Source: Gemmatimonadota bacterium (lineage in GTDB: Bacteria; Gemmatimonadota; Gemmatimonadetes; Gemmatimonadales; GWC2-71-9). From it: a DNA stretch of 64,000 nt. How positions within the stretch are numbered: the first letter of the stretch is position 1; every line of letters starts with the position of its first letter. Below the pieces are notes generated by a model. The model ran no database searches. It saw nothing but the letters and a program-made list of their open reading frames with translations, and was not told where the DNA came from. Below, piece after piece: positions 1-64,000 of this stretch. The stretch spans positions 1-64,000 of the forward strand of contig QHTZ01000074.1 of assembly GCA_003221005.1 (NCBI GenBank), written 5' to 3'. Position numbers and translations under genes: made by a program.

Positions 1-11
1 GCCGCACCGGC

Positions 12-887
12 GTGAGCCACGTTCTCGCCCTGGGACTCGTGGCGCTCGACTGCGTGGTCCGCGCCTGGCGGATCCAGCTCGCGGTGTGGGCAGCGGGCGG
101 GCGATTGGGTTTCCAGGACGCTGTGCGTCTCAACCTATATGGAGAAGCCGCCTCGACGCTCACGCCAAACCGCCTCGGCGGGGAGCCGGCTCGATTCCTC
201 GGGCTCAACGAGGCGCGCGTCCGACCGGTCACGAGTCTCGTGGCCATCGGCGTCGAGGTGGCCGCGGAATGGCCCGTGTTCATGTTGCTGGGTGGTGCGT
301 TGATCGCGTACTACGTGCCCGACTGGCAGACTGAGGCGCGGCACTGGCTGCGGCGCCACCGCGCCGGTGAGCTCGTAGCCGTTGAGCTCATCGCGCTGCT
401 CGTGCTCGGCGTCATCTATTTGCTGCAGCGCATGGTACGCTCCGGGATGATCCGCCACCGGGTGCGACGCCAGTGGCGCGTCGCCTGGGCGCACGTGCGC
501 CGCGCCCCCTGGTGGCTGCTCGGCGCCGGTGCCGTGCTCACCGTGGTCAGCATCGCCGCGCGCGCCCTTATCCTGCCGGCGCTCGTGTGGGGCGAGCCGC
601 ACCCGCCCTTCGGCCAGATGTTCTTCGGGGCGCTCACCCTGATTCACGCGCCGTTGTTCCTGCCGCTGCCGTCCGGGGGCGGCGGAGTCGAGGTGGCGTT
701 CCTGTCGGGGTTTGCCGGGGATTTCGGCGCGCGCCAGGTCACGCTGCTGTTGCTGTGGCGGTTCTACACGGCCGTGCTGCTCACTATTCTGGGCGGCTAC
801 GCGCTGGTCCGCGGCGTTGGCTACCGGGCGGCGACGGAGCTCTTGAAGATCGGATGGTTCCGCGGACACAAGGAGAAGCGGGAATGA
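12..887 (+). CDS. Lysylphosphatidylglycerol synthase TM / flippase-like (UPF0104) membrane protein; may be 5'-truncated
   Basis: Multi-TM protein with TPxxxGGEP, PxPSGGGGVE and LLWRFYT motifs typical of the family. Confidence 0.75.
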   Translation: MSHVLALGLVALDCVVRAWRIQLAVWAAGGRLGFQDAVRLNLYGEAASTLTPNRLGGEPARFLGLNEARVRPVTSLVAIGVEVAAEWPVFMLLGGALIAYYVPDWQTEARHWLRRHRAGELVAVELIALLVLGVIYLLQRMVRSGMIRHRVRRQWRVAWAHVRRAPWWLLGAGAVLTVVSIAARALILPALVWGEPHPPFGQMFFGALTLIHAPLFLPLPSGGGGVEVAFLSGFAGDFGARQVTLLLLWRFYTAVLLTILGGYALVRGVGYRAATELLKIGWFRGHKEKRE

Positions 888-1426
888 CGGGACCGAGGCT
901 GCCGCCGCTCACGCCGGAGGAGGCTGCTCCCGAGGTGCGGCCCATTTTCGACACGTATCTGAGGGAGCGCGGCAACATCCCCAACATGTTCCGCACCGTC
1001 GCGGTGCGCCCCAAGCACCTCCAGACGATGATCGCGCACTTCCGGACGGTCATGAACGAAGGAACGGTGCCGCCCCTGTTGAAGGAGCTCCTGTGGGTGC
1101 GGATCTCCCACCTGAACGGCTGCCGCTACTGACTCAACTCACACACCGTCTTGGCAAGACGGCACGGAGCGAGCGAAGCGCTGCTGGACGCGTTGCAGGA
1201 CCGCGGCGCGCCGACGGCGCGCGCTGCGCTCGAGCCCGGGTGGCGCGCGGCGCTCGACTACGCGGACGTCGTGCACCGCACGGGGCACGACGTATCCGAC
1301 GAGCTGTACCGCCAGGTGGCGGGTGCCTGGGATCAGGGGCAGATCGTTGAGATCACGCTGGTGATCGGAATGGCGGAGTACTTCAACCGGTTCAACAACG
1401 CGCTGCGGGTCGAACCGACGAAGTGA
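884..1426 (+). CDS. Carboxymuconolactone decarboxylase/AhpD-like protein, probable selenoprotein (UGA 1130-1132 read as Sec83)
   Basis: ATG 884 overlaps the upstream stop (ATGA) and follows AGGAG. ORF-track pieces 473..1132 and 1151..1426 share a frame; readthrough gives LNGCRY-U-LNSH, matching the CMD CxxC...H motif; C-terminus QIVEITLVIGMAEYFNRFN is CMD-like. Confidence 0.8.
1146..1162 (+). promoter_or_regulatory. Putative bacterial SECIS stem-loop
   Basis: Perfect stem CCGTCTT/AAGACGG with GGC loop; first loop G (1153) is 21 nt after the UGA. Confidence 0.65.
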
Positions 1427-1440
1427 GCGGACCGCGAGAG

Positions 1441-1773
1441 CTAGGCCTTGGGCGCCGGTGTGATCGCCACGAGCAGCACCGTGCGCTCGAGTGCCTGCTC
1501 CACACCGTGGGGGACGCCCTCGGGTGCCAGGATGAGATCACCGGACTGTGCTTCAATCGTCTCGTTTCCCAGCACGAACCTCGCCTTTCCGCTCACGACG
1601 AAATAGAATTTGTCGGCTCCCGCGTGCGCGTGGACCTTCTGCGTCTGCCCGGGCTCGAAGCAATTGAGCCCGACGAGCAGGCGCCCGGAGCGGAAGCAGT
1701 CGAGCTTGACTGGCGTGTCGCCCGCGAACCGGGCGCGGGTCGGCAGCCGCTGCAGCAGATCCTGAGCATTCAT
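1441..1773 (-). CDS. Cupin domain protein
   Basis: HAHxxxDKFYFVVSG and GDLILAPEGVPHG cupin motifs; ATG 1773 preceded by AGGA. Confidence 0.8.
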   Translation of the reverse strand: MNAQDLLQRLPTRARFAGDTPVKLDCFRSGRLLVGLNCFEPGQTQKVHAHAGADKFYFVVSGKARFVLGNETIEAQSGDLILAPEGVPHGVEQALERTVLLVAITPAPKA

Positions 1774-1825
1774 GGTTGATTCCTGGCTTGAGACCGACGG
1801 CACTCGCACCGAACTGGCGGGAGCG

Positions 1826-3235
1826 ATGAGCGCGACGCGCATCGAGCGTGATCCCCTGGGCGAGCTGCCGGTCCCGGCGGACGCCCTCTACGGGATCCAG
1901 ACGGAGCGCGCGCGCCACAACTTCCCGATCTCGCAGCTCCTGCCGCTCGCCCCGTTTGTGGACGCCGTCGTCTGGATCAAGAAGGCGGCGGCGCTGACCC
2001 ACAAGCGGACCAAGCGTCTCGACGCGAAGCTCGCCGACGCCATCGTGCAGGCCGCGGACGAGGTGCTCGGGGGCGCGCACCGCGAGCACTTCGTAGTGGA
2101 TCCCTACCAGGCGGGCGCGGGCACCTCGCACAACATGAACGTTAACGAGGTCATCGCCAACCGGGCGAACGAGTTGCTCGGGGGCCGGCGCGGGGAATAC
2201 CGGCCCGTCCATCCCAACGATCACGTCAACATGGCGCAATCGACGAACGACGTGATCCCGACCGCGATCCGTCTCGCCGCCCTCGCCCAGCTCCCCGCGC
2301 TGCGCGACGCCGTGGAGCGCCTCGCCCGGGCCTTTCTCGGGCAGGGTCGGGCATTCGACGCGATCGTCAAGTCGGGCCGCACGCACCTCCAGGATGCCAC
2401 GCCGATCCGCCTGGGCCAGGAGTTCACCGCATACGGCCACGCCATCGAGCGGGGCGGCGACCGGATCGTGCACGCCGCTGACGCGCTGCGGGAGCTGGGG
2501 ATCGGCGGCAGCTCGGTCGGGACCGGGCTCAACGTGGAGCCGCAGTACCCGGATCTGATGGTGAAACACCTGCACGAGATCACCGGGCTCGAGCTCAGGG
2601 AGGGGAAGGATCTCGTCGAGCTGATGCAGTCGCTGGGAGACATCGCGGCGCTCTCCGGGGCGCTGCGCACCTACGCGGTGGACCTGGGGAGGATCGCGAG
2701 CGATATCCGCCTGCTCGCATCGGGTCCTCGCACAGGCCTCGCCGAGATCACCCTGCCCGCCGTGCAGCCCGGATCGAGCATCATGCCGGGCAAGGTGAAC
2801 CCGTCGATCGCCGAGATGGTGAACATGGTGTGCTACCAGGCGATCGGGAACGACGTGACGATCGCCACGGCAGCCGAGGCGGGACAGCTCGAGCGCAACG
2901 TGATGATGCCCGTGATCGCGCACAACCTCCTGTTCACGATCCAGATCCTCGCCAACGCGAGCCGTGTGTTCGCGGAACGCTGCGTCGAGGGCATCGAGGC
3001 CGACGGGGCGCAGTGCGCATACTGGCTCGAGCGGAGCCCGGCGATCGTCACCGCGCTGGCACCGCGCATCGGCTACGCGCGCGCGGCCGAGCTCGCCAAG
3101 GAGGCGGTGGCGAAGAACGTGAGCGTACGCCAGCTGGTGCGCGAGAAGGGCCTGCTCACGGACAAAGAGATGGACGCGGTGCTGGACCTGCGGGCGATGA
3201 CGGAGCTCGGGGTTCCGGGCGAGCGGCGGCGGTAG
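1826..3235 (+). CDS. aspA: Aspartate ammonia-lyase / class II fumarase
   Basis: GSSIMPGKVNP signature, HPNDHVNMAQSTND, KSGRTHLQDATP; aspA versus fumC not firmly resolved. Confidence 0.8.
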   Translation: MSATRIERDPLGELPVPADALYGIQTERARHNFPISQLLPLAPFVDAVVWIKKAAALTHKRTKRLDAKLADAIVQAADEVLGGAHREHFVVDPYQAGAGTSHNMNVNEVIANRANELLGGRRGEYRPVHPNDHVNMAQSTNDVIPTAIRLAALAQLPALRDAVERLARAFLGQGRAFDAIVKSGRTHLQDATPIRLGQEFTAYGHAIERGGDRIVHAADALRELGIGGSSVGTGLNVEPQYPDLMVKHLHEITGLELREGKDLVELMQSLGDIAALSGALRTYAVDLGRIASDIRLLASGPRTGLAEITLPAVQPGSSIMPGKVNPSIAEMVNMVCYQAIGNDVTIATAAEAGQLERNVMMPVIAHNLLFTIQILANASRVFAERCVEGIEADGAQCAYWLERSPAIVTALAPRIGYARAAELAKEAVAKNVSVRQLVREKGLLTDKEMDAVLDLRAMTELGVPGERRR

Positions 3236-3274
3236 GGTGTCGTCGGAGGACACACTCTCTTCGGGGGAACACTC

Positions 3275-3691
3275 ATGAACTGGATCGTGGCGGGGCTCAT
3301 CGCGGGCGTCGGCGCGTTTCTCGCCGACTGGGTCATGTGGGGCAAGGTGTTCACGAAGGGGATGGAGGCATACGGCACCATGCCCACCTCGCCCGAGGAA
3401 GTGAAGAAGATGATGGGACCGAACCTTCTCAAGTCCGGGGTGCTCGCACTGCTCTTCGGCGTGTTGCTGGCGTGGTTCTACGGACGGCTGAAGGGCGGGC
3501 TGTGGGTGCAAGGCGGCCCGCTCGCCGGTATGGAGTTCGCCACGATCCTGTGGCTGCCCACCATCGCCGTTCAGACCATCGGCAACGGTATCTGGTACGA
3601 CAAGGTCCGGCGTTTGAACAATGCGACCTTCTGGTCGTGGCTCGTCCGGATGAACGTGGCAGGGCTCCTCGTGGGGGCGTTCGTCAGATAA
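3275..3691 (+). CDS. Hypothetical membrane protein (about 4 TM, possibly DUF1761-like)
   Basis: Hydrophobic segments, GGGGGA RBS-like site, typical codon usage. Confidence 0.6.
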   Translation: MNWIVAGLIAGVGAFLADWVMWGKVFTKGMEAYGTMPTSPEEVKKMMGPNLLKSGVLALLFGVLLAWFYGRLKGGLWVQGGPLAGMEFATILWLPTIAVQTIGNGIWYDKVRRLNNATFWSWLVRMNVAGLLVGAFVR

Positions 3692-3706
3692 CCGACGCGC
3701 CGTGTG

Positions 3707-3740
3707 GGGGCCCCGTGACGGACGTCACGGGGCCCCATTT
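3707..3740 (+). terminator. Strong GC hairpin, probable terminator
   Basis: GGGGCCCCGTGAC-GGAC-GTCACGGGGCCCC followed by ATTT. Confidence 0.6.
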
Positions 3741-3785
3741 CAGCCGGTCACTGAAATCCGACGCGGTTCGTCGTATCAGTTGGTC

Positions 3786-4586
3786 ATGCGCAAGGCATCG
3801 CTGGTCCTGGCCGCGCTACTGCTCGGCCTCACACGCTCCCTTCCATCGCAGCGCCGCATGCGACTCGGGCCGACGGGATCATCCATCGCCATTGAGAACG
3901 CGTCCGGGGTGTCACACGGCTTCATGTCCCACGGCGCATCCGTCGCCTTGATCACCGGCGACGACAATGAGACTGGTCTCACCATCGCCCGCTATCCGGA
4001 CCTGAGCGACAGCTCGTGCACCCGAACGCTCATGTCGTACAGCCTCGACTCCTACTACTATCCGGTGGGAGCCCGCGGCGTGGCGCCGTTCGCCTCGACC
4101 GCACTGGGACTCGCGCGCGTGGCGGAATCCACCTTGCAGACGCCCATCCTTGGCTCCTGCGGCACCGTCTCCACGACGAGTCAGATCAGCCTCGGCTTTG
4201 GGCTCGGGGTGTGGCTAGGCGCCGGTCCCGACGTCGTGGCGCTCATCGAGGGCCGGTTCTTCGAGGTCCCGAACAGCGGCGTCCAGTCGCTCGAGGCACG
4301 GGCCAATCTTTCGCTCGCGCTCGGCAGCCCGCGCACCGGGGAGTTCCAAGCCGGCACCGTCGGGCCCGCAGTTGCGGCGCTCGTGCCGGTCTCCGGGCCG
4401 CTGCGGGCGCGCGGGCCGCTCGTCGGCGTGCGGTTCCGCCGCGGGCTCGGGGCCGACGTCGCGAGCAGCCACCTCCTATGGAACGTCAACTGCCGCGTGC
4501 TCTGGCTCACACGGAACGACGGGGCCAACGTGTTCGGCGTGCAGGCAGGGGTAGCCTTGAGCCCTGCGCTGAGGCGCGCCCATTGA
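3786..4586 (+). CDS. Hypothetical exported protein, outer-membrane beta-barrel-like
   Basis: Signal peptide MRKASLVLAALLLG; amphipathic strands such as APFASTALGL and ISLGFGLGVW. Confidence 0.5.
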   Translation: MRKASLVLAALLLGLTRSLPSQRRMRLGPTGSSIAIENASGVSHGFMSHGASVALITGDDNETGLTIARYPDLSDSSCTRTLMSYSLDSYYYPVGARGVAPFASTALGLARVAESTLQTPILGSCGTVSTTSQISLGFGLGVWLGAGPDVVALIEGRFFEVPNSGVQSLEARANLSLALGSPRTGEFQAGTVGPAVAALVPVSGPLRARGPLVGVRFRRGLGADVASSHLLWNVNCRVLWLTRNDGANVFGVQAGVALSPALRRAH

Positions 4587-4611
4587 ATCCCGATACGATG
4601 CATCGCATATT
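4583..4611 (+). promoter_or_regulatory. Sigma70-like promoter for a leaderless Rrf2 gene
   Basis: TTGAAT-17-CATATT ending 6 nt before ATG 4618; palindrome CGATGCATCG (4596-4605) in the spacer. Confidence 0.45.
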
Positions 4612-4617
4612 GATTGC

Positions 4618-5070
4618 ATGCGCATCACGACGTGGGGCGAGTACGGGCTGATCGTCTCGCTGGGCTTGGCGCGGCGCGCGGGGGAAGGCCCCGTGGCGGC
4701 GCGCGAGCTCGCCGAGCACGAAAAGCTTCCGCACGACTACGTCGAGCAGATCCTCCTCCGCCTGCGGCGTGCAGGGCTGGTGGAGTCGGTGCGCGGCGCG
4801 AAGGGTGGTTACTACCTCGCGCGCGCGCCGCACGCCATCACCGTGAAGGACGTGATGGCCGCCTCCGAGCACGTCACCTTCGAAGTCAACTGCGACCTCC
4901 ACCCCGTCGACGCGCAGCGATGTAGCCCGGACGCGTCGTGCAGCATCCGGCCGGTGTGGCGGATGCTCGAGCAGCGCATCAATGAGCTGCTCTCGAGCAT
5001 CTCGCTCGCGGACCTCCAGCATGACGAGCCGGTGGTCTACCAGATCGCCGGGGCTACAGCCGGGAACTAG
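4618..5070 (+). CDS. Rrf2-family transcriptional regulator (IscR/CymR-like, three Cys)
   Basis: YVEQILLRLRRAGLVESVRGAKGGYYLA wHTH; C-x9-C-x5-C cluster. Confidence 0.92.
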   Translation: MRITTWGEYGLIVSLGLARRAGEGPVAARELAEHEKLPHDYVEQILLRLRRAGLVESVRGAKGGYYLARAPHAITVKDVMAASEHVTFEVNCDLHPVDAQRCSPDASCSIRPVWRMLEQRINELLSSISLADLQHDEPVVYQIAGATAGN

Positions 5071-5142
5071 GCCCGCCGCACCGTCGTTGCTGTAACCTCG
5101 AACCCGACCGCTCCGTCGGGTCTAGCTCGCTTGGAGGTTGAT

Positions 5143-5994
5143 GTGGATTACGCGCATCCGGAAGTGCTCGTCTCAACCGAGTGGGTGGCCGGGCATCTCA
5201 GTGACCCGGGCATCCGCCTGATCGAGGTCGACGTGGATACGACGGCATACGACTCGGGTCACATTGCGGGCGCCGTTGGTTGGAACTGGCAGTCTCAGCT
5301 GAATGACCGCGTGCGCCGCGACATTCCCGACGCCAAGGCGTTCGCCCAGCTGATGGGCGAAGCCGGTGTGACGCCGAAGACCATCGTGGTGCTGTATGGC
5401 GACAACAACAACTGGTTTGCCGCGTTCGCCTTCTGGCTGCTGCAACTGTACGGGCACAAGAATGCCACGTTGATGAACGGCGGGCGCGCGAAGTGGAGCG
5501 CGGAGAGCCGACCCCTCGTGACCGCCCGGCCGGTCGTCCACGCGACGAAGTATCCCGTGCCGAAGCGGCCGAACCTCGCACTCCGCGCCCGGCGTGCCGA
5601 GGTGGAACGCGCGCTGCGCGGAAAGGGCGTCGCCCTGGTAGACGTGCGCTCGCCCGCGGAGTACGTGGGCGACATCATCGCGCCGCCCGGAATGACCGAG
5701 ACGGCGCAGCGGCCCGGGCACATTCCCGGCGCGCGCAACGTCCCCTGGGCGCAGGCCGTCGGCGGGGACGGCACGTTCAAGCCGCGCGACCAGCTCGAGC
5801 AGCTCTACAAGCAGACCGGGGTGCTCAACAGCGGGGAGATCATCGCCTACTGCCGCATCGGCGAGCGGTCGAGTCACACGTGGTTCGCGCTCAAGTACCT
5901 GCTCGGCCACAAGAAGGTGCGCAACTACGACGGCTCGTGGACGGAGTGGGGGAACCTGGTGGGCGCACCGATCGCCAAGGGGGCGCAGCCGTGA
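5143..5994 (+). CDS. Tandem-domain thiosulfate sulfurtransferase (rhodanese; CysA/SseA/TtuD-like)
   Basis: GHIAGA, active-site YCRIGERS, NYDGSWTEW; GTG start after GGAGG. Confidence 0.92.
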   Translation: MDYAHPEVLVSTEWVAGHLSDPGIRLIEVDVDTTAYDSGHIAGAVGWNWQSQLNDRVRRDIPDAKAFAQLMGEAGVTPKTIVVLYGDNNNWFAAFAFWLLQLYGHKNATLMNGGRAKWSAESRPLVTARPVVHATKYPVPKRPNLALRARRAEVERALRGKGVALVDVRSPAEYVGDIIAPPGMTETAQRPGHIPGARNVPWAQAVGGDGTFKPRDQLEQLYKQTGVLNSGEIIAYCRIGERSSHTWFALKYLLGHKKVRNYDGSWTEWGNLVGAPIAKGAQP

Positions 5995-6989
5995 GCACCG
6001 CGGCGGTAAGGGGCGGTATGGGGCGGCATGAGGCGGTCAGGGGTGCGAAGCCCGAGCCCGCATTGTGGGGGCTGGTCGGTAACACACCATTGATCCCGCT
6101 ACCGCCCCTTACCGCCTCTGAGCGCCGCTTACCACCGCTCTATCTCAAGGCCGAGTGGTTCAACCCCGGCGGCAGCGTGAAGGACCGGGCGGCGCTGTTC
6201 ATTCTGCGGGACGGCGTCGCCTCGGGCGAACTGCCCGGGAAGCGATTGCTCGACGCGACCAGCGGCAACACCGGCGTGGCCTACGCGATGCTCGGCGCCG
6301 CGGCGGGGATCGGGATCACCGTGTGCGTTCCGGCGAACGCCAGCCCTGAGCGCAAAGCCCTGCTCGAGGCGTACGGCGCCGAAGTCGTTTTCACAGATCC
6401 GCTCGAGGGCTCGGACGGCGCGATCGTGCGCGCGCGCGAGCTCGCGGCGGCGCAGCCTGACCGATACTGGTACGCGGACCAATACAACAACCCCGCGAAT
6501 CCGCGCGCGCACGCCGTCACGACCGCCGAAGAGATCTGGCGGCAGACCGGAGGTCGGATCACTCATCTCGTTGCGGGTCTGGGAACGACCGGCACGTTGA
6601 TCGGGACCGGCAAGCGGCTCCGGGAGCTGAATTCGCACATCGAGTTCGTCGCCGTGCAGCCCGACGGGCCGTTCCATGGCCTCGAAGGGCTGAAGCACCT
6701 CGCCACGGCGATCGTCCCCGGGATCTACGATCAGGCGGTCCCGAGCCGCACCGAGTTCGTGGCGACGGAGGATGCGGACGCCGCCGTGCGTCGGCTGGCG
6801 CGAGATGCGGGGCTGTTTGTCGGCTGGTCCACCGGTGCCGCGCTCGTGGCGGCAGGGCGGTTACTGTCCGACCGTACGACGGTCCGACCGTCCGACGCCG
6901 TAGTGGTCGTCATCGCCCCCGACTCCGGGACGCGATACCTCAGTGAGTACCACCGGCTCGCCGGGCGGGATGTGGGGGGAGCGGCATGA
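5991..6989 (+). CDS. cysM: PLP-dependent cysteine synthase (CysM-like)
   Basis: VGNTPL, NPGGSVKDR (PLP Lys), ATSGNTG, GLGTTGT; GTG overlaps the upstream stop. Confidence 0.85.
   Translation: MSTAAVRGGMGRHEAVRGAKPEPALWGLVGNTPLIPLPPLTASERRLPPLYLKAEWFNPGGSVKDRAALFILRDGVASGELPGKRLLDATSGNTGVAYAMLGAAAGIGITVCVPANASPERKALLEAYGAEVVFTDPLEGSDGAIVRARELAAAQPDRYWYADQYNNPANPRAHAVTTAEEIWRQTGGRITHLVAGLGTTGTLIGTGKRLRELNSHIEFVAVQPDGPFHGLEGLKHLATAIVPGIYDQAVPSRTEFVATEDADAAVRRLARDAGLFVGWSTGAALVAAGRLLSDRTTVRPSDAVVVVIAPDSGTRYLSEYHRLAGRDVGGAA
6001..6140. repeat. Inverted pair of 10-nt tandem arrays inside the cysM 5' end
   Basis: Four xGGCGGxxxG units (6001-6040) and four AxCxCCxCTx units (6101-6140); AAGGGGCGGT (6008-6017) is the reverse complement of ACCGCCCCTT (6101-6110). 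Confidence 0.7.
6864..6895. repeat. Four degenerate 8-nt repeats (CCGTCCGA) inside cysM
   Basis: CTGTCCGA CCGTACGA CGGTCCGA CCGTCCGA, encoding LSDRTTVRPSD. Confidence 0.6.
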
Positions 6990-7438
6990 CGCTGGTGCTC
7001 GGGCCCGCGCAGCTCGCGGCCATCCGGCAGCACGGCGAGGCCGACTACCCGCACGAGGCGTGCGGGCTGCTCGGCGGGATGCTCGACGACGATCGCGGCG
7101 TCGTCGTGCAGCTCGTGCCGCTCGCGAACCAGCGGACCGACGCGGCACGCAATCGCTATCTGATCGACCCCGAGGCGTTCCGGCGCGCGCAGGCGCGGCT
7201 CGACCGCGACGAGCTCGAGGTGTTGGGCGTGTACCACTCACACCCCGATCACCCGCCCGAGCCGTCGGCGTTCGACCGCGAGCACGCTTGGCCGCGGCTC
7301 AGCTACGTCATCGTCGGGGTCGCGCGCGGGCGGGCCGGCGAGGTAAAAAGCTGGCGTCTGTCGGACGATCGCGCCGGGTTCGCTCAGGAACCCATTATCT
7401 TGGAGGAACGGAAGGTCGCATGGCAGTCACCGTCTTGA
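6986..7438 (+). CDS. JAB/MPN+ (Mec+-like) metalloprotease
   Basis: YPHEACGLL and HSHPDHPPEPSAFD JAMM motif. Confidence 0.92.
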   Translation: MTLVLGPAQLAAIRQHGEADYPHEACGLLGGMLDDDRGVVVQLVPLANQRTDAARNRYLIDPEAFRRAQARLDRDELEVLGVYHSHPDHPPEPSAFDREHAWPRLSYVIVGVARGRAGEVKSWRLSDDRAGFAQEPIILEERKVAWQSPS

Positions 7439-8847
7439 TCCCCATGCCGCTCCGGCCGTTCGTCGGGGGCAAGGACGCCCTCGAGCTCGACGGGGGGAGC
7501 GTGGGCGAGGTGCTGGAACAGCTCACGATCGAGCACAGCGGGCTCCGCAAGCACCTGTTCGGGGACGACGGCCGGCTGCGGAGCTTCGTGAACGTGTACG
7601 TGAACGACCGGGATATCCGGCAGCTAGCGCAGCAGCAGACACAGGTGGCGGCGGGCGACACGGTCTCGATCATTCCGAGTATCGCTGGAGGGACCGCGGT
7701 GGCCGATACGCTGCCCAAGCTGTCGCACGAAGAGATCCTGCGGTACTCGCGCCATCTCATTCTCCCGGACGTCGGCGTCGAGGGGCAGCGTAAGCTGAAG
7801 GCTGCGCGCGTCCTGCTGATAGGCGCCGGCGGGCTCGGGTCCCCCGCGGCGCTCTATCTGGCGGCGGCCGGCATCGGGACTCTCGGCATGGTCGATTTCG
7901 ACGTCGTCGACAAGACCAATCTGCAGCGCCAGATCCTGCACGGCACGCAAACCGTGGGTGTCCCGAAGCTCGAGTCGGCGCGACGGCGCATCGAGGACCT
8001 CAATCCGAACGTCCAGGTGGAGACGTTCGAGACGCGGCTCACCTCCGAGAACGCGCTGGACATCATCCGTGAGTTCGACGTGGTGGCGGACGGGACCGAT
8101 AACTTTGCCACGCGCTACCTGGTCAACGACGCGTGCGTCCTGCTCGGCAAGCCCAACGTGTACGGGTCCATCTTCCGGTTCGAAGGCCAGGCGTCGGTGT
8201 TCTACGCCAAGGAAGGTCCCTGCTACCGCTGCCTCTATCCGGAGCCGCCCCCGCCGGGCTTGGTGCCATCGTGCGCCGAAGGCGGCGTGCTCGGCGTGCT
8301 CCCGGGGATCATCGGGTCGATCCAGGCCATGGAGACGATCAAGCTCGTCCTCGGCCGGGGCGAGCTCCTCATCGGGCGGCTGCTGCTCTTCGACGCCCTC
8401 CGGCTCAAGTTCCGCGAGCTGAAGCTCGAGCGCGATCCCGACTGTCCCGTGTGCGGGCGCAACCCGACGATTACGTCGCTCATCGACTACGAGGCGTTCT
8501 GCGGCGTCGGGCCGGAGCCGGCGTACGACGGCGCCGAGGTGACCGTGCTCGATCTGAAGGAAGAGCTGGACGCGGGGAAGCCGATCGCGATCGTGGACGT
8601 GCGGGAGCCGCACGAGTACGAGATCGCGAGCATCCCCGGCGCCCGCTTGATTCCGCTCGGCGAGCTGCCCGAGCGGTTACGCGAGCTCGATGACCACGCC
8701 GAGATCGTCACGCACTGCCATCACGGCGCGCGCTCCCTCAAAGCGCTCGAGATCCTGCGCGCCGCCGGCTTCTCCAAAGTCCGCAGCCTGAAAGGCGGCA
8801 TCGATGCCTGGGCGGTCAACGTGGATCCGGAGATGCCGAGATACTAG
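7420..8847 (+). CDS. moeB: Fusion of a MoaD/ThiS/CysO-like ubiquitin-like sulfur carrier (aa 1-91, ends IAGG), a MoeB/ThiF E1 domain and a rhodanese domain (MoeZ-like)
   Basis: FVNVYVN...GDTVSIIPSIAGG; RYSRH, IGAGGLG, CYRC, PSCAEGG, CPVC; rhodanese HCHHGARS; no stop between domains. Confidence 0.9.
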   Translation: MAVTVLIPMPLRPFVGGKDALELDGGSVGEVLEQLTIEHSGLRKHLFGDDGRLRSFVNVYVNDRDIRQLAQQQTQVAAGDTVSIIPSIAGGTAVADTLPKLSHEEILRYSRHLILPDVGVEGQRKLKAARVLLIGAGGLGSPAALYLAAAGIGTLGMVDFDVVDKTNLQRQILHGTQTVGVPKLESARRRIEDLNPNVQVETFETRLTSENALDIIREFDVVADGTDNFATRYLVNDACVLLGKPNVYGSIFRFEGQASVFYAKEGPCYRCLYPEPPPPGLVPSCAEGGVLGVLPGIIGSIQAMETIKLVLGRGELLIGRLLLFDALRLKFRELKLERDPDCPVCGRNPTITSLIDYEAFCGVGPEPAYDGAEVTVLDLKEELDAGKPIAIVDVREPHEYEIASIPGARLIPLGELPERLRELDDHAEIVTHCHHGARSLKALEILRAAGFSKVRSLKGGIDAWAVNVDPEMPRY

Positions 8848-8848
8848 G

Positions 8849-8941
8849 CGGGTAGACGGGTAGACGGGTAGACAGACAAGGGCGGCGATCTGACCACGAG
8901 CCGCCCTCAGGTTTTCCTACCCGTCTCGCCGTCTACGTCTA
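8849..8941. repeat. Intergenic 8-nt tandem inverted-repeat hairpin; may also act as a terminator between convergent genes
   Basis: (CGGGTAGA)x3 at 8849-8872, inner stem AGGGCGGC/GCCGCCCT, degenerate inverse CTACCCGTCT...GTCTAC. Confidence 0.6.
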
Positions 8942-8947
8942 GTAGGT

Positions 8948-9032
<85 letters not shown>

Positions 9033-9050
9033 TGGGGGTTGGAACGGCGA

Positions 9051-9117
9051 ATAATAGGCCGCGGTATAACCTCAAGTCAACTCTTGGCTTGACCGCCCTC
9101 AACCCGGTTTCTATCTT
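9051..9117. promoter_or_regulatory. Back-to-back sigma70 promoters for tRNA-Leu (-) and smpB (+)
   Basis: Minus strand TTGACT(9080-9075)-18-TATTAT(9056-9051); plus strand TTGACC(9089-9094)-17-TATCTT(9112-9117). Confidence 0.6.
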
Positions 9118-9128
9118 GGCCTGCCAGC

Positions 9129-9584
9129 TTGGACAAGCTCTCCATCGCCCGGAATCCGCGGGCGCGACATGACTACCATCTCCTGGAAACGTGGGAGGCC
9201 GGACTCGTGCTCACGGGAACGGAAGTCAAGTCGCTGCGCGCGCGGAAGGCCAGCCTGGGCGAAGCCTACGCGCACGTGCGCAACGGCGAGGTGTGGCTCG
9301 AAGGCATGAACATCTCGCCGTACGCAGCCGGCAGCTACAACAACCCTCCTCCCGCCCGTTCCCGCAAGCTCCTGCTGCACAAACGCGAGATCCGCAAGCT
9401 GATCGGCGGCACCACGCAGCGCGGCCTCACGCTGGTTCCTCTCGAGTTGTACTTCAAGGACGGCGTCGCCAAGGTGGCGCTCGCGCTCGCGCGCGCGAAG
9501 CGCACGCATGACAAGCGCGAAGAGCTGAAGCGGCGCGCCGTGGAGCGCGAAACGGCGCGGGCGTTTCGGGGGAAGCGGTCGTGA
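9129..9584 (+). CDS. smpB: SsrA-binding protein
   Basis: EAGLVLTGTEVKSLR, RKLLLHKREI, HDKRE. Confidence 0.97.
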   Translation: MDKLSIARNPRARHDYHLLETWEAGLVLTGTEVKSLRARKASLGEAYAHVRNGEVWLEGMNISPYAAGSYNNPPPARSRKLLLHKREIRKLIGGTTQRGLTLVPLELYFKDGVAKVALALARAKRTHDKREELKRRAVERETARAFRGKRS

Positions 9585-10765
9585 TCGCGCTCGTCGCGCT
9601 GCTGCTCGCACCCGCGCAAGTGGTGATCGTCACACCCCGCGGCGAGGCCGTGGTGCCGGTGACTACGGAGCGCGGCTCGGCGGCGTTGGCCGCGCCGCTG
9701 CTCGCGTGGCCCCTCGATCTCACCACAACCCTGGACGGCGCGCAGGCCACTGTAGGACTCGCGGGAACGGTGTTCGTCTTCCAGCTCGGAGCGCCCTACG
9801 TGCGCACGGGCGGGGCGGTGTACGCCCTGGTGGGCGCGCCCTACGTCGCGCGCGACACGCTCTTCCTGCCGCTCGACTGGCTCGCCGTGTCGCTGCCGCG
9901 GGTGCTGGGCGCGCGCTATCGCTGGGACGCGACCGCCGCGCGGCTCGAGGAGTTGCCCGAGAGCGTACCGTTCGCGAAGGCCGCGGCCGCCCCAGCGGGG
10001 ACGCTTGGGGCGCCGAATCAGCTGACCGGATTGCGACTGCCGCACTCCATCGTCATCGATCCTGGGCACGGCGGGGCGGATCCGGGGAACCCCGGCCTCT
10101 ATTTCCCGGCGGGGCTGGTCGAGAAGGACATCACGCTGCGCGTCGCGCGGCTGTTGCGCGCGGAGCTCACCCGCCGCGGCTTGGCCGCCCGGCTGACGCG
10201 CACCTCCGACACCCTCGTCGATCTCGCTGACCGGGGCGCCTTGTGCAGCAGCGACTGCGATCTGTTCGTCAGCATCCACGTCAACGCCATGCCGCCCGGG
10301 CGCCGGCGCGACCGGGCCAGCGGCGTCGAAACTTACTTCCTGTCCGATGCGAAGACCGAGGATCAGGCGCGGGTCGCCAAGATGGAGAACGACGCGATTC
10401 GCTTCGAGACGGGCGCCTCAGGTGCGCCCACGGGCCCGGTGGGATTCATCCTCCGCGACCTGCAGCTGAACGAGTACCTGCGCGAATCCGCCCGACTCGC
10501 CGAGCTGGTCGAGGAGCGCGTCAGCGTCGTCCACCCAGGGGGAGGCCGCGGGGTGCAGCAGGCGGGCTTCGTGGTGCTGAACACGGCACGCCGTCCCGCC
10601 ATCCTCGTCGAGACCGGCTTCGCGACCAATCGCGAGGACGCGACCTTTCTCGCGTCGGGCCTGGGCGAGCACAAGATCGCGAGCGCGATCGCAGACGGCA
10701 TCGTCGCCTACTTGCTCGAGTTCGAGCGCAAAGTCGCGGTCGCGGCCCCGCCGGGGGGCCGGTGA
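9581..10765 (+). CDS. N-acetylmuramoyl-L-alanine amidase (Amidase_3)
   Basis: IDPGHGG, EKDITL, FVSIHVN, AILVETGF. Confidence 0.92.
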   Translation: MIALVALLLAPAQVVIVTPRGEAVVPVTTERGSAALAAPLLAWPLDLTTTLDGAQATVGLAGTVFVFQLGAPYVRTGGAVYALVGAPYVARDTLFLPLDWLAVSLPRVLGARYRWDATAARLEELPESVPFAKAAAAPAGTLGAPNQLTGLRLPHSIVIDPGHGGADPGNPGLYFPAGLVEKDITLRVARLLRAELTRRGLAARLTRTSDTLVDLADRGALCSSDCDLFVSIHVNAMPPGRRRDRASGVETYFLSDAKTEDQARVAKMENDAIRFETGASGAPTGPVGFILRDLQLNEYLRESARLAELVEERVSVVHPGGGRGVQQAGFVVLNTARRPAILVETGFATNREDATFLASGLGEHKIASAIADGIVAYLLEFERKVAVAAPPGGR

Positions 10766-12234
10766 TGCGCGCTGCGGCGGTAGGGTTGGCGGCGGCGCTC
10801 GCCGGAAGCGCGTGCGGCTACTACAACGGCATGTGGAGCGCCGACCATTTGGCCGGCCAGGCCCGGAAGCAGGAGCAGGAGGGACGGCGTGAAGAGGCGC
10901 GCGCCTCGTGGGCTCAGGCGGCGGTCAAGGCCGAGTCCGTGGTGACTCGCCACCCGCACGGCCGCTGGGCCGATGCCGCGCTCGTGCTCCAGGGTGAGGG
11001 ACTCGCGAAGAGCGCGGACTGCGACCGCGCCGCCGCGCCGCTCGCCAGGGCGCTCGGGTCGGTGAAGGACACCGCGCTGCTCGAGCGGGCCGCGCTCGCC
11101 GCGGCGGAGTGCGACCTCGCGGGCCGTGACCTCGCGGCGGCAGAGCGGCTGCTCGGCCCGGTCACCCGCTCCGCTGACGGGCGGCGGGCCGCCCACGCCT
11201 GGTACTTGTCGGGCAGACTGGCCGAGCTGCGGGGCGATCGGGATGCGGCGGCGGAGCGGTATGGGCGTTCCGCCGAGCGCGCGGCGCGTCCCGCCCGCGC
11301 GCAAGTGCTGCTGGCGGCGGGCCACACCGAGGCTGGCGTCGCGCTACTCGACACGGTCGCGCACGGCGACTTCGAGGAGGAGGAGTGGGCGGGGCTGCTC
11401 GCGGACGTGAGCCGCGCGGCGAGCGCGGAGATTGCACGCCGCACGCTCGATCGCCTCCTCGCGCGTCGCCACGTTCCGGCAGGATCGCGTGCCCGGCTGC
11501 TGCTCGCGGACGCTGACCGCCTGTTTGCCGTCGGCGCGCTCGCCGCCGCCGCGGCCCGCTACGGGCAGGCGGCGGCCGCGGCGCCTGATTCGACGGATGG
11601 CCAGAGGGGGCGCGTGGGAGAGTTGCGCGTCCTCGCGGCGCAGGCCGAAAGCCTGGCCCAGCTGCGGGCAGTCGGCGAGCGGCTGGGCGCACTGCAGACG
11701 GCGATGGGCGGTGCCGCGGCCGCCGACAGCCGCGACTTCGAGCGCCGTGTCCGCCAGGTACTCGACGCGGACAACACGGCGGACGCCGCGCTGTTTCACC
11801 GCGCCGAGCTCGTCCGGGACTCGCTCGCCGCGCCGCGCCTCGCGGCGAGCCTGTTCCTCGCGTTCGCGCGCCAGCGCACGGCGTCGCTGTTCGCGCCCAA
11901 GGCGCTGGTCGCCGCCGCCCAGCTCGCCCCCGAGCGGGCCGAGTCGGTGAGCGCCGTGTTGCAGTCGGCGTATCCTGCGTCGCCCTACACCCTCGCGCTG
12001 CGGGGGGACGCGAGCCCAGGGTACGCGGCCGCTGAGGATTCCTTGGCCCGGGCGCTCGGCGTCGCCGTGGAGTTGCCGCCGGCGTTGCTCGGCCCGCAGG
12101 TGGCGCCGCCGGTACCGGGGCAGCGCGGCCCGCCGCTCGAGCCGCCCGCCGCCGGCCCCGCCCCCCTGCGGCCGGGGCAGCCCCGCGTCCCCGGCCGCAT
12201 GCCGGAGCGCCGCGCGGAGCCGGTTCGGCAGTGA
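10765..12234 (+). CDS. Helical-repeat (TPR-like) lipoprotein
   Basis: Lipobox-like GSAC followed by GYYNGMW; Ala-rich helical repeats; Pro-rich tail. Confidence 0.6.
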   Translation: MRAAAVGLAAALAGSACGYYNGMWSADHLAGQARKQEQEGRREEARASWAQAAVKAESVVTRHPHGRWADAALVLQGEGLAKSADCDRAAAPLARALGSVKDTALLERAALAAAECDLAGRDLAAAERLLGPVTRSADGRRAAHAWYLSGRLAELRGDRDAAAERYGRSAERAARPARAQVLLAAGHTEAGVALLDTVAHGDFEEEEWAGLLADVSRAASAEIARRTLDRLLARRHVPAGSRARLLLADADRLFAVGALAAAAARYGQAAAAAPDSTDGQRGRVGELRVLAAQAESLAQLRAVGERLGALQTAMGGAAAADSRDFERRVRQVLDADNTADAALFHRAELVRDSLAAPRLAASLFLAFARQRTASLFAPKALVAAAQLAPERAESVSAVLQSAYPASPYTLALRGDASPGYAAAEDSLARALGVAVELPPALLGPQVAPPVPGQRGPPLEPPAAGPAPLRPGQPRVPGRMPERRAEPVRQ

Positions 12235-13070
12235 GCGCCGTCAGCGTCCTCGGCGCCACCTTCCAGAATCCCGTCCTCCTCGCCGCCGGCACCGCCGGAT
12301 TCGGGCGCGAGGTACAGGACGTGATCGATCTCGAGGCCTTGGGCGGCGTGATCACCAAGGCGGTGACCCCGGAGCCCCGTCAGGGGCACGCGCCACCGCG
12401 CGTAGCCGAGTTCGCTGGCGGCATGCTGAACGCGGTCGGTCTCGCGAATCCCGGGCTTGCGACCGTAGCCCGCGACCACCTGCCCTGGGCGGCCACGCGG
12501 TTGCGGCGCGCCCGCGTGATCGTGAACGTGGCCGGCGCCGTCGTCGAGGACTACGCGCGCGTCGTCACCGAGCTGAGCGAGGCGCCCGGCATCACGGCGT
12601 TCGAGATCAACGCGTCCTGCCCCAACACCAGCGCCGGCGGCCTCGAGTTCGGTGCCGAGCCCCGGAGCCTGGCCGAGCTGGTGCGCCGTTGCCGGCGGGC
12701 GACGACACGGCCGCTCGTGGTCAAGTTGTCGCCCGTGCTGCCCGACATCGCCGCGATGGCGGACGTGGCCAAGGCGGAGGGAGCGGATGCGGTGAGCGTG
12801 GTCAACACGATCCCGGGGACATTGGATGGTCGGCTCGGCAACGGGATCGGGGGGGTGAGCGGGCCGGCGCTCTTGCCGATCGGGGTGCTGGCCACGCGGC
12901 GGGTGGTGGCGCGGACGGCGCTCCCCGTGATCGGGGTCGGCGGTATCCGCACGGCGAGCGACGCGCGTGCGTACCTGGCGGCGGGCGCGGCCCTCGTGGC
13001 GGTCGGCACAGCCGCGCTCGCGGATCCGCGCGTGCCCGAGCGTATCGCGCGGGAGCTGTCCCATGGCTGA
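12231..13070 (+). CDS. pyrD: Dihydroorotate dehydrogenase, class 1
   Basis: MLNAVGLANPG, EINASCPN, VKLSP, GGVSG. Confidence 0.93.
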   Translation: MSAVSVLGATFQNPVLLAAGTAGFGREVQDVIDLEALGGVITKAVTPEPRQGHAPPRVAEFAGGMLNAVGLANPGLATVARDHLPWAATRLRRARVIVNVAGAVVEDYARVVTELSEAPGITAFEINASCPNTSAGGLEFGAEPRSLAELVRRCRRATTRPLVVKLSPVLPDIAAMADVAKAEGADAVSVVNTIPGTLDGRLGNGIGGVSGPALLPIGVLATRRVVARTALPVIGVGGIRTASDARAYLAAGAALVAVGTAALADPRVPERIARELSHG

Positions 13071-13737
13071 GCTCGTGGTGGCGCTGGACGTGCCGAGTGC
13101 GCGGGAGGCGCTCGACCTGGCCGACCGGCTGCGCGGGTTACGGTGGGCCAAGATCGGGCCGGCCCTCTTGGTACGCGAAGGTTCGGCGGTGGTGCGGGAG
13201 CTCGCCGCTCGCGGGGTGCGCGTGTTTCTGGATCTCAAGTGGCACGACATTCCCAGCACCGTGGCCCACGCCGTGACGGCGGCGCGCGAGCTCGGCGTGG
13301 CGCTCGCGACGGTCCACTGCCTCGGCGGGCGCGCGATGCTCGAGGCGGCGGTGGCGGCGGCGGGGGACCTACCGCTGGTAGGGGTCACCGTCCTGACCGC
13401 ACACGACGCCGGCGGGTTCGAACAAGTCGTGGGTCGCGGCGTGCCCGACCTCGGCTTTGAAGCCGAGCGTCTCGGGCGGATGGCGTGCGCTGCGGGCCTG
13501 CGCGGCGTGGTTGCCTCCGGTGCTGAGCTCGCGATCCTGCGGGAGGCGCTCGGGCCGGACCCGTGGATCGTGGTCCCGGGGATTCGACTGCCAGGCGAGC
13601 CGACAGGCGATCAGGCGCGCACGGTGAGCGCCGACGAGGCAGTCCGGCGTGGCGCGACGCATCTCGTGGTCGGTCGGCCGATCATCGCTGCCCGGGATCC
13701 GGTCGCAGCGTTCCGGCGGTTGGTGGAGGCCGTGTGA
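13063..13737 (+). CDS. pyrF: Orotidine-5'-phosphate decarboxylase
   Basis: VALD, FLDLKWHDIPST, VPGIR, VVGRPI. Confidence 0.95.
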   Translation: MAELVVALDVPSAREALDLADRLRGLRWAKIGPALLVREGSAVVRELAARGVRVFLDLKWHDIPSTVAHAVTAARELGVALATVHCLGGRAMLEAAVAAAGDLPLVGVTVLTAHDAGGFEQVVGRGVPDLGFEAERLGRMACAAGLRGVVASGAELAILREALGPDPWIVVPGIRLPGEPTGDQARTVSADEAVRRGATHLVVGRPIIAARDPVAAFRRLVEAV

Positions 13738-14141
13738 GGGCGTGCGTCCTGTTGCTGTTCTGCGTGGCTCATCCGCTCGTCGCCCAGCACGGCCTCGAGG
13801 ACGCAGCGCGGGCAGCGCAGGCCGCGTGGCTCGTGCACGATCCTCAAGCCCTCGTGGGCCGGAGTGCGGCGGTCGCGCTGCAGATTCCGGGGACGAATCC
13901 CTCGGGGCCGCTCGGGAGTGCCCAGGCGGTCGAGCTGTTACGCCGCTATCTGCGCTCGGCCAGCGAGCGGTCCGTGACAGTGCGGAGCGTGCGCGAGGTG
14001 GCGCCGGGGAGCGGGTTCGTGGAGCTCGAGCGCGAGTACGCAGTGCTCGGCACGAAGGATGTGCGACGAGAGACGCTCTTCCTTCGGTTTCGGGCGACGG
14101 GGGGTCGCTGGGAGCTGACTGAGGTGCGCAGCGCCCCCTAA
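13734..14141 (+). CDS. Hypothetical exported protein (possibly NTF2/DUF4783-like)
   Basis: GTG overlapping the pyrF stop; signal peptide ending LVA-Q; ends WELTEVR. Confidence 0.55.
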   Translation: MRACVLLLFCVAHPLVAQHGLEDAARAAQAAWLVHDPQALVGRSAAVALQIPGTNPSGPLGSAQAVELLRRYLRSASERSVTVRSVREVAPGSGFVELEREYAVLGTKDVRRETLFLRFRATGGRWELTEVRSAP

Positions 14142-14196
14142 TCGGTAGTGGGTGTTTGACCCTCATGCTTGACCGTTCTGGCATGATTCTTGGGCC

Positions 14197-14225
14197 TTGC
14201 ATTCTTGCGCTGATACGCGTAGCCT
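14197..14225 (+). promoter_or_regulatory. Sigma70-like promoter of the cargo gene (leaderless)
   Basis: TTGCAT-17-TAGCCT ending 7 nt before ATG 14233. Confidence 0.5.
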
Positions 14226-14232
14226 TGCGGCT

Positions 14233-14466
14233 ATGCCTAAACGGTCAAGCACCCCCCCGGGGGACGAGAATAAGGCTGCCCTAGAAGCCATTGCCCGTCT
14301 TACGGGTTCGACGCCAGAGGAACTGGAAGGTAAGAATCCTGCGGCCGTGGCCTTGGGTAGAATGGGCGGTAAGAAGGGCGGACCTGCGCGCGCCAAGAAA
14401 TTGAGCGCACAGCGGCGCAAACAGATTGCCCGAGACGCTGCACGGGCTCGTTGGCGTTCCAGATAG
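14233..14466 (+). CDS. Small basic KGG-motif protein (77 aa), putative nucleic-acid-binding cargo of the element
   Basis: KNPAAVALGRMGGKKGGPARAKKLSAQRRKQIARDAARARW, a motif I recognise from small mobile-element-associated proteins. Confidence 0.75.
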   Translation: MPKRSSTPPGDENKAALEAIARLTGSTPEELEGKNPAAVALGRMGGKKGGPARAKKLSAQRRKQIARDAARARWRSR

Positions 14467-14725
14467 GCTCGTATGCCTTTGCAATTGCCCGTCCCGAATC
14501 GGATCGTCGAGGAACACCTCGACGAACTGGCGCGACGACTAGAAGCCGTGATGGAAGCGGACGTGCTCGCGTTCATTCGCCGACTCCGCGGCCAGGGAGG
14601 CGGTCCCGGTCATAATCTGGTTCGGCCTTTCACCAGAAGGCTTGAACGGACCAAAACTGCCACGCCGCCGCTGCCCCAAAAGCGGTCTCGTCGCTACAGG
14701 CAGACCTTGAAAAGGTCCCTAAACA

Positions 14726-14794
14726 GGGCTCACGGATCACGTCTGGACCGTCGCGGATGTGGTCGCCCTACTCGACCAGAATTTGGTCGCTTGA
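14726..14794 (+). pseudogene. C-terminal remnant of an IS1-family transposase
   Basis: Reads GLTDHVWTVADVVALLDQNLVA-stop directly before the right TIR, resembling the TPAMAAGLTDHVW tail of IS1-like transposases; an in-frame TAA lies just upstream. Confidence 0.7.
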
Positions 14795-14825
14795 AATTGA
14801 CCCACTACCCCCCTAATCGCGCCCC

Positions 14826-14854
14826 TTGCGTGGAGTTACGGGCCCGGCTATAGT
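14826..14854 (+). promoter_or_regulatory. Sigma70 promoter for the rpmJ-alpha operon
   Basis: TTGCGT-17-TATAGT. Confidence 0.6.
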
Positions 14855-14893
14855 TACAGACTAGGCCGCAATCTTTCCCTGGAGACCATTCGG

Positions 14894-15010
14894 TTGAAGG
14901 TTCGCTCGAGCGTGAAGCCGATCTGCGAGCACTGCAAGGTGATCAAGCGCCGGGGCGTGATCCGCGTCATCTGCAAGCGGAATCCCAAGCACCGGCAGCG
15001 GCAAGGGTAG
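14894..15010 (+). CDS. rpmJ: 50S ribosomal protein L36 (absent from the ORF track)
   Basis: TTG start after GGAG; [38 protein letters not shown]. Confidence 0.97.
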
Positions 15011-15013
15011 GGG

Positions 15014-15397
15014 ATGGCACGTATTGCGGGTGTGGACCTGCCGCGCGAAAAGAAAATCCTGTACGCCCTTCCGTACATCTACGGCATCGGCCCGAGTAAC
15101 GCCCGCAAGATCCTCGCGGAGACGGGGGTCAACGCGGACGCGCGGGTACGCGATCTGCGCGACGCCGAAGTGGCCCGGTTGCGGCAGGTGATCGAGCGGG
15201 ACTACAAGGTCGAGGGCGCGCTGCGCACCGAGGTCGCGATGAACATCAAGCGGTTGATGGACATCGGGACGTATCGTGGCTCGCGCCACCGCAAGAACCT
15301 CCCGGTGCGCGGCCAGCGCACGCATACCAACGCGCGCACCAAGAAGGGACCGCGGCGCGCGATCGCGGGCAAGAAGAAGCCCCTGCTCAAAAAGTAA
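15014..15397 (+). CDS. rpsM: 30S ribosomal protein S13
   Basis: [10 protein letters not shown]...[17 protein letters not shown]. Confidence 0.98.
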
Positions 15398-15790
15398 ATG
15401 GCCCAAGCGAAGCCGGCGGGCGCCAAGCGCGCCAAGAAGGTGGTCGAGGCGGAGGGGATCGCCCACATCACCGCGACGTTCAACAACACGCTGATCACGA
15501 TCACCGACATGCAGGGGAACGCCGTGACCTGGGGCTCCGCGGGCAAGGCCGGGTTCCAGGGCTCGAAGAAGTCCACGCCGTTCGCAGCTACGGTGGCCGC
15601 CGAGCAGGCGGCGCGCGAAGCGATCAACCTTGGCGTGCGCCGGGTCCATGTGCGCGTGCAAGGGCCGGGCTCAGGGCGCGAGTCGGCGATTCAAGCCCTC
15701 GCGACGGCCGGCCTCCAGATCCGGTCGATCCGCGACGTGACCCCGATCCCCCACAACGGCTGCCGGCCGCCCAAGAAGCGGCGGGTCTAG
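15398..15790 (+). CDS. rpsK: 30S ribosomal protein S11
   Basis: [31 protein letters not shown]. Confidence 0.98.
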
Positions 15791-15793
15791 GCG

Positions 15794-16429
15794 ATGGCGC
15801 GCTACACCGGTCCGGCGTGCAAGCTGTGCCGTCGTGAAGGGACGAAGCTGTTCCTCAAGGGGACGCGGTGCCTGACGGAGAAGTGCGCGGTCGAGCGGCG
15901 CGCCTACGCGCCCGGCCAGCATGGCCAGTCCGCCGGACGCCGGCGCAAGGCCTCGGAATACGCAAAGCAGTTGCGCGAGAAGCAGAAGGTGAAGCGCATC
16001 TACGGGCTGTCGGAGCGCCAGTTCCGGAACATCTTCGATCGCGTGCTCAAAGAGCCCGGCGTGACCGGCGAGGCGCTGCTCGTGGCGCTCGAAAGTCGGC
16101 TGGACAACCTGGTGTACCGCATGGGCTTCGCGGTGTCGCGCCGGCAGGCGCGCCAGCTCGTGCGGCACCGTCACATCTCCGTGAACGGGCGCACGGTGGA
16201 CATCCCGTCGTACCGGGTCCGCCCTGGCGATGAGGTGAAGGTGGCGGACGCGAGCCGCGAGCTGACGCAGGTGCGTGCCGCGCTCGAGCAGTTCGGCCGG
16301 ACCCAGCCGGTCACGTGGATTCAGGTGGATACCGAGAAGGCGCTCGGTCGGATGACCGAGCGGCCGAGCCGCGACGCGATTCCGATCGCGGCGCAAGAAC
16401 AGTTAATCGTCGAGCTCTATTCCAAGTGA
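15794..16429 (+). CDS. rpsD: 30S ribosomal protein S4
   Basis: MARYTGPACKLCRREG, LESRLDNLVYR, LIVELYSK. Confidence 0.98.
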   Translation: MARYTGPACKLCRREGTKLFLKGTRCLTEKCAVERRAYAPGQHGQSAGRRRKASEYAKQLREKQKVKRIYGLSERQFRNIFDRVLKEPGVTGEALLVALESRLDNLVYRMGFAVSRRQARQLVRHRHISVNGRTVDIPSYRVRPGDEVKVADASRELTQVRAALEQFGRTQPVTWIQVDTEKALGRMTERPSRDAIPIAAQEQLIVELYSK

Positions 16430-17487
16430 TGACGACTCTCGATTTTACGGGGCTGGTGCATCCGCATCTGGTCGAAATGACCAAGCGGGAAGACAACCCG
16501 AACGCCGCCGAGTTTCGGCTCCAGCCGTTGGAGCGCGGCTACGGCTATACGCTCGGGAATTCGCTGCGCCGCATGCTGCTCTCTTCGCTGCGCGGCGCGG
16601 CCGTGTGGGCGTTCCGGCTGGACGGCGTGGTGCACGAGCACCAGACGATCCCGGGCGTCGTCGAAGACGTCCACCAGATCATCCAGCGTCTCAAGCAGCT
16701 CACCCTCGTGCTCGCGCCCGACGCCGATGAAGCCGTGCTCCACGTCAAACGGGAGAAGGCGGGTCCGGTGCACGCGCGGGATATCGAGGCGCACGGCGCC
16801 GTGACTGTCGTCAGCCCGGACCTGCTGCTGTTCACGCTGCAGGACGACCGCGAGATCTCGGGCGAGCTGTACGTCAACAAGGGCCGCGGGTACGTCGAGG
16901 CCGAGCAGCATCCGCTCGACCGCACGATGCCGGTGGACGTGGTCCGCATCGATTCGATCTACAACCCGGTGCGGCGGGCGAACTTCACCGTCGCCGAGAC
17001 GCGCGTGGGACAGCGCACCGACTACGACCGGTTGACGCTCACGGTCGAGGCCAACGGGACGATCTCGCCCGAGGACGCGGTCGCGTATGCCGCGGCCCTG
17101 GCGCAGGAGCATTTCCGCTTCTTCGTGGACTTCGGGAAGGTGCCCATGGTAGCCGCCGCGCCGGCGGGGAACGGCGGCGCCGCGGCGAACCAGCTGAAGG
17201 AAGCGCTCGGCCGTAGCATCGACGACGTGGGCCTCTCGGTCCGGTCGGTGAACTCGCTCAAGAACTCGAACATCCGCACGCTCGCGGACCTGGTGCAGTA
17301 CCGCGAGGAGGACCTGCTGAAGGTGAAGAACGTGGGGGAGAAGGCGCTGGGCGAGATCGCGGAGCTGCTGCGACGCGAGGGACTGAACTTCGGCATGAAG
17401 CTCGAAGAGGTGGAGGGCGAGCTGCGGGTGGTGGATCCCGGGACGCCGCCCCAGGCGCAGCCGACCGAGGGCGAAGAGGAGGAGTAG
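16429..17487 (+). CDS. rpoA: RNA polymerase alpha subunit
   Basis: PLERGYGYTLGNSLRR, RVGQRTDYDRL, alpha-CTD LSVRSVNSL. Confidence 0.98.
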   Translation: MTTLDFTGLVHPHLVEMTKREDNPNAAEFRLQPLERGYGYTLGNSLRRMLLSSLRGAAVWAFRLDGVVHEHQTIPGVVEDVHQIIQRLKQLTLVLAPDADEAVLHVKREKAGPVHARDIEAHGAVTVVSPDLLLFTLQDDREISGELYVNKGRGYVEAEQHPLDRTMPVDVVRIDSIYNPVRRANFTVAETRVGQRTDYDRLTLTVEANGTISPEDAVAYAAALAQEHFRFFVDFGKVPMVAAAPAGNGGAAANQLKEALGRSIDDVGLSVRSVNSLKNSNIRTLADLVQYREEDLLKVKNVGEKALGEIAELLRREGLNFGMKLEEVEGELRVVDPGTPPQAQPTEGEEEE

Positions 17488-17843
17488 TGCGCCACCGCGC
17501 GAAGAGCCGCCAGCTGTCGCGCACCGCGAGCCACCGCAAGGCGCTGCTCGCGAACCTCGCCACCAGTCTGTTCCAGCATGACCGGATCGTCACGACCGAG
17601 GCGAAGGCAAAGGAGCTCCGGCCCTACGCCGAGCGACTGATCACCCTGGCGCGCCGCGGCGGGCTGCACGCGCGCCGCCTGGTGGAGTCGCGCCTCAAGG
17701 ACCGGGACGTCACTCAGCGGTTGTTCAAAGACGTGGGGCCCCGCTTCGCGAAGCGTCCGGGAGGTTACACGCGGATCATCAAGCTGGGCCACCGGGCCGG
17801 AGACGGCGCGGAGATCGCCCGGATCGAACTGTTGAGTGAGTAA
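17487..17843 (+). CDS. rplQ: 50S ribosomal protein L17
   Basis: LSRTASHRKALL, TTEAKAKELR, RPGGYTRIIK. Confidence 0.98.
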   Translation: MRHRAKSRQLSRTASHRKALLANLATSLFQHDRIVTTEAKAKELRPYAERLITLARRGGLHARRLVESRLKDRDVTQRLFKDVGPRFAKRPGGYTRIIKLGHRAGDGAEIARIELLSE

Positions 17844-17867
17844 CGGAGCGGCGGGGTACGCCACCGG

Positions 17868-17896
17868 GAGGGGGACCCTGACGGGTCCCCTTCTTC
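17868..17896. terminator. Hairpin between convergent rplQ and rpmB
   Basis: GGGGACCC-TGAC-GGGTCCCC followed by TTCTTC. Confidence 0.7.
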
Positions 17897-17898
17897 AT

Positions 17899-18090
17899 TT
17901 ACGAGGCCTTCGCGACCCGATTCGACTTGAGGCAGCGGGTGCAGACACGCAGCCGCCGCGTCACGCCTCCCACCTGGGCCCGCACCCGCTGCAGGTTGGG
18001 GTACCAGCGCCGGTTGGTCTTGTTGTTCGCGTGGCTGATGTTGTGGCCCGTGATCGGGCCCTTGCCGCAAATGTCACACACTCGAGCCAT
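17899..18090 (-). CDS. rpmB: 50S ribosomal protein L28
   Basis: [12 protein letters not shown]...[16 protein letters not shown]...VCTRCLKS. Confidence 0.97.
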
Positions 18091-18092
18091 AA

Positions 18093-23267
<5,175 letters not shown>

Positions 23268-24202
23268 CCAAGCCGGCGGGCAAGCCGGCCCCGAAGCCGG
23301 GGCCGCCGCCCGCTCCGCCCCCGCCCAAGCTCAAGTTCCGGGGGAAGCTGCTCGAGAACGAGCTGCTCAGCCGCTCCACCACGTACCGTATCGGCGGGCC
23401 GGCGCGCTACTTGTTGAACCCCGCGGAAGTCGAGGACGTGGAGAAGGCCCTGCAGTTCGCCCAGGAGAAGGGCGTGCCGTGGCTCGTCCTCGGCCTGGGC
23501 TCGAACGTCCTCGTGAAGGACGGCGGCTTCCCCGGCCTCGTGATCCGCTTGGGGAAGGGCCTGGACAAGTTCGAGATGAAGGGCGCCACCGCGATCGTCG
23601 GCGCCGGCATGCCGACGCCGCTGCTCGCGCGACGCACCGCGGACGCGGGCTTCGCCGGGGTGGAGCGGTTCATCGGGATTCCGGGGACCGTGGGCGGCGG
23701 GGTGTACATGAACGCCGGCGCCCACGGCGCCGAGTTTGCCGAGGTCGTCACCGAAGTCACGGTGATGGACCCCAAGGGCAAGCTCAAGCAGCTCACCCGC
23801 AAGCAGATCCCCTTCAAGTACCGCGCGAGTGGGCTCGGTCAGGTGATCGTGCTCGAAGCGAAACTGGGTTTGGGCGAGGAGGCGCCCGCCAAGCTCAAGG
23901 AAGTGCAGGGGCGGCTGTTCCGGTGGCGCAAGGCCGGCACGCCGTTCGATCAGCCGTGCTGCGGCTCGGTGTTCAAGAATCCGGGAGGGCCGAAGACTGC
24001 CGGGATGCTGATCGAGGAGGCGGGGCTCAAGGGCTTCCGCATCGGCGGCGCGCACGTCTCGATCCTGCACGCTAACTACATCGTCAACACGGGGAACGCG
24101 ACCGCGGCCGACGTCCTCAAAGTGATTGATCACGTCCGCAAGACCGTCGCCAAGAAGCTGCGGGTCGAGCTCGAGCTCGAAGTGAAGGTCATCGGCGTCT
24201 GA

Positions 24203-24793
24203 ATGGGTGATTACTTCGTGCACGAGTCGAGCTACGTCGACGAGGGCGCGCGCATCGGCAAGGGCACCAAGATCTGGCACTTCTGCCACATCATGCCGGG
24301 GGCCGTGATCGGCGCGCGCTGCAATCTCGGCCAGAACGTCGTCGTGATGCCGGGGACGCGCCTCGGCGACAACGTCAAGGTGCAGAACAACGTCTCGATC
24401 TACGAAGGTGTGGAGCTCGAGGACGACGTGTTTTGCGGCCCCTCGTGCGTGTTCACCAACGTGGTTAACCCCCGCAGCCACGTGTCGCGCAAGCATCAGT
24501 ATCAGCGGACGCAAGTCAAGCGCGGCGCCTCCATCGGAGCGAACGCCACCATCCTGTGCGGCCTGACGCTCGGCGAATACGCGTTCATCGGCGCGGGCGC
24601 CGTCGTCACGTCCGACGTCCCCGCATTTGCTCTGATGGTCGGCGTGCCGGCCCGGCGCGTCGGGTGGATGTGCCAGTGCGGGGAGCGGCTGATACTCTCC
24701 GGGGGCAAGGCCGCGTGCGCCGCCTGCGGCGCGACGTACCAGGAATCGGAGGGGTTGCTGCGCGCGATTGCCCCGCCCAAGAGCGCCAGGTAA
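24203..24793 (+). CDS. Left-handed beta-helix N-acetyltransferase (WbpD/WlbB-like)
   Basis: [34 protein letters not shown]. Confidence 0.88.
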
Positions 24794-24823
24794 ATTGTTG
24801 CGCCCTTTGCGGATACCGATCAC

Positions 24824-25945
24824 GTGAACGTGCCGCTCCTCGACCTCGTCGCGCAGTACCGCGCCATCAAGCACGAGGTTCTCCCCGCACTCCAGGCGGT
24901 CGTCGAGTCACAGCAGTTCATCATGGGTCCCGCCGTGGCGCAGCTCGAGGCGGCGGTGGCACAGCTGTCGCACGCCCGGCACGGCATCGCGTGCGCCAGC
25001 GGCACCGACGCGCTGCTCCTGCCGCTCAAGGCGCTCGACCTCCGGCCCGGGGACGAGGTGATCACCACCCCGTTCACGTTCTTTGCGACCGCGGGGGCCA
25101 TTCACAACGCCGGCGGTGCGCCCGTGTTCGTGGAGATCGAGCCCGACACGCTCAACCTCGACCCCCGAGCCGTGGAGGCAGCGGTGACGCCGCGCACCCG
25201 CGCGATCCTGCCGGTCCACCTGTACGGCCAGATGGCGGCGCTGGAGCGTCTCATAGCTATCGCGAATCGGGGGGGACGCGGCATCAGGGTGATCGAGGAT
25301 GCCGCGCAGGCGATTGGCGCGCGGCGCTCGATCGACGGCGAATGGCGCATGGCCGGCGAGCTCGGCTGGGTGACGGGGTACTCGTTCTTCCCGAGCAAGA
25401 ACCTCGGCGCCTGGGGCGACGGTGGGATGATCGTCACGTCGGACGACCGCGTGGCCGACCGGTTGCGGAAGCTGCGGTTGCACGGCGGCGGGAAGCAGTA
25501 TCATCACGACGAAGTCGGGACGAACTCCCGGCTCGACACGCTCCAGGCCGCGGTGCTGCTCGCCAAGCTGCCGCACCTCGCCGACTGGTCGGCGCGCCGG
25601 CGCGAGCACGCCGCGTATTACTCCGCCGCGCTGGCCGGCGTGCCACAAGTCAAGCCTCCCGTCGTCGCGCCCGGCAACGAACACATCTTTCACCAGTACA
25701 CGCTCCGCGTCGAGCGGCGCGACGAGCTGCAGGCGCACCTCAAGGCCAAGGGAATCGGCTGCGCGGTCTACTATCCCGTGCCGCTGCACCTCCAGGAGTG
25801 CTTTCGCCACCTTAGGTACCAGCAGGGTCGCTTCCCCGAATCCGAGCGCGCAGCGCTCGAGGTTATCTCGCTCCCGGTGTACCCCGAGTTGAGTCGCGAG
25901 CAGCTCGACTACGTCCTCGATGCGATCCGCGGGTTCTATCGGTGA
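24824..25945 (+). CDS. DegT/DnrJ aminotransferase (WbpE-like)
   Basis: ASGTDAL, PVHLYGQ, IEDAAQA, SFFPSKNLG, NSRLD. Confidence 0.92.
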   Translation: MNVPLLDLVAQYRAIKHEVLPALQAVVESQQFIMGPAVAQLEAAVAQLSHARHGIACASGTDALLLPLKALDLRPGDEVITTPFTFFATAGAIHNAGGAPVFVEIEPDTLNLDPRAVEAAVTPRTRAILPVHLYGQMAALERLIAIANRGGRGIRVIEDAAQAIGARRSIDGEWRMAGELGWVTGYSFFPSKNLGAWGDGGMIVTSDDRVADRLRKLRLHGGGKQYHHDEVGTNSRLDTLQAAVLLAKLPHLADWSARRREHAAYYSAALAGVPQVKPPVVAPGNEHIFHQYTLRVERRDELQAHLKAKGIGCAVYYPVPLHLQECFRHLRYQQGRFPESERAALEVISLPVYPELSREQLDYVLDAIRGFYR

Positions 25946-26946
25946 GCCGCCTGCGGCTGGGCGTCATCGGCGCAGGTGCCTGGGGGAAGAACCACGTCCG
26001 CACCGCCGCGGCCACGCCGGAGGCTGAGCTCGCAGCCGTGTGCGATTCGGATCCCAAGGTGCGGGAGCGCGTCGCGCGCCAGCATCCGAGCGCGCACGTC
26101 ACCGGCGATCCGGTCGAGCTGGTGGAATGCGCGGACGCGGTGATCATCGCCTCGCCGGCCGCCACACACGCCCGGTTCGCACGGCAGTGCATCGACGCGG
26201 GCAAGCCCTGCCTGGTCGAGAAGCCGTTCGCCCTGAGCGTGCGCGACGCGGAAGGTGTGGCGCGTGCGGCGGCTGAGCGAGGCGTCCCCGTGATGGCCGG
26301 GCACCTGCTGCTGTTTCACCCGGCCGTCGAGCGGCTGCGCGCCCTGGTTCAAGGCGGCGAGCTCGGCAAGGTCTATTATCTGTACGGGCTGCGCGTCAAC
26401 TTGGGGCAGGTGCGGGCCGACGAGAACGCGCTCTGGAGCTTCGGTCCCCACGACGTGTCGGTGGCACTCTACTTGCTCGGTGAGGTCCCGACACGCGTCG
26501 CGGCCCAGGGGCGGAGTTACCTCCAACCAAAAGTGGAAGACGTAGTGTTCCTTACGATGGAATTCGCGAGCGGTGTACTCGCGCACGTGCAGCTGTCGTG
26601 GCTGGACCCGCACAAAGAGCGGAAGCTCACCGTCGTGGGCGCGAAGAAGATGGCGGTGTTCGACGACATGGAGGCACGGGAGAAGCTGCGCATCTACGAC
26701 AAAGGGGTGGACCGTCCACCGGAGTACGGCTCGTACGGCGAAAGCCTCGCCGTCCGCGAGGGGGACATCTTCATTCCGAAGATCCCCAACGTGGAGCCGC
26801 TTGCGGCCGAACTTGCGCACTTCGTGCGGGTCGCGCGGGGGACGGAGCCCCCCCGCGCCGGTCCCGAGGACGGCGTGCGAGTCGTCCAAGTGCTCGACGG
26901 AGCCAGCCGCTCGCTCGCCGCGGGCGGCGCGCCGGTGGCCTTGTGA
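25942..26946 (+). CDS. Gfo/Idh/MocA oxidoreductase (WbpB-like)
   Basis: GAGAWG, LVEKP, GPHD. Confidence 0.88.
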   Translation: MSRLRLGVIGAGAWGKNHVRTAAATPEAELAAVCDSDPKVRERVARQHPSAHVTGDPVELVECADAVIIASPAATHARFARQCIDAGKPCLVEKPFALSVRDAEGVARAAAERGVPVMAGHLLLFHPAVERLRALVQGGELGKVYYLYGLRVNLGQVRADENALWSFGPHDVSVALYLLGEVPTRVAAQGRSYLQPKVEDVVFLTMEFASGVLAHVQLSWLDPHKERKLTVVGAKKMAVFDDMEAREKLRIYDKGVDRPPEYGSYGESLAVREGDIFIPKIPNVEPLAAELAHFVRVARGTEPPRAGPEDGVRVVQVLDGASRSLAAGGAPVAL

Positions 26947-28268
26947 GCCGGCCGCGCACCGCGGGGACAGCCGCCGACCTGCTCCTCGCTAAAGCGCAGG
27001 ACCGGTCCGCCCTCATCGGGATCGTCGGCCTCGGGTACGTGGGGCTGCCGCTCGCGATGGAATTCGCGCGCGCCGGGTTCCGCGTACTCGGCTTCGACGT
27101 GAGCCGGGAGGTCGTGGACGGCTTGAACGCGTGCCGCTCGCACGTGCGCGATGTGCCGAGCGCCAGGGTCGCGGAGTACGCGCAGGCCGACCGGTTCGCC
27201 GTCACCGCCGACCTGGCGCGGCTCAAGGAGCCGGATGTGGTGTCGATCTGTGTGCCGACACCGCTCTCCAAGACCAAGGATCCCGACGTCAGCTATGTGA
27301 TCGCTGCGACGAACTCCGTGAAACAGACGCTGCGGCGCGCGCAGCTCGTCGTCCTGGAATCGACGACCTATCCGGGCACCACCCGGGAGCTGCTGCTCCC
27401 GGCCCTCGAGAGCACCGGGCTCAGAGTGGGCGAGGATTTCTTCCTGGCGTTCTCGCCGGAGCGCGTGGATCCCGGAAACCCCGAGTGGAACACGCGCAAC
27501 ACGCCGAAGATCGTGGGCGGCATCACCGAGACCTGCCGCCGCGTCACGATGGCCGTGTACGAGGGGGCGATCGATCGCCTCGTCCCCGTGTCGTCCCCCG
27601 AGGCGGCGGAACTAGTGAAGATCCTCGAGAACACGTTCCGCAGTGTGAATATCGGGCTCGTCAACGAGATGGCGATCGTGTGTGACAAGCTCGGCGTGGA
27701 CGTGTGGGAGGTGATCGAGGCGGCCGCGACGAAGCCATTCGGCTTCATGAAGTTCACGCCCGGCCCCGGAGTAGGGGGGCATTGCATCCCGCTCGACCCG
27801 CACTACCTGGCCTGGAAGATGCGGACGCTCAACTACCGCACGCGTTTCATCGAGCTGGCGGGCGAAATCAACGCCGCGATGCCCGAGTACTGGGTGGCGC
27901 GGGTGGTGGACCGCTTGAACGAGCGCGGGAAGCCGGCCCGCCAGAGCGTCGTCCTGGTCATCGGGGTCGCCTACAAGAAGGACAGCGACGACACGCGTGA
28001 GAGTCCGGCGCTCGATGTGATCCGGCTCCTGGCCGAGCGCGGAGCGGTCGTCCGCTACCACGACCCGCTCGTGCCGGCACTGCAGGAGGACGGCATCGAT
28101 CTGCAATCGGTGCCGCTCTCCGCCGAGACGCTCGCGGCTGCCGATTGCGCGATCATCGTGACGGACCACGGGTCCATCGATTACGCCCTCGTGACCAAGC
28201 ATGCGCCCGCGGTCGTGGACACGCGGCACGCGCTGGCGCGCGTCCGGGGCGGGAAGGAGGCCACGTGA
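26943..28268 (+). CDS. UDP-N-acetyl-hexosamine 6-dehydrogenase (WbpA/WecC-like)
   Basis: GLGYVGLPLA, ESTTYPGTT, FSPER, GGHCIP. Confidence 0.9.
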   Translation: MSRPRTAGTAADLLLAKAQDRSALIGIVGLGYVGLPLAMEFARAGFRVLGFDVSREVVDGLNACRSHVRDVPSARVAEYAQADRFAVTADLARLKEPDVVSICVPTPLSKTKDPDVSYVIAATNSVKQTLRRAQLVVLESTTYPGTTRELLLPALESTGLRVGEDFFLAFSPERVDPGNPEWNTRNTPKIVGGITETCRRVTMAVYEGAIDRLVPVSSPEAAELVKILENTFRSVNIGLVNEMAIVCDKLGVDVWEVIEAAATKPFGFMKFTPGPGVGGHCIPLDPHYLAWKMRTLNYRTRFIELAGEINAAMPEYWVARVVDRLNERGKPARQSVVLVIGVAYKKDSDDTRESPALDVIRLLAERGAVVRYHDPLVPALQEDGIDLQSVPLSAETLAAADCAIIVTDHGSIDYALVTKHAPAVVDTRHALARVRGGKEAT

Positions 28269-29584
28269 AGGTCGCCGTCATCGGGACGGGCTACGTCGGG
28301 CTCGTCGTGGGCGCGTGCCTTGCGGAGGCGGGGAACGACGTCGTTGGCGCAGACGTGGACGAGGCCAAGATCGCGGGTCTGCGGGCCAACCGGCTCCCGA
28401 TCTACGAGCCGGGCCTCGAGCCGCTGCTGGCCCGCAACCAGCGCGAGGGCCGCCTCCAGTTCACGCCGGACGTGGGCGCTGCGATCGAGCGCTCCGACGT
28501 CGTCTTCATCGCCGTGGGGACGCCTCCAGACGAGGACGGCTCGGCCGACCTGAGGCACGTGCTCGCCGTCGCGCGCACGATCGGCCAGCGCATGAACTGT
28601 CCCAAGGTCGTGATCACGAAGAGCACGGTCCCCGTCGGTACGGCCGAGCGCGTGCGGGCCGAGATCGCCGCACACACGCAGCTGCCGTTCCACGTGTGCT
28701 CCAACCCCGAATTTCTAAAGGAAGGGGCGGCGATCGAGGATTTCATGAAGCCGGACCGAGTCGTCGTGGGCGTGGATTCGCCCGAGGCGGCGCGTGTGCT
28801 CGAGGAGCTGTACGCGCCGTTCGTGCGCACCGGAAATCCGCTGATCTTCATGGACATCGCGTCCGCCGAGATGACCAAGTACGCGGCCAACGCGATGCTC
28901 GCCACCCGCATCTCGTTCATGAACCAGATCGCGCGGCTGTGCGAGGCGGTCGGAGCCGACGTGACACTGGTGCGGCGGGGCATCGGGACCGATCGCCGCA
29001 TCGGGTCCGCGTTTCTGTTCCCCGGCCCGGGCTACGGCGGGTCCTGCTTCCCGAAGGACGTGAAAGCGCTGATCCGGACCGGTGAGGAGCGCGGGGTGCC
29101 GCTCGACGTGATCGCGGCGGTGGATGCGGCGAACGAGCGCCAGAAGCGGATGTTGTTCGAGAAGCTCGCGCGCCACTTCGCCGGCGGGCTGCGCGACGTG
29201 GCCGTCGCCGTGTGGGGGCTCGCCTTCAAGGCCGAGACGGACGACGTTCGCGAGAGCCCCGCGCTGGTGCTGGTGGAGGCGCTGCTCCGGGCGGGCGCGA
29301 CCGTCCGAGTGCACGACCCGGCGGCGCAAGAGACGGCGCGGCGGCTCCTGGGAGAGCGGGTCAGCTACGCGCCACACGCGTATGCGGCGCTGGAGGGCGC
29401 CGCCGCGCTCGCGATCGTCACCGAGTGGCTCGAGTACCGCAACCCGGACTTCGAGCGCATCAAGCGACTGCTCGCCCGCCCCCTGATTGTGGACGGCCGC
29501 AATCTGTACGCCCCTGAGCGCCTCGCGCGGCTCGGCTTCACGTACGATAGCATCGGCCGCCGCCTGACATGCGCGCCCTCGTAA
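28265..29584 (+). CDS. ugd: UDP-glucose 6-dehydrogenase
   Basis: [33 protein letters not shown]. Confidence 0.93.
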
Positions 29585-30501
29585 CGGGGGCGGCGGGGTT
29601 TCTCGGCTCGCACCTGTGCGACCGGCTCCTCGCCCAGGGGTATCGGGTGGTCGGGATGGACAACTACCTGACGGGCAACGCCGCGAACCTCGCGCACCTG
29701 CGGAGCAGCCCGAACTTCCAGTTCCTGCTCCATGACGTGACGAATTTCATCGAGGTGCAGGGCCCGCTCGACGGCGTGCTGCACTTCGCCAGCCCCGCGA
29801 GCCCGGTCGACTACCTGGAATTCCCGATCCAGACGCTCAAAGTCGGCTCGCTCGGCACGCACAAGGCGCTCGGCCTCTCGAAGGCGAAGACGGCGCGTTT
29901 TCTGCTCGCCTCCACGTCCGAGGTGTACGGCGATCCGCTGGTGCATCCGCAGCCCGAGAGCTATTGGGGGAACGTGAATCCCGTCGGCCCGCGCGGCGTG
30001 TACGACGAAGCCAAGCGCTTCGCGGAGGCCATGACGATGGCCTACCACCGCTACCACAAGCTCGACACCCGAATCGTGCGGATCTTCAATACGTACGGCC
30101 CGCGGATGCGCCCGCGGGACGGGCGCGTCGTCTCCAACTTCATCGTCCAGGCGCTCAAGGGCGAGCCACTCACGGTGTACGGAGACGGCTCCCAGACGCG
30201 GTCGTTCTGCTACGTGGACGACTTGATCGAGGGGATCGTGCAGCTGTTCGAGCGCGGCGGACCGGAGCCGACCAACCTTGGCAACCCCCAGGAGTTCACG
30301 GTGCGCCATCTCGCGGAGGTCGTGCTGCGGCTCACGGGGAGCCGCAGCCCGATCGTCGAGCGCCCCCTCCCCACCGACGATCCCAAAGTGCGCCAGCCCG
30401 ACATCCGCCGCGCCTGCGAGACGCTTGGCTGGGAGCCGCGGGTGTCGCTCGAGGACGGCCTGCGCCGTACGATCGAATACTTCCGCGGGATCGTGGGGTG
30501 A
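29569..30501 (+). CDS. UDP-glucuronate decarboxylase (UXS-like)
   Basis: [32 protein letters not shown]. Confidence 0.92.
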
Positions 30502-31460
30502 GTCCCCGGATCCTCGTCACCGGCGCGGCCGGGTTCATCGGATCCCATGTTTGCGAGGCCCTGATCGCGAGGGGGGACGAAGTCGTCGGCCTCGACAACT
30601 TCGATCCGTTCTATCCGCGACAGCTGAAGGAGCAGAACATCGCCGCCCTGCGGGGGCGCGCCGAGTTCCGTCTCGTCGAGGCCGACATCACGCGCGACGC
30701 GCTGCCGCTCGCGGGCGTGACTGCGGTGGTGCATCTCGCAGCGAAGGCTGGGGTGCGAGCCTCTGTGGAAGACCCCGTCGCCTACACTGCCGTGAACGTC
30801 ACCGGGACGGCCCGCGTGCTCGAGGCGGCGCGGGAGACGGGCGTGCGGCGCATCGTGGTGGGCTCGTCGTCGTCCGTGTACGGCGACGCTACCCCACGCC
30901 CCTTCGCCGAAGACGCTCCAGCCGTCGAGCCCGTGTCGCCCTACGCGGCCAGCAAGCGGGCGGCGGAGCTGTTGGCGCACGTGTTCGCGCATCTGCACGG
31001 GATGCGCATCCTGTGCCTGCGTCTCTTCACCGTGTACGGGCCGCGGCAGCGCCCCGACCTCGCCATTCACCGCTTCATCGACGCGATCGCGCGCGATCGG
31101 CCCGTGCCGATGCACGGCGACGGGTCCAGCGAGCGCGAGTACACCTATATTAGTGACGCCGTGGATGGCGTCTTGGCCGGACTCGACTGGACTGGTCGCC
31201 GCGGCCCCGGATGCGTCGCGATCAACCTCGGGGGCGGCGAGCGGGTGCGGTTGGACCGGCTGATCGGTCTGCTCGCCCGCGCGTCGCATCGCGACGCGCG
31301 GATCGAGCGGTGCCCCGAGCCGCCGGGCGATGTGCGTCTCACGGCGGCCGATCTGGGGCGTGCGGAACGTGAGCTCGGCTACCGCCCGCGGGTAGGCATC
31401 GAGGAAGGGATCGGACACTTCGTCCGCTGGTACGAGGCGACCCATGGACGTCAGTCCTGA
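30498..31460 (+). CDS. NAD-dependent epimerase (UDP-glucuronate 4-epimerase-like)
   Basis: [39 protein letters not shown]. Confidence 0.88.
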
Positions 31461-32262
31461 GCATCTCGTCGATCAGGCCCGCGAGCGCTTTCAGCTCCAG
31501 GACTACTACGGCGCGATCCATCTTCTGGAAGAAGTGCTGGCGACCGGCCGGGCATTCGCCGACGCGCATCACCTGCTGGGACTCTCGTACTCGCTCGTGG
31601 GCCAGCCGGACAACGCGCTCGCCCAGTTCGATCGCGCGCTCCAGCTGAACCCGCGCTACGTCGAGGCGCTGATTCACCGCGCCATCGTCCTCAACGAGCT
31701 CGGGCGCGAGGACGAAGCCGACGCGATGTTTCGCCGCGCGGCACAGCTCGGCGGGGAGACCCGCGAGGGCTTCCCCGCCCACGTGGCGGCGAAGCTCGCC
31801 AATCAACACGCGGCGTTGGGCGACGCCTACGTCGAGTCGGGCGGCGTCACCCAGGCGATTGCGCAGTATCGCGAAGCGCTGGAGCTGGGACCCGGGTTCC
31901 ACGACCTGCGGTATAAGCTGGGGCGGCTGCTGCTGCAGGCGGGGCGGGCGCTCGACGCGCGCGAGCAATTCGACATCATCGTACGGCATCGTCCCACCTA
32001 CCTCGACGCTGCGGCGATGCTCGGCCTGGCGTCCTACCTGGCCGGCGATGGCCTCGCCGCCCGCGCCGTCTGGGAGGAATGCCGCGAGCGACGGCCGGAG
32101 GATCCGAGAGTGGAGGCCTATCTGGCGATGCTGTCCCGCAGCGACGTCGCGCCAAGCCCGACGGGAGCGACCGCGCCGCCCCCCGGCGCTGCCGACCGGG
32201 GAGAGGCCGAGGAGGGACGGGGAAGGGGAGGGTCCGGGGGAGGGGGAAGGAAACGGTCGTGA
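31444..32262 (+). CDS. Tetratricopeptide repeat protein
   Basis: Several TPR units (ALQLNPRYVEA, ALELGPGFHD). Confidence 0.8.
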   Translation: MDVSPEHLVDQARERFQLQDYYGAIHLLEEVLATGRAFADAHHLLGLSYSLVGQPDNALAQFDRALQLNPRYVEALIHRAIVLNELGREDEADAMFRRAAQLGGETREGFPAHVAAKLANQHAALGDAYVESGGVTQAIAQYREALELGPGFHDLRYKLGRLLLQAGRALDAREQFDIIVRHRPTYLDAAAMLGLASYLAGDGLAARAVWEECRERRPEDPRVEAYLAMLSRSDVAPSPTGATAPPPGAADRGEAEEGRGRGGSGGGGRKRS

Positions 32263-33176
32263 AGCGAGGCGCTATCACGCTCCTGGTCCTGGCGATCGGT
32301 TGTAGCCGCAGCGCGGCGGACCACGAGGAGCTGGGCGACCGCGAATACGCCAAGGGCTCGTACCGCGACGCCCTGGCGGAGTACCAGCTGGGGTTGAAAG
32401 CCCATGAGACCGCGGACCTCCACGCGAAAACGGCGGCGGCCGCGCTGCACACGCAGGACTACGCGCTGGCGGCAGCGGAGTATCGCGAGCTGGCGGACAA
32501 GGACCGATCGCGCGCCGGCGAGGCGGCCGTAGGGCTGGAGCGGGTGGTGCGCGCGGCGCTCGCGGCCAACGAGCGTGCCGCCCTGGTCGCTGCCCTCCGG
32601 GCGCTCCAGGTCGTGACCCCCACCCGCCCGCTCGGCAGGTACGCGCGCATCGCGGCGCTGGACGCTGCGGACCGCGGGGACACGGCGGGAGCGCTCGGAC
32701 TGTTGCCCAGCGCGGTGGCGGCCGCGCCAGACGGCCGCAGCGCGGACTCGCTACTGTTCCTGTACGGCATGGCTGCGGCGCGCGCCCGGGACTGCGCCAC
32801 GGCTGTTCCGGTGTTCGAAGGCGTGATCCGCCGCCAGCGGGAGCCGGCGGTGAGCGACGGCGCGCGGGAGGGGCTGAGCCTGTGCACCTTACTGGAGGGC
32901 CAGGCGCGGCTCGAGCACGGGAAGCCGGCTGAGGCGGAGGCCTGGTTCAGACGGGCGACCGCGCCCGGCGCACCGGCGGATGTAGCGCGGGCGGCGTATC
33001 TCGGGCTGGGCGACGTGCGGCTCGCGCAGGGTGACGTCCCGGGCGCGCTCGAGAGCTACCAGCAGGCGCTCTCGGGCGGGAATCCGGGAGACAGCATCGC
33101 GGTGCGCGCGCAGCAGAAGATCAACGCGCTGGGGAAGGCGGATGCGCCCAGTCTCGCTCCGCCCCAGCAACTGTGA
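32259..33176 (+). CDS. TPR lipoprotein
   Basis: Lipobox AIGC; TPR-like repeats. Confidence 0.7.
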   Translation: MKRGAITLLVLAIGCSRSAADHEELGDREYAKGSYRDALAEYQLGLKAHETADLHAKTAAAALHTQDYALAAAEYRELADKDRSRAGEAAVGLERVVRAALAANERAALVAALRALQVVTPTRPLGRYARIAALDAADRGDTAGALGLLPSAVAAAPDGRSADSLLFLYGMAAARARDCATAVPVFEGVIRRQREPAVSDGAREGLSLCTLLEGQARLEHGKPAEAEAWFRRATAPGAPADVARAAYLGLGDVRLAQGDVPGALESYQQALSGGNPGDSIAVRAQQKINALGKADAPSLAPPQQL

Positions 33177-33946
33177 GGGTTATGCGTGTCTGGTGCCTGA
33201 TCGGCGGTCTCTGGCTAGCGGCGTGCGCTCACGGGCCGCAGCGCATCGAGACGCGGGTCCAAGACCCCAAGGCGGACCTGTCCGAAGCTCTTGCCCTGTT
33301 CCGGCGGGGCGATTTCAACCGCGCCCTCATCGGCTTCCGCCGCGTCCAGTTCGAGCTCGCTCCCACACAGCCGGAGGTGGCCGAAGCCCGGTATTTCATC
33401 GCGGAATGCGACTTCCAGCTCGGGGATCGGGCCACGGCGGCGCTCGAGTTCCGCAAGGTGGCAGACGATTTTCCGGACAGCGAATATGCGCCGCTCGCGC
33501 TGTTGCGCGCGGGCGACGCTAACCTGCGTCTGTGGCGCCGGCCCGAGCTCGACCCCGAGCCCGGGCAGACGGCGCTGGCAACGTATCAGGAGCTCCAGGG
33601 GCGCTACCCTGGAACGGATGCGGCGGCCCGCGCACAGCTGCACGTCAGCCAGCTCAACGAGTGGTTCGCGGAGAAGAACTACAAGAACGGCATGTTCTAT
33701 TTCCGGCGTCGCGCGTACGACTCCGCGATCATCTACTTCAAGGACGTCATCGCCAACTATCCGGGCACCCGGCTCGTCCCCGACGCGCTGCTGCGACTAG
33801 TGGACAGCTACCGCGCCATCCGCTACATCGAGGAGCTCAAGGAAGCCTGCGCCAACCTGCGGCAGTATTATCCCAAGACCGACGGGCTCGCTGCGCGCTG
33901 CCCCGCCGAGACGGGCAACCCAGCCCGGTCCTCCGGCACGCCGTAA
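33173..33946 (+). CDS. bamD: Outer membrane protein assembly factor BamD
   Basis: Lipobox LAAC, YfiO-type TPRs, position upstream of nadD; start may be 33182. Confidence 0.82.
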   Translation: MRVMRVWCLIGGLWLAACAHGPQRIETRVQDPKADLSEALALFRRGDFNRALIGFRRVQFELAPTQPEVAEARYFIAECDFQLGDRATAALEFRKVADDFPDSEYAPLALLRAGDANLRLWRRPELDPEPGQTALATYQELQGRYPGTDAAARAQLHVSQLNEWFAEKNYKNGMFYFRRRAYDSAIIYFKDVIANYPGTRLVPDALLRLVDSYRAIRYIEELKEACANLRQYYPKTDGLAARCPAETGNPARSSGTP

Positions 33947-33947
33947 G

Positions 33948-34508
33948 GTGGAGGCGCTGTTCGGCGGCTCATTCGACCCGGTGCACCTCGGCCATCTGGT
34001 CGTGGCGGAGACGCTGGCGGACGTCCTGGGTGTCACGGTGCGATTCCTCCCGGCTCGCGAACAGCCCTTCAAGCACGCCGCCCACGCGGCGTCGCCCGAG
34101 CAACGGGCGGAGATGCTTGCGCTCGCCGTGGCCGGGAACCCGCGGTTCCGCGTGGAGCGGGTCGAGCTCGAGCTGCCGACGCCCTCCTACACGGTCCGGA
34201 CGTTGCGGGCCCTGGCGGGGCGCGAGCCAGGAAACCGGTTTGTGTTACTCCTAGGGGCGGATGCGGCGGGAGACCTGCCCAATTGGTACGAGGTGGAGGC
34301 GCTGCCGCACCTGGCCGACGTCGTGGCGTTCGCGCGCCCGGGGTCCGAGCTGCGGGCGCACGGCCTGATCGGCCGCGTGGTGACGGTGCCCGCGCTCGAC
34401 ATTTCGGCCACCGCGGTGCGAGAGCGCGTGGCCCAGGGCCGGTCGATCCGCTATCTCGTGTCCGACCCGGTGCGCGAGTACATCGGGGCGCACCGGCTGT
34501 ACCGGTAG
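33948..34508 (+). CDS. nadD: Nicotinate-nucleotide adenylyltransferase
   Basis: FGGSFDPVHLGH, SYTVRTL, LLGAD, ISAT. Confidence 0.94.
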   Translation: MEALFGGSFDPVHLGHLVVAETLADVLGVTVRFLPAREQPFKHAAHAASPEQRAEMLALAVAGNPRFRVERVELELPTPSYTVRTLRALAGREPGNRFVLLLGADAAGDLPNWYEVEALPHLADVVAFARPGSELRAHGLIGRVVTVPALDISATAVRERVAQGRSIRYLVSDPVREYIGAHRLYR

Positions 34509-34528
34509 AGTTTCAGGGGGCGGGAGAG

Positions 34529-37813
<3,285 letters not shown>

Positions 37814-37816
37814 CAG

Positions 37817-37883
37817 TGCGGAATGGGGAATACGGAATGCGGACTTGACGCCCGCCCTTCAGTTCCGCATTCCGCGTTCCGCA
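37817..37883. repeat. Intergenic 7-nt tandem inverted-repeat hairpin
   Basis: TGCGGAA TGGGGAA TACGGAA TGCGGAC, then TTCCGCA TTCCGCG TTCCGCA. Confidence 0.75.
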
Positions 37884-37929
37884 TTGTTCCGGTACCGAAG
37901 CCCCGCCGACCTCACTCTACGTTCTCCCT

Positions 37930-38613
37930 ATGGTTCTCCGTCTCTCCGAGCACGCGGAACGCGATCGGCCGCGCGAGCGTTTGTGGGCAGTCGGGCCTGG
38001 CGCGTTGACTGGGCAGGAGCTCTTGGCCATAGTCTTGGGAACGGGGTGTGCGGGGCGGGATGCACTGGCGGTGGCCGGCGAGCTGCTGGGCCGCGGGGAG
38101 GGGTCGTTGCGACGCCTCGCGGGGCGCCCGGCGGCGGAGCTAGCGGGTGTGCCTGGAGTGGGGCGGGGCAAGGCAGCGCGCGTGGCGGCGGCGCTCGAGC
38201 TGGGGCGCCGGGTAGGCGCGGAGGTGGAGCCACCTCCTGAGCGGATCCGCACTCCCGCGGACGTGCACCGCTACTACGCGCCGCGGCTGCGCGATCTCGC
38301 GGTCGAGGAATTCCACGTGCTCGCGCTCGGTAGCCAGAGCCAGGTCCGGGGGGACCTGTTGATCACGCGGGGGATCCTAAACAGCTCGCTGGTGCATCCG
38401 CGGGAGGTGTTCCGCGCCGCCATCGCCGAGGCGGCGGCGGGCATCATCGTCGTCCACAACCATCCGAGCGGTGACCCCACACCCTCGGGGGACGACCGGG
38501 CGGTGACGCGGCAGCTTGTGGATGCCGGACGGCTGCTCGACCTGCCGGTGCACGACCATGTGATCGTTGGAGGCGATCGCTACATGAGTTTTGCGGAGGC
38601 CGGTCTCCTGTGA
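37930..38613 (+). CDS. radC: RadC-family JAB domain protein
   Basis: RPRERL, HhH GVGRGKA, VHPREVF, HNHPSGDPTPS, HDHVI. Confidence 0.94.
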   Translation: MVLRLSEHAERDRPRERLWAVGPGALTGQELLAIVLGTGCAGRDALAVAGELLGRGEGSLRRLAGRPAAELAGVPGVGRGKAARVAAALELGRRVGAEVEPPPERIRTPADVHRYYAPRLRDLAVEEFHVLALGSQSQVRGDLLITRGILNSSLVHPREVFRAAIAEAAAGIIVVHNHPSGDPTPSGDDRAVTRQLVDAGRLLDLPVHDHVIVGGDRYMSFAEAGLL

Positions 38614-40775
38614 CGAGCGCGGTGCCGATCCTGGCGCCGGAGCTGGCCCGAGCCGTGGCCGCGCAGCGGGAGCGGCTCGACCTGGACCTGCTGGCGCGCG
38701 CCTACCAGGTGAGTGCCCAGGCGCACCGCGGCCAGAAGCGCCAGTCGGGGGACGACTTCCTGTCCCACAGCGTCGCGGTGGCCACGATTCTCGCCGAGCA
38801 GCAGATGGACTCGACCACCATCGCCGCCGCCCTGCTGCACGACGTGGTCGAGGACTCGGACGTGTCGTTGGACCAGATCCGCCAGGATTTCGGCGCCGAA
38901 GTGGGCACGCTGGTGGACGGGCTGACCAAGCTGTCCTCGCTCACGTTCCGTTCCAGCGCCGAGGAGCAGGCGGAGAACTACCGCAAGCTGCTGCTCTCGG
39001 TGGCCAAAGACGCCCGCGTCATCATCATCAAGCTCGCGGACCGGTTGCACAACATGCGGACGCTCGAGCACCTCGACGCGGAGAAGCAGCGCCGCATCGC
39101 GCTCGAGACCCGGGAGATCTACGCCCCGCTGGCGCACCGCTTCGGAATGGCAGGCGTGAAGGCGGAGCTCGAGGACCTCGCGTTCAAGTTTCTGGAGGCG
39201 GACGACTATCGCGCGCTCTCCCGCCAGGTGCGGGCCAAGAAGACGGAGCGCGAGCGCACCATCGAGCGCGTGCGCGCACCGCTCGCGGAGGAGCTGACGC
39301 GCGCCGGCCTCACCGGGATCGAGATCACCGGCCGGCCGAAGAACCTGTGGTCGATCTACAAGAAGATGAAGAAGCGCGCCAAGCCGTTCGAGGAGATCTA
39401 CGATCTCCTCGCGGTGCGTGTCCTGGTCGGGTCGATCCCGGAGTGCTACCACGTGCTGGGCGCGATTCACCACAAGTGGACGCCGCTCCAGGAGCGCATC
39501 AAGGACTACATCGCAAGCCCCAAGTCGAACGGCTACCAATCGCTGCACACCACGGTGTTCGGGCCGGGCGGCCAGCTGTACGAGATCCAGATCCGCACCC
39601 GGGAGATGCACCGCACGGCGGAGTACGGCATCGCGGCGCACTGGCTGTATCACGAGCGCAAAGGTCCCGACGAGCTGGATCGCCACCTCGCCTGGTTCCG
39701 CCAGCTCATCGAGCTGCAGCAGGATGCGCACACGCCGGAGGAATTCCTCGAGTTCCTGCGGATCGACCTGTATCAGGACGAGATCTTCGTCTTTACGCCG
39801 CGGGGGGACGTGAAGCGGCTCCCCAAGGGCGCCACGCCGCTCGATTTCGCCTTCACCGTGCACACCGAGGTGGGCCAGCACTGTCAGGGCGCGCGCATCA
39901 ACGGGCGCATCGCGCCGCTGCACCGGCCGCTCAACAACGGGGATACGGTCGAAATCCTCACGAGCCCGCAGGCCCGGCCGTCGCGCGACTGGTTGGCCCA
40001 CGTCCAGACGGCGCGGGCGCGCCACAAGATCCGCCAGTGGGTGAAGCAAGAAGAGCACGAGCGCAGCCTGGCGCTGGGGTGCGAGATCCTGGAGCGCGAG
40101 GTGCAGCGCCGCCGGCTTGAGCCGCCGGATGAGGCGCGGCTGGCGCAGGCGGCGGCGACGCTGTCGGTGGGGAACGGCGAGCAGCTCCAGGTCGCCCTCG
40201 GGCGCGGCGACCTGCCCGTCGGCCAGGTGATGCGCGCCCTGTACCCCAACCTGTCCGCCGACGAGCTGCAGCCGCCGCGGCCGACGGCGTTCGGCCGCAT
40301 GATGGAGCGGCTGCGCCTCGGCCGCGGCATCAAGATCCAGGGGGTAGACGGCCTGATGGTCCGCTACGCCCAGTGTTGTCAGCCGGTGCCGGGCGACGCC
40401 GTCGTCGGCTATGTCACCCAGGGCCGCGGCATCTCCATCCACCGCTCCGACTGTCCCAACCTGCTCGTGCTCTCCACGGAAGCGGAGCGTCGCGTGGAGA
40501 TCGACTGGCAGGAGTCGGAAGGGGAAACGTTCGTGGTGCGGCTCACCGTGAGCGGCGAAGACCGGCGGGGCCTCTACGCCGACATCTGCGAGGCGATCAG
40601 CGAGTCGGGCACCAACATCCGTTCCGCGGAGCTCGCCAGCCGGGATGGCGCGGTGTTCGGCACGCTGCTGGTCGAGGTCGAAAACCAGAACCACCTGAAC
40701 AAGGTGATCAAGGCGATCCGCCGGCTGAAGGGCGTGACGGACGTGGCGCGGCACGACGCCGGCGCGCCGGCGTAG
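38610..40775 (+). CDS. spoT: Bifunctional (p)ppGpp synthetase/hydrolase
   Basis: LLHDVVED, KLADRLHNMRTL, PKSNGYQSLHT, TGS and ACT domains. Confidence 0.95.
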   Translation: MTSAVPILAPELARAVAAQRERLDLDLLARAYQVSAQAHRGQKRQSGDDFLSHSVAVATILAEQQMDSTTIAAALLHDVVEDSDVSLDQIRQDFGAEVGTLVDGLTKLSSLTFRSSAEEQAENYRKLLLSVAKDARVIIIKLADRLHNMRTLEHLDAEKQRRIALETREIYAPLAHRFGMAGVKAELEDLAFKFLEADDYRALSRQVRAKKTERERTIERVRAPLAEELTRAGLTGIEITGRPKNLWSIYKKMKKRAKPFEEIYDLLAVRVLVGSIPECYHVLGAIHHKWTPLQERIKDYIASPKSNGYQSLHTTVFGPGGQLYEIQIRTREMHRTAEYGIAAHWLYHERKGPDELDRHLAWFRQLIELQQDAHTPEEFLEFLRIDLYQDEIFVFTPRGDVKRLPKGATPLDFAFTVHTEVGQHCQGARINGRIAPLHRPLNNGDTVEILTSPQARPSRDWLAHVQTARARHKIRQWVKQEEHERSLALGCEILEREVQRRRLEPPDEARLAQAAATLSVGNGEQLQVALGRGDLPVGQVMRALYPNLSADELQPPRPTAFGRMMERLRLGRGIKIQGVDGLMVRYAQCCQPVPGDAVVGYVTQGRGISIHRSDCPNLLVLSTEAERRVEIDWQESEGETFVVRLTVSGEDRRGLYADICEAISESGTNIRSAELASRDGAVFGTLLVEVENQNHLNKVIKAIRRLKGVTDVARHDAGAPA

Positions 40776-42800
<2,025 letters not shown>

Positions 42801-43186
42801 GGAGTTGGGGCGCGGCCTGTCCGCCCCCGCCGTGATCGGTCTCTCGGGAGAGCTCGGCACGGGAAAGACGACTCTGGTGCAGGCGATCTGCCGCGGCCTC
42901 GGCGCTCGCGCGTTCGCCACGAGCCCGACGTACGCTCTCGTCCATCACTACGAAACGGCCGACCGGCCTGTCTACCATGTGGACTGCTACCGCTTGCGAT
43001 CTCCCGACGAGGCCCGTGACCTGGGCTTCGACGACATGGTGCGCGAGCGCGCGATCGTGCTGATCGAATGGCCCGAGCGCGCGGGAGCGTGGGCGCCGCA
43101 GGCAGACCGACGGTTCCGGCTGAGCTACACCGATTCCCCAGACATTCGCGAGCTGGAGGAGATCCGGTGACGCATTCGGAGACGGG

Positions 43187-43921
43187 ATGAGCGGGGTCTG
43201 GCTCGCCATCGACACCGCCACGGACATCGCTAGCGTGGCGGCAGGGCGGGCGCCCGCTCCCGAGGCTGGAGCGCACGTCCAGGGCGCGCGGCGTCACGCG
43301 GCCGAGATCATCCGGCTGGTCGATTTCACGCTCGGTCGCCTCGGGCTGGCGCCCCGGGACTTGGAGGGGATCGTCGTGGGGGACGGACCCGGGAGCTTCA
43401 CCGGGCTGCGGATCGGTTGGGCGGCGGCGAAGGGCCTGGCGCAGGAGGCGGGCCTCGACCTCGTGGCCATCCCGTCGCTCATGGCAGCGGCAGCCGGCGC
43501 GGCGGTCAAGCTCGGTCAAGCGCCAGTCGCCGCGTGGTTCGACGCGTTGCGGGGACAGGTCTACGCGGCTGTGTACGTCTTCCACGCCGACCGAGTCGAG
43601 ACCGTGCTGGCGCCGGCGGTAATGACGCCGGACGAGTTCGCCGACCTCGCGACCCTCCGCCCGCAAGTAGTCGCCGGCGATGGAGCCGCGCGCTACGCCG
43701 ACGCGGCGCGCCGCTGGTCCGGCGCCCCTCCGGTGGCGCCGGACGCGCTCGCGCCGGCGGCCACGATGCTGCTCTCCCTGCTGGGACGGGAAGGGACCGC
43801 TCGCGCGATCGACGATCTCACTACCGCCGAGCCGGTGTATGGGCGGCCCGCGGAGGCTCAGGCAAGGTGGGAGGCGCGCCACGGACGCTCGCTTCCTGAT
43901 CCGACCCGCCCGTCTCGCTGA
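43187..43921 (+). CDS. tsaB: tRNA t6A biosynthesis protein TsaB
   Basis: LAIDTAT, GPGSFTGLRIG, DALRGQVY. Confidence 0.94.
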   Translation: MSGVWLAIDTATDIASVAAGRAPAPEAGAHVQGARRHAAEIIRLVDFTLGRLGLAPRDLEGIVVGDGPGSFTGLRIGWAAAKGLAQEAGLDLVAIPSLMAAAAGAAVKLGQAPVAAWFDALRGQVYAAVYVFHADRVETVLAPAVMTPDEFADLATLRPQVVAGDGAARYADAARRWSGAPPVAPDALAPAATMLLSLLGREGTARAIDDLTTAEPVYGRPAEAQARWEARHGRSLPDPTRPSR

Positions 43922-44324
43922 CGTCGCGCCGGTCGCGGCGATCGAGCGGGCCAGCTTCTCGGATCCCTGGTCGGAGCGCGACTTCCGCGACTGCGTCGCG
44001 TCGGGCGTGCCGTTCCTCGTCGCGGTGGAGGATGCGAGTGTGGCGGGGTACGTCATCGCCCGACACGCGGTCGACGAGGCGGAGATACAAAATCTCGGAG
44101 TTGACCCGGCGCGGCGCCGTCATGGCGCTGGGCGAGTGCTCGTCACGGCCATGCTCGCCACGCTGCGCGAGCGTGGCGTGGCAGCGGTGTTCCTCGAGGT
44201 GCGGGAATCCAACACTGTCGCGCAGCATCTCTACGCCGGGCTGGGCTTCACTCGCGTCGGCCGACGACGTCACTACTATCGCTTCCCCACCGAGGACGCA
44301 GTGATCCTCCGGGCTCCTATTTGA
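43881..44324 (+). CDS. rimI: Ribosomal-protein-alanine N-acetyltransferase (start uncertain: ACG 43881 or ATG 43839)
   Basis: IERASFSDPWS, EIQNLGV, FLEVRESN, RRHYY...EDA. Confidence 0.88.
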   Translation, partial: TDARFLIRPARLADVAPVAAIERASFSDPWSERDFRDCVASGVPFLVAVEDASVAGYVIARHAVDEAEIQNLGVDPARRRHGAGRVLVTAMLATLRERGVAAVFLEVRESNTVAQHLYAGLGFTRVGRRRHYYRFPTEDAVILRAPI

Positions 44325-44371
44325 GCCGGCGCGGGTCGCGCGCGAATTCGGTCCAAGTGGCGTATCTTTGA

Positions 44372-44400
44372 TTGACAGAATGACTTGCGAGTCATATACT
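44372..44400 (+). promoter_or_regulatory. Near-consensus sigma70 promoter of ssb with a palindrome in the spacer
   Basis: TTGACA-17-TATACT; ATGACT-N4-AGTCAT at 44380-44395. Confidence 0.8.
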
Positions 44401-44446
44401 GTGAGGCACCCTTGGTGCCCCGCCCGCTTTTCGCTGGGAGGTCGCT

Positions 44447-44929
44447 GTGAGCCGTAGCCTGAACAAAGTCATGCTGATCGGGAACTTGGGGGCCGACCCG
44501 GAGGTGCGCAGCACGAACAATGGATCGCGGGTCGCCACGCTGTCGCTCGCGACCAGTCGGCAATGGACGGGGCAGGGTGGGGAGAAGCAGGAAAAGACCG
44601 AGTGGCACCGCGTGATCTGCTGGAACAACAAGGGCGCCCAGCTCGCCGATCTCGCCGAGAAGTACATGAAGAAGGGGGATCGCATCTACGTCGAGGGGCG
44701 GGTCGAGTATCGCACCTGGGAAGATCGCGAGAAGCAGACCCGCTACGTCACCGAGGTCATCGCCCGGGAAGTGATCTTGCTGTCGTCCCGGGGTGGGGGC
44801 GGTGGCGAAGGCGGCGCCGATTACTCGCGCGCCAAGGCGACGGCCAAGGTGACCCCGGAAGGCAAGGCGGAGTCGCTTGATGCGGTCCCGGAGGCCCTAG
44901 ATGAGGAGGACGACGATCTGCCGTTTTAA
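44447..44929 (+). CDS. ssb: Single-stranded DNA-binding protein
   Basis: NKVMLIGNLGADPE, TEWHRV, C-terminal DDDLPF. Confidence 0.98.
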   Translation: MSRSLNKVMLIGNLGADPEVRSTNNGSRVATLSLATSRQWTGQGGEKQEKTEWHRVICWNNKGAQLADLAEKYMKKGDRIYVEGRVEYRTWEDREKQTRYVTEVIAREVILLSSRGGGGGEGGADYSRAKATAKVTPEGKAESLDAVPEALDEEDDDLPF

Positions 44930-46139
44930 CCGAGCGGCACTGCTCGCCCTTGTGGTAGTGCCGCTCGCGTGCTGGAGCTTGCGCGCACAGGACACGACCA
45001 GGGCGGCGCCGGAGACGACACAGGCGGCGCCGCTCGGGGGAGGTCCACTCCCCGCCACTCACACGGTCGCGCGCGGCGAGACCCTGTGGTCGATCGCCCA
45101 GCTCTATTTCAGCGATCCCCTCCTCTGGCCCGAGATCTACCGCCTGAACACGTCGCTCATCGAGGATCCTCACTGGATCTATCCCGGTGAGGTCCTCAAC
45201 GTTTCCGGGCCGGTCGGCGTGGCGCAGGCCCCCGAGACGACCGCGGTCCAGGTGACGCCCGGCGGCGACACCGTGCGGGCGGTCCCCGTAGACACGCTGG
45301 CGGTCGCGCCGGTCGACACGGCGCTGCGAGACACGACCCAGGCGCTCTTCATGGAGCCGCCCCCGGCCGCGGAGGAGTCCTACCGCACGATTTTCGATCG
45401 GCCCCGTTCGCGCACGACGGAGGTGCAGGACATCCTCCGGGCCTACGCGAACCAGCCGTATCACCCGGTGCGCCGCGGTGAGTTCTACGCCGCCGGCTTC
45501 CTCACGGAGCGGGAGAACCTTCCCTGGGGCCGCGTGCTCGGGACGATCGCCAAGCCGGCGATCCCCCGCCTGACGGAGCGCTCCACGGCCTACCAGTTCG
45601 AGCAAATCGTGATCGATCCGCCGTCGCGGGTGTCCTACCACGTAAACGATTCGGTATTGATCGCGCGCATCGACCGCGACGAGGGGGATTGGGGAGACGT
45701 TGTCGTTCCGGTGGGCATCGCCCGCGTCACGGAAGTGGCGCGCAAGCAGCTGCTGGCTGAGGTGGTGCTCCAGTTTGGGCGGATTCACGACGGCCACCTG
45801 GTCCTGCCGCTCGAGCCCTTCAAGGACCCGGGGGAGATGCGGCCCACGCCGATCGAGCAAGGGTTGGGCGCGCAGGTGATCAACCAGCGCGACCTGCACA
45901 CGATCACGATTTCGCAGCAGGTGGTTTTCCTTAACCGGGGCCGCGCCGACGGCGTTGTCCCGGGGGATGTGTTCCAAGTGTACACCGGGCAGGCGGGCAC
46001 GCCGTCGCAGGAGCTGCGCGCCGTGGTCGAGGTCGTACACACGCGTGAACACTCGTGTTCGGGCCTCGTGCTCACCCTCGGCAACCCGAAGATCGTGCCC
46101 CAGCTCCCGGCGCGACTCATCCGGAAGATGCCCTCGTAG
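44901..46139 (+). CDS. Exported LysM protein (TsaP-like architecture)
   Basis: Signal peptide; HTVARGETLWSIA...LWPEIY...IEDPHWIYPG; beta-rich C-terminus. Confidence 0.75.
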   Translation: MRRTTICRFNRAALLALVVVPLACWSLRAQDTTRAAPETTQAAPLGGGPLPATHTVARGETLWSIAQLYFSDPLLWPEIYRLNTSLIEDPHWIYPGEVLNVSGPVGVAQAPETTAVQVTPGGDTVRAVPVDTLAVAPVDTALRDTTQALFMEPPPAAEESYRTIFDRPRSRTTEVQDILRAYANQPYHPVRRGEFYAAGFLTERENLPWGRVLGTIAKPAIPRLTERSTAYQFEQIVIDPPSRVSYHVNDSVLIARIDRDEGDWGDVVVPVGIARVTEVARKQLLAEVVLQFGRIHDGHLVLPLEPFKDPGEMRPTPIEQGLGAQVINQRDLHTITISQQVVFLNRGRADGVVPGDVFQVYTGQAGTPSQELRAVVEVVHTREHSCSGLVLTLGNPKIVPQLPARLIRKMPS

Positions 46140-46181
46140 TCGGGCGCCGGCCCGACCTCGGGTCCGGCACGCCGTCCGCGC

Positions 46182-46976
46182 ATGCTCGTTTACCTCCATC
46201 TCGCCGCGCTGGGCCTGTACGGGCTCTCCGCGGCGCTCGCCCTGGCGCCATTCGCCGGATTCCCCGTCGCGTCGCGTCGCTGGACGCTGTGGGTCGCCGG
46301 TGTCGGGGCGGGGATCCACACGGTCGGCGTGGCCCAGCTGTCGCTTGTGGGCACCGGACCGGCGCTGTCGGTGCTGGCCTGGTGTCTCGTCCTGCTGCAG
46401 ATCGGGAGCGAGCTGCTGCTGCGGGCGGCCGCCGTGGCGCTGTTCACGGCCCCGCTCGCCGGGGGTTTGGTAGGCCTGGCGCTGCTGCTCGGGCTCGCCC
46501 CCGGGGCGCAGCCCTCCGCCGGGCGAAACATGTGGTTTATCTTGCACGTGACCTTGAGCGTGCTGGGGCTCGCCTTGCTGGCGCTCGCGTTCATCTCCGC
46601 GGCGCTCTACCTGCTGCAGTTCCGCGAGCTCAAAGCAAAACGGTTCGGCCAGGTATTTCAGCTGTTTCCCCCGCTCGAGCGGCTCGACCGGCTGAATCAC
46701 GTGGCGTTGGTCGCGGGGTTTCCGGCGCTCACCGTCGGCGTGCTGCTCGCCGTCGGTTACGCGGTGCGCTACGCCGGGGGGATGCACGTGGATCCGGCAC
46801 AGCTCGTGTGGGGTTCGTTCACGTGGGGAGTGCTGGGGTGGACGGTGTGGGTCCGCGTGGCGCGGCACTGGGCGGGCCGGCGGGCGGCGTTCGCCAGCAT
46901 CGTCGGCTTCGCGGCCGTGGTGCTCGTCTACGTCGCACTGAAGCTCGCCCAACCGGGCACGGAGCGCTTTCTCTGA
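46182..46976 (+). CDS. Cytochrome c assembly protein (CcsA/HemX-like)
   Basis: Multi-TM; LHV, PPLERLD, WAGRRAA; directly upstream of hemA. Confidence 0.82.
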   Translation: MLVYLHLAALGLYGLSAALALAPFAGFPVASRRWTLWVAGVGAGIHTVGVAQLSLVGTGPALSVLAWCLVLLQIGSELLLRAAAVALFTAPLAGGLVGLALLLGLAPGAQPSAGRNMWFILHVTLSVLGLALLALAFISAALYLLQFRELKAKRFGQVFQLFPPLERLDRLNHVALVAGFPALTVGVLLAVGYAVRYAGGMHVDPAQLVWGSFTWGVLGWTVWVRVARHWAGRRAAFASIVGFAAVVLVYVALKLAQPGTERFL

Positions 46977-46986
46977 TGATCCGAGC

Positions 46987-48264
46987 ATGAGCATCGCTGT
47001 CCTGGGAGTGAACCACCGCACGGCGCCGCTCGAGGTACGCGAGCGCTTCGCCCACGCCCTCCACGAGGTGCCGGGAGCGCTCGCGCGCGTGCTCGAGGCC
47101 GGTGCCGCGGGCGGCGTGCTGCTCTCCACCTGCAACCGCACCGAGTTCTACCTCGCCGAGCCCCAGGAGGCGGTGCCGGAGGCCGTGTGGACCCTGCTGG
47201 GCGAACGCCTGAGCGGGAGGGGGGATAGGGGCGAGCGCAGCGCCCAGCCCTACGGCTACGCCGAGCGCGACCGCGACGCGGTGCGGCACCTGTACCGCGT
47301 GTCGGCGGGCCTCGATTCCATGGTGCTGGGCGAGTCGCAGATCCAGGGTCAGGTGCGCGACGCGTGGGAGACGTCGCGGCCACAGGCGGGTCCCGTGCTG
47401 CACCGGCTGTTCCAGTCGGCGCTGCTCGTGGGAGCGCGGGTGCGGACCGAGACCAAGCTCGGGACCGGAACGGCCTCGGTGCCCTCGGCCGCGGTTGCAG
47501 TCGCGAGCAAGATCTTCGGTGAGCTCGCGGGACGCTCGGCGCTGATCCTCGGCGCGGGCGACATGGCCGAGCTCGCCGCGAGCTGTCTCGTGGCGGAGGG
47601 TGCCCGGGTGACGCTGGTGGCGAATCGCACCTACGAGCGCGCCCGCGCGATCGCCGAGCAGCTCGGGGCGCGCGCCCTCACCCTCGATGAGGCGTGGTCG
47701 CACTTCGCCGACACCGACATCGCCCTCTGCTCCACCGCCGCTCCACACGCCGTGGTCACGTGGGAGCGGGTCGCGCCGGCGATTGCCGGGCGCGGCGGAC
47801 GGCCGCTGTGCATCCTCGATCTCGCCGTGCCGCGCGACGTCGAGCCCGCCGTCGGGCAGCTGGAGAACGTGTTCCTGTACGACGTGGACGACCTCCAGGC
47901 CGTCGCGGGCCAGGCCGCTGCCCAGCGCCGCGGCGAGATTCCCGCCGCCGAGCACATCGTGAACGAGGAGGTCGAGCGCTTCTGGGCCTGGTACGGCGGG
48001 CTGGCGGTCGTGCCCGCGCTCAAGGAGTTCCGCGAGCGCCTCGACGCGGTGCGAGCGGTCGAGGTGGACCGCGCGCTGCGGCGGTTCAAGCACCTGCCCC
48101 CGGAGGACCGCGAGCAGCTGGACCAGTTCAGCAAGGCGCTCCTCAACAAATTCCTCCATGAGCCTACGGTGGCCCTGAAGGCGGCGGCGGATCGCGGGCG
48201 CGGCTACGCGCTCCTCGAAGCGTTGAAGGAGCTGTTCGGCCTGGAACGCGGCGATGGGCCGTAA
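46987..48264 (+). CDS. hemA: Glutamyl-tRNA reductase
   Basis: NHRTAPLEVRE, LSTCNRTE, GLDSMVLGESQI, DLAVPRD. Confidence 0.96.
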   Translation: MSIAVLGVNHRTAPLEVRERFAHALHEVPGALARVLEAGAAGGVLLSTCNRTEFYLAEPQEAVPEAVWTLLGERLSGRGDRGERSAQPYGYAERDRDAVRHLYRVSAGLDSMVLGESQIQGQVRDAWETSRPQAGPVLHRLFQSALLVGARVRTETKLGTGTASVPSAAVAVASKIFGELAGRSALILGAGDMAELAASCLVAEGARVTLVANRTYERARAIAEQLGARALTLDEAWSHFADTDIALCSTAAPHAVVTWERVAPAIAGRGGRPLCILDLAVPRDVEPAVGQLENVFLYDVDDLQAVAGQAAAQRRGEIPAAEHIVNEEVERFWAWYGGLAVVPALKEFRERLDAVRAVEVDRALRRFKHLPPEDREQLDQFSKALLNKFLHEPTVALKAAADRGRGYALLEALKELFGLERGDGP

Positions 48265-49198
48265 GGTTCTCATTACCGGCGGCGCGGGCTTCGTGGGCTC
48301 GCACGTCGTCGACGCCCACCTCGCCGCCGGCGATGACGTGACGGTGCTCGACGACCTTTCAACCGGCCGGCGGGAGAACATTCCCGCCGGCGTCCGCTTT
48401 GTGCACGCCGACGTTCGCTCCCCGGAGGCGCGGGAGCTCGTCGCCCGGGGTGGGTTCGTGCTCTTGAACCATCACGCCGCCCAGATGGACGTGCGGCGCT
48501 CCGTGGCGGACCCGCTGTTCGACGCGGGCGTCAACCTCGTTGGCCTCCTGAATTTGCTCGAGGGCGCCCGCGCCGGCGGCCTGCGGCGCGTCGTGTTTGC
48601 CTCGTCGGGCGGCGTCGTGTACGGCGAGCGCGGCCCGTTTCCGCTGCTCGAGACGGCCGCCAAGCTCCCCGTCTCTCCCTACGGTGCCGCCAAGCTCGCT
48701 TCGGAGTACTACCTCGCGACCTACGCCCATCTGTTCGGACTGGAGACTGTCGCCCTGCGCTACAGCAACGTGTATGGGCCCCGCCAGCGGGGCGACGGGG
48801 AGGCGGGCGTCGTGGCGATCTTCGGGCGACGCCTCCTCAAGGGGGAGGCCCTGACCATTTTCGGTGACGGCGAGCAGACGCGCGACCTCGTGTACGTGAC
48901 AGACGTGGCGGAGGCGAACGTCGCCGCGAGCCGGAGACCGCTCGCGCCGCTCGACGGCATCGACGCGCACGCCTTCAACGTCGGCACCGCCGTGGAGACC
49001 TCGGTGAACCGCTTGGCGGAGCTGATGGGCGCGGCGGCGGGACGAGCGCCGCAGGTGGCGCACGCAGCCGCGCGCGCCGGCGAGCTCCCACGCAGCGTGC
49101 TCACCGTGGACAAGGCGGCGCGCGAGCTCGGCTGGCGGCCTCGTACCGCGCTCGCCGATGGCTTGCGCGCCACGCTGCGCTTTCTTGCAGAGGATTGA
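48254..49198 (+). CDS. NAD-dependent epimerase (UDP-glucose 4-epimerase-like)
   Basis: GGAGFVG, AAQMDVRRS, PYGAAK, NVYGPRQ. Confidence 0.88.
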   Translation: MGRKVLITGGAGFVGSHVVDAHLAAGDDVTVLDDLSTGRRENIPAGVRFVHADVRSPEARELVARGGFVLLNHHAAQMDVRRSVADPLFDAGVNLVGLLNLLEGARAGGLRRVVFASSGGVVYGERGPFPLLETAAKLPVSPYGAAKLASEYYLATYAHLFGLETVALRYSNVYGPRQRGDGEAGVVAIFGRRLLKGEALTIFGDGEQTRDLVYVTDVAEANVAASRRPLAPLDGIDAHAFNVGTAVETSVNRLAELMGAAAGRAPQVAHAAARAGELPRSVLTVDKAARELGWRPRTALADGLRATLRFLAED

Positions 49199-49918
49199 GT
49201 GTTCCTCCAGGTAGGCCGTGCGGTTCCGACCACCCCATGGGACCTGGTGCTGACCTCGAGCCGCGAGACCAAGTTCGTGCTCGCGATCCTGGTCGCGTTC
49301 TCGCTCGTTTCGTGGTACCTGATCTTTCTCAAGTGGTGGCAATTCCGCCGCCTGCGGCGTCAGGCTGATCGCTTCTTGACGGAGATCGAGAAGGCGGCCC
49401 GGCTTGACGACGCCTACCATGCCGCCATGCGGCTCCCTGCGTCCCCCTACAACCGGTTGCTGCGCGAAGGGATTCACTTCTTCTCCGAGCTCAAACCGGG
49501 CGGCCTGAAGAGTGACGGGCCCGTGGGCGTGGCGCAGGGCACGCTCACCGCGACCCAGCTCGAGGCGTTGCGGATGGTCCTCGCCAAGGATGTGGCGGCC
49601 GAGCGCGACGCCGCGGCGCGGTTCATCCCGTGGCTCGCGACGTTCGGGTCGGTCAGCCCGCTGCTCGGCCTGCTGGGAACGGTGCTGGGCGTGATGGACG
49701 CATTCATCGGGATCGCCGTCGGGGGTTCGGGGAACATCGCGGCTGTCGCGCCCGGGGTCGCGGAGGCGCTCGTGACGACGGTCATGGGTCTCGCGGTCGC
49801 CGTCCCGTCGGTGATGGCGTATAACCTGTTCGTGAGCCGGTTGGGACTGTTCGCCGGAGAGCTGGAGGGGTTCGCGCAGGAGATCATCGGCACCATGGCG
49901 CGCGAAGGGTGGCTCTGA
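49199..49918 (+). CDS. tolQ: TolQ/ExbB proton channel
   Basis: SPLLGLLGTVLGVM, APGVAEALVTT. Confidence 0.9.
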   Translation: MFLQVGRAVPTTPWDLVLTSSRETKFVLAILVAFSLVSWYLIFLKWWQFRRLRRQADRFLTEIEKAARLDDAYHAAMRLPASPYNRLLREGIHFFSELKPGGLKSDGPVGVAQGTLTATQLEALRMVLAKDVAAERDAAARFIPWLATFGSVSPLLGLLGTVLGVMDAFIGIAVGGSGNIAAVAPGVAEALVTTVMGLAVAVPSVMAYNLFVSRLGLFAGELEGFAQEIIGTMAREGWL

Positions 49919-50356
49919 GTGGCCGGGCTGCTCGGTGGTGGAGGGGGACTGCGTGGGCACGGCGAGCTGCCCCTCAACGCCGATATCAACGTCACGTCGC
50001 TCGTGGACGTCGCGTTCGTCCTCCTCATCATCTTCATGATCACGGCGCCCATCATGCAGGGAGGCGTGGACGTGCGCCTCCCGCGCGCCGAGGCCCGCCC
50101 GCTCGAGCCGAAGCAGGGCCTCGTCATCACGCTCGACCGGGACGGCAAGATCTACCTCGACCAATCGCCGCTCTCCTACGAGGACTTCCGGGCCACATTT
50201 CCCGCGTTTGTGCGAACCAAACACCCGACCGGGGTGTACCTCCGGGCCGATGGTCGCGTTCCGTATGTCGATGTCGTTCAGGTGCTGGCCGTGATTCGCA
50301 CGGCGGGCGTCGCGGACGTGGGCCTCGTGGCCGAACCGGAGACGATCGAGCGGTGA
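49919..50356 (+). CDS. tolR: TolR/ExbD
   Basis: INVTSLVDVAFVLLIIFMITAP. Confidence 0.9.
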   Translation: MAGLLGGGGGLRGHGELPLNADINVTSLVDVAFVLLIIFMITAPIMQGGVDVRLPRAEARPLEPKQGLVITLDRDGKIYLDQSPLSYEDFRATFPAFVRTKHPTGVYLRADGRVPYVDVVQVLAVIRTAGVADVGLVAEPETIER

Positions 50357-51039
50357 GAGGGCGCCGCCCGCTGCCGGGGAACACGGGCCTGGGACTGGCG
50401 GGGACCGCGGTGGTGCATGGGCTCGCCGGCATCATCCTGTTCGGTAGCACCGCGCGTCACCGGCCGCCGCCACCGGTGTATAAGGTCCAACTGATCGCAG
50501 CCCCGGAGCCGGGCGCGGAGACGCGGAAAGCGCCGGAGGCGGTGGAGCGGCCGGCCGCGGAGCAGCCGGCGCCGGCGCTCAAACCCAAGCCGCAGCCGAA
50601 GAGCACGGTGTCCAAGGCGGCGCCGCCCCCGGCCCCTGACGCGGCGCACCGCGAAGCGGCGCCGCGCACCACTCCCAAGACGGCTCCGCTCCCCGGCGAG
50701 AAACCTTCGACGGGGAGCGACGTCGCCACGGTGAGCACGGAGGGCGTGGAGTTCCCCTACCCCGAGTATCTGCAGAACATCGTGACGCAGATCCTGCGGC
50801 GCTGGCAACGGCCGTTCCAGAGCACACCTCTGGAATCGGAAGTCTCCTTCTTCATTCACCGCGACGGCGCGATCACCGACCTGCAGTTCGTCAAGCGCTC
50901 CGGCAACTTCGCCTTCGATCTCGAAGCCGAGGGCGCCGTCGAAGAAGCGGGCCGGTTCAAGGCGTTCGGCGCCCTGCCAGCGGGGTGGCAGCCGGACGTG
51001 CTGTACGTGCGGTTCTACTTCAGCGGACGAAGGCAATAA
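50353..51039 (+). CDS. TolA/TonB-like protein
   Basis: TM helix with His, Pro/Lys/Ala linker, TonB_C-like SGNFAFD. Confidence 0.8.
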   Translation: MRGRRPLPGNTGLGLAGTAVVHGLAGIILFGSTARHRPPPPVYKVQLIAAPEPGAETRKAPEAVERPAAEQPAPALKPKPQPKSTVSKAAPPPAPDAAHREAAPRTTPKTAPLPGEKPSTGSDVATVSTEGVEFPYPEYLQNIVTQILRRWQRPFQSTPLESEVSFFIHRDGAITDLQFVKRSGNFAFDLEAEGAVEEAGRFKAFGALPAGWQPDVLYVRFYFSGRRQ

Positions 51040-52461
51040 ATGCGACGGAAAGACGGAAGGACGGAAGGACGGAAGTTGTGCTGGGCGGCGGTCGGCTGCT
51101 TGCTCACTCTTTCCGTCCTTCCGTCGTTCCGTCTTTCCGCCCAGGATACCTCCGCCATCGACCGCGGCGTCCGCATCGGGATCGTCTATCGGCCCGGTGT
51201 CAGACCCGGCGTCGTCCTGCTTCCCGATCGATCCACGGCGCTCGATTCGGTGCGCGCCATCCTGGCGCGTGACCTCGACTACAGCGACCGCTTCGAGCTC
51301 ATCACGCTGCCTGGTGGCGACTCGATCCGCGTGAGCGCGCCAGCCGCCGCCCGCGCGCCGGGCGCGCGCACGACGGCGGGTGCGCGGGCCCACACGGGCG
51401 GTGAGGCGGCGGGGCTCAATTACCCGTTGTACCAGGCGCTAGGCGCCGATTTCGCTATCGCGCTCGCCGCCGTGCGCGATACCACCCAGGTGACGATCCA
51501 CGATGTGACGGCCGGCGCGGTGCGGCGACTCCTGAAGGCCCGTCTCCCCACGGCGACGTCGTCCCAGTTCCGAATGGCAGTGCACCGGCTCGCCGACAAG
51601 ATTGTCGAAGCGACGCTCGGCACCGCGGGGACCGCGGCCACCCGCGTCCTCTTCGTGATGGACGGCAAGCTGTACCAGATCGACTCGGATGGCGCGGGCT
51701 TCAAGGAGATTCTCTCGACGAAAGGCCGCGCGATCCTGTCCCCCGTCTGGGACCGCGACGGGCGGCGCATTGCGTACATGGAGTTCTGGTCCGGACACGG
51801 TCAGCTCTTCGTCCAGGATGCCGCTACCGGCCGTCGCCGCGCCGTTACCGACGGCGCTACGCTGGACTTCACGCCGGTCTTCTCGCCCGACGGCAAGGGC
51901 CTGACGTTCAGCCGCGCCATCGAAGAAGGCACCGACGTGTACACGTTCAACCTCCGGGACAACTGCTGTTTACAGCGCTTGACCGTCGGGAGGTTTTCTG
52001 ACAACTTGTCTCCGGCCTACAGTCCAGACGGGCAGCGCATCGCGTTCGTGTCGACCCGGCCGGGCTTGCCGCAGATCTACGTGATGGCGGCGGACGGGAC
52101 CGACGAGCAGTTGTTCGCGCCGTTTGACTACGGGGTGACCGGCTCATCCAACGCGCCCGACTGGTCGCCCGATGGGCAGTCGGTAGCATTTCATCGCGAC
52201 GTGGCCGGGACGCTGCAGGTGTTCGTGCTGGATGTGCGGACGCGCACGGTCCGTCAGCTCACCTCCTTGGGGCGGAATGAAGACCCCACTTGGGCGCCCG
52301 ACAGCCGGCACGTGGCGTTTGTCTCCGATCGCTCGGGGTATCGGCAGCTCTGGGTGATCGACATGGAAACGGGTCGCATCCGGCCGCTGCTGCAGCAGAG
52401 CGGCGTCCGTTTGCCGGCATGGTCTCCGCGGCTTCCGGAGACCGAACAGTCCACCCCTTGA
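51040..52461 (+). CDS. tolB: TolB
   Basis: RDLDYSDRF N-terminal domain; PD40 repeats (FSPDG, YSPDG, WSPDG, WAPDS). Confidence 0.88.
   Translation: MRRKDGRTEGRKLCWAAVGCLLTLSVLPSFRLSAQDTSAIDRGVRIGIVYRPGVRPGVVLLPDRSTALDSVRAILARDLDYSDRFELITLPGGDSIRVSAPAAARAPGARTTAGARAHTGGEAAGLNYPLYQALGADFAIALAAVRDTTQVTIHDVTAGAVRRLLKARLPTATSSQFRMAVHRLADKIVEATLGTAGTAATRVLFVMDGKLYQIDSDGAGFKEILSTKGRAILSPVWDRDGRRIAYMEFWSGHGQLFVQDAATGRRRAVTDGATLDFTPVFSPDGKGLTFSRAIEEGTDVYTFNLRDNCCLQRLTVGRFSDNLSPAYSPDGQRIAFVSTRPGLPQIYVMAADGTDEQLFAPFDYGVTGSSNAPDWSPDGQSVAFHRDVAGTLQVFVLDVRTRTVRQLTSLGRNEDPTWAPDSRHVAFVSDRSGYRQLWVIDMETGRIRPLLQQSGVRLPAWSPRLPETEQSTP
51044..51141. repeat. Inverted pair of 8-nt tandem arrays encoding parts of the TolB signal peptide
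   Basis: (GACGGAAR)x4 at 51044-51075; TTTCCGTC CTTCCGTC GTTCCGTC TTTCCGCC at 51110-51141. Confidence 0.85.
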
Positions 52462-52478
52462 CCTGGAGAGCGCCTCAC

Positions 52479-53093
52479 ATGACACGCCCACTGCTGCTTG
52501 TGCTGGCCGGCCTCGTCACCGCGGGCGTGGTTGCCTGCGGGGGCAATCCGCAGCCTGCGACGCCCGCGCCGCAGGCCAATGCGGATTCGATCGCGGCCGC
52601 AGAGAAGGCACGGCAGGACTCCATCGCGGCGGCGGAGGCCGCGGCGCGGGCCCGTGAAGAGGCCGAGCGGGTCGCCCGGCAGCGCACCGCCGATTCACTG
52701 GCGGCGCTCGGCCGCGGCACCGAAGCGGTCCGCACGATGCTCGCCACGATGATTCACTTCGACTTCGACAAGTCGAACATCCGCTCGGACGACGCCGGGA
52801 CGCTCGACCAGAAGGTCGGGATCCTTCAGGCGAATTCCAATGCGCACATCCGCATCGCGGGGCATTGTGACGAGCGCGGCTCCGACGAGTACAACCTGGC
52901 CCTGGGCAACCGCCGCGCGACCGCGGCCAAGCAATACCTGGTGAGTCACGGCATCGACGGGGGCCGCATCGAGACACAGTCGTTCGGCAAGGAGCGGCCG
53001 CTCGACCCGGGGCACAACGAAGAAGCGTGGTCGAAGAACCGCCGCGACGAGTTCGACATCACCAGCGGCGGCGACGCGCTGAGACAGCCGTAA
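52479..53093 (+). CDS. pal: Peptidoglycan-associated lipoprotein
   Basis: Lipobox VVAC; FDFDKS, GHCDERGSDEYNLALGNRRA, SFGKERP, NRR. Confidence 0.95.
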   Translation: MTRPLLLVLAGLVTAGVVACGGNPQPATPAPQANADSIAAAEKARQDSIAAAEAAARAREEAERVARQRTADSLAALGRGTEAVRTMLATMIHFDFDKSNIRSDDAGTLDQKVGILQANSNAHIRIAGHCDERGSDEYNLALGNRRATAAKQYLVSHGIDGGRIETQSFGKERPLDPGHNEEAWSKNRRDEFDITSGGDALRQP

Positions 53094-53104
53094 GGACCCT
53101 TCGG

Positions 53105-53890
53105 TTGCTGCGAAAACTGTCGTTGATGCTCGGTGTCGCACTGCTCGGCGGATGCGCCCTCAAGGGGGACGTCCGCCGAGTTGAGTTGCAGGTCGCGGCG
53201 TTGAAGGCGGACTTGAGCGATGCGGACGCGGCGCGCAAGGCGCAGATCGATTCGCTGCTGGCCCTCGTCGCCGCCGTGCAGCAGGCGCTCGGCGCGCAGC
53301 AGCAGTATCTCGTTCGAATGCGCGGTGACGTCCGGACCGATCTCCTGTCCGTACAGCAGCAGCTGGTCGCGGTCCAGGAGCTCACCGGGCAGAGCCAGCA
53401 ACGTCTGACCGAGCTGCGCGGCCGTCTCGAGGAGCAGGCGCGACAGCCGGTGCCCCCGGTCGACAACCCCAATCCCACCGGGGCACCGGTCGGGCCGTCG
53501 GGCACCGTGGCAGGTCCGGGCCCCGACCGGATGTACGAACTCTCGCTCCAGCAGTACCGGCGTGGCAGCCTCGCCACCGCGCGCGTCGCCTTCCGCGAGT
53601 TCCTGCGGCTCTACCCCACTCATGACCGGGCGCCCGACGCGCTGTTCTACATCGGCGAGACGTTCGGCGGCGAGAACGCCGATTCGGCCGCCGCCGTGTA
53701 TCAACAGGTCGTGAAGACCTATCCCAACTCCACACGGGCTCCCTCGGCCCTGTACAAGCTGGGCCTCCTCGCCGAGACCCGGGGCGACAAGGCGACCGCT
53801 CGGACCTACTACCAACGGGTCGTGGCGGGATATCCCCGCTCGGACGAAGCCAACCTCGCCCGCGACAAGCTTCAGCGACTGGGGCGTTAG
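53105..53890 (+). CDS. cpoB: Tol-Pal system protein CpoB/YbgF
   Basis: TTG after AAGGA; lipobox LGGC; coiled coil plus TPRs; follows pal. Confidence 0.85.
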   Translation: MLRKLSLMLGVALLGGCALKGDVRRVELQVAALKADLSDADAARKAQIDSLLALVAAVQQALGAQQQYLVRMRGDVRTDLLSVQQQLVAVQELTGQSQQRLTELRGRLEEQARQPVPPVDNPNPTGAPVGPSGTVAGPGPDRMYELSLQQYRRGSLATARVAFREFLRLYPTHDRAPDALFYIGETFGGENADSAAAVYQQVVKTYPNSTRAPSALYKLGLLAETRGDKATARTYYQRVVAGYPRSDEANLARDKLQRLGR

Positions 53891-53914
53891 TCCTCCCCGC
53901 CCCCGGCGGCGCAC

Positions 53915-56900
53915 GTGCCTGACGAACCCACGCGGGGCGAGATGCCCTTCCTCGATCACCTCGAGGAACTGCGCTGGCGCATCCTGTACAGTCTGCTCGC
54001 CGTGCTCGTCGGAACGCTTGTCGGGTGGGTCATCGTCGAGCGGATCGACGTCATCGGGCTGCTGATCCGCCCGATCGCGCCGCTCATTCCCGGCGGCCGT
54101 CTCAAGTTCACGAGCCCCACCGAGCCGTTCTTCATCACGCTGAAGTTCGCCTTCGCTGTGGGGGTGCTGCTCGCTTCGCCCGTCGTCATCTACCAGATCT
54201 GGGCGTTCCTCGCCCCAGCGCTGTACGAGCGGGAGAAGCGCGTGATCGTTCCAGCCCTCTCGATCGGGGTGCTGTTGTTTCTCGCCGGGGCAGCAGCGGC
54301 GTACCTCTGGGTGCTGCCCCGGGCCCTGATCGTGCTGCTCAGTTTCCAGCGCGAAATTCTCGAGCCGATCATCACGGCGGACAAGTACTTCGGTTTCGCG
54401 GCTCAGATCATCATCGCCTTCGGTCTCGTGACCGAGCTGCCGCTCGTCATCGTGATCCTCGCGGCGCTCGGCCTGGTGACGCCGCAGTTCCTGGTGCGCC
54501 ACCGCCGCTATGCCATCGTGCTGTCGGCCCTCGCCGCGGCGCTCCTCTCCCCGCCTGACGCGGTCTCGATGGTGCTCATGATGGTCCCGCTGTGGCTGCT
54601 GTACGAGGTGAGCATCTTCTGCGCCTGGGTCGTGACCAAGCGCCGCGCCCGCCGCGAGCAGGCGGCCCACCGCGCCGCGCTGGTGCTGCTCCTGTTGAGC
54701 GGCGTGGCGGCGGGCCGCGTCGGGGCTCAGGGCGTCCCACCACGCGCCGATACGAGCGCCGGGCGGCCGGGGACGCCCGTGCGCGGCCAGACCATCGACA
54801 CCGCGGCCGCGCGCAAGCTCGGCCTTCCCACGGGGCCGACCCGCAGCTTTCCCGCGAGCGACCAGGTGATGGACTCGCTGCTCCGGCTCAAGGGATACCG
54901 TGTCACCCAGTACCTGGCCGACACGCTGATCGTCGCCGGCGACAGCCAGACCATCTTCCTCCGTGGGGAGGCGTTCGTCGACCGCCAGGGCACCAAGCTC
55001 GAGGCCGACTCGGTGCGCTACCGCGAGGCGAGCTGCCGGCTGGACGCCACCGGGGACCCGCGGCTCTTTGACCAGGGCACCGTGATGGTGGGCGAGGGCA
55101 TGCGCTACGACACGTGCGTCCGGCGCGGCACGGTGCGGCAGGCTTTCACGGATTTCCGGCAGGGGGCGGCGACCTGGTATGTGCGCGGCGACCTGGCGGT
55201 CGATTCGGGCTCGACCCGGGTGTACGGAGCCTCGAGCGAGATCACGTCCGACGACCACCCCGTGCCGGACTACCACTTCGCCACCGGACAGGTGAAGTGG
55301 CTCAACAAGAGCGTAATGATCGCCCGCCCCGCGGTCCTCTACGTCCGCGACGTGCCGATTCTGTGGCTGCCGTTCATTTTCCAGGACATCCGACCGGGCC
55401 GCCGCAGTGGTGTCCTGGTGCCGCGCTTCGGCCTGAACGACCTGATCCGGCAGACGCGCAGCTACCAGCGGCACTTTTCCAACCTGGGTTACTACTGGGT
55501 CGTGAACGACTACCTGGACCTGCTCGCGTCGGCCGATTGGTACGCCGGCCGGAACGTGACGCTGCGGGGCCAGTCACGCTACCGCTGGCTGGACCGCTTC
55601 GTCACTGGCAGCTTCACGTTCGCACGGGTGGATCAGCTCGACAGCCCGGCGTCCTCGATGCAGCTCAGCTGGCAGCACCAGCAGAGCTTCGACAGCCGCA
55701 CCAGCTTCAACGCCAGCATCAATTACGCGACGAGTGGCACGGTGCTGCAGCAGAATTCGGTCGACCCCTATCTCGCGACCGCGCAGCTGTCGTCGCAGTT
55801 GAACTTCAGCAAGCGATTCGACTGGGGGGCGCTGAACGTCGGCGGGAGCCGCTCCCAGGATCTTTCGAGCGGCGCGGTGACCCAAAGCTTCCCCGGGGTA
55901 ACCCTCACCCCCTCGCCGGTCAACATCACGCCCGACATCACCTGGTCGCCCGGGTTCTCGTTCACGAACCAGCAGTCGTTCCACTCGGGGCCTCCAACGC
56001 TGCTCCCGTTCCCCGGCACGGGCGCGGCGCTGGACACGGTCGCCCTGTTCAGCGCCAGCCGCCAGTCCGCCATCAGCCTGCAGACGCCGCTCCGCGTCGG
56101 CCGGTGGAACTGGGCCAACAGCATCACCATCAATGACGCCACAAGCGACCAGCGCCGGGAGTTCGCCATCCCGGATTCCACGGTACCTGGGGGCCGGCGC
56201 CGCAGGCTGTATGCGTCCACCTTTGCCACCCAGATCGATTGGCAAACGGGCATCAACCTCCCCCAGGTCCTGTCGGGTACATGGAAGGTCCAGCCGGGCC
56301 TCTCGATCGTGAACACGACGTCCGCCGGGCCGTTCATGCTGCGCAACCAGTTCACCAACGGGCAGTTCGTCGAGCAGGGGAAGCGCCTGCAATTCAGTGC
56401 GGGCATGCGCCCCACGTTGTTCGGCTTCTTCCCTGGATTCGGGCCGCTCGCGCGGATCCGGCATTCGATTTCACCGATCATCGACTGGCGCTACGCTCAG
56501 GGTAAGGACGTGGATAGCCTGTTCGCGTACGCGCTCGATCCGACGCGCACCACGCTCAACGCGCGTAGCGACGCGCAGCAGACGATCAGCATCGGACTGT
56601 CGCAGAACTTCGAAGGAAAGCTCCGCCCCCCGCCGCACGACACCGGCCAGCAGCAGGCACGCAAGCTGCGGTTACTGAGCATCAACACCGACCCGATCTC
56701 GTACAACTTCGAGCAGGCCAAGCAACCGGGGCAGACCGGGTGGCAGACGCAGACCGTCGGGAACACGTTCGCGTCGGACCTGCTCCCGAATTTCAGCCTG
56801 CGGCTGGTGCACGATCTCTGGGACGGGCCGGTGGGGCGCGATTCCTCCAAATTCGCGCCGTTCCTCACGAGCGTGAACGCGAGCTTCTCCATCTCACCGG

Positions 56901-57439
56901 CAACGGTGCGTGGCTTCGCACACCTCCTGGGGTTTCACACGGGAGCGGGCCCGGCGGCGGCGCCCGCACCCGCCCCAGCCGCCCCCGTCCCGCCCGTCGG
57001 GTCGATGCCACTTCCGACGCCCCCTCTGTTCAGCGGCCCGACCAGCAGTCTCGGCGCCGGCGCGGGAGGTGCGGGTGCCGGGCAGGGCTTCGCGCTCTCC
57101 GTTACCTACACCAGCACCCGCGTCCGGCCCGGGAAGGACAGCACCGGCGCGCCGATTCCGGTGCCCGCGGTGGCCGGGCAACAGGTGCTCAGTCTCAACC
57201 TGAGCTTCAAGCCGACTGCGAAGTGGCAGGCAAACTGGACGACCACGTACGACAGGGCGACGCATACGTTCGGAGAGCACTTCCTGCGATTGGAGCGGGA
57301 CCTGCACCGCTGGCACGCGAGCTTCGCGTTCGTGAAGAGTCCCAACGGCAACTTCGCCTTCACGTTCTTCGTGTCGTTGCTCGATCAGCCCGACATCAAG
57401 TTCAACTACGAGCAGCAGACACTGCAGAACGTTCCGTAA
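53915..57439 (+). CDS. tatC: TatC (aa 1 to about 240) fused through an internal signal-peptide-like segment to an LptD-like outer-membrane protein
   Basis: TatC motifs MPFLDHLEELR, SPTEPF, YQIWAFLAPAL, SPPD, LYEVS; LptD motifs PDYHF, VPILWLPF, RRSGVLVP, RDLHRW; no stop or frameshift between them. Confidence 0.85.
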   Translation: MPDEPTRGEMPFLDHLEELRWRILYSLLAVLVGTLVGWVIVERIDVIGLLIRPIAPLIPGGRLKFTSPTEPFFITLKFAFAVGVLLASPVVIYQIWAFLAPALYEREKRVIVPALSIGVLLFLAGAAAAYLWVLPRALIVLLSFQREILEPIITADKYFGFAAQIIIAFGLVTELPLVIVILAALGLVTPQFLVRHRRYAIVLSALAAALLSPPDAVSMVLMMVPLWLLYEVSIFCAWVVTKRRARREQAAHRAALVLLLLSGVAAGRVGAQGVPPRADTSAGRPGTPVRGQTIDTAAARKLGLPTGPTRSFPASDQVMDSLLRLKGYRVTQYLADTLIVAGDSQTIFLRGEAFVDRQGTKLEADSVRYREASCRLDATGDPRLFDQGTVMVGEGMRYDTCVRRGTVRQAFTDFRQGAATWYVRGDLAVDSGSTRVYGASSEITSDDHPVPDYHFATGQVKWLNKSVMIARPAVLYVRDVPILWLPFIFQDIRPGRRSGVLVPRFGLNDLIRQTRSYQRHFSNLGYYWVVNDYLDLLASADWYAGRNVTLRGQSRYRWLDRFVTGSFTFARVDQLDSPASSMQLSWQHQQSFDSRTSFNASINYATSGTVLQQNSVDPYLATAQLSSQLNFSKRFDWGALNVGGSRSQDLSSGAVTQSFPGVTLTPSPVNITPDITWSPGFSFTNQQSFHSGPPTLLPFPGTGAALDTVALFSASRQSAISLQTPLRVGRWNWANSITINDATSDQRREFAIPDSTVPGGRRRRLYASTFATQIDWQTGINLPQVLSGTWKVQPGLSIVNTTSAGPFMLRNQFTNGQFVEQGKRLQFSAGMRPTLFGFFPGFGPLARIRHSISPIIDWRYAQGKDVDSLFAYALDPTRTTLNARSDAQQTISIGLSQNFEGKLRPPPHDTGQQQARKLRLLSINTDPISYNFEQAKQPGQTGWQTQTVGNTFASDLLPNFSLRLVHDLWDGPVGRDSSKFAPFLTSVNASFSISPATVRGFAHLLGFHTGAGPAAAPAPAPAAPVPPVGSMPLPTPPLFSGPTSSLGAGAGGAGAGQGFALSVTYTSTRVRPGKDSTGAPIPVPAVAGQQVLSLNLSFKPTAKWQANWTTTYDRATHTFGEHFLRLERDLHRWHASFAFVKSPNGNFAFTFFVSLLDQPDIKFNYEQQTLQNVP

Positions 57440-57572
57440 GCCGGCGGTTCGCCTGTCCCCTGGTGAGGACAGCCGAAATCCAGGTTTCGCGGGTAACACG
57501 AAGCGGGCACGTCACTTCGTATCGGGCATGCCGCCTGCGGAGACGAACGCCAACCTTCGTCAAAAGGAACCT

Positions 57573-58448
57573 ATGCGCACGCCGTTTGCGACCCTCCTAG
57601 CTGCCGCGGGGCTCGTCGCCCTCGGGTGCAACAACACGAACTCAGTCGGGGCGCCTCTCCCTGCGCCCCAGGACGTGGCATCGGTCTCCTTGAACCAGGC
57701 GATTGACCTGTATTGGGCGGACAACTCGTACGCCAGCGCGCCCTCCCGGTTCTTGTGGTATCGCATCTTCAGCACCAGCTACGATAACGTTCGCTGTGGC
57801 GCCACGTGGCAACTCGAAGGGACGACGATCGCCCCCGAATTCCTCGTGGGGGCACTCACGAACGGCGTGCCGCGCTGCTACACGGTCACGGCTGTCGCCA
57901 TCGACGGGGCTGAGAGCGACCAGTCCCTCCCGTGGCAGGACACGCCTCGCCCCGATGCGCGCAACGTGGTGCTCTACGCGTCCGCCACCAAGGCCGATTC
58001 CTCGGGGTTCCTGTTCTGGGACGACGCCAACAACGACGGCGTCGGCGATCCCAACGAACTGGGGCTCGTCGAGAATCCCAGCGGGGGCATCGTCGACTTC
58101 AAGATCGACCGCAACAACGCCGATTCGACTCTCTGGCTCGTGCCGGTCTACTCCGGGACCACGATGTTGGAGTACGGCACGGTTGACGATCTCACGTCCA
58201 TCGACTACGCGCCCGCCACCGGGTATAGCCGCGACTCGCTGCAAGCGTTCCCGGGGGACGGCTACGTCTTCAAGATCGTGGACCCCTCTGGTCTCCACTA
58301 CGGCGCGGTGCGCGTGACGCATGTCGGTCGGCGGTATCTCATCCTCGACTGGAGCGTGCAGACCGATCCCGGCAACCCCGAGCTCGTGGTGCGGGGCGGC
58401 TTGCTCACCGCGAAGCCGACGGGCTCGATGGTCGCCACGCCGCGCTAA
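57573..58448 (+). CDS. Hypothetical lipoprotein (FN3-like N-terminal domain, DANNDG calcium-binding-like loop)
   Basis: AAGGAA RBS; lipobox ALGC; PAPQ...W...Y...YTVTAV...ES pattern. Confidence 0.65.
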   Translation: MRTPFATLLAAAGLVALGCNNTNSVGAPLPAPQDVASVSLNQAIDLYWADNSYASAPSRFLWYRIFSTSYDNVRCGATWQLEGTTIAPEFLVGALTNGVPRCYTVTAVAIDGAESDQSLPWQDTPRPDARNVVLYASATKADSSGFLFWDDANNDGVGDPNELGLVENPSGGIVDFKIDRNNADSTLWLVPVYSGTTMLEYGTVDDLTSIDYAPATGYSRDSLQAFPGDGYVFKIVDPSGLHYGAVRVTHVGRRYLILDWSVQTDPGNPELVVRGGLLTAKPTGSMVATPR

Positions 58449-58518
58449 AGGGTGATTTCACGAGGCGCCAGGCTGCCGGCGGTTGCGGCGGCCTGGCGCC
58501 TTCGTAGTTTCCCCCCGT

Positions 58519-60009
58519 ATGCCCGCTGAGGTCACCATCGACGGCCGCTCGTTGTCGATTGCGGACGTCGTAGCGGTGGCGCGCCACGAGGCGACGGTGG
58601 CGATCTCCTCTCCCGCGTTGCGCGAGGTCGGGCGGTGTCGCGAGGTGGTCGAAGCGGCCCTGGCGGGAGGCGCGACGATGTACGGCGTCACGACCGGGTT
58701 CGGCAAGCTCGCCCACGTCCGCATTCCCTCCGAGCGGATCCGCCAGCTCCAGCTCAACCTGATTCGCAGCCATGCCTCCGGCGTGGGCGAGCCGCTGGCC
58801 ACTGAGGCGGTGCGCGCAATGATGCTGCTGCGTGCCAACGTGCTCGTGCGGGGCACGAGCGGCGTGCGGCCCCGCCTGCCGGAGCTCCTCGTCGCGATGC
58901 TCAACGCCCGCGTGCATCCGCGCGTGCCTTCCCAGGGCAGCGTGGGAGCGTCGGGCGACCTGGCGCCGCTGGCGCATCTCGCGCTCGCGCTGGTCGGCGA
59001 GGGGGATGACGGCGCCGCGCTCCGGACCGCGGGCCTGCAACCGATCGAGTTGGAAGCGAAAGAGGGGTTGGCGTTCGTGAACGGCACCCAGGCGCAGGCC
59101 GGCCTCGCGGCGCTGCTGGTGCACGACGCCTGGGTGCTGTGGCGCACGGCACACGCGGCCGCGGCGATGAGCCTGGAGGCGGTGCGCGGCACGCCGGAGC
59201 CGTTCGATGCTCGCATCCACGCGGCACGGCCGCATCCGTTCCAGGAGCAGTCAGCCGCGCTGCTGCGCGAGCTGCTCGCCGACAGCGAGATCCGGGAGTC
59301 CCACCGCGAGCACGATCCCAGAGTGCAGGACGCCTACTCGCTGCGCTGCACCCCGCAGATCCTGGGCGCGGTCGGCGAGGGGCTCGCGTTCGCCGAGCGC
59401 CTGGTGGCGGTCGAGCTCAACGCGGCGACGGATAACCCGCTGGTGTTCGGCGAGGACATCGTGTCGGGCGGCAACTTCCACGGCCAGCCGCTGGCCCTGG
59501 CGCTCGACGTGCTCGGCATCGGGCTCGCCACGCTCGCGGGGCTGGCCGAGCGGCGGATCGAGCGGATCGTCAATCCCGATCTCTCCTCCGGGCTGCCGGC
59601 GTTTCTCGCGCGCGAGCCGGGCTTGGAATCGGGGTTCATGACGCCGCAGATCGCGGCCGCCGCGCTCGCGGCGGAATGCCGGGTGCTCGCCACGCCCGCG
59701 AGCGTGCAGTCGCTACCCACGGAAGGGAATCAGGAGGACGTGGTGCCGATGGGGATGAGCGCCGCCTGGAAGGCTGGGCGCATCTTCGCCAACGCGGTGC
59801 GCGTCGTGGCGATTGAGCTGCTGGCCGGCGCGCAGGGACTCGAGTTCCTGAAGCCGCTCAAGCCGGGGCGTGGCGTGGCGCGCGCACACGGCGTAGTGCG
59901 ACGGGATGTGCCGCCCCTCGCCGGCGATCGCCCGCTCACCGGAGACATCGAGCGGGTGGCGGCGGGGATCCGGGCGGGAGAGTTCGATCCAGAAGGGGGA
60001 GGGGCGTGA
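58519..60009 (+). CDS. hutH: Histidine ammonia-lyase
   Basis: [11 protein letters not shown]-forming [25 protein letters not shown]. Confidence 0.95.
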
Positions 60010-60055
60010 CGCAGCGATTTTCCCAGGCGAGCCCACCCTTCAGGGTGGGAATCCC

Positions 60056-61720
60056 GTGACCGGCGCTCGCACCGTGCGCGCGCCGCGGGGACCGGAGAAG
60101 TCGTGCCGCGGCTGGATTCAGGAAGCCGCCCTGCGCATGCTGATGAACAACCTCGATCCCGACGTAGCCGAGCGCCCGGAGGACCTCGTCGTGTACGGGG
60201 GGACAGGAAAAGCGGCGCGGGATTGGGCATCGTTCGACGCAATCTGCCGCACTCTGACAAGACTGGGCGACGAGGAGACGCTGCTCGTGCAGTCGGGCAA
60301 GCCGGTGGGCGTGTTCGCCACCCATCCCGACGCGCCGCGCGTGCTGATCGCCAACTCCAACCTGGTCGGTCGCTGGGCTACCTGGGAGGTGTTCCACGAG
60401 CTCGAGCGGCGCGGTCTGATCATGTTCGGGCAAATGACCGCGGGCTCGTGGATTTACATCGGGACTCAGGGCATCCTCCAGGGCACCTACGAGACGTTCG
60501 GCGCCGTGGCACGGCGACACTTCGGCGGCACGCTGCGCGGGCGGATCGTCCTCACGGGCGGGCTCGGCGGCATGGGCGGGGCGCAACCACTCGCCGCCAC
60601 CATGAATGAGGGGATCTGTCTCGCGATTGAGGTCGATCCCGCGCGGGTCGAGCGGCGGCTCTCCACCCGCTACCTGGACCGGTCCACCAGCTCGATCGAG
60701 GAGGCGCTGCGCTGGTGTGACGAGGCGAGACGCAATGGTGCCGCGCTTTCGGTCGGACTCGTGGGGAATTGCGCGACCGTGCTGCCGGAGCTCGCGCGCC
60801 GGGGGTTCGCGCCCGACGTCGTCACCGACCAGACCTCGGCGCACGACCCGCTGCACGGCTACATCCCGGCGGAGCTGACGGTGGCGCAGGCCGCCGAGCT
60901 CAGGCGGCGCGACCCGCAAGACTACCTGCGCCGCTCGATCGCCAGCATCGCCGCCCATGTGCAGGCGCTGCTCCAGCTCCAGCGCGGTGGTGCGGTGGCG
61001 TTCGACTACGGCAACAACATTCGCGCGACGGCCCGCGACGCCGGCGTGGCGAACGCGTTCGCGATTCCGGGCTTCGTACCGGAGTACATCCGACCACTCT
61101 TCTGCGAGGGCAAGGGGCCATTCCGGTGGGTGACGCTCTCGGGCGAGCCGAAGGACCTGCACCGCACCGATCGCCTCGTCCTCGAGCTGTTCCCCGAGAA
61201 CGAGCACGTCGGGCGCTGGATCCGGCTCGCGCAGCAGCGCGTCGCGTTTCAAGGCCTCCCCGCGCGCATCTGCTGGCTGGGGCAGGGCGAGCGCGCCCGG
61301 TTCGGGTGCGCCCTGAACGACCTCGTGAAGAGCGGGGACATCAGCGCACCTGTGGTCATCGGGCGCGACCACCTCGACGCCGGCTCGGTCGCGTCGCCGT
61401 TCCGCGAGACCGAGGGCATGGCGGACGGCTCGGATGCCATCGCCGACTGGCCGATCTTGAACGCGCTCCTGAACGCTGCCTCCGGGGCGGCATGGGTCTC
61501 GTTCCACCACGGCGGGGGTGTGGGGATCGGGAACTCGCTGCACGCCGGTCAGGTGAGCGTCGCCGACGGCTCTGCCGGCGCCGGACGGCGACTCGAGCGC
61601 GTGCTTACGAACGATCCGGGAATCGGCGTCGCGCGTCACGCGGACGCCGGGTATCCCGCGGCGCTCGCGGCGGCGCGGCGTCACGGCATCCAGCTCCCCA
61701 TGCATCAGAGCGACGACTGA
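60056..61720 (+). CDS. hutU: Urocanate hydratase
   Basis: [50 protein letters not shown]. Confidence 0.97.
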
Positions 61721-63015
61721 ACAGTCTGCTAGTGGGGGCGCGCCAGGTCGTCACGTGCCGGGGCCCGGCGCGGGCGCGCCGGGGCCGCGAGATGGGCGAC
61801 CTCGAGGTGCTCACCAACGCGGCTGTGCTGGTGGAGGGCGGCCGCATCGCTCGGGTTGGTCCGTACGCCGAGCTGCGACGGGCAATGGGCGGCGAGCGAG
61901 GGGGTGGAGGAGAAGTCGAGCTAGTGGAGGTTTCCGGCGTGCTGTTCCCGGGCTTCGTGGACTGCCATACGCACGCGGTATTCGGTGGCCCGCGGCTCGA
62001 CGACCACGAGCGCCGCGCGCTGGGTGCGGATTACCGGAGCATCGCGGCGGCAGGCGGCGGGATTCTCGAGTCCGTGCGCGACGTCCGAGGCCGGTCCGAG
62101 GCGGACCTGCTAGCGCTCGCCCGGACGCGGCTCGACGCGCTACTGCGTCACGGGAGCACGACGATCGAGGTGAAGTCCGGGTACGGCCTCGACGTCGAGA
62201 CCGAGCTCAAGCAGCTGCGCATCGTTCGCGCACTCGGGCAAGCGCAAAGAGCGACGCTCGTCCCCACCTTTCTCGGCGCTCACGAAATCCCGTCCGAATA
62301 CCGCGAACGCCGCGCCGAGTACGTGCGACGGGTGTGCGAGGAAGTTATTCCCGCCGTCGCGCGGGAGGGGCTGGCCGCCTGCTGCGATGTGTTCTGCGAG
62401 CCCGGCGTGTTCACGATACTTGAGGCTCGCGCCATCCTGACGGCCGCCCGGCAGCACGGCCTGGCGCTCAAGCTCCACGCCGACGAGCTCGAGGGATCGG
62501 GGGGCGCGGAGCTCGCCGTCGAACTCGGCGCGCTCTCCGCCGACCACCTGGCGGCCGTGTCGGAGACGGGGATCAAGGCGCTGGGAGCGAGCTCGACCGT
62601 GGCCGTGCTGTTGCCGGCGACGATGCTATTCCTCGGCCGCACGCGCCAGGCGCCGGCGCGACGGCTGCTCGACGCCGGGGCGGCGCTCGCGCTCGCCACC
62701 GACTTCAATCCCGGATCGTCGCCGACCGTCAGTCTCCCTCTCGTGATGGCGCTCGGTGTAGCGCAACTGGGTCTGCGTTACACGGAAGCGGTGCTCGCGG
62801 TCACAGTGAACGCTGCGGGGGCGCTGGGCCTCGCGGGAGAACGGGGGCAGATCGCTCCAGGCTTCGTCGCCGACCTCGTACTGTGCGACGTGTCAGACTG
62901 GCGTGAGGTGGCGTACTGGCTCGGCGCCAATCTCGTAACCGCCGTGTGGACAGCAGGTTCGGCTTGTTTAGGGTGCAGTGCCCCGGTATCTTTAGGCCTC
63001 CATGTCCAAGCTTGA
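61717..63015 (+). CDS. hutI: Imidazolonepropionase (start uncertain: CTG 61717 or GTG 61732)
   Basis: [39 protein letters not shown]. Confidence 0.93.
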
Positions 63016-64000
63016 GAAGCTCAAAGACAAGGCGAAGGGCCTTGAGGCGAAGGATCCGAAGGGCGCAATCGAGGCCTGGCTCGAGGTTCTGCAGGCCCAG
63101 GAAGAGGAAGGCGAGCCCAACCCGGACCTGTCCGTCTTCAACAGGATCGGCGACCTCTACCTCAAGGTGAAGGACCCCGGCCAGGCCGCCGACTACTACG
63201 AACGCGCGGTCGATCGCTACGCGGAGCTTGGATTTCACAACAACGCGATCGCGATGTGCAATAAGGTTCTCCGTAACGCGCCGGCGCGGCAGACCACCTA
63301 CCTGAAGCTGGCCAAGCTCTACGCCTCGAAGGGCTTCCTCGCCGAGGCGAAGCAGAACTTTGTGGAATACGCCGAGCGGATGGAGCGGGTGGGGAAGATC
63401 CAGCACGCCTTCGCCGCGCTCAAGGAATTCACCGACCTGTCGCCGGAGAGTGCGGGACTGCGTGAGATGCTGGAGGAGCACCTCCAGATGTACGGCACGC
63501 CGGAGCGTCGCGGGTCGGAACGGGTGAGCATGCCCGCGGCGCCCAAGGGGCCGCCTGAGTCGAAGGATGACCTGAGCAAGTCGGAGAAGCGGAAGACCTC
63601 GAGCCTCGTGTTCCTGGACCTCGACGAGCCCTCACCCAAGTCCAAACGGCCGACGGGACCCTCCCGGCCGCCGGAGCGGGTGGCGAGCCTGCTGACCGAA
63701 GTGACGCCGGACCCGGACACTTCGCTCGAGATCGAGACCACGAGTCTCGCCGGTGAGTCTGCGCACCCCGCGGCGGATGGCATGATCGAGGGCTTCGAGC
63801 GGACCGTCGACTTCGGGGAAGTGCAAGCGTCGGCGCCGTCGGCGCCGTCCCTGCGCGACGAACTCTCCACTGGGGACATCGAGCACCTGGCGGGCCTCGA
63901 GCCGACGATGGAGACCGACATCGAGCCTGTTGACGTAGAGCCGGTCGAGGTCGAGCCCGAGCCGCTCGCCGAGCTCGACATCGAGGACGCCCCGCCCCCG
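63002..64000 (+). CDS. TPR-containing protein with an acidic low-complexity region; runs off the window end
   Basis: ATG 63002, frame open to the end: [12 protein letters not shown]...NRIGDLYLK...GFHNNAIAMCNKVLR; promoter-like TTGTTT-17-TATCTT (62964-62992) just upstream. Confidence 0.8.
   Translation, partial: MSKLEKLKDKAKGLEAKDPKGAIEAWLEVLQAQEEEGEPNPDLSVFNRIGDLYLKVKDPGQAADYYERAVDRYAELGFHNNAIAMCNKVLRNAPARQTTYLKLAKLYASKGFLAEAKQNFVEYAERMERVGKIQHAFAALKEFTDLSPESAGLREMLEEHLQMYGTPERRGSERVSMPAAPKGPPESKDDLSKSEKRKTSSLVFLDLDEPSPKSKRPTGPSRPPERVASLLTEVTPDPDTSLEIETTSLAGESAHPAADGMIEGFERTVDFGEVQASAPSAPSLRDELSTGDIEHLAGLEPTMETDIEPVDVEPVEVEPEPLAELDIEDAPPP

Follow-up and report, generated by a model that had tools for sequence, protein, structure and literature searches.

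The stretch from 884 to 1426 on the forward strand of the window (the whole 64,000-nucleotide piece of DNA analysed) very probably encodes an AhpD-like thiol/selenol oxidoreductase of the CMD superfamily, of the COG2128/YciW type, in which a TGA codon is read as selenocysteine (Sec) by means of a hairpin. Comparison with related sequences indicates that the internal TGA at 1130-1132 is almost certainly decoded as Sec with the help of this conserved RNA structure.

Reading frame and conservation of the internal TGA

The extent of the gene was determined by translation of the window and by alignment with orthologs. These analyses revealed a single frame of 180 sense codons, from the ATG at 884 to the TGA at 1424-1426, whose sole internal TGA is codon 83. 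The first-pass annotation had proposed that two apparent open reading frames are one frame broken by a single TGA, placed where the second cysteine of a CxxC...H motif belongs; both the coordinates and the motif were borne out by the translation. The features of the locus are as follows.

870-875, + strand: Shine-Dalgarno-like AAGGAG, 8 nt before the ATG at 884, read directly from the sequence; putative ribosome-binding function
884-1426, + strand: predicted AhpD-like selenoprotein coding sequence, 180 residues (M1-K180) plus the terminal TGA, from the frame, Pfam, NCBIfam and orthologs
1085-1087, + strand: codon of E68, the proton-relay glutamate of AhpD, 12 residues before C80 and unchanged in all 22 aligned homologs
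1121-1144, + strand: active-site motif C80-R-Y82-U83-L-N-S-H87, from the frame translation and the homolog alignment
1130-1132, + strand: in-frame TGA, predicted Sec (U83), from the ortholog column, the phylum sample and metagenome contigs
1146-1162, + strand: predicted SECIS apical hairpin, stem CCGTCTT/AAGACGG and loop GGC, from conservation and covariation in orthologs

The stop codon of the upstream gene (885-887) overlaps the start at 884 as ATGA, and GGAG-type motifs also precede the start in many orthologs. At the other end, the terminal stop among 18 orthologs was TGA in 9, TAG in 8 and TAA in 1, which indicates that the gene truly ends at 1424-1426. The terminal TGA was considered as a second Sec codon and rejected, since the ortholog stops vary and Cys homologs terminate at the same position.

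Conservation of codon 83 was assessed in 18 full-length orthologs from related genomes, with 43-82% identity. The column held TGA in 16 of them and Cys (TGC or TGT) in the other 2, and all 21 aligned full-length database homologs had Cys; position 83 is Cys or TGA in the homologs. In the phylum, sampled through 401 genomes, one TGA was present in 35 of 38 orthologs. Invariant residues flank position 83 on both sides in the alignment of 22 homologs, where Y82, position 83, S86 and H87 showed no variation and C80 was replaced by Thr in 7. The possibility of a misread TGC or TGT, raised with the original proposal, was examined in soil metagenomes: independent contigs from three DNA runs of three studies gave no letters other than TGA at 1130-1132. 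Among RNA data, a single contig was found (metatranscriptome X20), which spans 1327-1570, downstream of the TGA.

Splitting by gene callers, as the first-pass annotation had expected, was observed both in the window and in the databases. An open reading frame listing under translation table 11 yielded two pieces, one ending at 1132 and the other covering 1151-1426, and the public gene calls of relatives end at the TGA, often with spurious N-terminal extensions (6 of 6 examples). Because of such truncation, annotations of soil Gemmatimonadota metagenome-assembled genomes (MAGs) understate their redox gene content.

The hairpin downstream of the TGA and its codons

The hairpin described in the earlier annotation, 7 bp long and with a G-led loop, was found at 1146-1162 as CCGTCTT/GGC/AAGACGG, with seven perfect pairs. 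It starts 13 nt downstream of the UGA, its 3-nt loop begins 20 nt past the TGA, and it encodes T-V-L-A-R-R in the helix C-terminal to the active site. This arrangement fits the description of bacterial SECIS elements in PMC1088965, a stem-loop that directly follows the UGA on its 3' side and has a G in its small apical loop.

The relatives, which had been suggested as a check for both UGA and hairpin, showed that the two go together. All 16 TGA forms retained the hairpin, with 99.1% of 112 cells paired across the 16 sequences, and three of its seven pairs carried compensatory changes; in one of these, a GTC (Val) to GCC (Ala) change is matched by a silent change of AGA to AGG. The covariation score was reached by 0 of 500 shuffles, and the signal vanished when the partner columns were slid by 1-3 positions. 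The hairpin was absent from both Cys forms, in which the HTVLARR peptide is unchanged but is written in ordinary GC-rich codons.

Taken by itself, the hairpin is not significant: among the 1,315 TGA triplets on both strands of the window, 43 are followed at 16-37 nt by a perfect 7-bp stem capped by a G-led loop, so that about 3% of TGA triplets have a comparable structure by chance. Its significance derives from the conservation of the TGA column (16 of 18) together with a covarying hairpin that is kept only with TGA. The folding energy of the 66-nt stretch was unremarkable (z = 0.24; 113 of 200 shuffles folded at least as well), and Rfam models, run over 800-1500 with a permissive E-value, gave no SECIS family, the only hit being a chance lncRNA match (E = 6.1).

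An extended lower stem, pairing alignment columns 14-17 with 38-41, was considered and set aside. It occurs in the more distant orthologs but is not conserved in the genus of the window itself, its three variable pairs being unpaired in 4 to 8 of the 16 sequences, and it was not counted in the SECIS element. In the same genome, RNAfold predicted two hairpins downstream of the UGA of selD, one of them with a GGUCU loop at 32 nt. The apex of the selD hairpin differs from that of the AhpD-like gene, and thus no lineage-specific SECIS consensus can be defined from the two genes. A genome-wide scan for TGA in coding-like GC3 context followed by a hairpin gave 107 candidates, missed both this gene and selD, and was discarded.

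Codon usage over the hairpin was compared with 31 long high-GC3 open reading frames of the window (13,015 codons). In this reference, TCA accounted for 13 of 596 Ser codons, TTG for 89 of 1,339 Leu codons, GCA for 82 of 1,596 Ala codons and AGA for 7 of 1,188 Arg codons. The first-pass annotation had attributed all four of these unusual codons to RNA-structure constraint. This holds for TTG, GCA and AGA, which build the top of the hairpin, but not for TCA, which lies outside the hairpin and has a variable third base among orthologs and is therefore not explained by RNA structure. The locus provides a clean comparative case of SECIS constraint, with rare TTG-GCA-AGA codons accompanying UGA and common codons accompanying Cys for the same peptide.

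Selenocysteine machinery and the meaning of TGA

The window had been noted to contain no selA, selB, selC or selD, and the best matches to selD, selA, selB and tRNA-Sec were indeed located on other contigs (C46, C75, C114 and C36, respectively; the window lies on C88). All four components, for which a search of the genome had been recommended, were found above curated cut-offs: selA at 532.6 bits, selB at 310.7 bits, selD at 376.9 bits and tRNA-Sec at 82.5 bits, the latter with the anticodon TCA according to ARAGORN. The selD gene has its own in-frame TGA, at G-A-G-U-A-C-K. TGA is the commonest stop in the genome, ending 765 of 1,248 long open reading frames, and tRNA-Sec is the only tRNA with the anticodon TCA, that of tRNA-Trp being CCA. 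TGA is not reassigned in this genome.

By the standard bacterial mechanism, a ribosome reaching the UGA at 1130-1132 would meet the hairpin 13 nt downstream, which would recruit SelB with Sec-tRNA(Sec); Sec would be put in at position 83 and chain termination avoided. The original proposal of a 180-residue Sec enzyme is thus supported by the TGA/Cys column of the orthologs, the covarying hairpin and the complete Sec machinery.

Two other readings of the codon were weighed against decoding as Sec, and both are very improbable. If the TGA were a true stop, the locus would be a nonsense pseudogene, an assembly error or a pair of small genes, and standard gene calling does give two pieces and ends the public models of relatives at this codon. 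However, the same TGA recurs in the 16 orthologs at 43-77% identity and throughout most of the phylum sample (35 of 38), it was read identically in the three metagenome runs, and the sequence downstream is conserved as well as that upstream; a separate downstream gene would need a TTG within the hairpin as its start codon and would lack half of the domain. Alternatively, a standard amino acid could be inserted at the TGA, after its reassignment to Trp or Gly throughout the genome or through near-cognate readthrough with Cys or Trp. What speaks for this is that selenium-limited bacteria can, at low frequency, place residues other than Sec at Sec codons. Against it, TGA is the commonest stop, the TCA anticodon belongs to tRNA-Sec only, and TGA terminates both this gene and the one upstream. 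In addition, column 83 pairs TGA with Cys, not with Trp or Gly, and a dedicated hairpin varies together with the TGA.

Fold, probable activity and relation to known selenoproteins

The protein is a member of the CMD/AhpD-like superfamily, as established by domain cut-offs, an all-helical fold and the relay residues. The Pfam CMD domain (PF02627) scored 47.3 bits against a cut-off of 23, and with Cys in place of Sec, as used for the NCBIfam models, the ahpD core domain TIGR00778 scored 47.7 bits against 27.8. The AlphaFold2 model (pLDDT 95.1) has ten helices, and Foldseek matched it at TM 0.84-0.87 to D. radiodurans AhpD (6k40), 2prr, 2oyo, 3c1l and S. pneumoniae AhpD (6e8l); sequence matches to AhpD-core structures reached E = 1e-11. 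Residues E68, C80, Y82, U83 and H87 correspond to Glu36, Cys48, Tyr50, Cys51 and His55 of PA0269 with a constant offset of 32, and thus all five proton-relay residues are present, with Sec predicted at the invariant second Cys. The spacing from E68 to C80 is the same as that of Glu36/Cys48 in PA0269 and Glu118/Cys130 in M. tuberculosis AhpD as given in PMC3141380. A gamma-carboxymuconolactone decarboxylase of the PcaC type was excluded by the CxxU motif and the relay, the fold matches to the gamma-CMD structures 2q0t (TM 0.48) and 2qeu (TM 0.42) being weak; according to PMC3141380, CMD enzymes are without the CxxC motif and the AhpD relay.

No full-length NCBIfam model reached its cut-off: TIGR01926 scored 62.5 of 81.8 bits (residues 4-179, profile positions 1-176 of 178), NF053654 71.4 of 310 bits (residues 5-177, profile positions 3-172 of 179), NF041238 29.6 of 175 bits and the canonical AhpD model TIGR00777 18.5 of 191.95 bits. 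Consequently, any assignment to a subfamily or a substrate is tentative.

Sec83 would occupy the invariant second CxxC position, which in M. tuberculosis AhpD is the exposed residue that attacks the oxidised cysteine of the partner; there, Cys133 (the second Cys) contacts AhpC and Cys130 is partly buried (PMC6626918). In B. thailandensis AhpD the first Cys is reported as the more important one, so that the roles of the two positions are not divided alike in all AhpD proteins. In the present protein, the Sec83 selenolate, tuned by the E68/Y82/H87 relay, would attack an oxidised peroxiredoxin or a hydroperoxide; C80 may then resolve the intermediate as a selenenylsulfide, and a cellular dithiol reductant could reduce the latter.

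A different role on the same fold, as a selenol reductase acting on another small molecule (e.g., in reductive dehalogenation, as for the CMD-family debrominase Bmp8) or on another protein disulfide, is a minority possibility. Bmp8 structures are among the matches (6ohj/6ohi, TM 0.80; sequence E = 6e-6), the cut-offs of TIGR00777 and TIGR01926 were missed, and most AhpD-like proteins are without a known substrate in the account of PMC3141380. Likewise, no peroxiredoxin or reductase gene, and in particular no ahpC, is adjacent at the window locus, where the surrounding genes encode a membrane protein, a cupin and a class II fumarase/aspartase. Against this, the genome has 10 peroxiredoxin-domain matches as possible partners, one of them, a TPGU form on contig C44, itself likely a selenoprotein; moreover, the top structural matches are named AhpD or peroxidase-related and the AhpD proton relay is complete, which favours the peroxide-related activity. 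Synteny was tried and set aside as a functional clue: of 17 ortholog loci, 14 have a class II fumarase/aspartase gene no more than 1.5 kb away and 7 have an LPG-synthase-type membrane gene, neither of which suggests a redox partner.

AhpD-like CxxU selenoproteins have been known since 2005, and the present case is a correction of annotation and not new biology; its main value lies in annotation, and knowledge of selenoproteins is unchanged by it. The chances are about even that the Gemmatimonadota proteins form a Sec-dominated AhpD-like subfamily of their own, outside the current NCBIfam models, systematically truncated in MAGs and switching repeatedly between Sec and Cys; this reading is suggested by the sub-threshold scores of every full-length model. 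Within about 75-82% identity, a tree of Sec and Cys forms required 7 changes, of which well-supported branches force at least 4, and in each Cys form examined the former hairpin had been recoded with ordinary codons. If this reading is true, the clade would be a compact natural series for the study of Sec/Cys exchange and SECIS decay. The term "Gemmatimonad" is absent from the main text of a 2026 review (PMC13188914) and of the BSepDB paper, the supplementary tables of which may list the lineage, and a literature search combining Gemmatimonadetes, selenocysteine and SelD returned nothing related.

D. radiodurans DR_1765 (6k40), the closest match in structure, has been described as COG2128/YciW, and the Cys orthologs bear the JGI name "uncharacterized peroxidase-related enzyme", which is also the wording of the TIGR01926 name. 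Compared with the AhpD-like protein family (COG2128, CxxU) as outlined by Zhang, Fomenko and Gladyshev in 2005 (PMC1088965), and named "AhpD-like 1" in the GOS survey of 2008 (PMC2398784), the protein shares the CMD/AhpD domain, Sec at the second CxxC position as the single Sec of the protein, an apical loop that is small, contains G and lies just past the UGA, and many Cys homologs. The 2026 review places the AhpD-like CxxU selenoprotein under TIGR01926 (PMC13188914), whereas the present protein falls short of formal membership (62.5 against 81.8 bits), and its host is of a soil Gemmatimonadales type whereas the samples described in the surveys are marine. With the "CMD domain-containing protein" or "AhpD-like 2" group (pfam02627, CxxU; PMC1088965, PMC2398784) it shares a Pfam CMD score over the cut-off and the CxxU motif, but that group is defined by the Pfam domain only and was compared here by its description. 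NF053654, "YciW-related (seleno)protein", the best full-length NCBIfam match, and NF041238, "alkylhydroperoxidase-related (seleno)protein", are likewise AhpD-type models that allow Sec, but the scores are far under both cut-offs and the protein is a member of neither equivalog. Finally, M. tuberculosis AhpD and PA0269 of P. aeruginosa have the same helix-turn-helix active site and relay of Glu, Cys, His or Tyr, Cys and His, with C-A-Y-C in PA0269 at a spacing identical to that of C-R-Y-U; the protein differs from these Cys enzymes in the predicted Sec in place of the second Cys, and its similarity to PA0269 is low (E = 2e-10).

Reading frame and gene neighbourhood

Translation of 884-1426 (+) revealed 180 sense codons in one frame, and the single TGA that the first-pass annotation had described as breaking this frame within a CMD/AhpD-type active site was recovered at the same position. 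The features of the gene and its surroundings are as follows.

12-887 (+), LPG_synthase_TM membrane protein, upstream; its stop overlaps the selenoprotein start (ATGA)
870-875 (+), AAGGAG preceding the ATG
884 (+), ATG start codon
1130-1132 (+), sole internal TGA, codon 83, within the translated active-site motif C80-R-Y-U83-L-N-S-H87
1146-1162 (+), hairpin CCGTCTT-GGC-AAGACGG, 7-bp stem and GGC loop, beginning 13 nt past the UGA
1424-1426 (+), terminal TGA stop
1441-1842 (-), Cupin_2 protein, convergent
1772-3235 (+), class II fumarase/aspartase (Lyase_1 and FumaraseC_C)
3275-3691 (+), DUF1761 protein, weak match

The terminal stops of the orthologs vary (TGA 9, TAG 8, TAA 1; n = 18), thus indicating that the terminal stop of the gene is genuine. 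At 14 of 17 ortholog loci a class II fumarase/aspartase gene is close by, and the neighbours give no clue to function. The ORFs listed for the cupin and the lyase share about 70 nt head-to-head, so that one of the two starts was probably set too far upstream. The ortholog lies downstream of the membrane gene, with both on one strand, in the window and four relatives (G003, G002, G009, and G033). Two loci of the same genus, L029 (genome G005) and L031 (genome G006), have at around 600-3540 the membrane gene on +, the AhpD-like gene on - and the fumarase/aspartase on +, which looks like a local single-gene inversion.

Conservation of the UGA codon and its hairpin

A search of 61 related genomes, the window's own among them, with the read-through protein as query returned 18 orthologs of full length, all with E no higher than 7e-33 and 43-82% identical to the window's protein. 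Exactly one in-frame TGA was present in 16 of them, and after extraction and translation its column was U83 in every case; the two exceptions without TGA, G003 and G004 of the same genus, have TGC and TGT in this column. In a sample of 401 genomes spread evenly over the phylum, 38 had an ortholog with E no higher than 1e-30, with one TGA in 35 and no TGA in three. Unpublished genomes make up a small share of these counts (G020 among the 16; G212 and G187 among the 35). The expectation that homologs carry Cys or UGA at position 83 was further borne out by an alignment of the query with 21 homologs, chosen from the 120 full-length matches listed and spanning 43-82% identity, in which all 21 have Cys. 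Y82, S86, H87, and E68 are likewise invariant in the 22 rows, and conservation downstream of the TGA equals that upstream. Position 83 is invariant, whereas 7 of the 22 rows have Thr in place of C80; Sec would thus occupy the indispensable catalytic position.

Soil metagenome runs from 14 studies contain the stretch. Contigs from three DNA runs (three studies) span 1130-1132 with no alternative letter listed, and neither TGC nor TGT was seen in them; the best-matching run may be the source sample, and the support that these contigs give to the TGA is therefore weak but consistent. The sole RNA contig stops short of the TGA.

The perfect 7-bp hairpin with a G-led loop lies exactly where the first reading had put it. 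Judged by itself it is unremarkable: shuffled versions of the 66-nt stretch fold just as well (z = 0.24), and a comparable perfect 7-bp hairpin follows 43 of the 1315 TGA triplets in the 69% GC window, counted under bSECISearch-type numeric limits. The 7-bp stem and GGC loop are kept in all 16 TGA-bearing orthologs at a constant distance from the UGA. In the ungapped alignment of these forms, standard pairs fill 99.1% of 112 pair cells and compensatory double changes occur at three of the seven pairs (C-G/U-A at two, U-A/C-G at one), one of which couples a Val/Ala codon change with a silent AGA/AGG change. Neither the covariation score nor the percentage paired was reached in any of 500 column shuffles, and pairing fell to 31-64% when the 3' partners were shifted by 1-3 columns. 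In both Cys forms the same H-T-V-L-A-R-R peptide is written in common codons (CTG GCG CGG AGG; CTC GCC CGC CGC), and the hairpin cannot form in either. Such a tie between structure and UGA is the hallmark of bacterial SECIS elements.

The proposal that unusual codons reflect RNA-structure constraint held for TTG, GCA, and AGA, which form the top of the stem and supply, respectively, 6.6, 5.1, and 0.6% of the codons for their amino acids across 31 long ORFs of high GC3 in the window; it did not hold for TCA (2.2%), which lies outside the stem and whose third base varies among orthologs. A possible lower stem was rejected for want of conservation in the window's genus. Rfam held no family matching the hairpin region.

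Selenocysteine machinery and genetic code

Profile searches of the whole assembly (G000; 2.79 Mb, 141 contigs, 94% complete) revealed selA (532.6 bits), selB (310.7 bits), selD (376.9 bits), and one tRNA-Sec with anticodon TCA (82.5 bits), all above curated cut-offs. None of the four is inside the window, as had been noted from its sequence. TGA is not reassigned, because TGA ends 765 of the genome's 1248 long high-GC3 ORFs and the tRNA-Trp anticodon is CCA.

The selD gene (contig C46:14499-15422 (-), locus L001) has an in-frame TGA in the active-site motif G-A-G-U-A-C-K, and therefore encodes a Sec-containing selenophosphate synthetase; RNAfold placed two hairpins downstream of its UGA, and the GGUCU loop of one of them lies 32 nt past it. 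ARAGORN found 51 tRNAs in the assembly, with neither tRNA-Arg(UCU), the reader of the AGA codon in the SECIS stem, nor tRNA-His; since tRNA-His is missing too, the tRNA set of the 141-contig assembly is incomplete.

Family, predicted function and known AhpD-like selenoproteins

With Cys substituted for Sec, the product scored above the cut-offs of Pfam CMD (47.3 vs 23 bits) and the AhpD core domain TIGR00778 (47.7 vs 27.8 bits). The AlphaFold2 model, built from the 22-sequence alignment, has ten helices (pLDDT 95.1, pTM 0.89) and resembles the crystal structures of D. radiodurans AhpD (6k40), 2prr, 2oyo, 3c1l, and S. pneumoniae AhpD (6e8l) at TM 0.84-0.87; a PDB sequence search returned the same structures, from E = 1e-11. 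A constant offset brings residues E68, C80, Y82, U83, and H87 onto the proton relay of P. aeruginosa PA0269 (Glu36, Cys48, Tyr50, Cys51, and His55) and onto Glu118, Cys130, His132, Cys133, and His137 of M. tuberculosis AhpD (PMC3141380). Together with the UGA/Cys column, the covarying hairpin and the Sec machinery, the initial interpretation of the gene as an AhpD-like selenoprotein is supported.

During translation, the G-rich hairpin apex would be presented to SelB-Sec-tRNA(Sec) while the UGA occupies the A site, and Sec would then be inserted at position 83. Nucleophilic attack is expected from Sec83 and resolution from C80, because Cys133 of M. tuberculosis AhpD is exposed and cross-links AhpC, with Cys130 partly buried; in B. 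thailandensis the emphasis between the two Cys is reported to be reversed (PMC6626918). The putative substrate is an oxidised peroxiredoxin or a hydroperoxide. The main alternative is a different role, as reductase of another small molecule, for which the CMD-family debrominase Bmp8 (TM 0.80 to the model) offers a comparison. One of ten peroxiredoxin (AhpC-TSA) matches in the genome, at contig C44:3549-3920 (-), has a single in-frame TGA (T-P-G-U); it is likely a TxxU peroxiredoxin selenoprotein with which the AhpD-like protein might conceivably pair.

A maximum-likelihood tree of 48 rows (18 genome orthologs, 30 database proteins; Sec/Cys column masked) interleaved Sec and Cys forms and required seven Sec/Cys changes, at least four of them forced by well-supported branches. 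Because databases truncate Sec forms, the rows taken from them could only be Cys forms; with a midpoint root only, no direction of change is claimed. Among 40 weaker, paralog-level matches in the related genomes, 12 have one in-frame TGA (e.g., G019:C73, G020:C309, G045:C2, and G023:C8), which suggests further AhpD-like selenoprotein paralogs in the order.

The prediction that gene callers would split the gene agrees with the Table-11 ORF listing, which has two pieces, the first running to 1132 and the second, 1151-1426, starting with TTG. The listed database relatives of full length are Cys forms and bear the name 'carboxymuconolactone decarboxylase family protein [Gemmatimonadales bacterium]' or 'uncharacterized peroxidase-related enzyme'. 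Six others cover 45% of the query at 82-88% identity and all end in ...C-R-Y, most with spurious N-terminal extensions; gene callers therefore truncate Sec forms. In database protein P0061 (103 aa), a relative, the first 60 residues run straight into the last 43 and the entire active-site region is missing; it may be an assembly artefact, a gene-call artefact, or a deletion variant.

AhpD-like CxxU selenoproteins are already described from the Sargasso Sea, with 27 sequences under COG2128 and a 'CMD domain-containing protein' group with CXXU (PMC1088965), and from the GOS survey, as 'AhpD-like 1' (COG2128; 299 selenoproteins, 902 Cys homologs) and 'AhpD-like 2' (pfam02627; 70 and 207) (PMC2398784). 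A 2026 review has the entry 'AhpD-like protein, TIGR01926, CxxU' (PMC13188914), and BSepDB a family page for AhpD-like; the main texts of the review and the BSepDB paper do not mention Gemmatimonadota, and their supplements may list the lineage. The product aligned end-to-end with TIGR01926 'peroxidase-related enzyme' and NF053654 'YciW-related (seleno)protein' below both cut-offs (62.5 vs 81.8 and 71.4 vs 310 bits). The best structural match, DR_1765 (6k40), is described as COG2128/YciW, and by its modelled fold the gene is most probably of this type. It is predicted to work like the known AhpD-like CxxU selenoproteins, and thus belongs to an already known selenoprotein kind, representing a missed annotation rather than a discovery.

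What the first reader, a model, noticed from the sequence alone, without database searches (positions are those of the whole stretch)
53915..57439. TatC-LptD polyprotein joined by an internal cleavable signal peptide
Seen: one 1174-aa ORF holds a complete TatC, then KRRARREQAAHR (basic), AALVLLLLSGVAA (hydrophobic), GRVGA|QG (SPase I-like site, A271/Q272, nt 54727/54728), then a full LptD-like protein. No SD-backed internal start is evident. Known: TatC is a 6-TM inner-membrane protein with a cytoplasmic C-terminus, while LptD is a Sec-exported, BAM-inserted outer-membrane barrel, so they cannot work as one chain in their usual locations. Inference: the linker acts as a seventh TM/signal that is cleaved to release LptD, a bacterial polyprotein coupling Tat and LPS-transport biogenesis. 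An uncleaved trans-envelope tether, or an RR-containing linker engaging its own TatC, are alternatives.
Basis: partly seen in the sequence, partly recalled or inferred. Interest (0 to 1): 0.85.

Follow-up and report, generated by a model that had tools for sequence, protein, structure and literature searches.

The report
TatC–LptD fusion split by signal peptide
A family of soil Gemmatimonadota encodes its only TatC (inner-membrane export protein) and its only LptD-like outer-membrane protein as one chain, joined by what still looks like LptD's own cleavable signal peptide, so the cell most likely cuts the chain in two during export.

Summary
Window 53915..57439 (+) is one open frame of 1174 aa: a complete TatC, a basic stretch, a 14-residue hydrophobic stretch, RVGA|Q, then a full LptD-like protein. 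It is not an assembly error. Contigs from two other soil runs cross the junction without indels. The same fusion is present in 79 of 91 species genomes of the family.

In sister families tatC and lptD are adjacent separate genes, and the fused linker corresponds to the N-terminal signal peptide of the separate LptD. All 29 fused genome junctions keep A/G at -1, A/L/V/S at -3 and Gln at +1. Q272 is invariant in 94 fused proteins, while the hydrophobic core varies freely. No internal start codon is conserved.

Best reading (about 0.7): a natural bacterial polyprotein. TatC inserts, the retained signal peptide acts as a seventh membrane segment and exports the LptD part, and signal peptidase I cuts after A271. 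Cleavage is inferred, not shown. I found no evidence for functional coupling of Tat and LPS transport, because fused and split states interconvert among close relatives. Three literature searches found no description.

The parts
53915..57439 (+). Whole fused ORF tatC::lptD (1174 aa from GTG 53915; 1165 aa if it starts at ATG 53942); stop codon at 57437-57439
53954..54589 (+). TatC domain (aa 14-225), the only TatC in the genome
   Evidence: Pfam PF00902 E 1.9e-62. Whole-genome search finds one match. PDB TatC profile match E 2.3e-64. Foldseek to TatC 4b4a, TM-score on target 0.79.
54560..54637 (+). TatC TM6 region (about aa 216-241), ending on the cytoplasmic side
   Evidence: hydropathy; AF2 helix 216-264; TatC topology is established knowledge, recalled
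54638..54673 (+). Basic cytoplasmic stretch K242-R253. It is TatC's post-TM6 basic cluster and doubles as the signal-peptide n-region
   Evidence: direct reading; R243 invariant, R244 and R246 >=90% in 94 fused proteins; the same cluster is present in split TatCs
54674..54715 (+). Hydrophobic h-region A254-G267 (14 uncharged residues), predicted seventh membrane segment with N-in, C-out orientation
   Evidence: sequence not conserved, only hydrophobicity (consensus)
54716..54727 (+). c-region R268-V-G-A271. Predicted signal peptidase I site lies after A271 (nt 54727/54728)
   Evidence: -1 is A/G and -3 is A/L/V/S in 29 of 29 fused genome junctions; A271 >=90% conserved
54728..57436 (+). Predicted mature LptD-like protein, Q272-P1174 (903 aa)
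   Evidence: Q272 invariant in 94 of 94; Foldseek top hits are LptD of LptDE complexes, E 3.4e-23
54797..54850 (+). Conserved motif D295-F312 (DTAAARKLGLPTGPTRSF) in the otherwise disordered N-terminal stretch of the mature part
   Evidence: invariant D295 A299 G303 P305 P308; also present in split orthologues
54905..55252 (+). N-terminal beta-jellyroll-like domain (aa 331-446)
   Evidence: AF2 strands 331-446; PDB LptD 7omm profile match over aa 334-648, E 1.4e-5
55316..57379 (+). Large C-terminal beta-barrel (aa 468-1155)
   Evidence: AF2; Foldseek LptD hits; Pfam LptD_2
49199..53890 (+). Upstream same-strand envelope cluster: tolQ (49199-49918), tolR (49919-50356), TonB_2/TolA-like (ORF 49909-51039), tolB-like (51040-52461), pal-like OmpA (to 53093), cpoB/ybgF-like TPR (53027-53890)
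   Evidence: Pfam
57528..58448 (+). Downstream conserved lipoprotein-like ORF (306 aa). It follows lptD in relatives, has an FN3-like fold and does not look like LptE

Best explanation
This is a conserved gene fusion that makes a TatC-LptD precursor, in other words a bacterial polyprotein. The two genes are ancestrally adjacent or overlapping (tol-pal, cpoB, tatC, lptD). In this family the tatC stop codon and TatC's acidic C-tail were lost, so TatC runs directly into LptD's own signal peptide.

The inferred mechanism has four steps. (1) TatC's six helices insert co-translationally with the C-terminus of TM6 in the cytoplasm. (2) The basic cluster plus the short hydrophobic stretch (aa 242-267) then engages the Sec machinery as an internal signal peptide or seventh membrane segment (N-in, C-out) and starts export of the 903-aa LptD part. 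(3) Signal peptidase I cuts after A271, releasing LptD with an N-terminal Gln for normal chaperone/BAM-dependent assembly in the outer membrane. (4) TatC keeps the former signal peptide as a C-terminal seventh helix unless it is trimmed later.

Shown here: the fusion, its conservation, the homology of the linker to the N-terminal signal peptide of separate LptD genes, and the conservation of the cleavage-site pattern. Inferred: the Sec route, the cleavage, and the fate of the seventh helix.
For: 1. Both halves are complete and are the genome's only copies. There is one TatC, no other LptD-type gene with PF04453 and one match to the whole protein.
2. The rest of both pathways is present: two TatA/B genes, 4 Tat-signal matches over the cut-off, LptF/G, LpxC and two S26 signal peptidase I genes. 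Both products therefore have to work.
3. The fusion is present in 79 of 91 family genomes, with 7 adjacent-split, 3 on different contigs and 2 undetermined. The 79 include one-contig genomes.
4. In split relatives LptD starts with a normal signal peptide ending small-x-small|Q in 27 of 28 loci. The fused linkers keep the same pattern in 29 of 29 genomes.
5. Among 95 anchored database proteins, -1 is A/G in 85, and the other 10 read L-Q-A|Q two residues further on. No charged residue occurs at -1 or -3, while D/E/R/K/H fill 40 of 95 at -2. Twenty-six of 121 proteins were not anchored and were left out.
6. In an independent MAFFT alignment of 94 fused proteins Q272 is invariant and A271 is >=90% conserved, while the h-region has no consensus.
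7. The h-region is 14 uncharged residues, which is signal-peptide length.
8. No internal start is conserved. Among 28 fused loci, 2 have no in-frame ATG/GTG/TTG 14-40 aa before the site and only 5 have an SD-backed one, against 10 of 27 split loci.
9. Fused and split states alternate between close relatives; the label needs at least 6 changes on the TatC tree. This is expected if both give the same two mature proteins.
10. Gln is the commonest +1 residue after signal-peptide-like N-termini in this genome: 39 of 198, against 6-14 at the next seven positions, by a crude home-made predictor.
Against: The linker is Ala/Gly/Leu-rich, so small residues near the site are partly expected from composition. 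The contrast between -1/-3 and -2/-4 is the argument, not the small residues as such. GTG and TTG codons are common in-frame (26 of 28 fused loci have one 14-40 aa upstream), so some internal initiation cannot be excluded. The AF2 model draws TM6 and the linker as one continuous helix with pLDDT under 50 from residue 263, which gives no support for a hairpin. A seventh helix left on TatC could be harmful for Tat assembly, and nothing here shows how that is handled. The only precedent I can name (FbcH) is recalled, not read.
Confidence: 0.7

Rival explanations
1. Uncleaved trans-envelope chain. The hydrophobic linker stays as a seventh transmembrane anchor, and the LptD barrel sits in the outer membrane while tethered to TatC through the ~60-residue flexible stretch Q272-~330.
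For: One frame with no stop. A low-confidence, probably flexible stretch at 263-294 lies between the linker and the jellyroll. Nothing here measures cleavage.
Against: It gives no reason for the strict -1 A/G, uncharged -3 and invariant +1 Gln shared with the N-terminal signal peptides of split orthologues. The flexible stretch is equally present in split LptDs, so it is not a fusion-specific tether. A 14-residue uncharged core is short for a stable anchor. Frequent switching between fused and split states would repeatedly make and break such a tether.
Confidence: 0.1
2. Two proteins by independent translation. LptD is made mainly from an internal start (GTG 54632 here), and the read-through TatC-LptD chain is a tolerated by-product.
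For: GTG 54632 would give a plausible 32-residue signal peptide. Twenty-six of 28 fused loci have some in-frame ATG/GTG/TTG 14-40 aa before the site, and 6 have an ATG.
Against: There is no SD before GTG 54632. SD-backed starts occur in only 5 of 28 fused loci, and 2 loci (G005 of the same genus, and G012) have no start codon there at all. Without a stop codon every TatC chain still runs on into LptD, so the fused chain is made in any case and the sole TatC must work from it.
Confidence: 0.12
3. Artefact: a sequencing or assembly frameshift, or a pseudogene, in a metagenome-assembled genome.
For: The genome is a 141-contig assembly. One congener (G001) has its LptD part in three frames.
Against: Contigs of other runs cross the junction without indels. 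The same frame is found in 79 of 91 family genomes, including one-contig genomes. All 120 listed database relatives carry both domains. Both halves show strong conservation.
Confidence: 0.01
4. Tat-dependent route: the RR-rich linker is a twin-arginine signal recognised by its own TatC.
For: K242-R-R-A-R-R247 contains paired arginines.
Against: The same basic cluster follows TM6 in split TatCs, where the protein simply ends. The residues after RR are A-R-R-E, not the hydrophobic pair of the Tat consensus (motif recalled). In this window six residues (E248-R253) separate the basic cluster from the h-region, and in relatives the whole basic n-region varies from 5 to 21 residues. Outer-membrane barrels cross the inner membrane unfolded, which is established knowledge.
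Confidence: 0.01

Closest known systems
Separate adjacent tatC and lptD (LptD_2) genes of sister families of Gemmatimonadota
   Same: Same two proteins in the same order and the same tol-pal/cpoB neighbourhood. LptD starts with a signal peptide ending small-x-small|Q.
   Different: There a stop codon ends TatC after an acidic tail. The genes overlap in different frames, are separated by a short gap, or lie in the same frame with a single stop (G040, G152, G153, G128). Here the stop and the tail are gone.
FbcH cytochrome b-c1 precursor of Bradyrhizobium japonicum (Thony-Meyer, James, Hennecke, PNAS 1991)
   Same: As I recall it, one gene encodes a polytopic inner-membrane protein followed by an internal signal sequence and a periplasm-facing protein, and the precursor is cut into two proteins.
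   Different: Those two products belong to one complex in the same membrane. Here the products belong to unrelated machines in two different membranes. I saw only the title, in a reference list. The paper was not held, so the content is recalled.
Viral membrane polyproteins cut by host signal peptidase at internal signal sequences (flaviviruses; tomato ringspot virus NTB-VPg)
   Same: A multi-pass membrane chain is resolved by signal peptidase after short hydrophobic segments (abstracts only, listing: PMC6756788, PMC5010249).
   Different: Those are eukaryotic ER and viral genomes. Here it is a cellular bacterial gene pair.
LptD of LptDE complexes (e.g. PDB 4q35, 8h1s, 5iv9, 7omm)
   Same: N-terminal jellyroll plus a very large barrel. 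Foldseek E 3.4e-23 to 2e-20; profile match to 7omm E 1.4e-5.
   Different: Only 9-12% identity. It belongs to Pfam LptD_2, not PF04453/PF03968, and scores far below the NCBIfam LptD equivalog cut-offs (21 bits against 683). No LptE was identified.
Bacteroidetes Q-rule (Gln at +1 of signal peptidase I substrates, cyclised to pyroglutamate; PMC5837995)
   Same: Invariant Gln at the predicted +1 and Gln enrichment at +1 in this genome.
   Different: I read the abstract and passages. The paper says the rule does not hold for the whole FCB group and does not mention Gemmatimonadetes. The enrichment here is partial (39 of 198) and comes from a crude predictor.

Membership tests
TatC (PF00902) | Full-length match to the family profile | tested here: met
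   aa 14-225, profile 1-208/208, 211 bits against a cut-off of 25.1; PDB TatC E 2.3e-64
TatC (PF00902) | Six-helix TatC fold | tested here: met
   AF2 helices; Foldseek to 4b4a, 4hts and 9dzz with TM-score on target 0.78-0.80; hydropathy
TatC (PF00902) | Partner TatA/B and Tat substrates in the same genome | tested here: met
   two TatA_B_E genes on the same contig; 4 TIGR01409 matches over the cut-off
LptD (outer-membrane LPS translocon) | N-terminal beta-jellyroll followed by a very large beta-barrel | tested here: met
   AF2 strands 331-446 and 468-1155; the top 12 Foldseek hits are LptD chains
LptD (outer-membrane LPS translocon) | Match to canonical LptD sequence models (PF04453, PF03968, NCBIfam equivalogs) | tested here: not met
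   No PF04453 or PF03968 match in the genome. NCBIfam LptD scores 21 and 20 bits against cut-offs of 683 and 944. It does match Pfam LptD_2 PF19838 at E 1.2e-39.
LptD (outer-membrane LPS translocon) | LptE-type lipoprotein plug partner | tested here: inconclusive
   No LptE was searched for by family. The conserved downstream lipoprotein has FN3-like folds, not an LptE-like one.
LptD (outer-membrane LPS translocon) | LPS synthesis and the rest of the Lpt pathway present | tested here: met
   LpxC; LptF/LptG
Sec-type signal peptide cleaved by signal peptidase I (here internal) | Positively charged n-region, short hydrophobic h-region, and a c-region with small uncharged residues at -1 and -3 | tested here: met
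   K242-R253; 14 uncharged residues at 254-267; V269 and A271. The pattern is kept in 29 of 29 fused genomes and in 95 of 95 anchored proteins counting the 10 L-Q-A|Q cases.
Sec-type signal peptide cleaved by signal peptidase I (here internal) | Signal peptidase I encoded in the genome | tested here: met
   two Peptidase_S26 genes
Sec-type signal peptide cleaved by signal peptidase I (here internal) | Cleavage demonstrated, or predicted by a trained predictor | not testable with these tools
   No SignalP/DeepTMHMM and no proteomics were available.
Bacterial polyprotein resolved at an internal signal peptide (FbcH type) | One ORF holding two proteins that are separate genes in relatives, joined by a signal-peptide-like segment | tested here: met
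Bacterial polyprotein resolved at an internal signal peptide (FbcH type) | Two mature proteins produced from the one chain | not testable with these tools
   needs protein-level data
Twin-arginine signal peptide | S/T-R-R-x-F-L-K-like motif close to the h-region (motif recalled) | tested here: not met
   The sequence reads T-K-R-R-A-R-R-E. The cluster is TatC's own and is also present in split TatCs.

The most novel reading that the evidence does not exclude
The chain is not, or not always, cut. TatC in the inner membrane and the LptD barrel in the outer membrane would stay covalently linked through the seventh helix and the ~60-residue flexible stretch, forming a permanent trans-envelope tether. 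A milder version would also be new: the chain is cut, but the former signal peptide stays on TatC as a working seventh helix beside TM5/TM6, where TatA/TatB dock, and LptD export becomes strictly co-translational and 1:1 with TatC.
Probability: 0.1. Interest if true: 0.9.

Novelty: new variant of a known kind. Interest (0 to 1): 0.62.

Why it matters
If cleavage is confirmed, this is a widespread natural bacterial polyprotein. It would show that signal peptidase I can resolve a fusion between a polytopic inner-membrane protein and an outer-membrane barrel. It would also show that an outer-membrane protein can be exported as the C-terminal continuation of a co-translationally inserted membrane protein, and that TatC tolerates, or uses, an extra C-terminal helix.

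It gives Tat and Lpt researchers a ready-made natural construct to test. It also matters for annotation. Every source name visible calls these proteins only 'TatC', so surveys of outer-membrane genes can miss LptD in this family.

The repeated fusion and fission of overlapping neighbour genes is a clear example of how a downstream signal peptide makes a gene fusion harmless.

Tried and rejected
Assembly error: rejected.

Tat-type signal in the linker: rejected (direct reading).

SD-based test of internal initiation: the genome uses SD only moderately. A 4-mer motif lies 5-18 nt upstream of 405 of 1780 crude first starts, against 183 in a coding control window (the cruder version is). Absence of an SD is therefore weak evidence. 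The locus counts show no conserved start but cannot exclude some initiation.

AF2 of the whole chain (pLDDT 76): it confirms the domains but draws TM6 plus the linker as one helix with low confidence, so it says nothing on how a seventh helix would sit. The tool returns no coordinates, so I did not fold TatC plus the linker alone.

Downstream lipoprotein as an LptE candidate: no Pfam or NCBIfam family. The AF2 model (pLDDT 73.5) matches tandem FN3-type domains, not LptE. Rejected as LptE-like; function left open.

Genome-wide Q-at-+1 test: the first version was too noisy. The second is still a home-made predictor that includes lipoproteins and membrane proteins, so I use it only as a weak line of evidence.

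Rows with 'stops inside' could not be classed from the tables, because the open-frame figure reads through stops. I fetched them. Nine were fused with the stop at the gene end (G022 and G024; G049, G111, G095, G057, G050, G105 and G046). G048, G067 and G083, listed as two hits in one frame, also proved fused. Four were split by one in-frame stop (G040; G152, G153 and G128).

TatC tree: 52 rows. Left out were loci whose TatC match was under 200 aa (contig ends, e.g. L005), loci without a TatC match (e.g. L009, L010), and L040-L047. L067-L072 were fetched later. L020 is labelled 'adjacent' there, but its junction is fused; the breaks lie inside LptD. The rows were chosen to include every split case I had, so the tree says nothing about frequencies. 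The root is at the midpoint only.

Parts of runs X2 and X3 cover the junction only in short pieces.

Literature: no paper on a TatC-LptD fusion was found with 'tatc, lptd, fusion' (9 papers, listing only), 'gemmatimonad, tatc' or 'gemmatimonad, lptd'. The TatC diversity paper PMC3827258 has no occurrence of 'fusion' or 'fused' (passages). PMC8871954 mentions the Gemmatimonadetes tol-pal cluster but no fusion (passages). Searches for the FbcH precedent found nothing usable. led to its title in a reference list. Supplements are closed and were not consulted; the synteny folders of PMC8871954 might show this locus.

I did not use complex prediction, the search of protein representatives or the protein-atlas search.

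Full report
OBSERVATION

Window 53915..57439 (+) is a single open frame of 1174 aa. Pfam finds a complete TatC at aa 14-225 (E 1.9e-62, full profile) and LptD_2 (PF19838) from aa 469 (E 1.2e-39). Between them lie K242RRARREQAAHR253, an uncharged run A254-G267 of 14 residues, and R268VGA271 followed by Q272. The database copy of this protein is 1165 aa, which fits a start at ATG 53942 instead of GTG 53915. This does not affect the fusion.

An AF2 model built on 94 fused homologues has mean pLDDT 76. It shows the TatC helices, a low-confidence stretch at 263-294, a beta-jellyroll-like domain at 331-446 and a large barrel at 468-1155. The top Foldseek hits are LptD chains of LptDE complexes (E 3.4e-23 to 2e-20), and TatC structures match with a TM-score on target of 0.78-0.80. 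A profile of the family matches solved TatC (E 2.3e-64) and solved LptD (7omm, E 1.4e-5) by sequence.

NOT AN ARTEFACT

Contigs from public soil metagenome runs of four studies were laid on 54200-55200. One contig of X1 (54200-55068) and one of X4 (the whole stretch) cross the junction with 1 and 3 substitutions and no gaps, and no indel was reported in any run. One run may be the source sample.

The comparison with relatives is stronger. In a sample of 91 species genomes of the same family (including this one), the junction lies in one uninterrupted frame in 79. It is split with the genes adjacent in 7, the genes lie on different contigs in 3, and 2 cannot be judged because of contig ends (ambiguous rows resolved by fetching the DNA, others). 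One of the 79 (G087) is an unpublished genome. The fused set includes genomes assembled in one to a few contigs. All 120 listed database relatives (63-100% identity) carry both Pfam domains, and every source name visible there (rows without a name aside) calls them only 'TatC'.

WHAT THE LINKER IS

In sister families of the same order and class, tatC and the lptD-like gene are neighbours in the same order. They overlap in different frames, are separated by a short gap, or lie in the same frame with one stop codon between them (G040, G152, G153, G128).

There TatC ends after the same basic cluster plus an acidic or Ala-rich tail. LptD begins with an ordinary signal peptide that ends small-x-small followed by Gln in 27 of 28 split loci (in L025 no site was found). 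The fused linker is therefore TatC's post-TM6 basic cluster joined to LptD's own signal peptide.

All 29 fused genome junctions examined keep A or G at -1, A/L/V/S at -3 and Gln at +1.

In the database set, 95 of 121 proteins could be anchored by two flanking motifs; the other 26 were left out. Of the 95, 85 have A/G before the first Gln after the hydrophobic core, and the other 10 read L-Q-A|Q two residues further on. No charged residue occurs at -1 or -3, whereas D/E/R/K/H make up 40 of 95 at -2, and Gly dominates at -5. This is the classical signal peptidase I pattern.

A MAFFT alignment of 94 fused proteins was made without reference to the site. It gives Q272 as invariant and A271 as at least 90% conserved, in a region whose hydrophobic core has no consensus residue. 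That profile (composition conserved, sequence free, cleavage positions fixed) is what a signal peptide shows. It is not what a helix that packs permanently against a partner shows.

BOTH HALVES MUST WORK

The genome (94% complete) has one TatC. It has no PF04453 LptD and no second match to this protein. It also has two TatA/B genes about 10 kb downstream on the same contig, four Tat-signal matches over the curated cut-off, LptF/LptG, LpxC and two signal peptidase I genes. Among the 79 fused genomes, only G103 shows a clear second TatC; G048 also has a further match, a fragment that itself spans the junction. The sole TatC and the sole LptD-like protein of these organisms are therefore made as one chain.

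INTERNAL INITIATION

GTG 54632 (Val240) would give a plausible 32-residue signal peptide, but it has no SD-like motif. The genome does use SD motifs to a moderate degree.

Across 28 fused loci, 2 have no in-frame ATG/GTG/TTG 14-40 residues before the site (G005 of the same genus, and G012). Five have an SD-backed start there, against 10 of 27 split loci. No start is conserved. Without a stop codon, every ribosome that makes TatC goes on into LptD. Internal initiation may add some LptD in some species, but it cannot be the general solution.

EVOLUTION

On a maximum-likelihood tree of 52 TatC domains (rows chosen to include all split cases; midpoint root only), the fused/adjacent label needs at least 6 changes. 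Close pairs differ in state, for example G019 fused and G104 split in one genus.

Fusions also occur outside the family: 2 of 28 genomes of a sister family (G035, G162). G035 also keeps a stand-alone TatC.

Stand-alone TatCs of four family genomes (G013, G018, G094, and the second copy of G103) belong to another TatC lineage that groups with the sister family (support 100/100). In three of these genomes LptD stands alone with its own signal peptide.

Easy switching between states fits the view that both arrangements yield the same two mature proteins. It gives no support to a functional coupling of Tat and LPS transport.

MECHANISM

Most likely (about 0.7), TatC inserts co-translationally. The basic cluster stays in the cytoplasm, and the short hydrophobic stretch enters the translocon as an internal signal peptide and starts export of the LptD part. 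Signal peptidase I then cuts after A271. LptD, with N-terminal Gln, goes on to the outer membrane. TatC keeps the former signal peptide as a seventh helix unless it is trimmed.

The steps from insertion onward are inference from established knowledge of TatC topology, Sec export and signal peptidase I specificity.

Gln at +1 is also the commonest residue after signal-peptide-like N-termini in this genome: 39 of 198, against 6-14 at the next seven positions (crude predictor). This recalls the Q-rule described for Bacteroidetes (PMC5837995, abstract and passages).

RIVALS

- An uncut trans-envelope tether (0.1) is not excluded by any measurement, but it does not explain the conserved cleavage pattern.
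- Mainly internal initiation: 0.12.
- Artefact: 0.01.
- A Tat-type signal: 0.01.

COMPARISON WITH WHAT IS KNOWN

The closest kind I know is the cytochrome b-c1 precursor FbcH of Bradyrhizobium japonicum. I saw only its title, in a reference list; the content is recalled. Viral membrane polyproteins cut by host signal peptidase are a further analogue (abstracts).

The LptD half has the LptD fold. It belongs to Pfam LptD_2, fails the canonical LptD models, and has no identified LptE.

Searches for a description of a TatC-LptD fusion found none.

I rate this a new variant of a known kind: a cellular polyprotein resolved at an internal signal peptide, here joining two unrelated machines of two membranes and fixed across a whole family.

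CONTEXT

The gene closes a same-strand envelope cluster: tolQ, tolR, a TolA-like gene, tolB, pal and cpoB/ybgF. It is followed by a conserved lipoprotein with FN3-like domains.

LIMITS

- There is no protein-level or RNA-level evidence.
- No trained signal-peptide predictor was available.
- Family and genus labels are coded. The organism names (Gemmatimonadales, Gemmatimonadetes) come from source names of homologues.

Noticed in passing
window 54797-54850 (aa 295-312): A strongly conserved motif, DTAxARRLGLPTGPxRxF (invariant D295, A299, G303, P305, P308), sits in the otherwise variable and disordered N-terminal stretch of the mature LptD-like protein, before the jellyroll. It is present in both fused and split orthologues. 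Its function is unknown; it may be a docking site for a partner.
   Followed up: partly
window 57528-58448 (+): A 306-aa ORF with a lipoprotein-like N-terminus (…LVALGC) lies directly downstream of lptD and is conserved there in family and sister-family loci (tblastn hits in 32 loci, including the window's own L001). It matches no Pfam or NCBIfam family. Its AF2 model (pLDDT 73.5) matches tandem FN3-type domains, not LptE.
   Followed up: partly
whole genome G000: Gln is the commonest residue right after predicted signal peptidase I sites (39 of 198 crude candidates, against 6-14 at neighbouring positions). This suggests a partial 'Q-rule' like that described for Bacteroidetes.
   Followed up: partly
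L037 (G018), L038 (G013), L063 (G103), L065 (G094), L039 (G035): Some genomes carry a stand-alone TatC of a second lineage that groups with the sister family's TatC. Where it is present, the fused TatC can be absent and LptD stands alone (G013, G018, G094).
   Followed up: partly
L020 (G001, same genus): The junction is fused, but the LptD part then runs through three reading frames. This is either assembly errors in an 83%-complete genome or a decaying gene.
   Followed up: no
L057 (G083): This fused form has a ~50-residue Gly/Asp/Pro-rich insertion in the cytoplasmic loop between TM6 and the hydrophobic linker, so the loop length is not constrained.
   Followed up: no
window aa 374 and 401 of the ORF (nt ~55034 and ~55115): The only near-invariant cysteines of the LptD part (C374, C401) both lie in the jellyroll. 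There is no conserved Cys in the barrel, so the inter-domain disulfides known from E. coli LptD (recalled) are probably not formed here.
   Followed up: no
window 49199-53890 (+): A complete tol-pal cluster (tolQ, tolR, TolA-like, tolB, pal, cpoB) lies directly upstream on the same strand, with only small gaps or overlaps. The fused gene may be its last-but-one cistron.
   Followed up: partly
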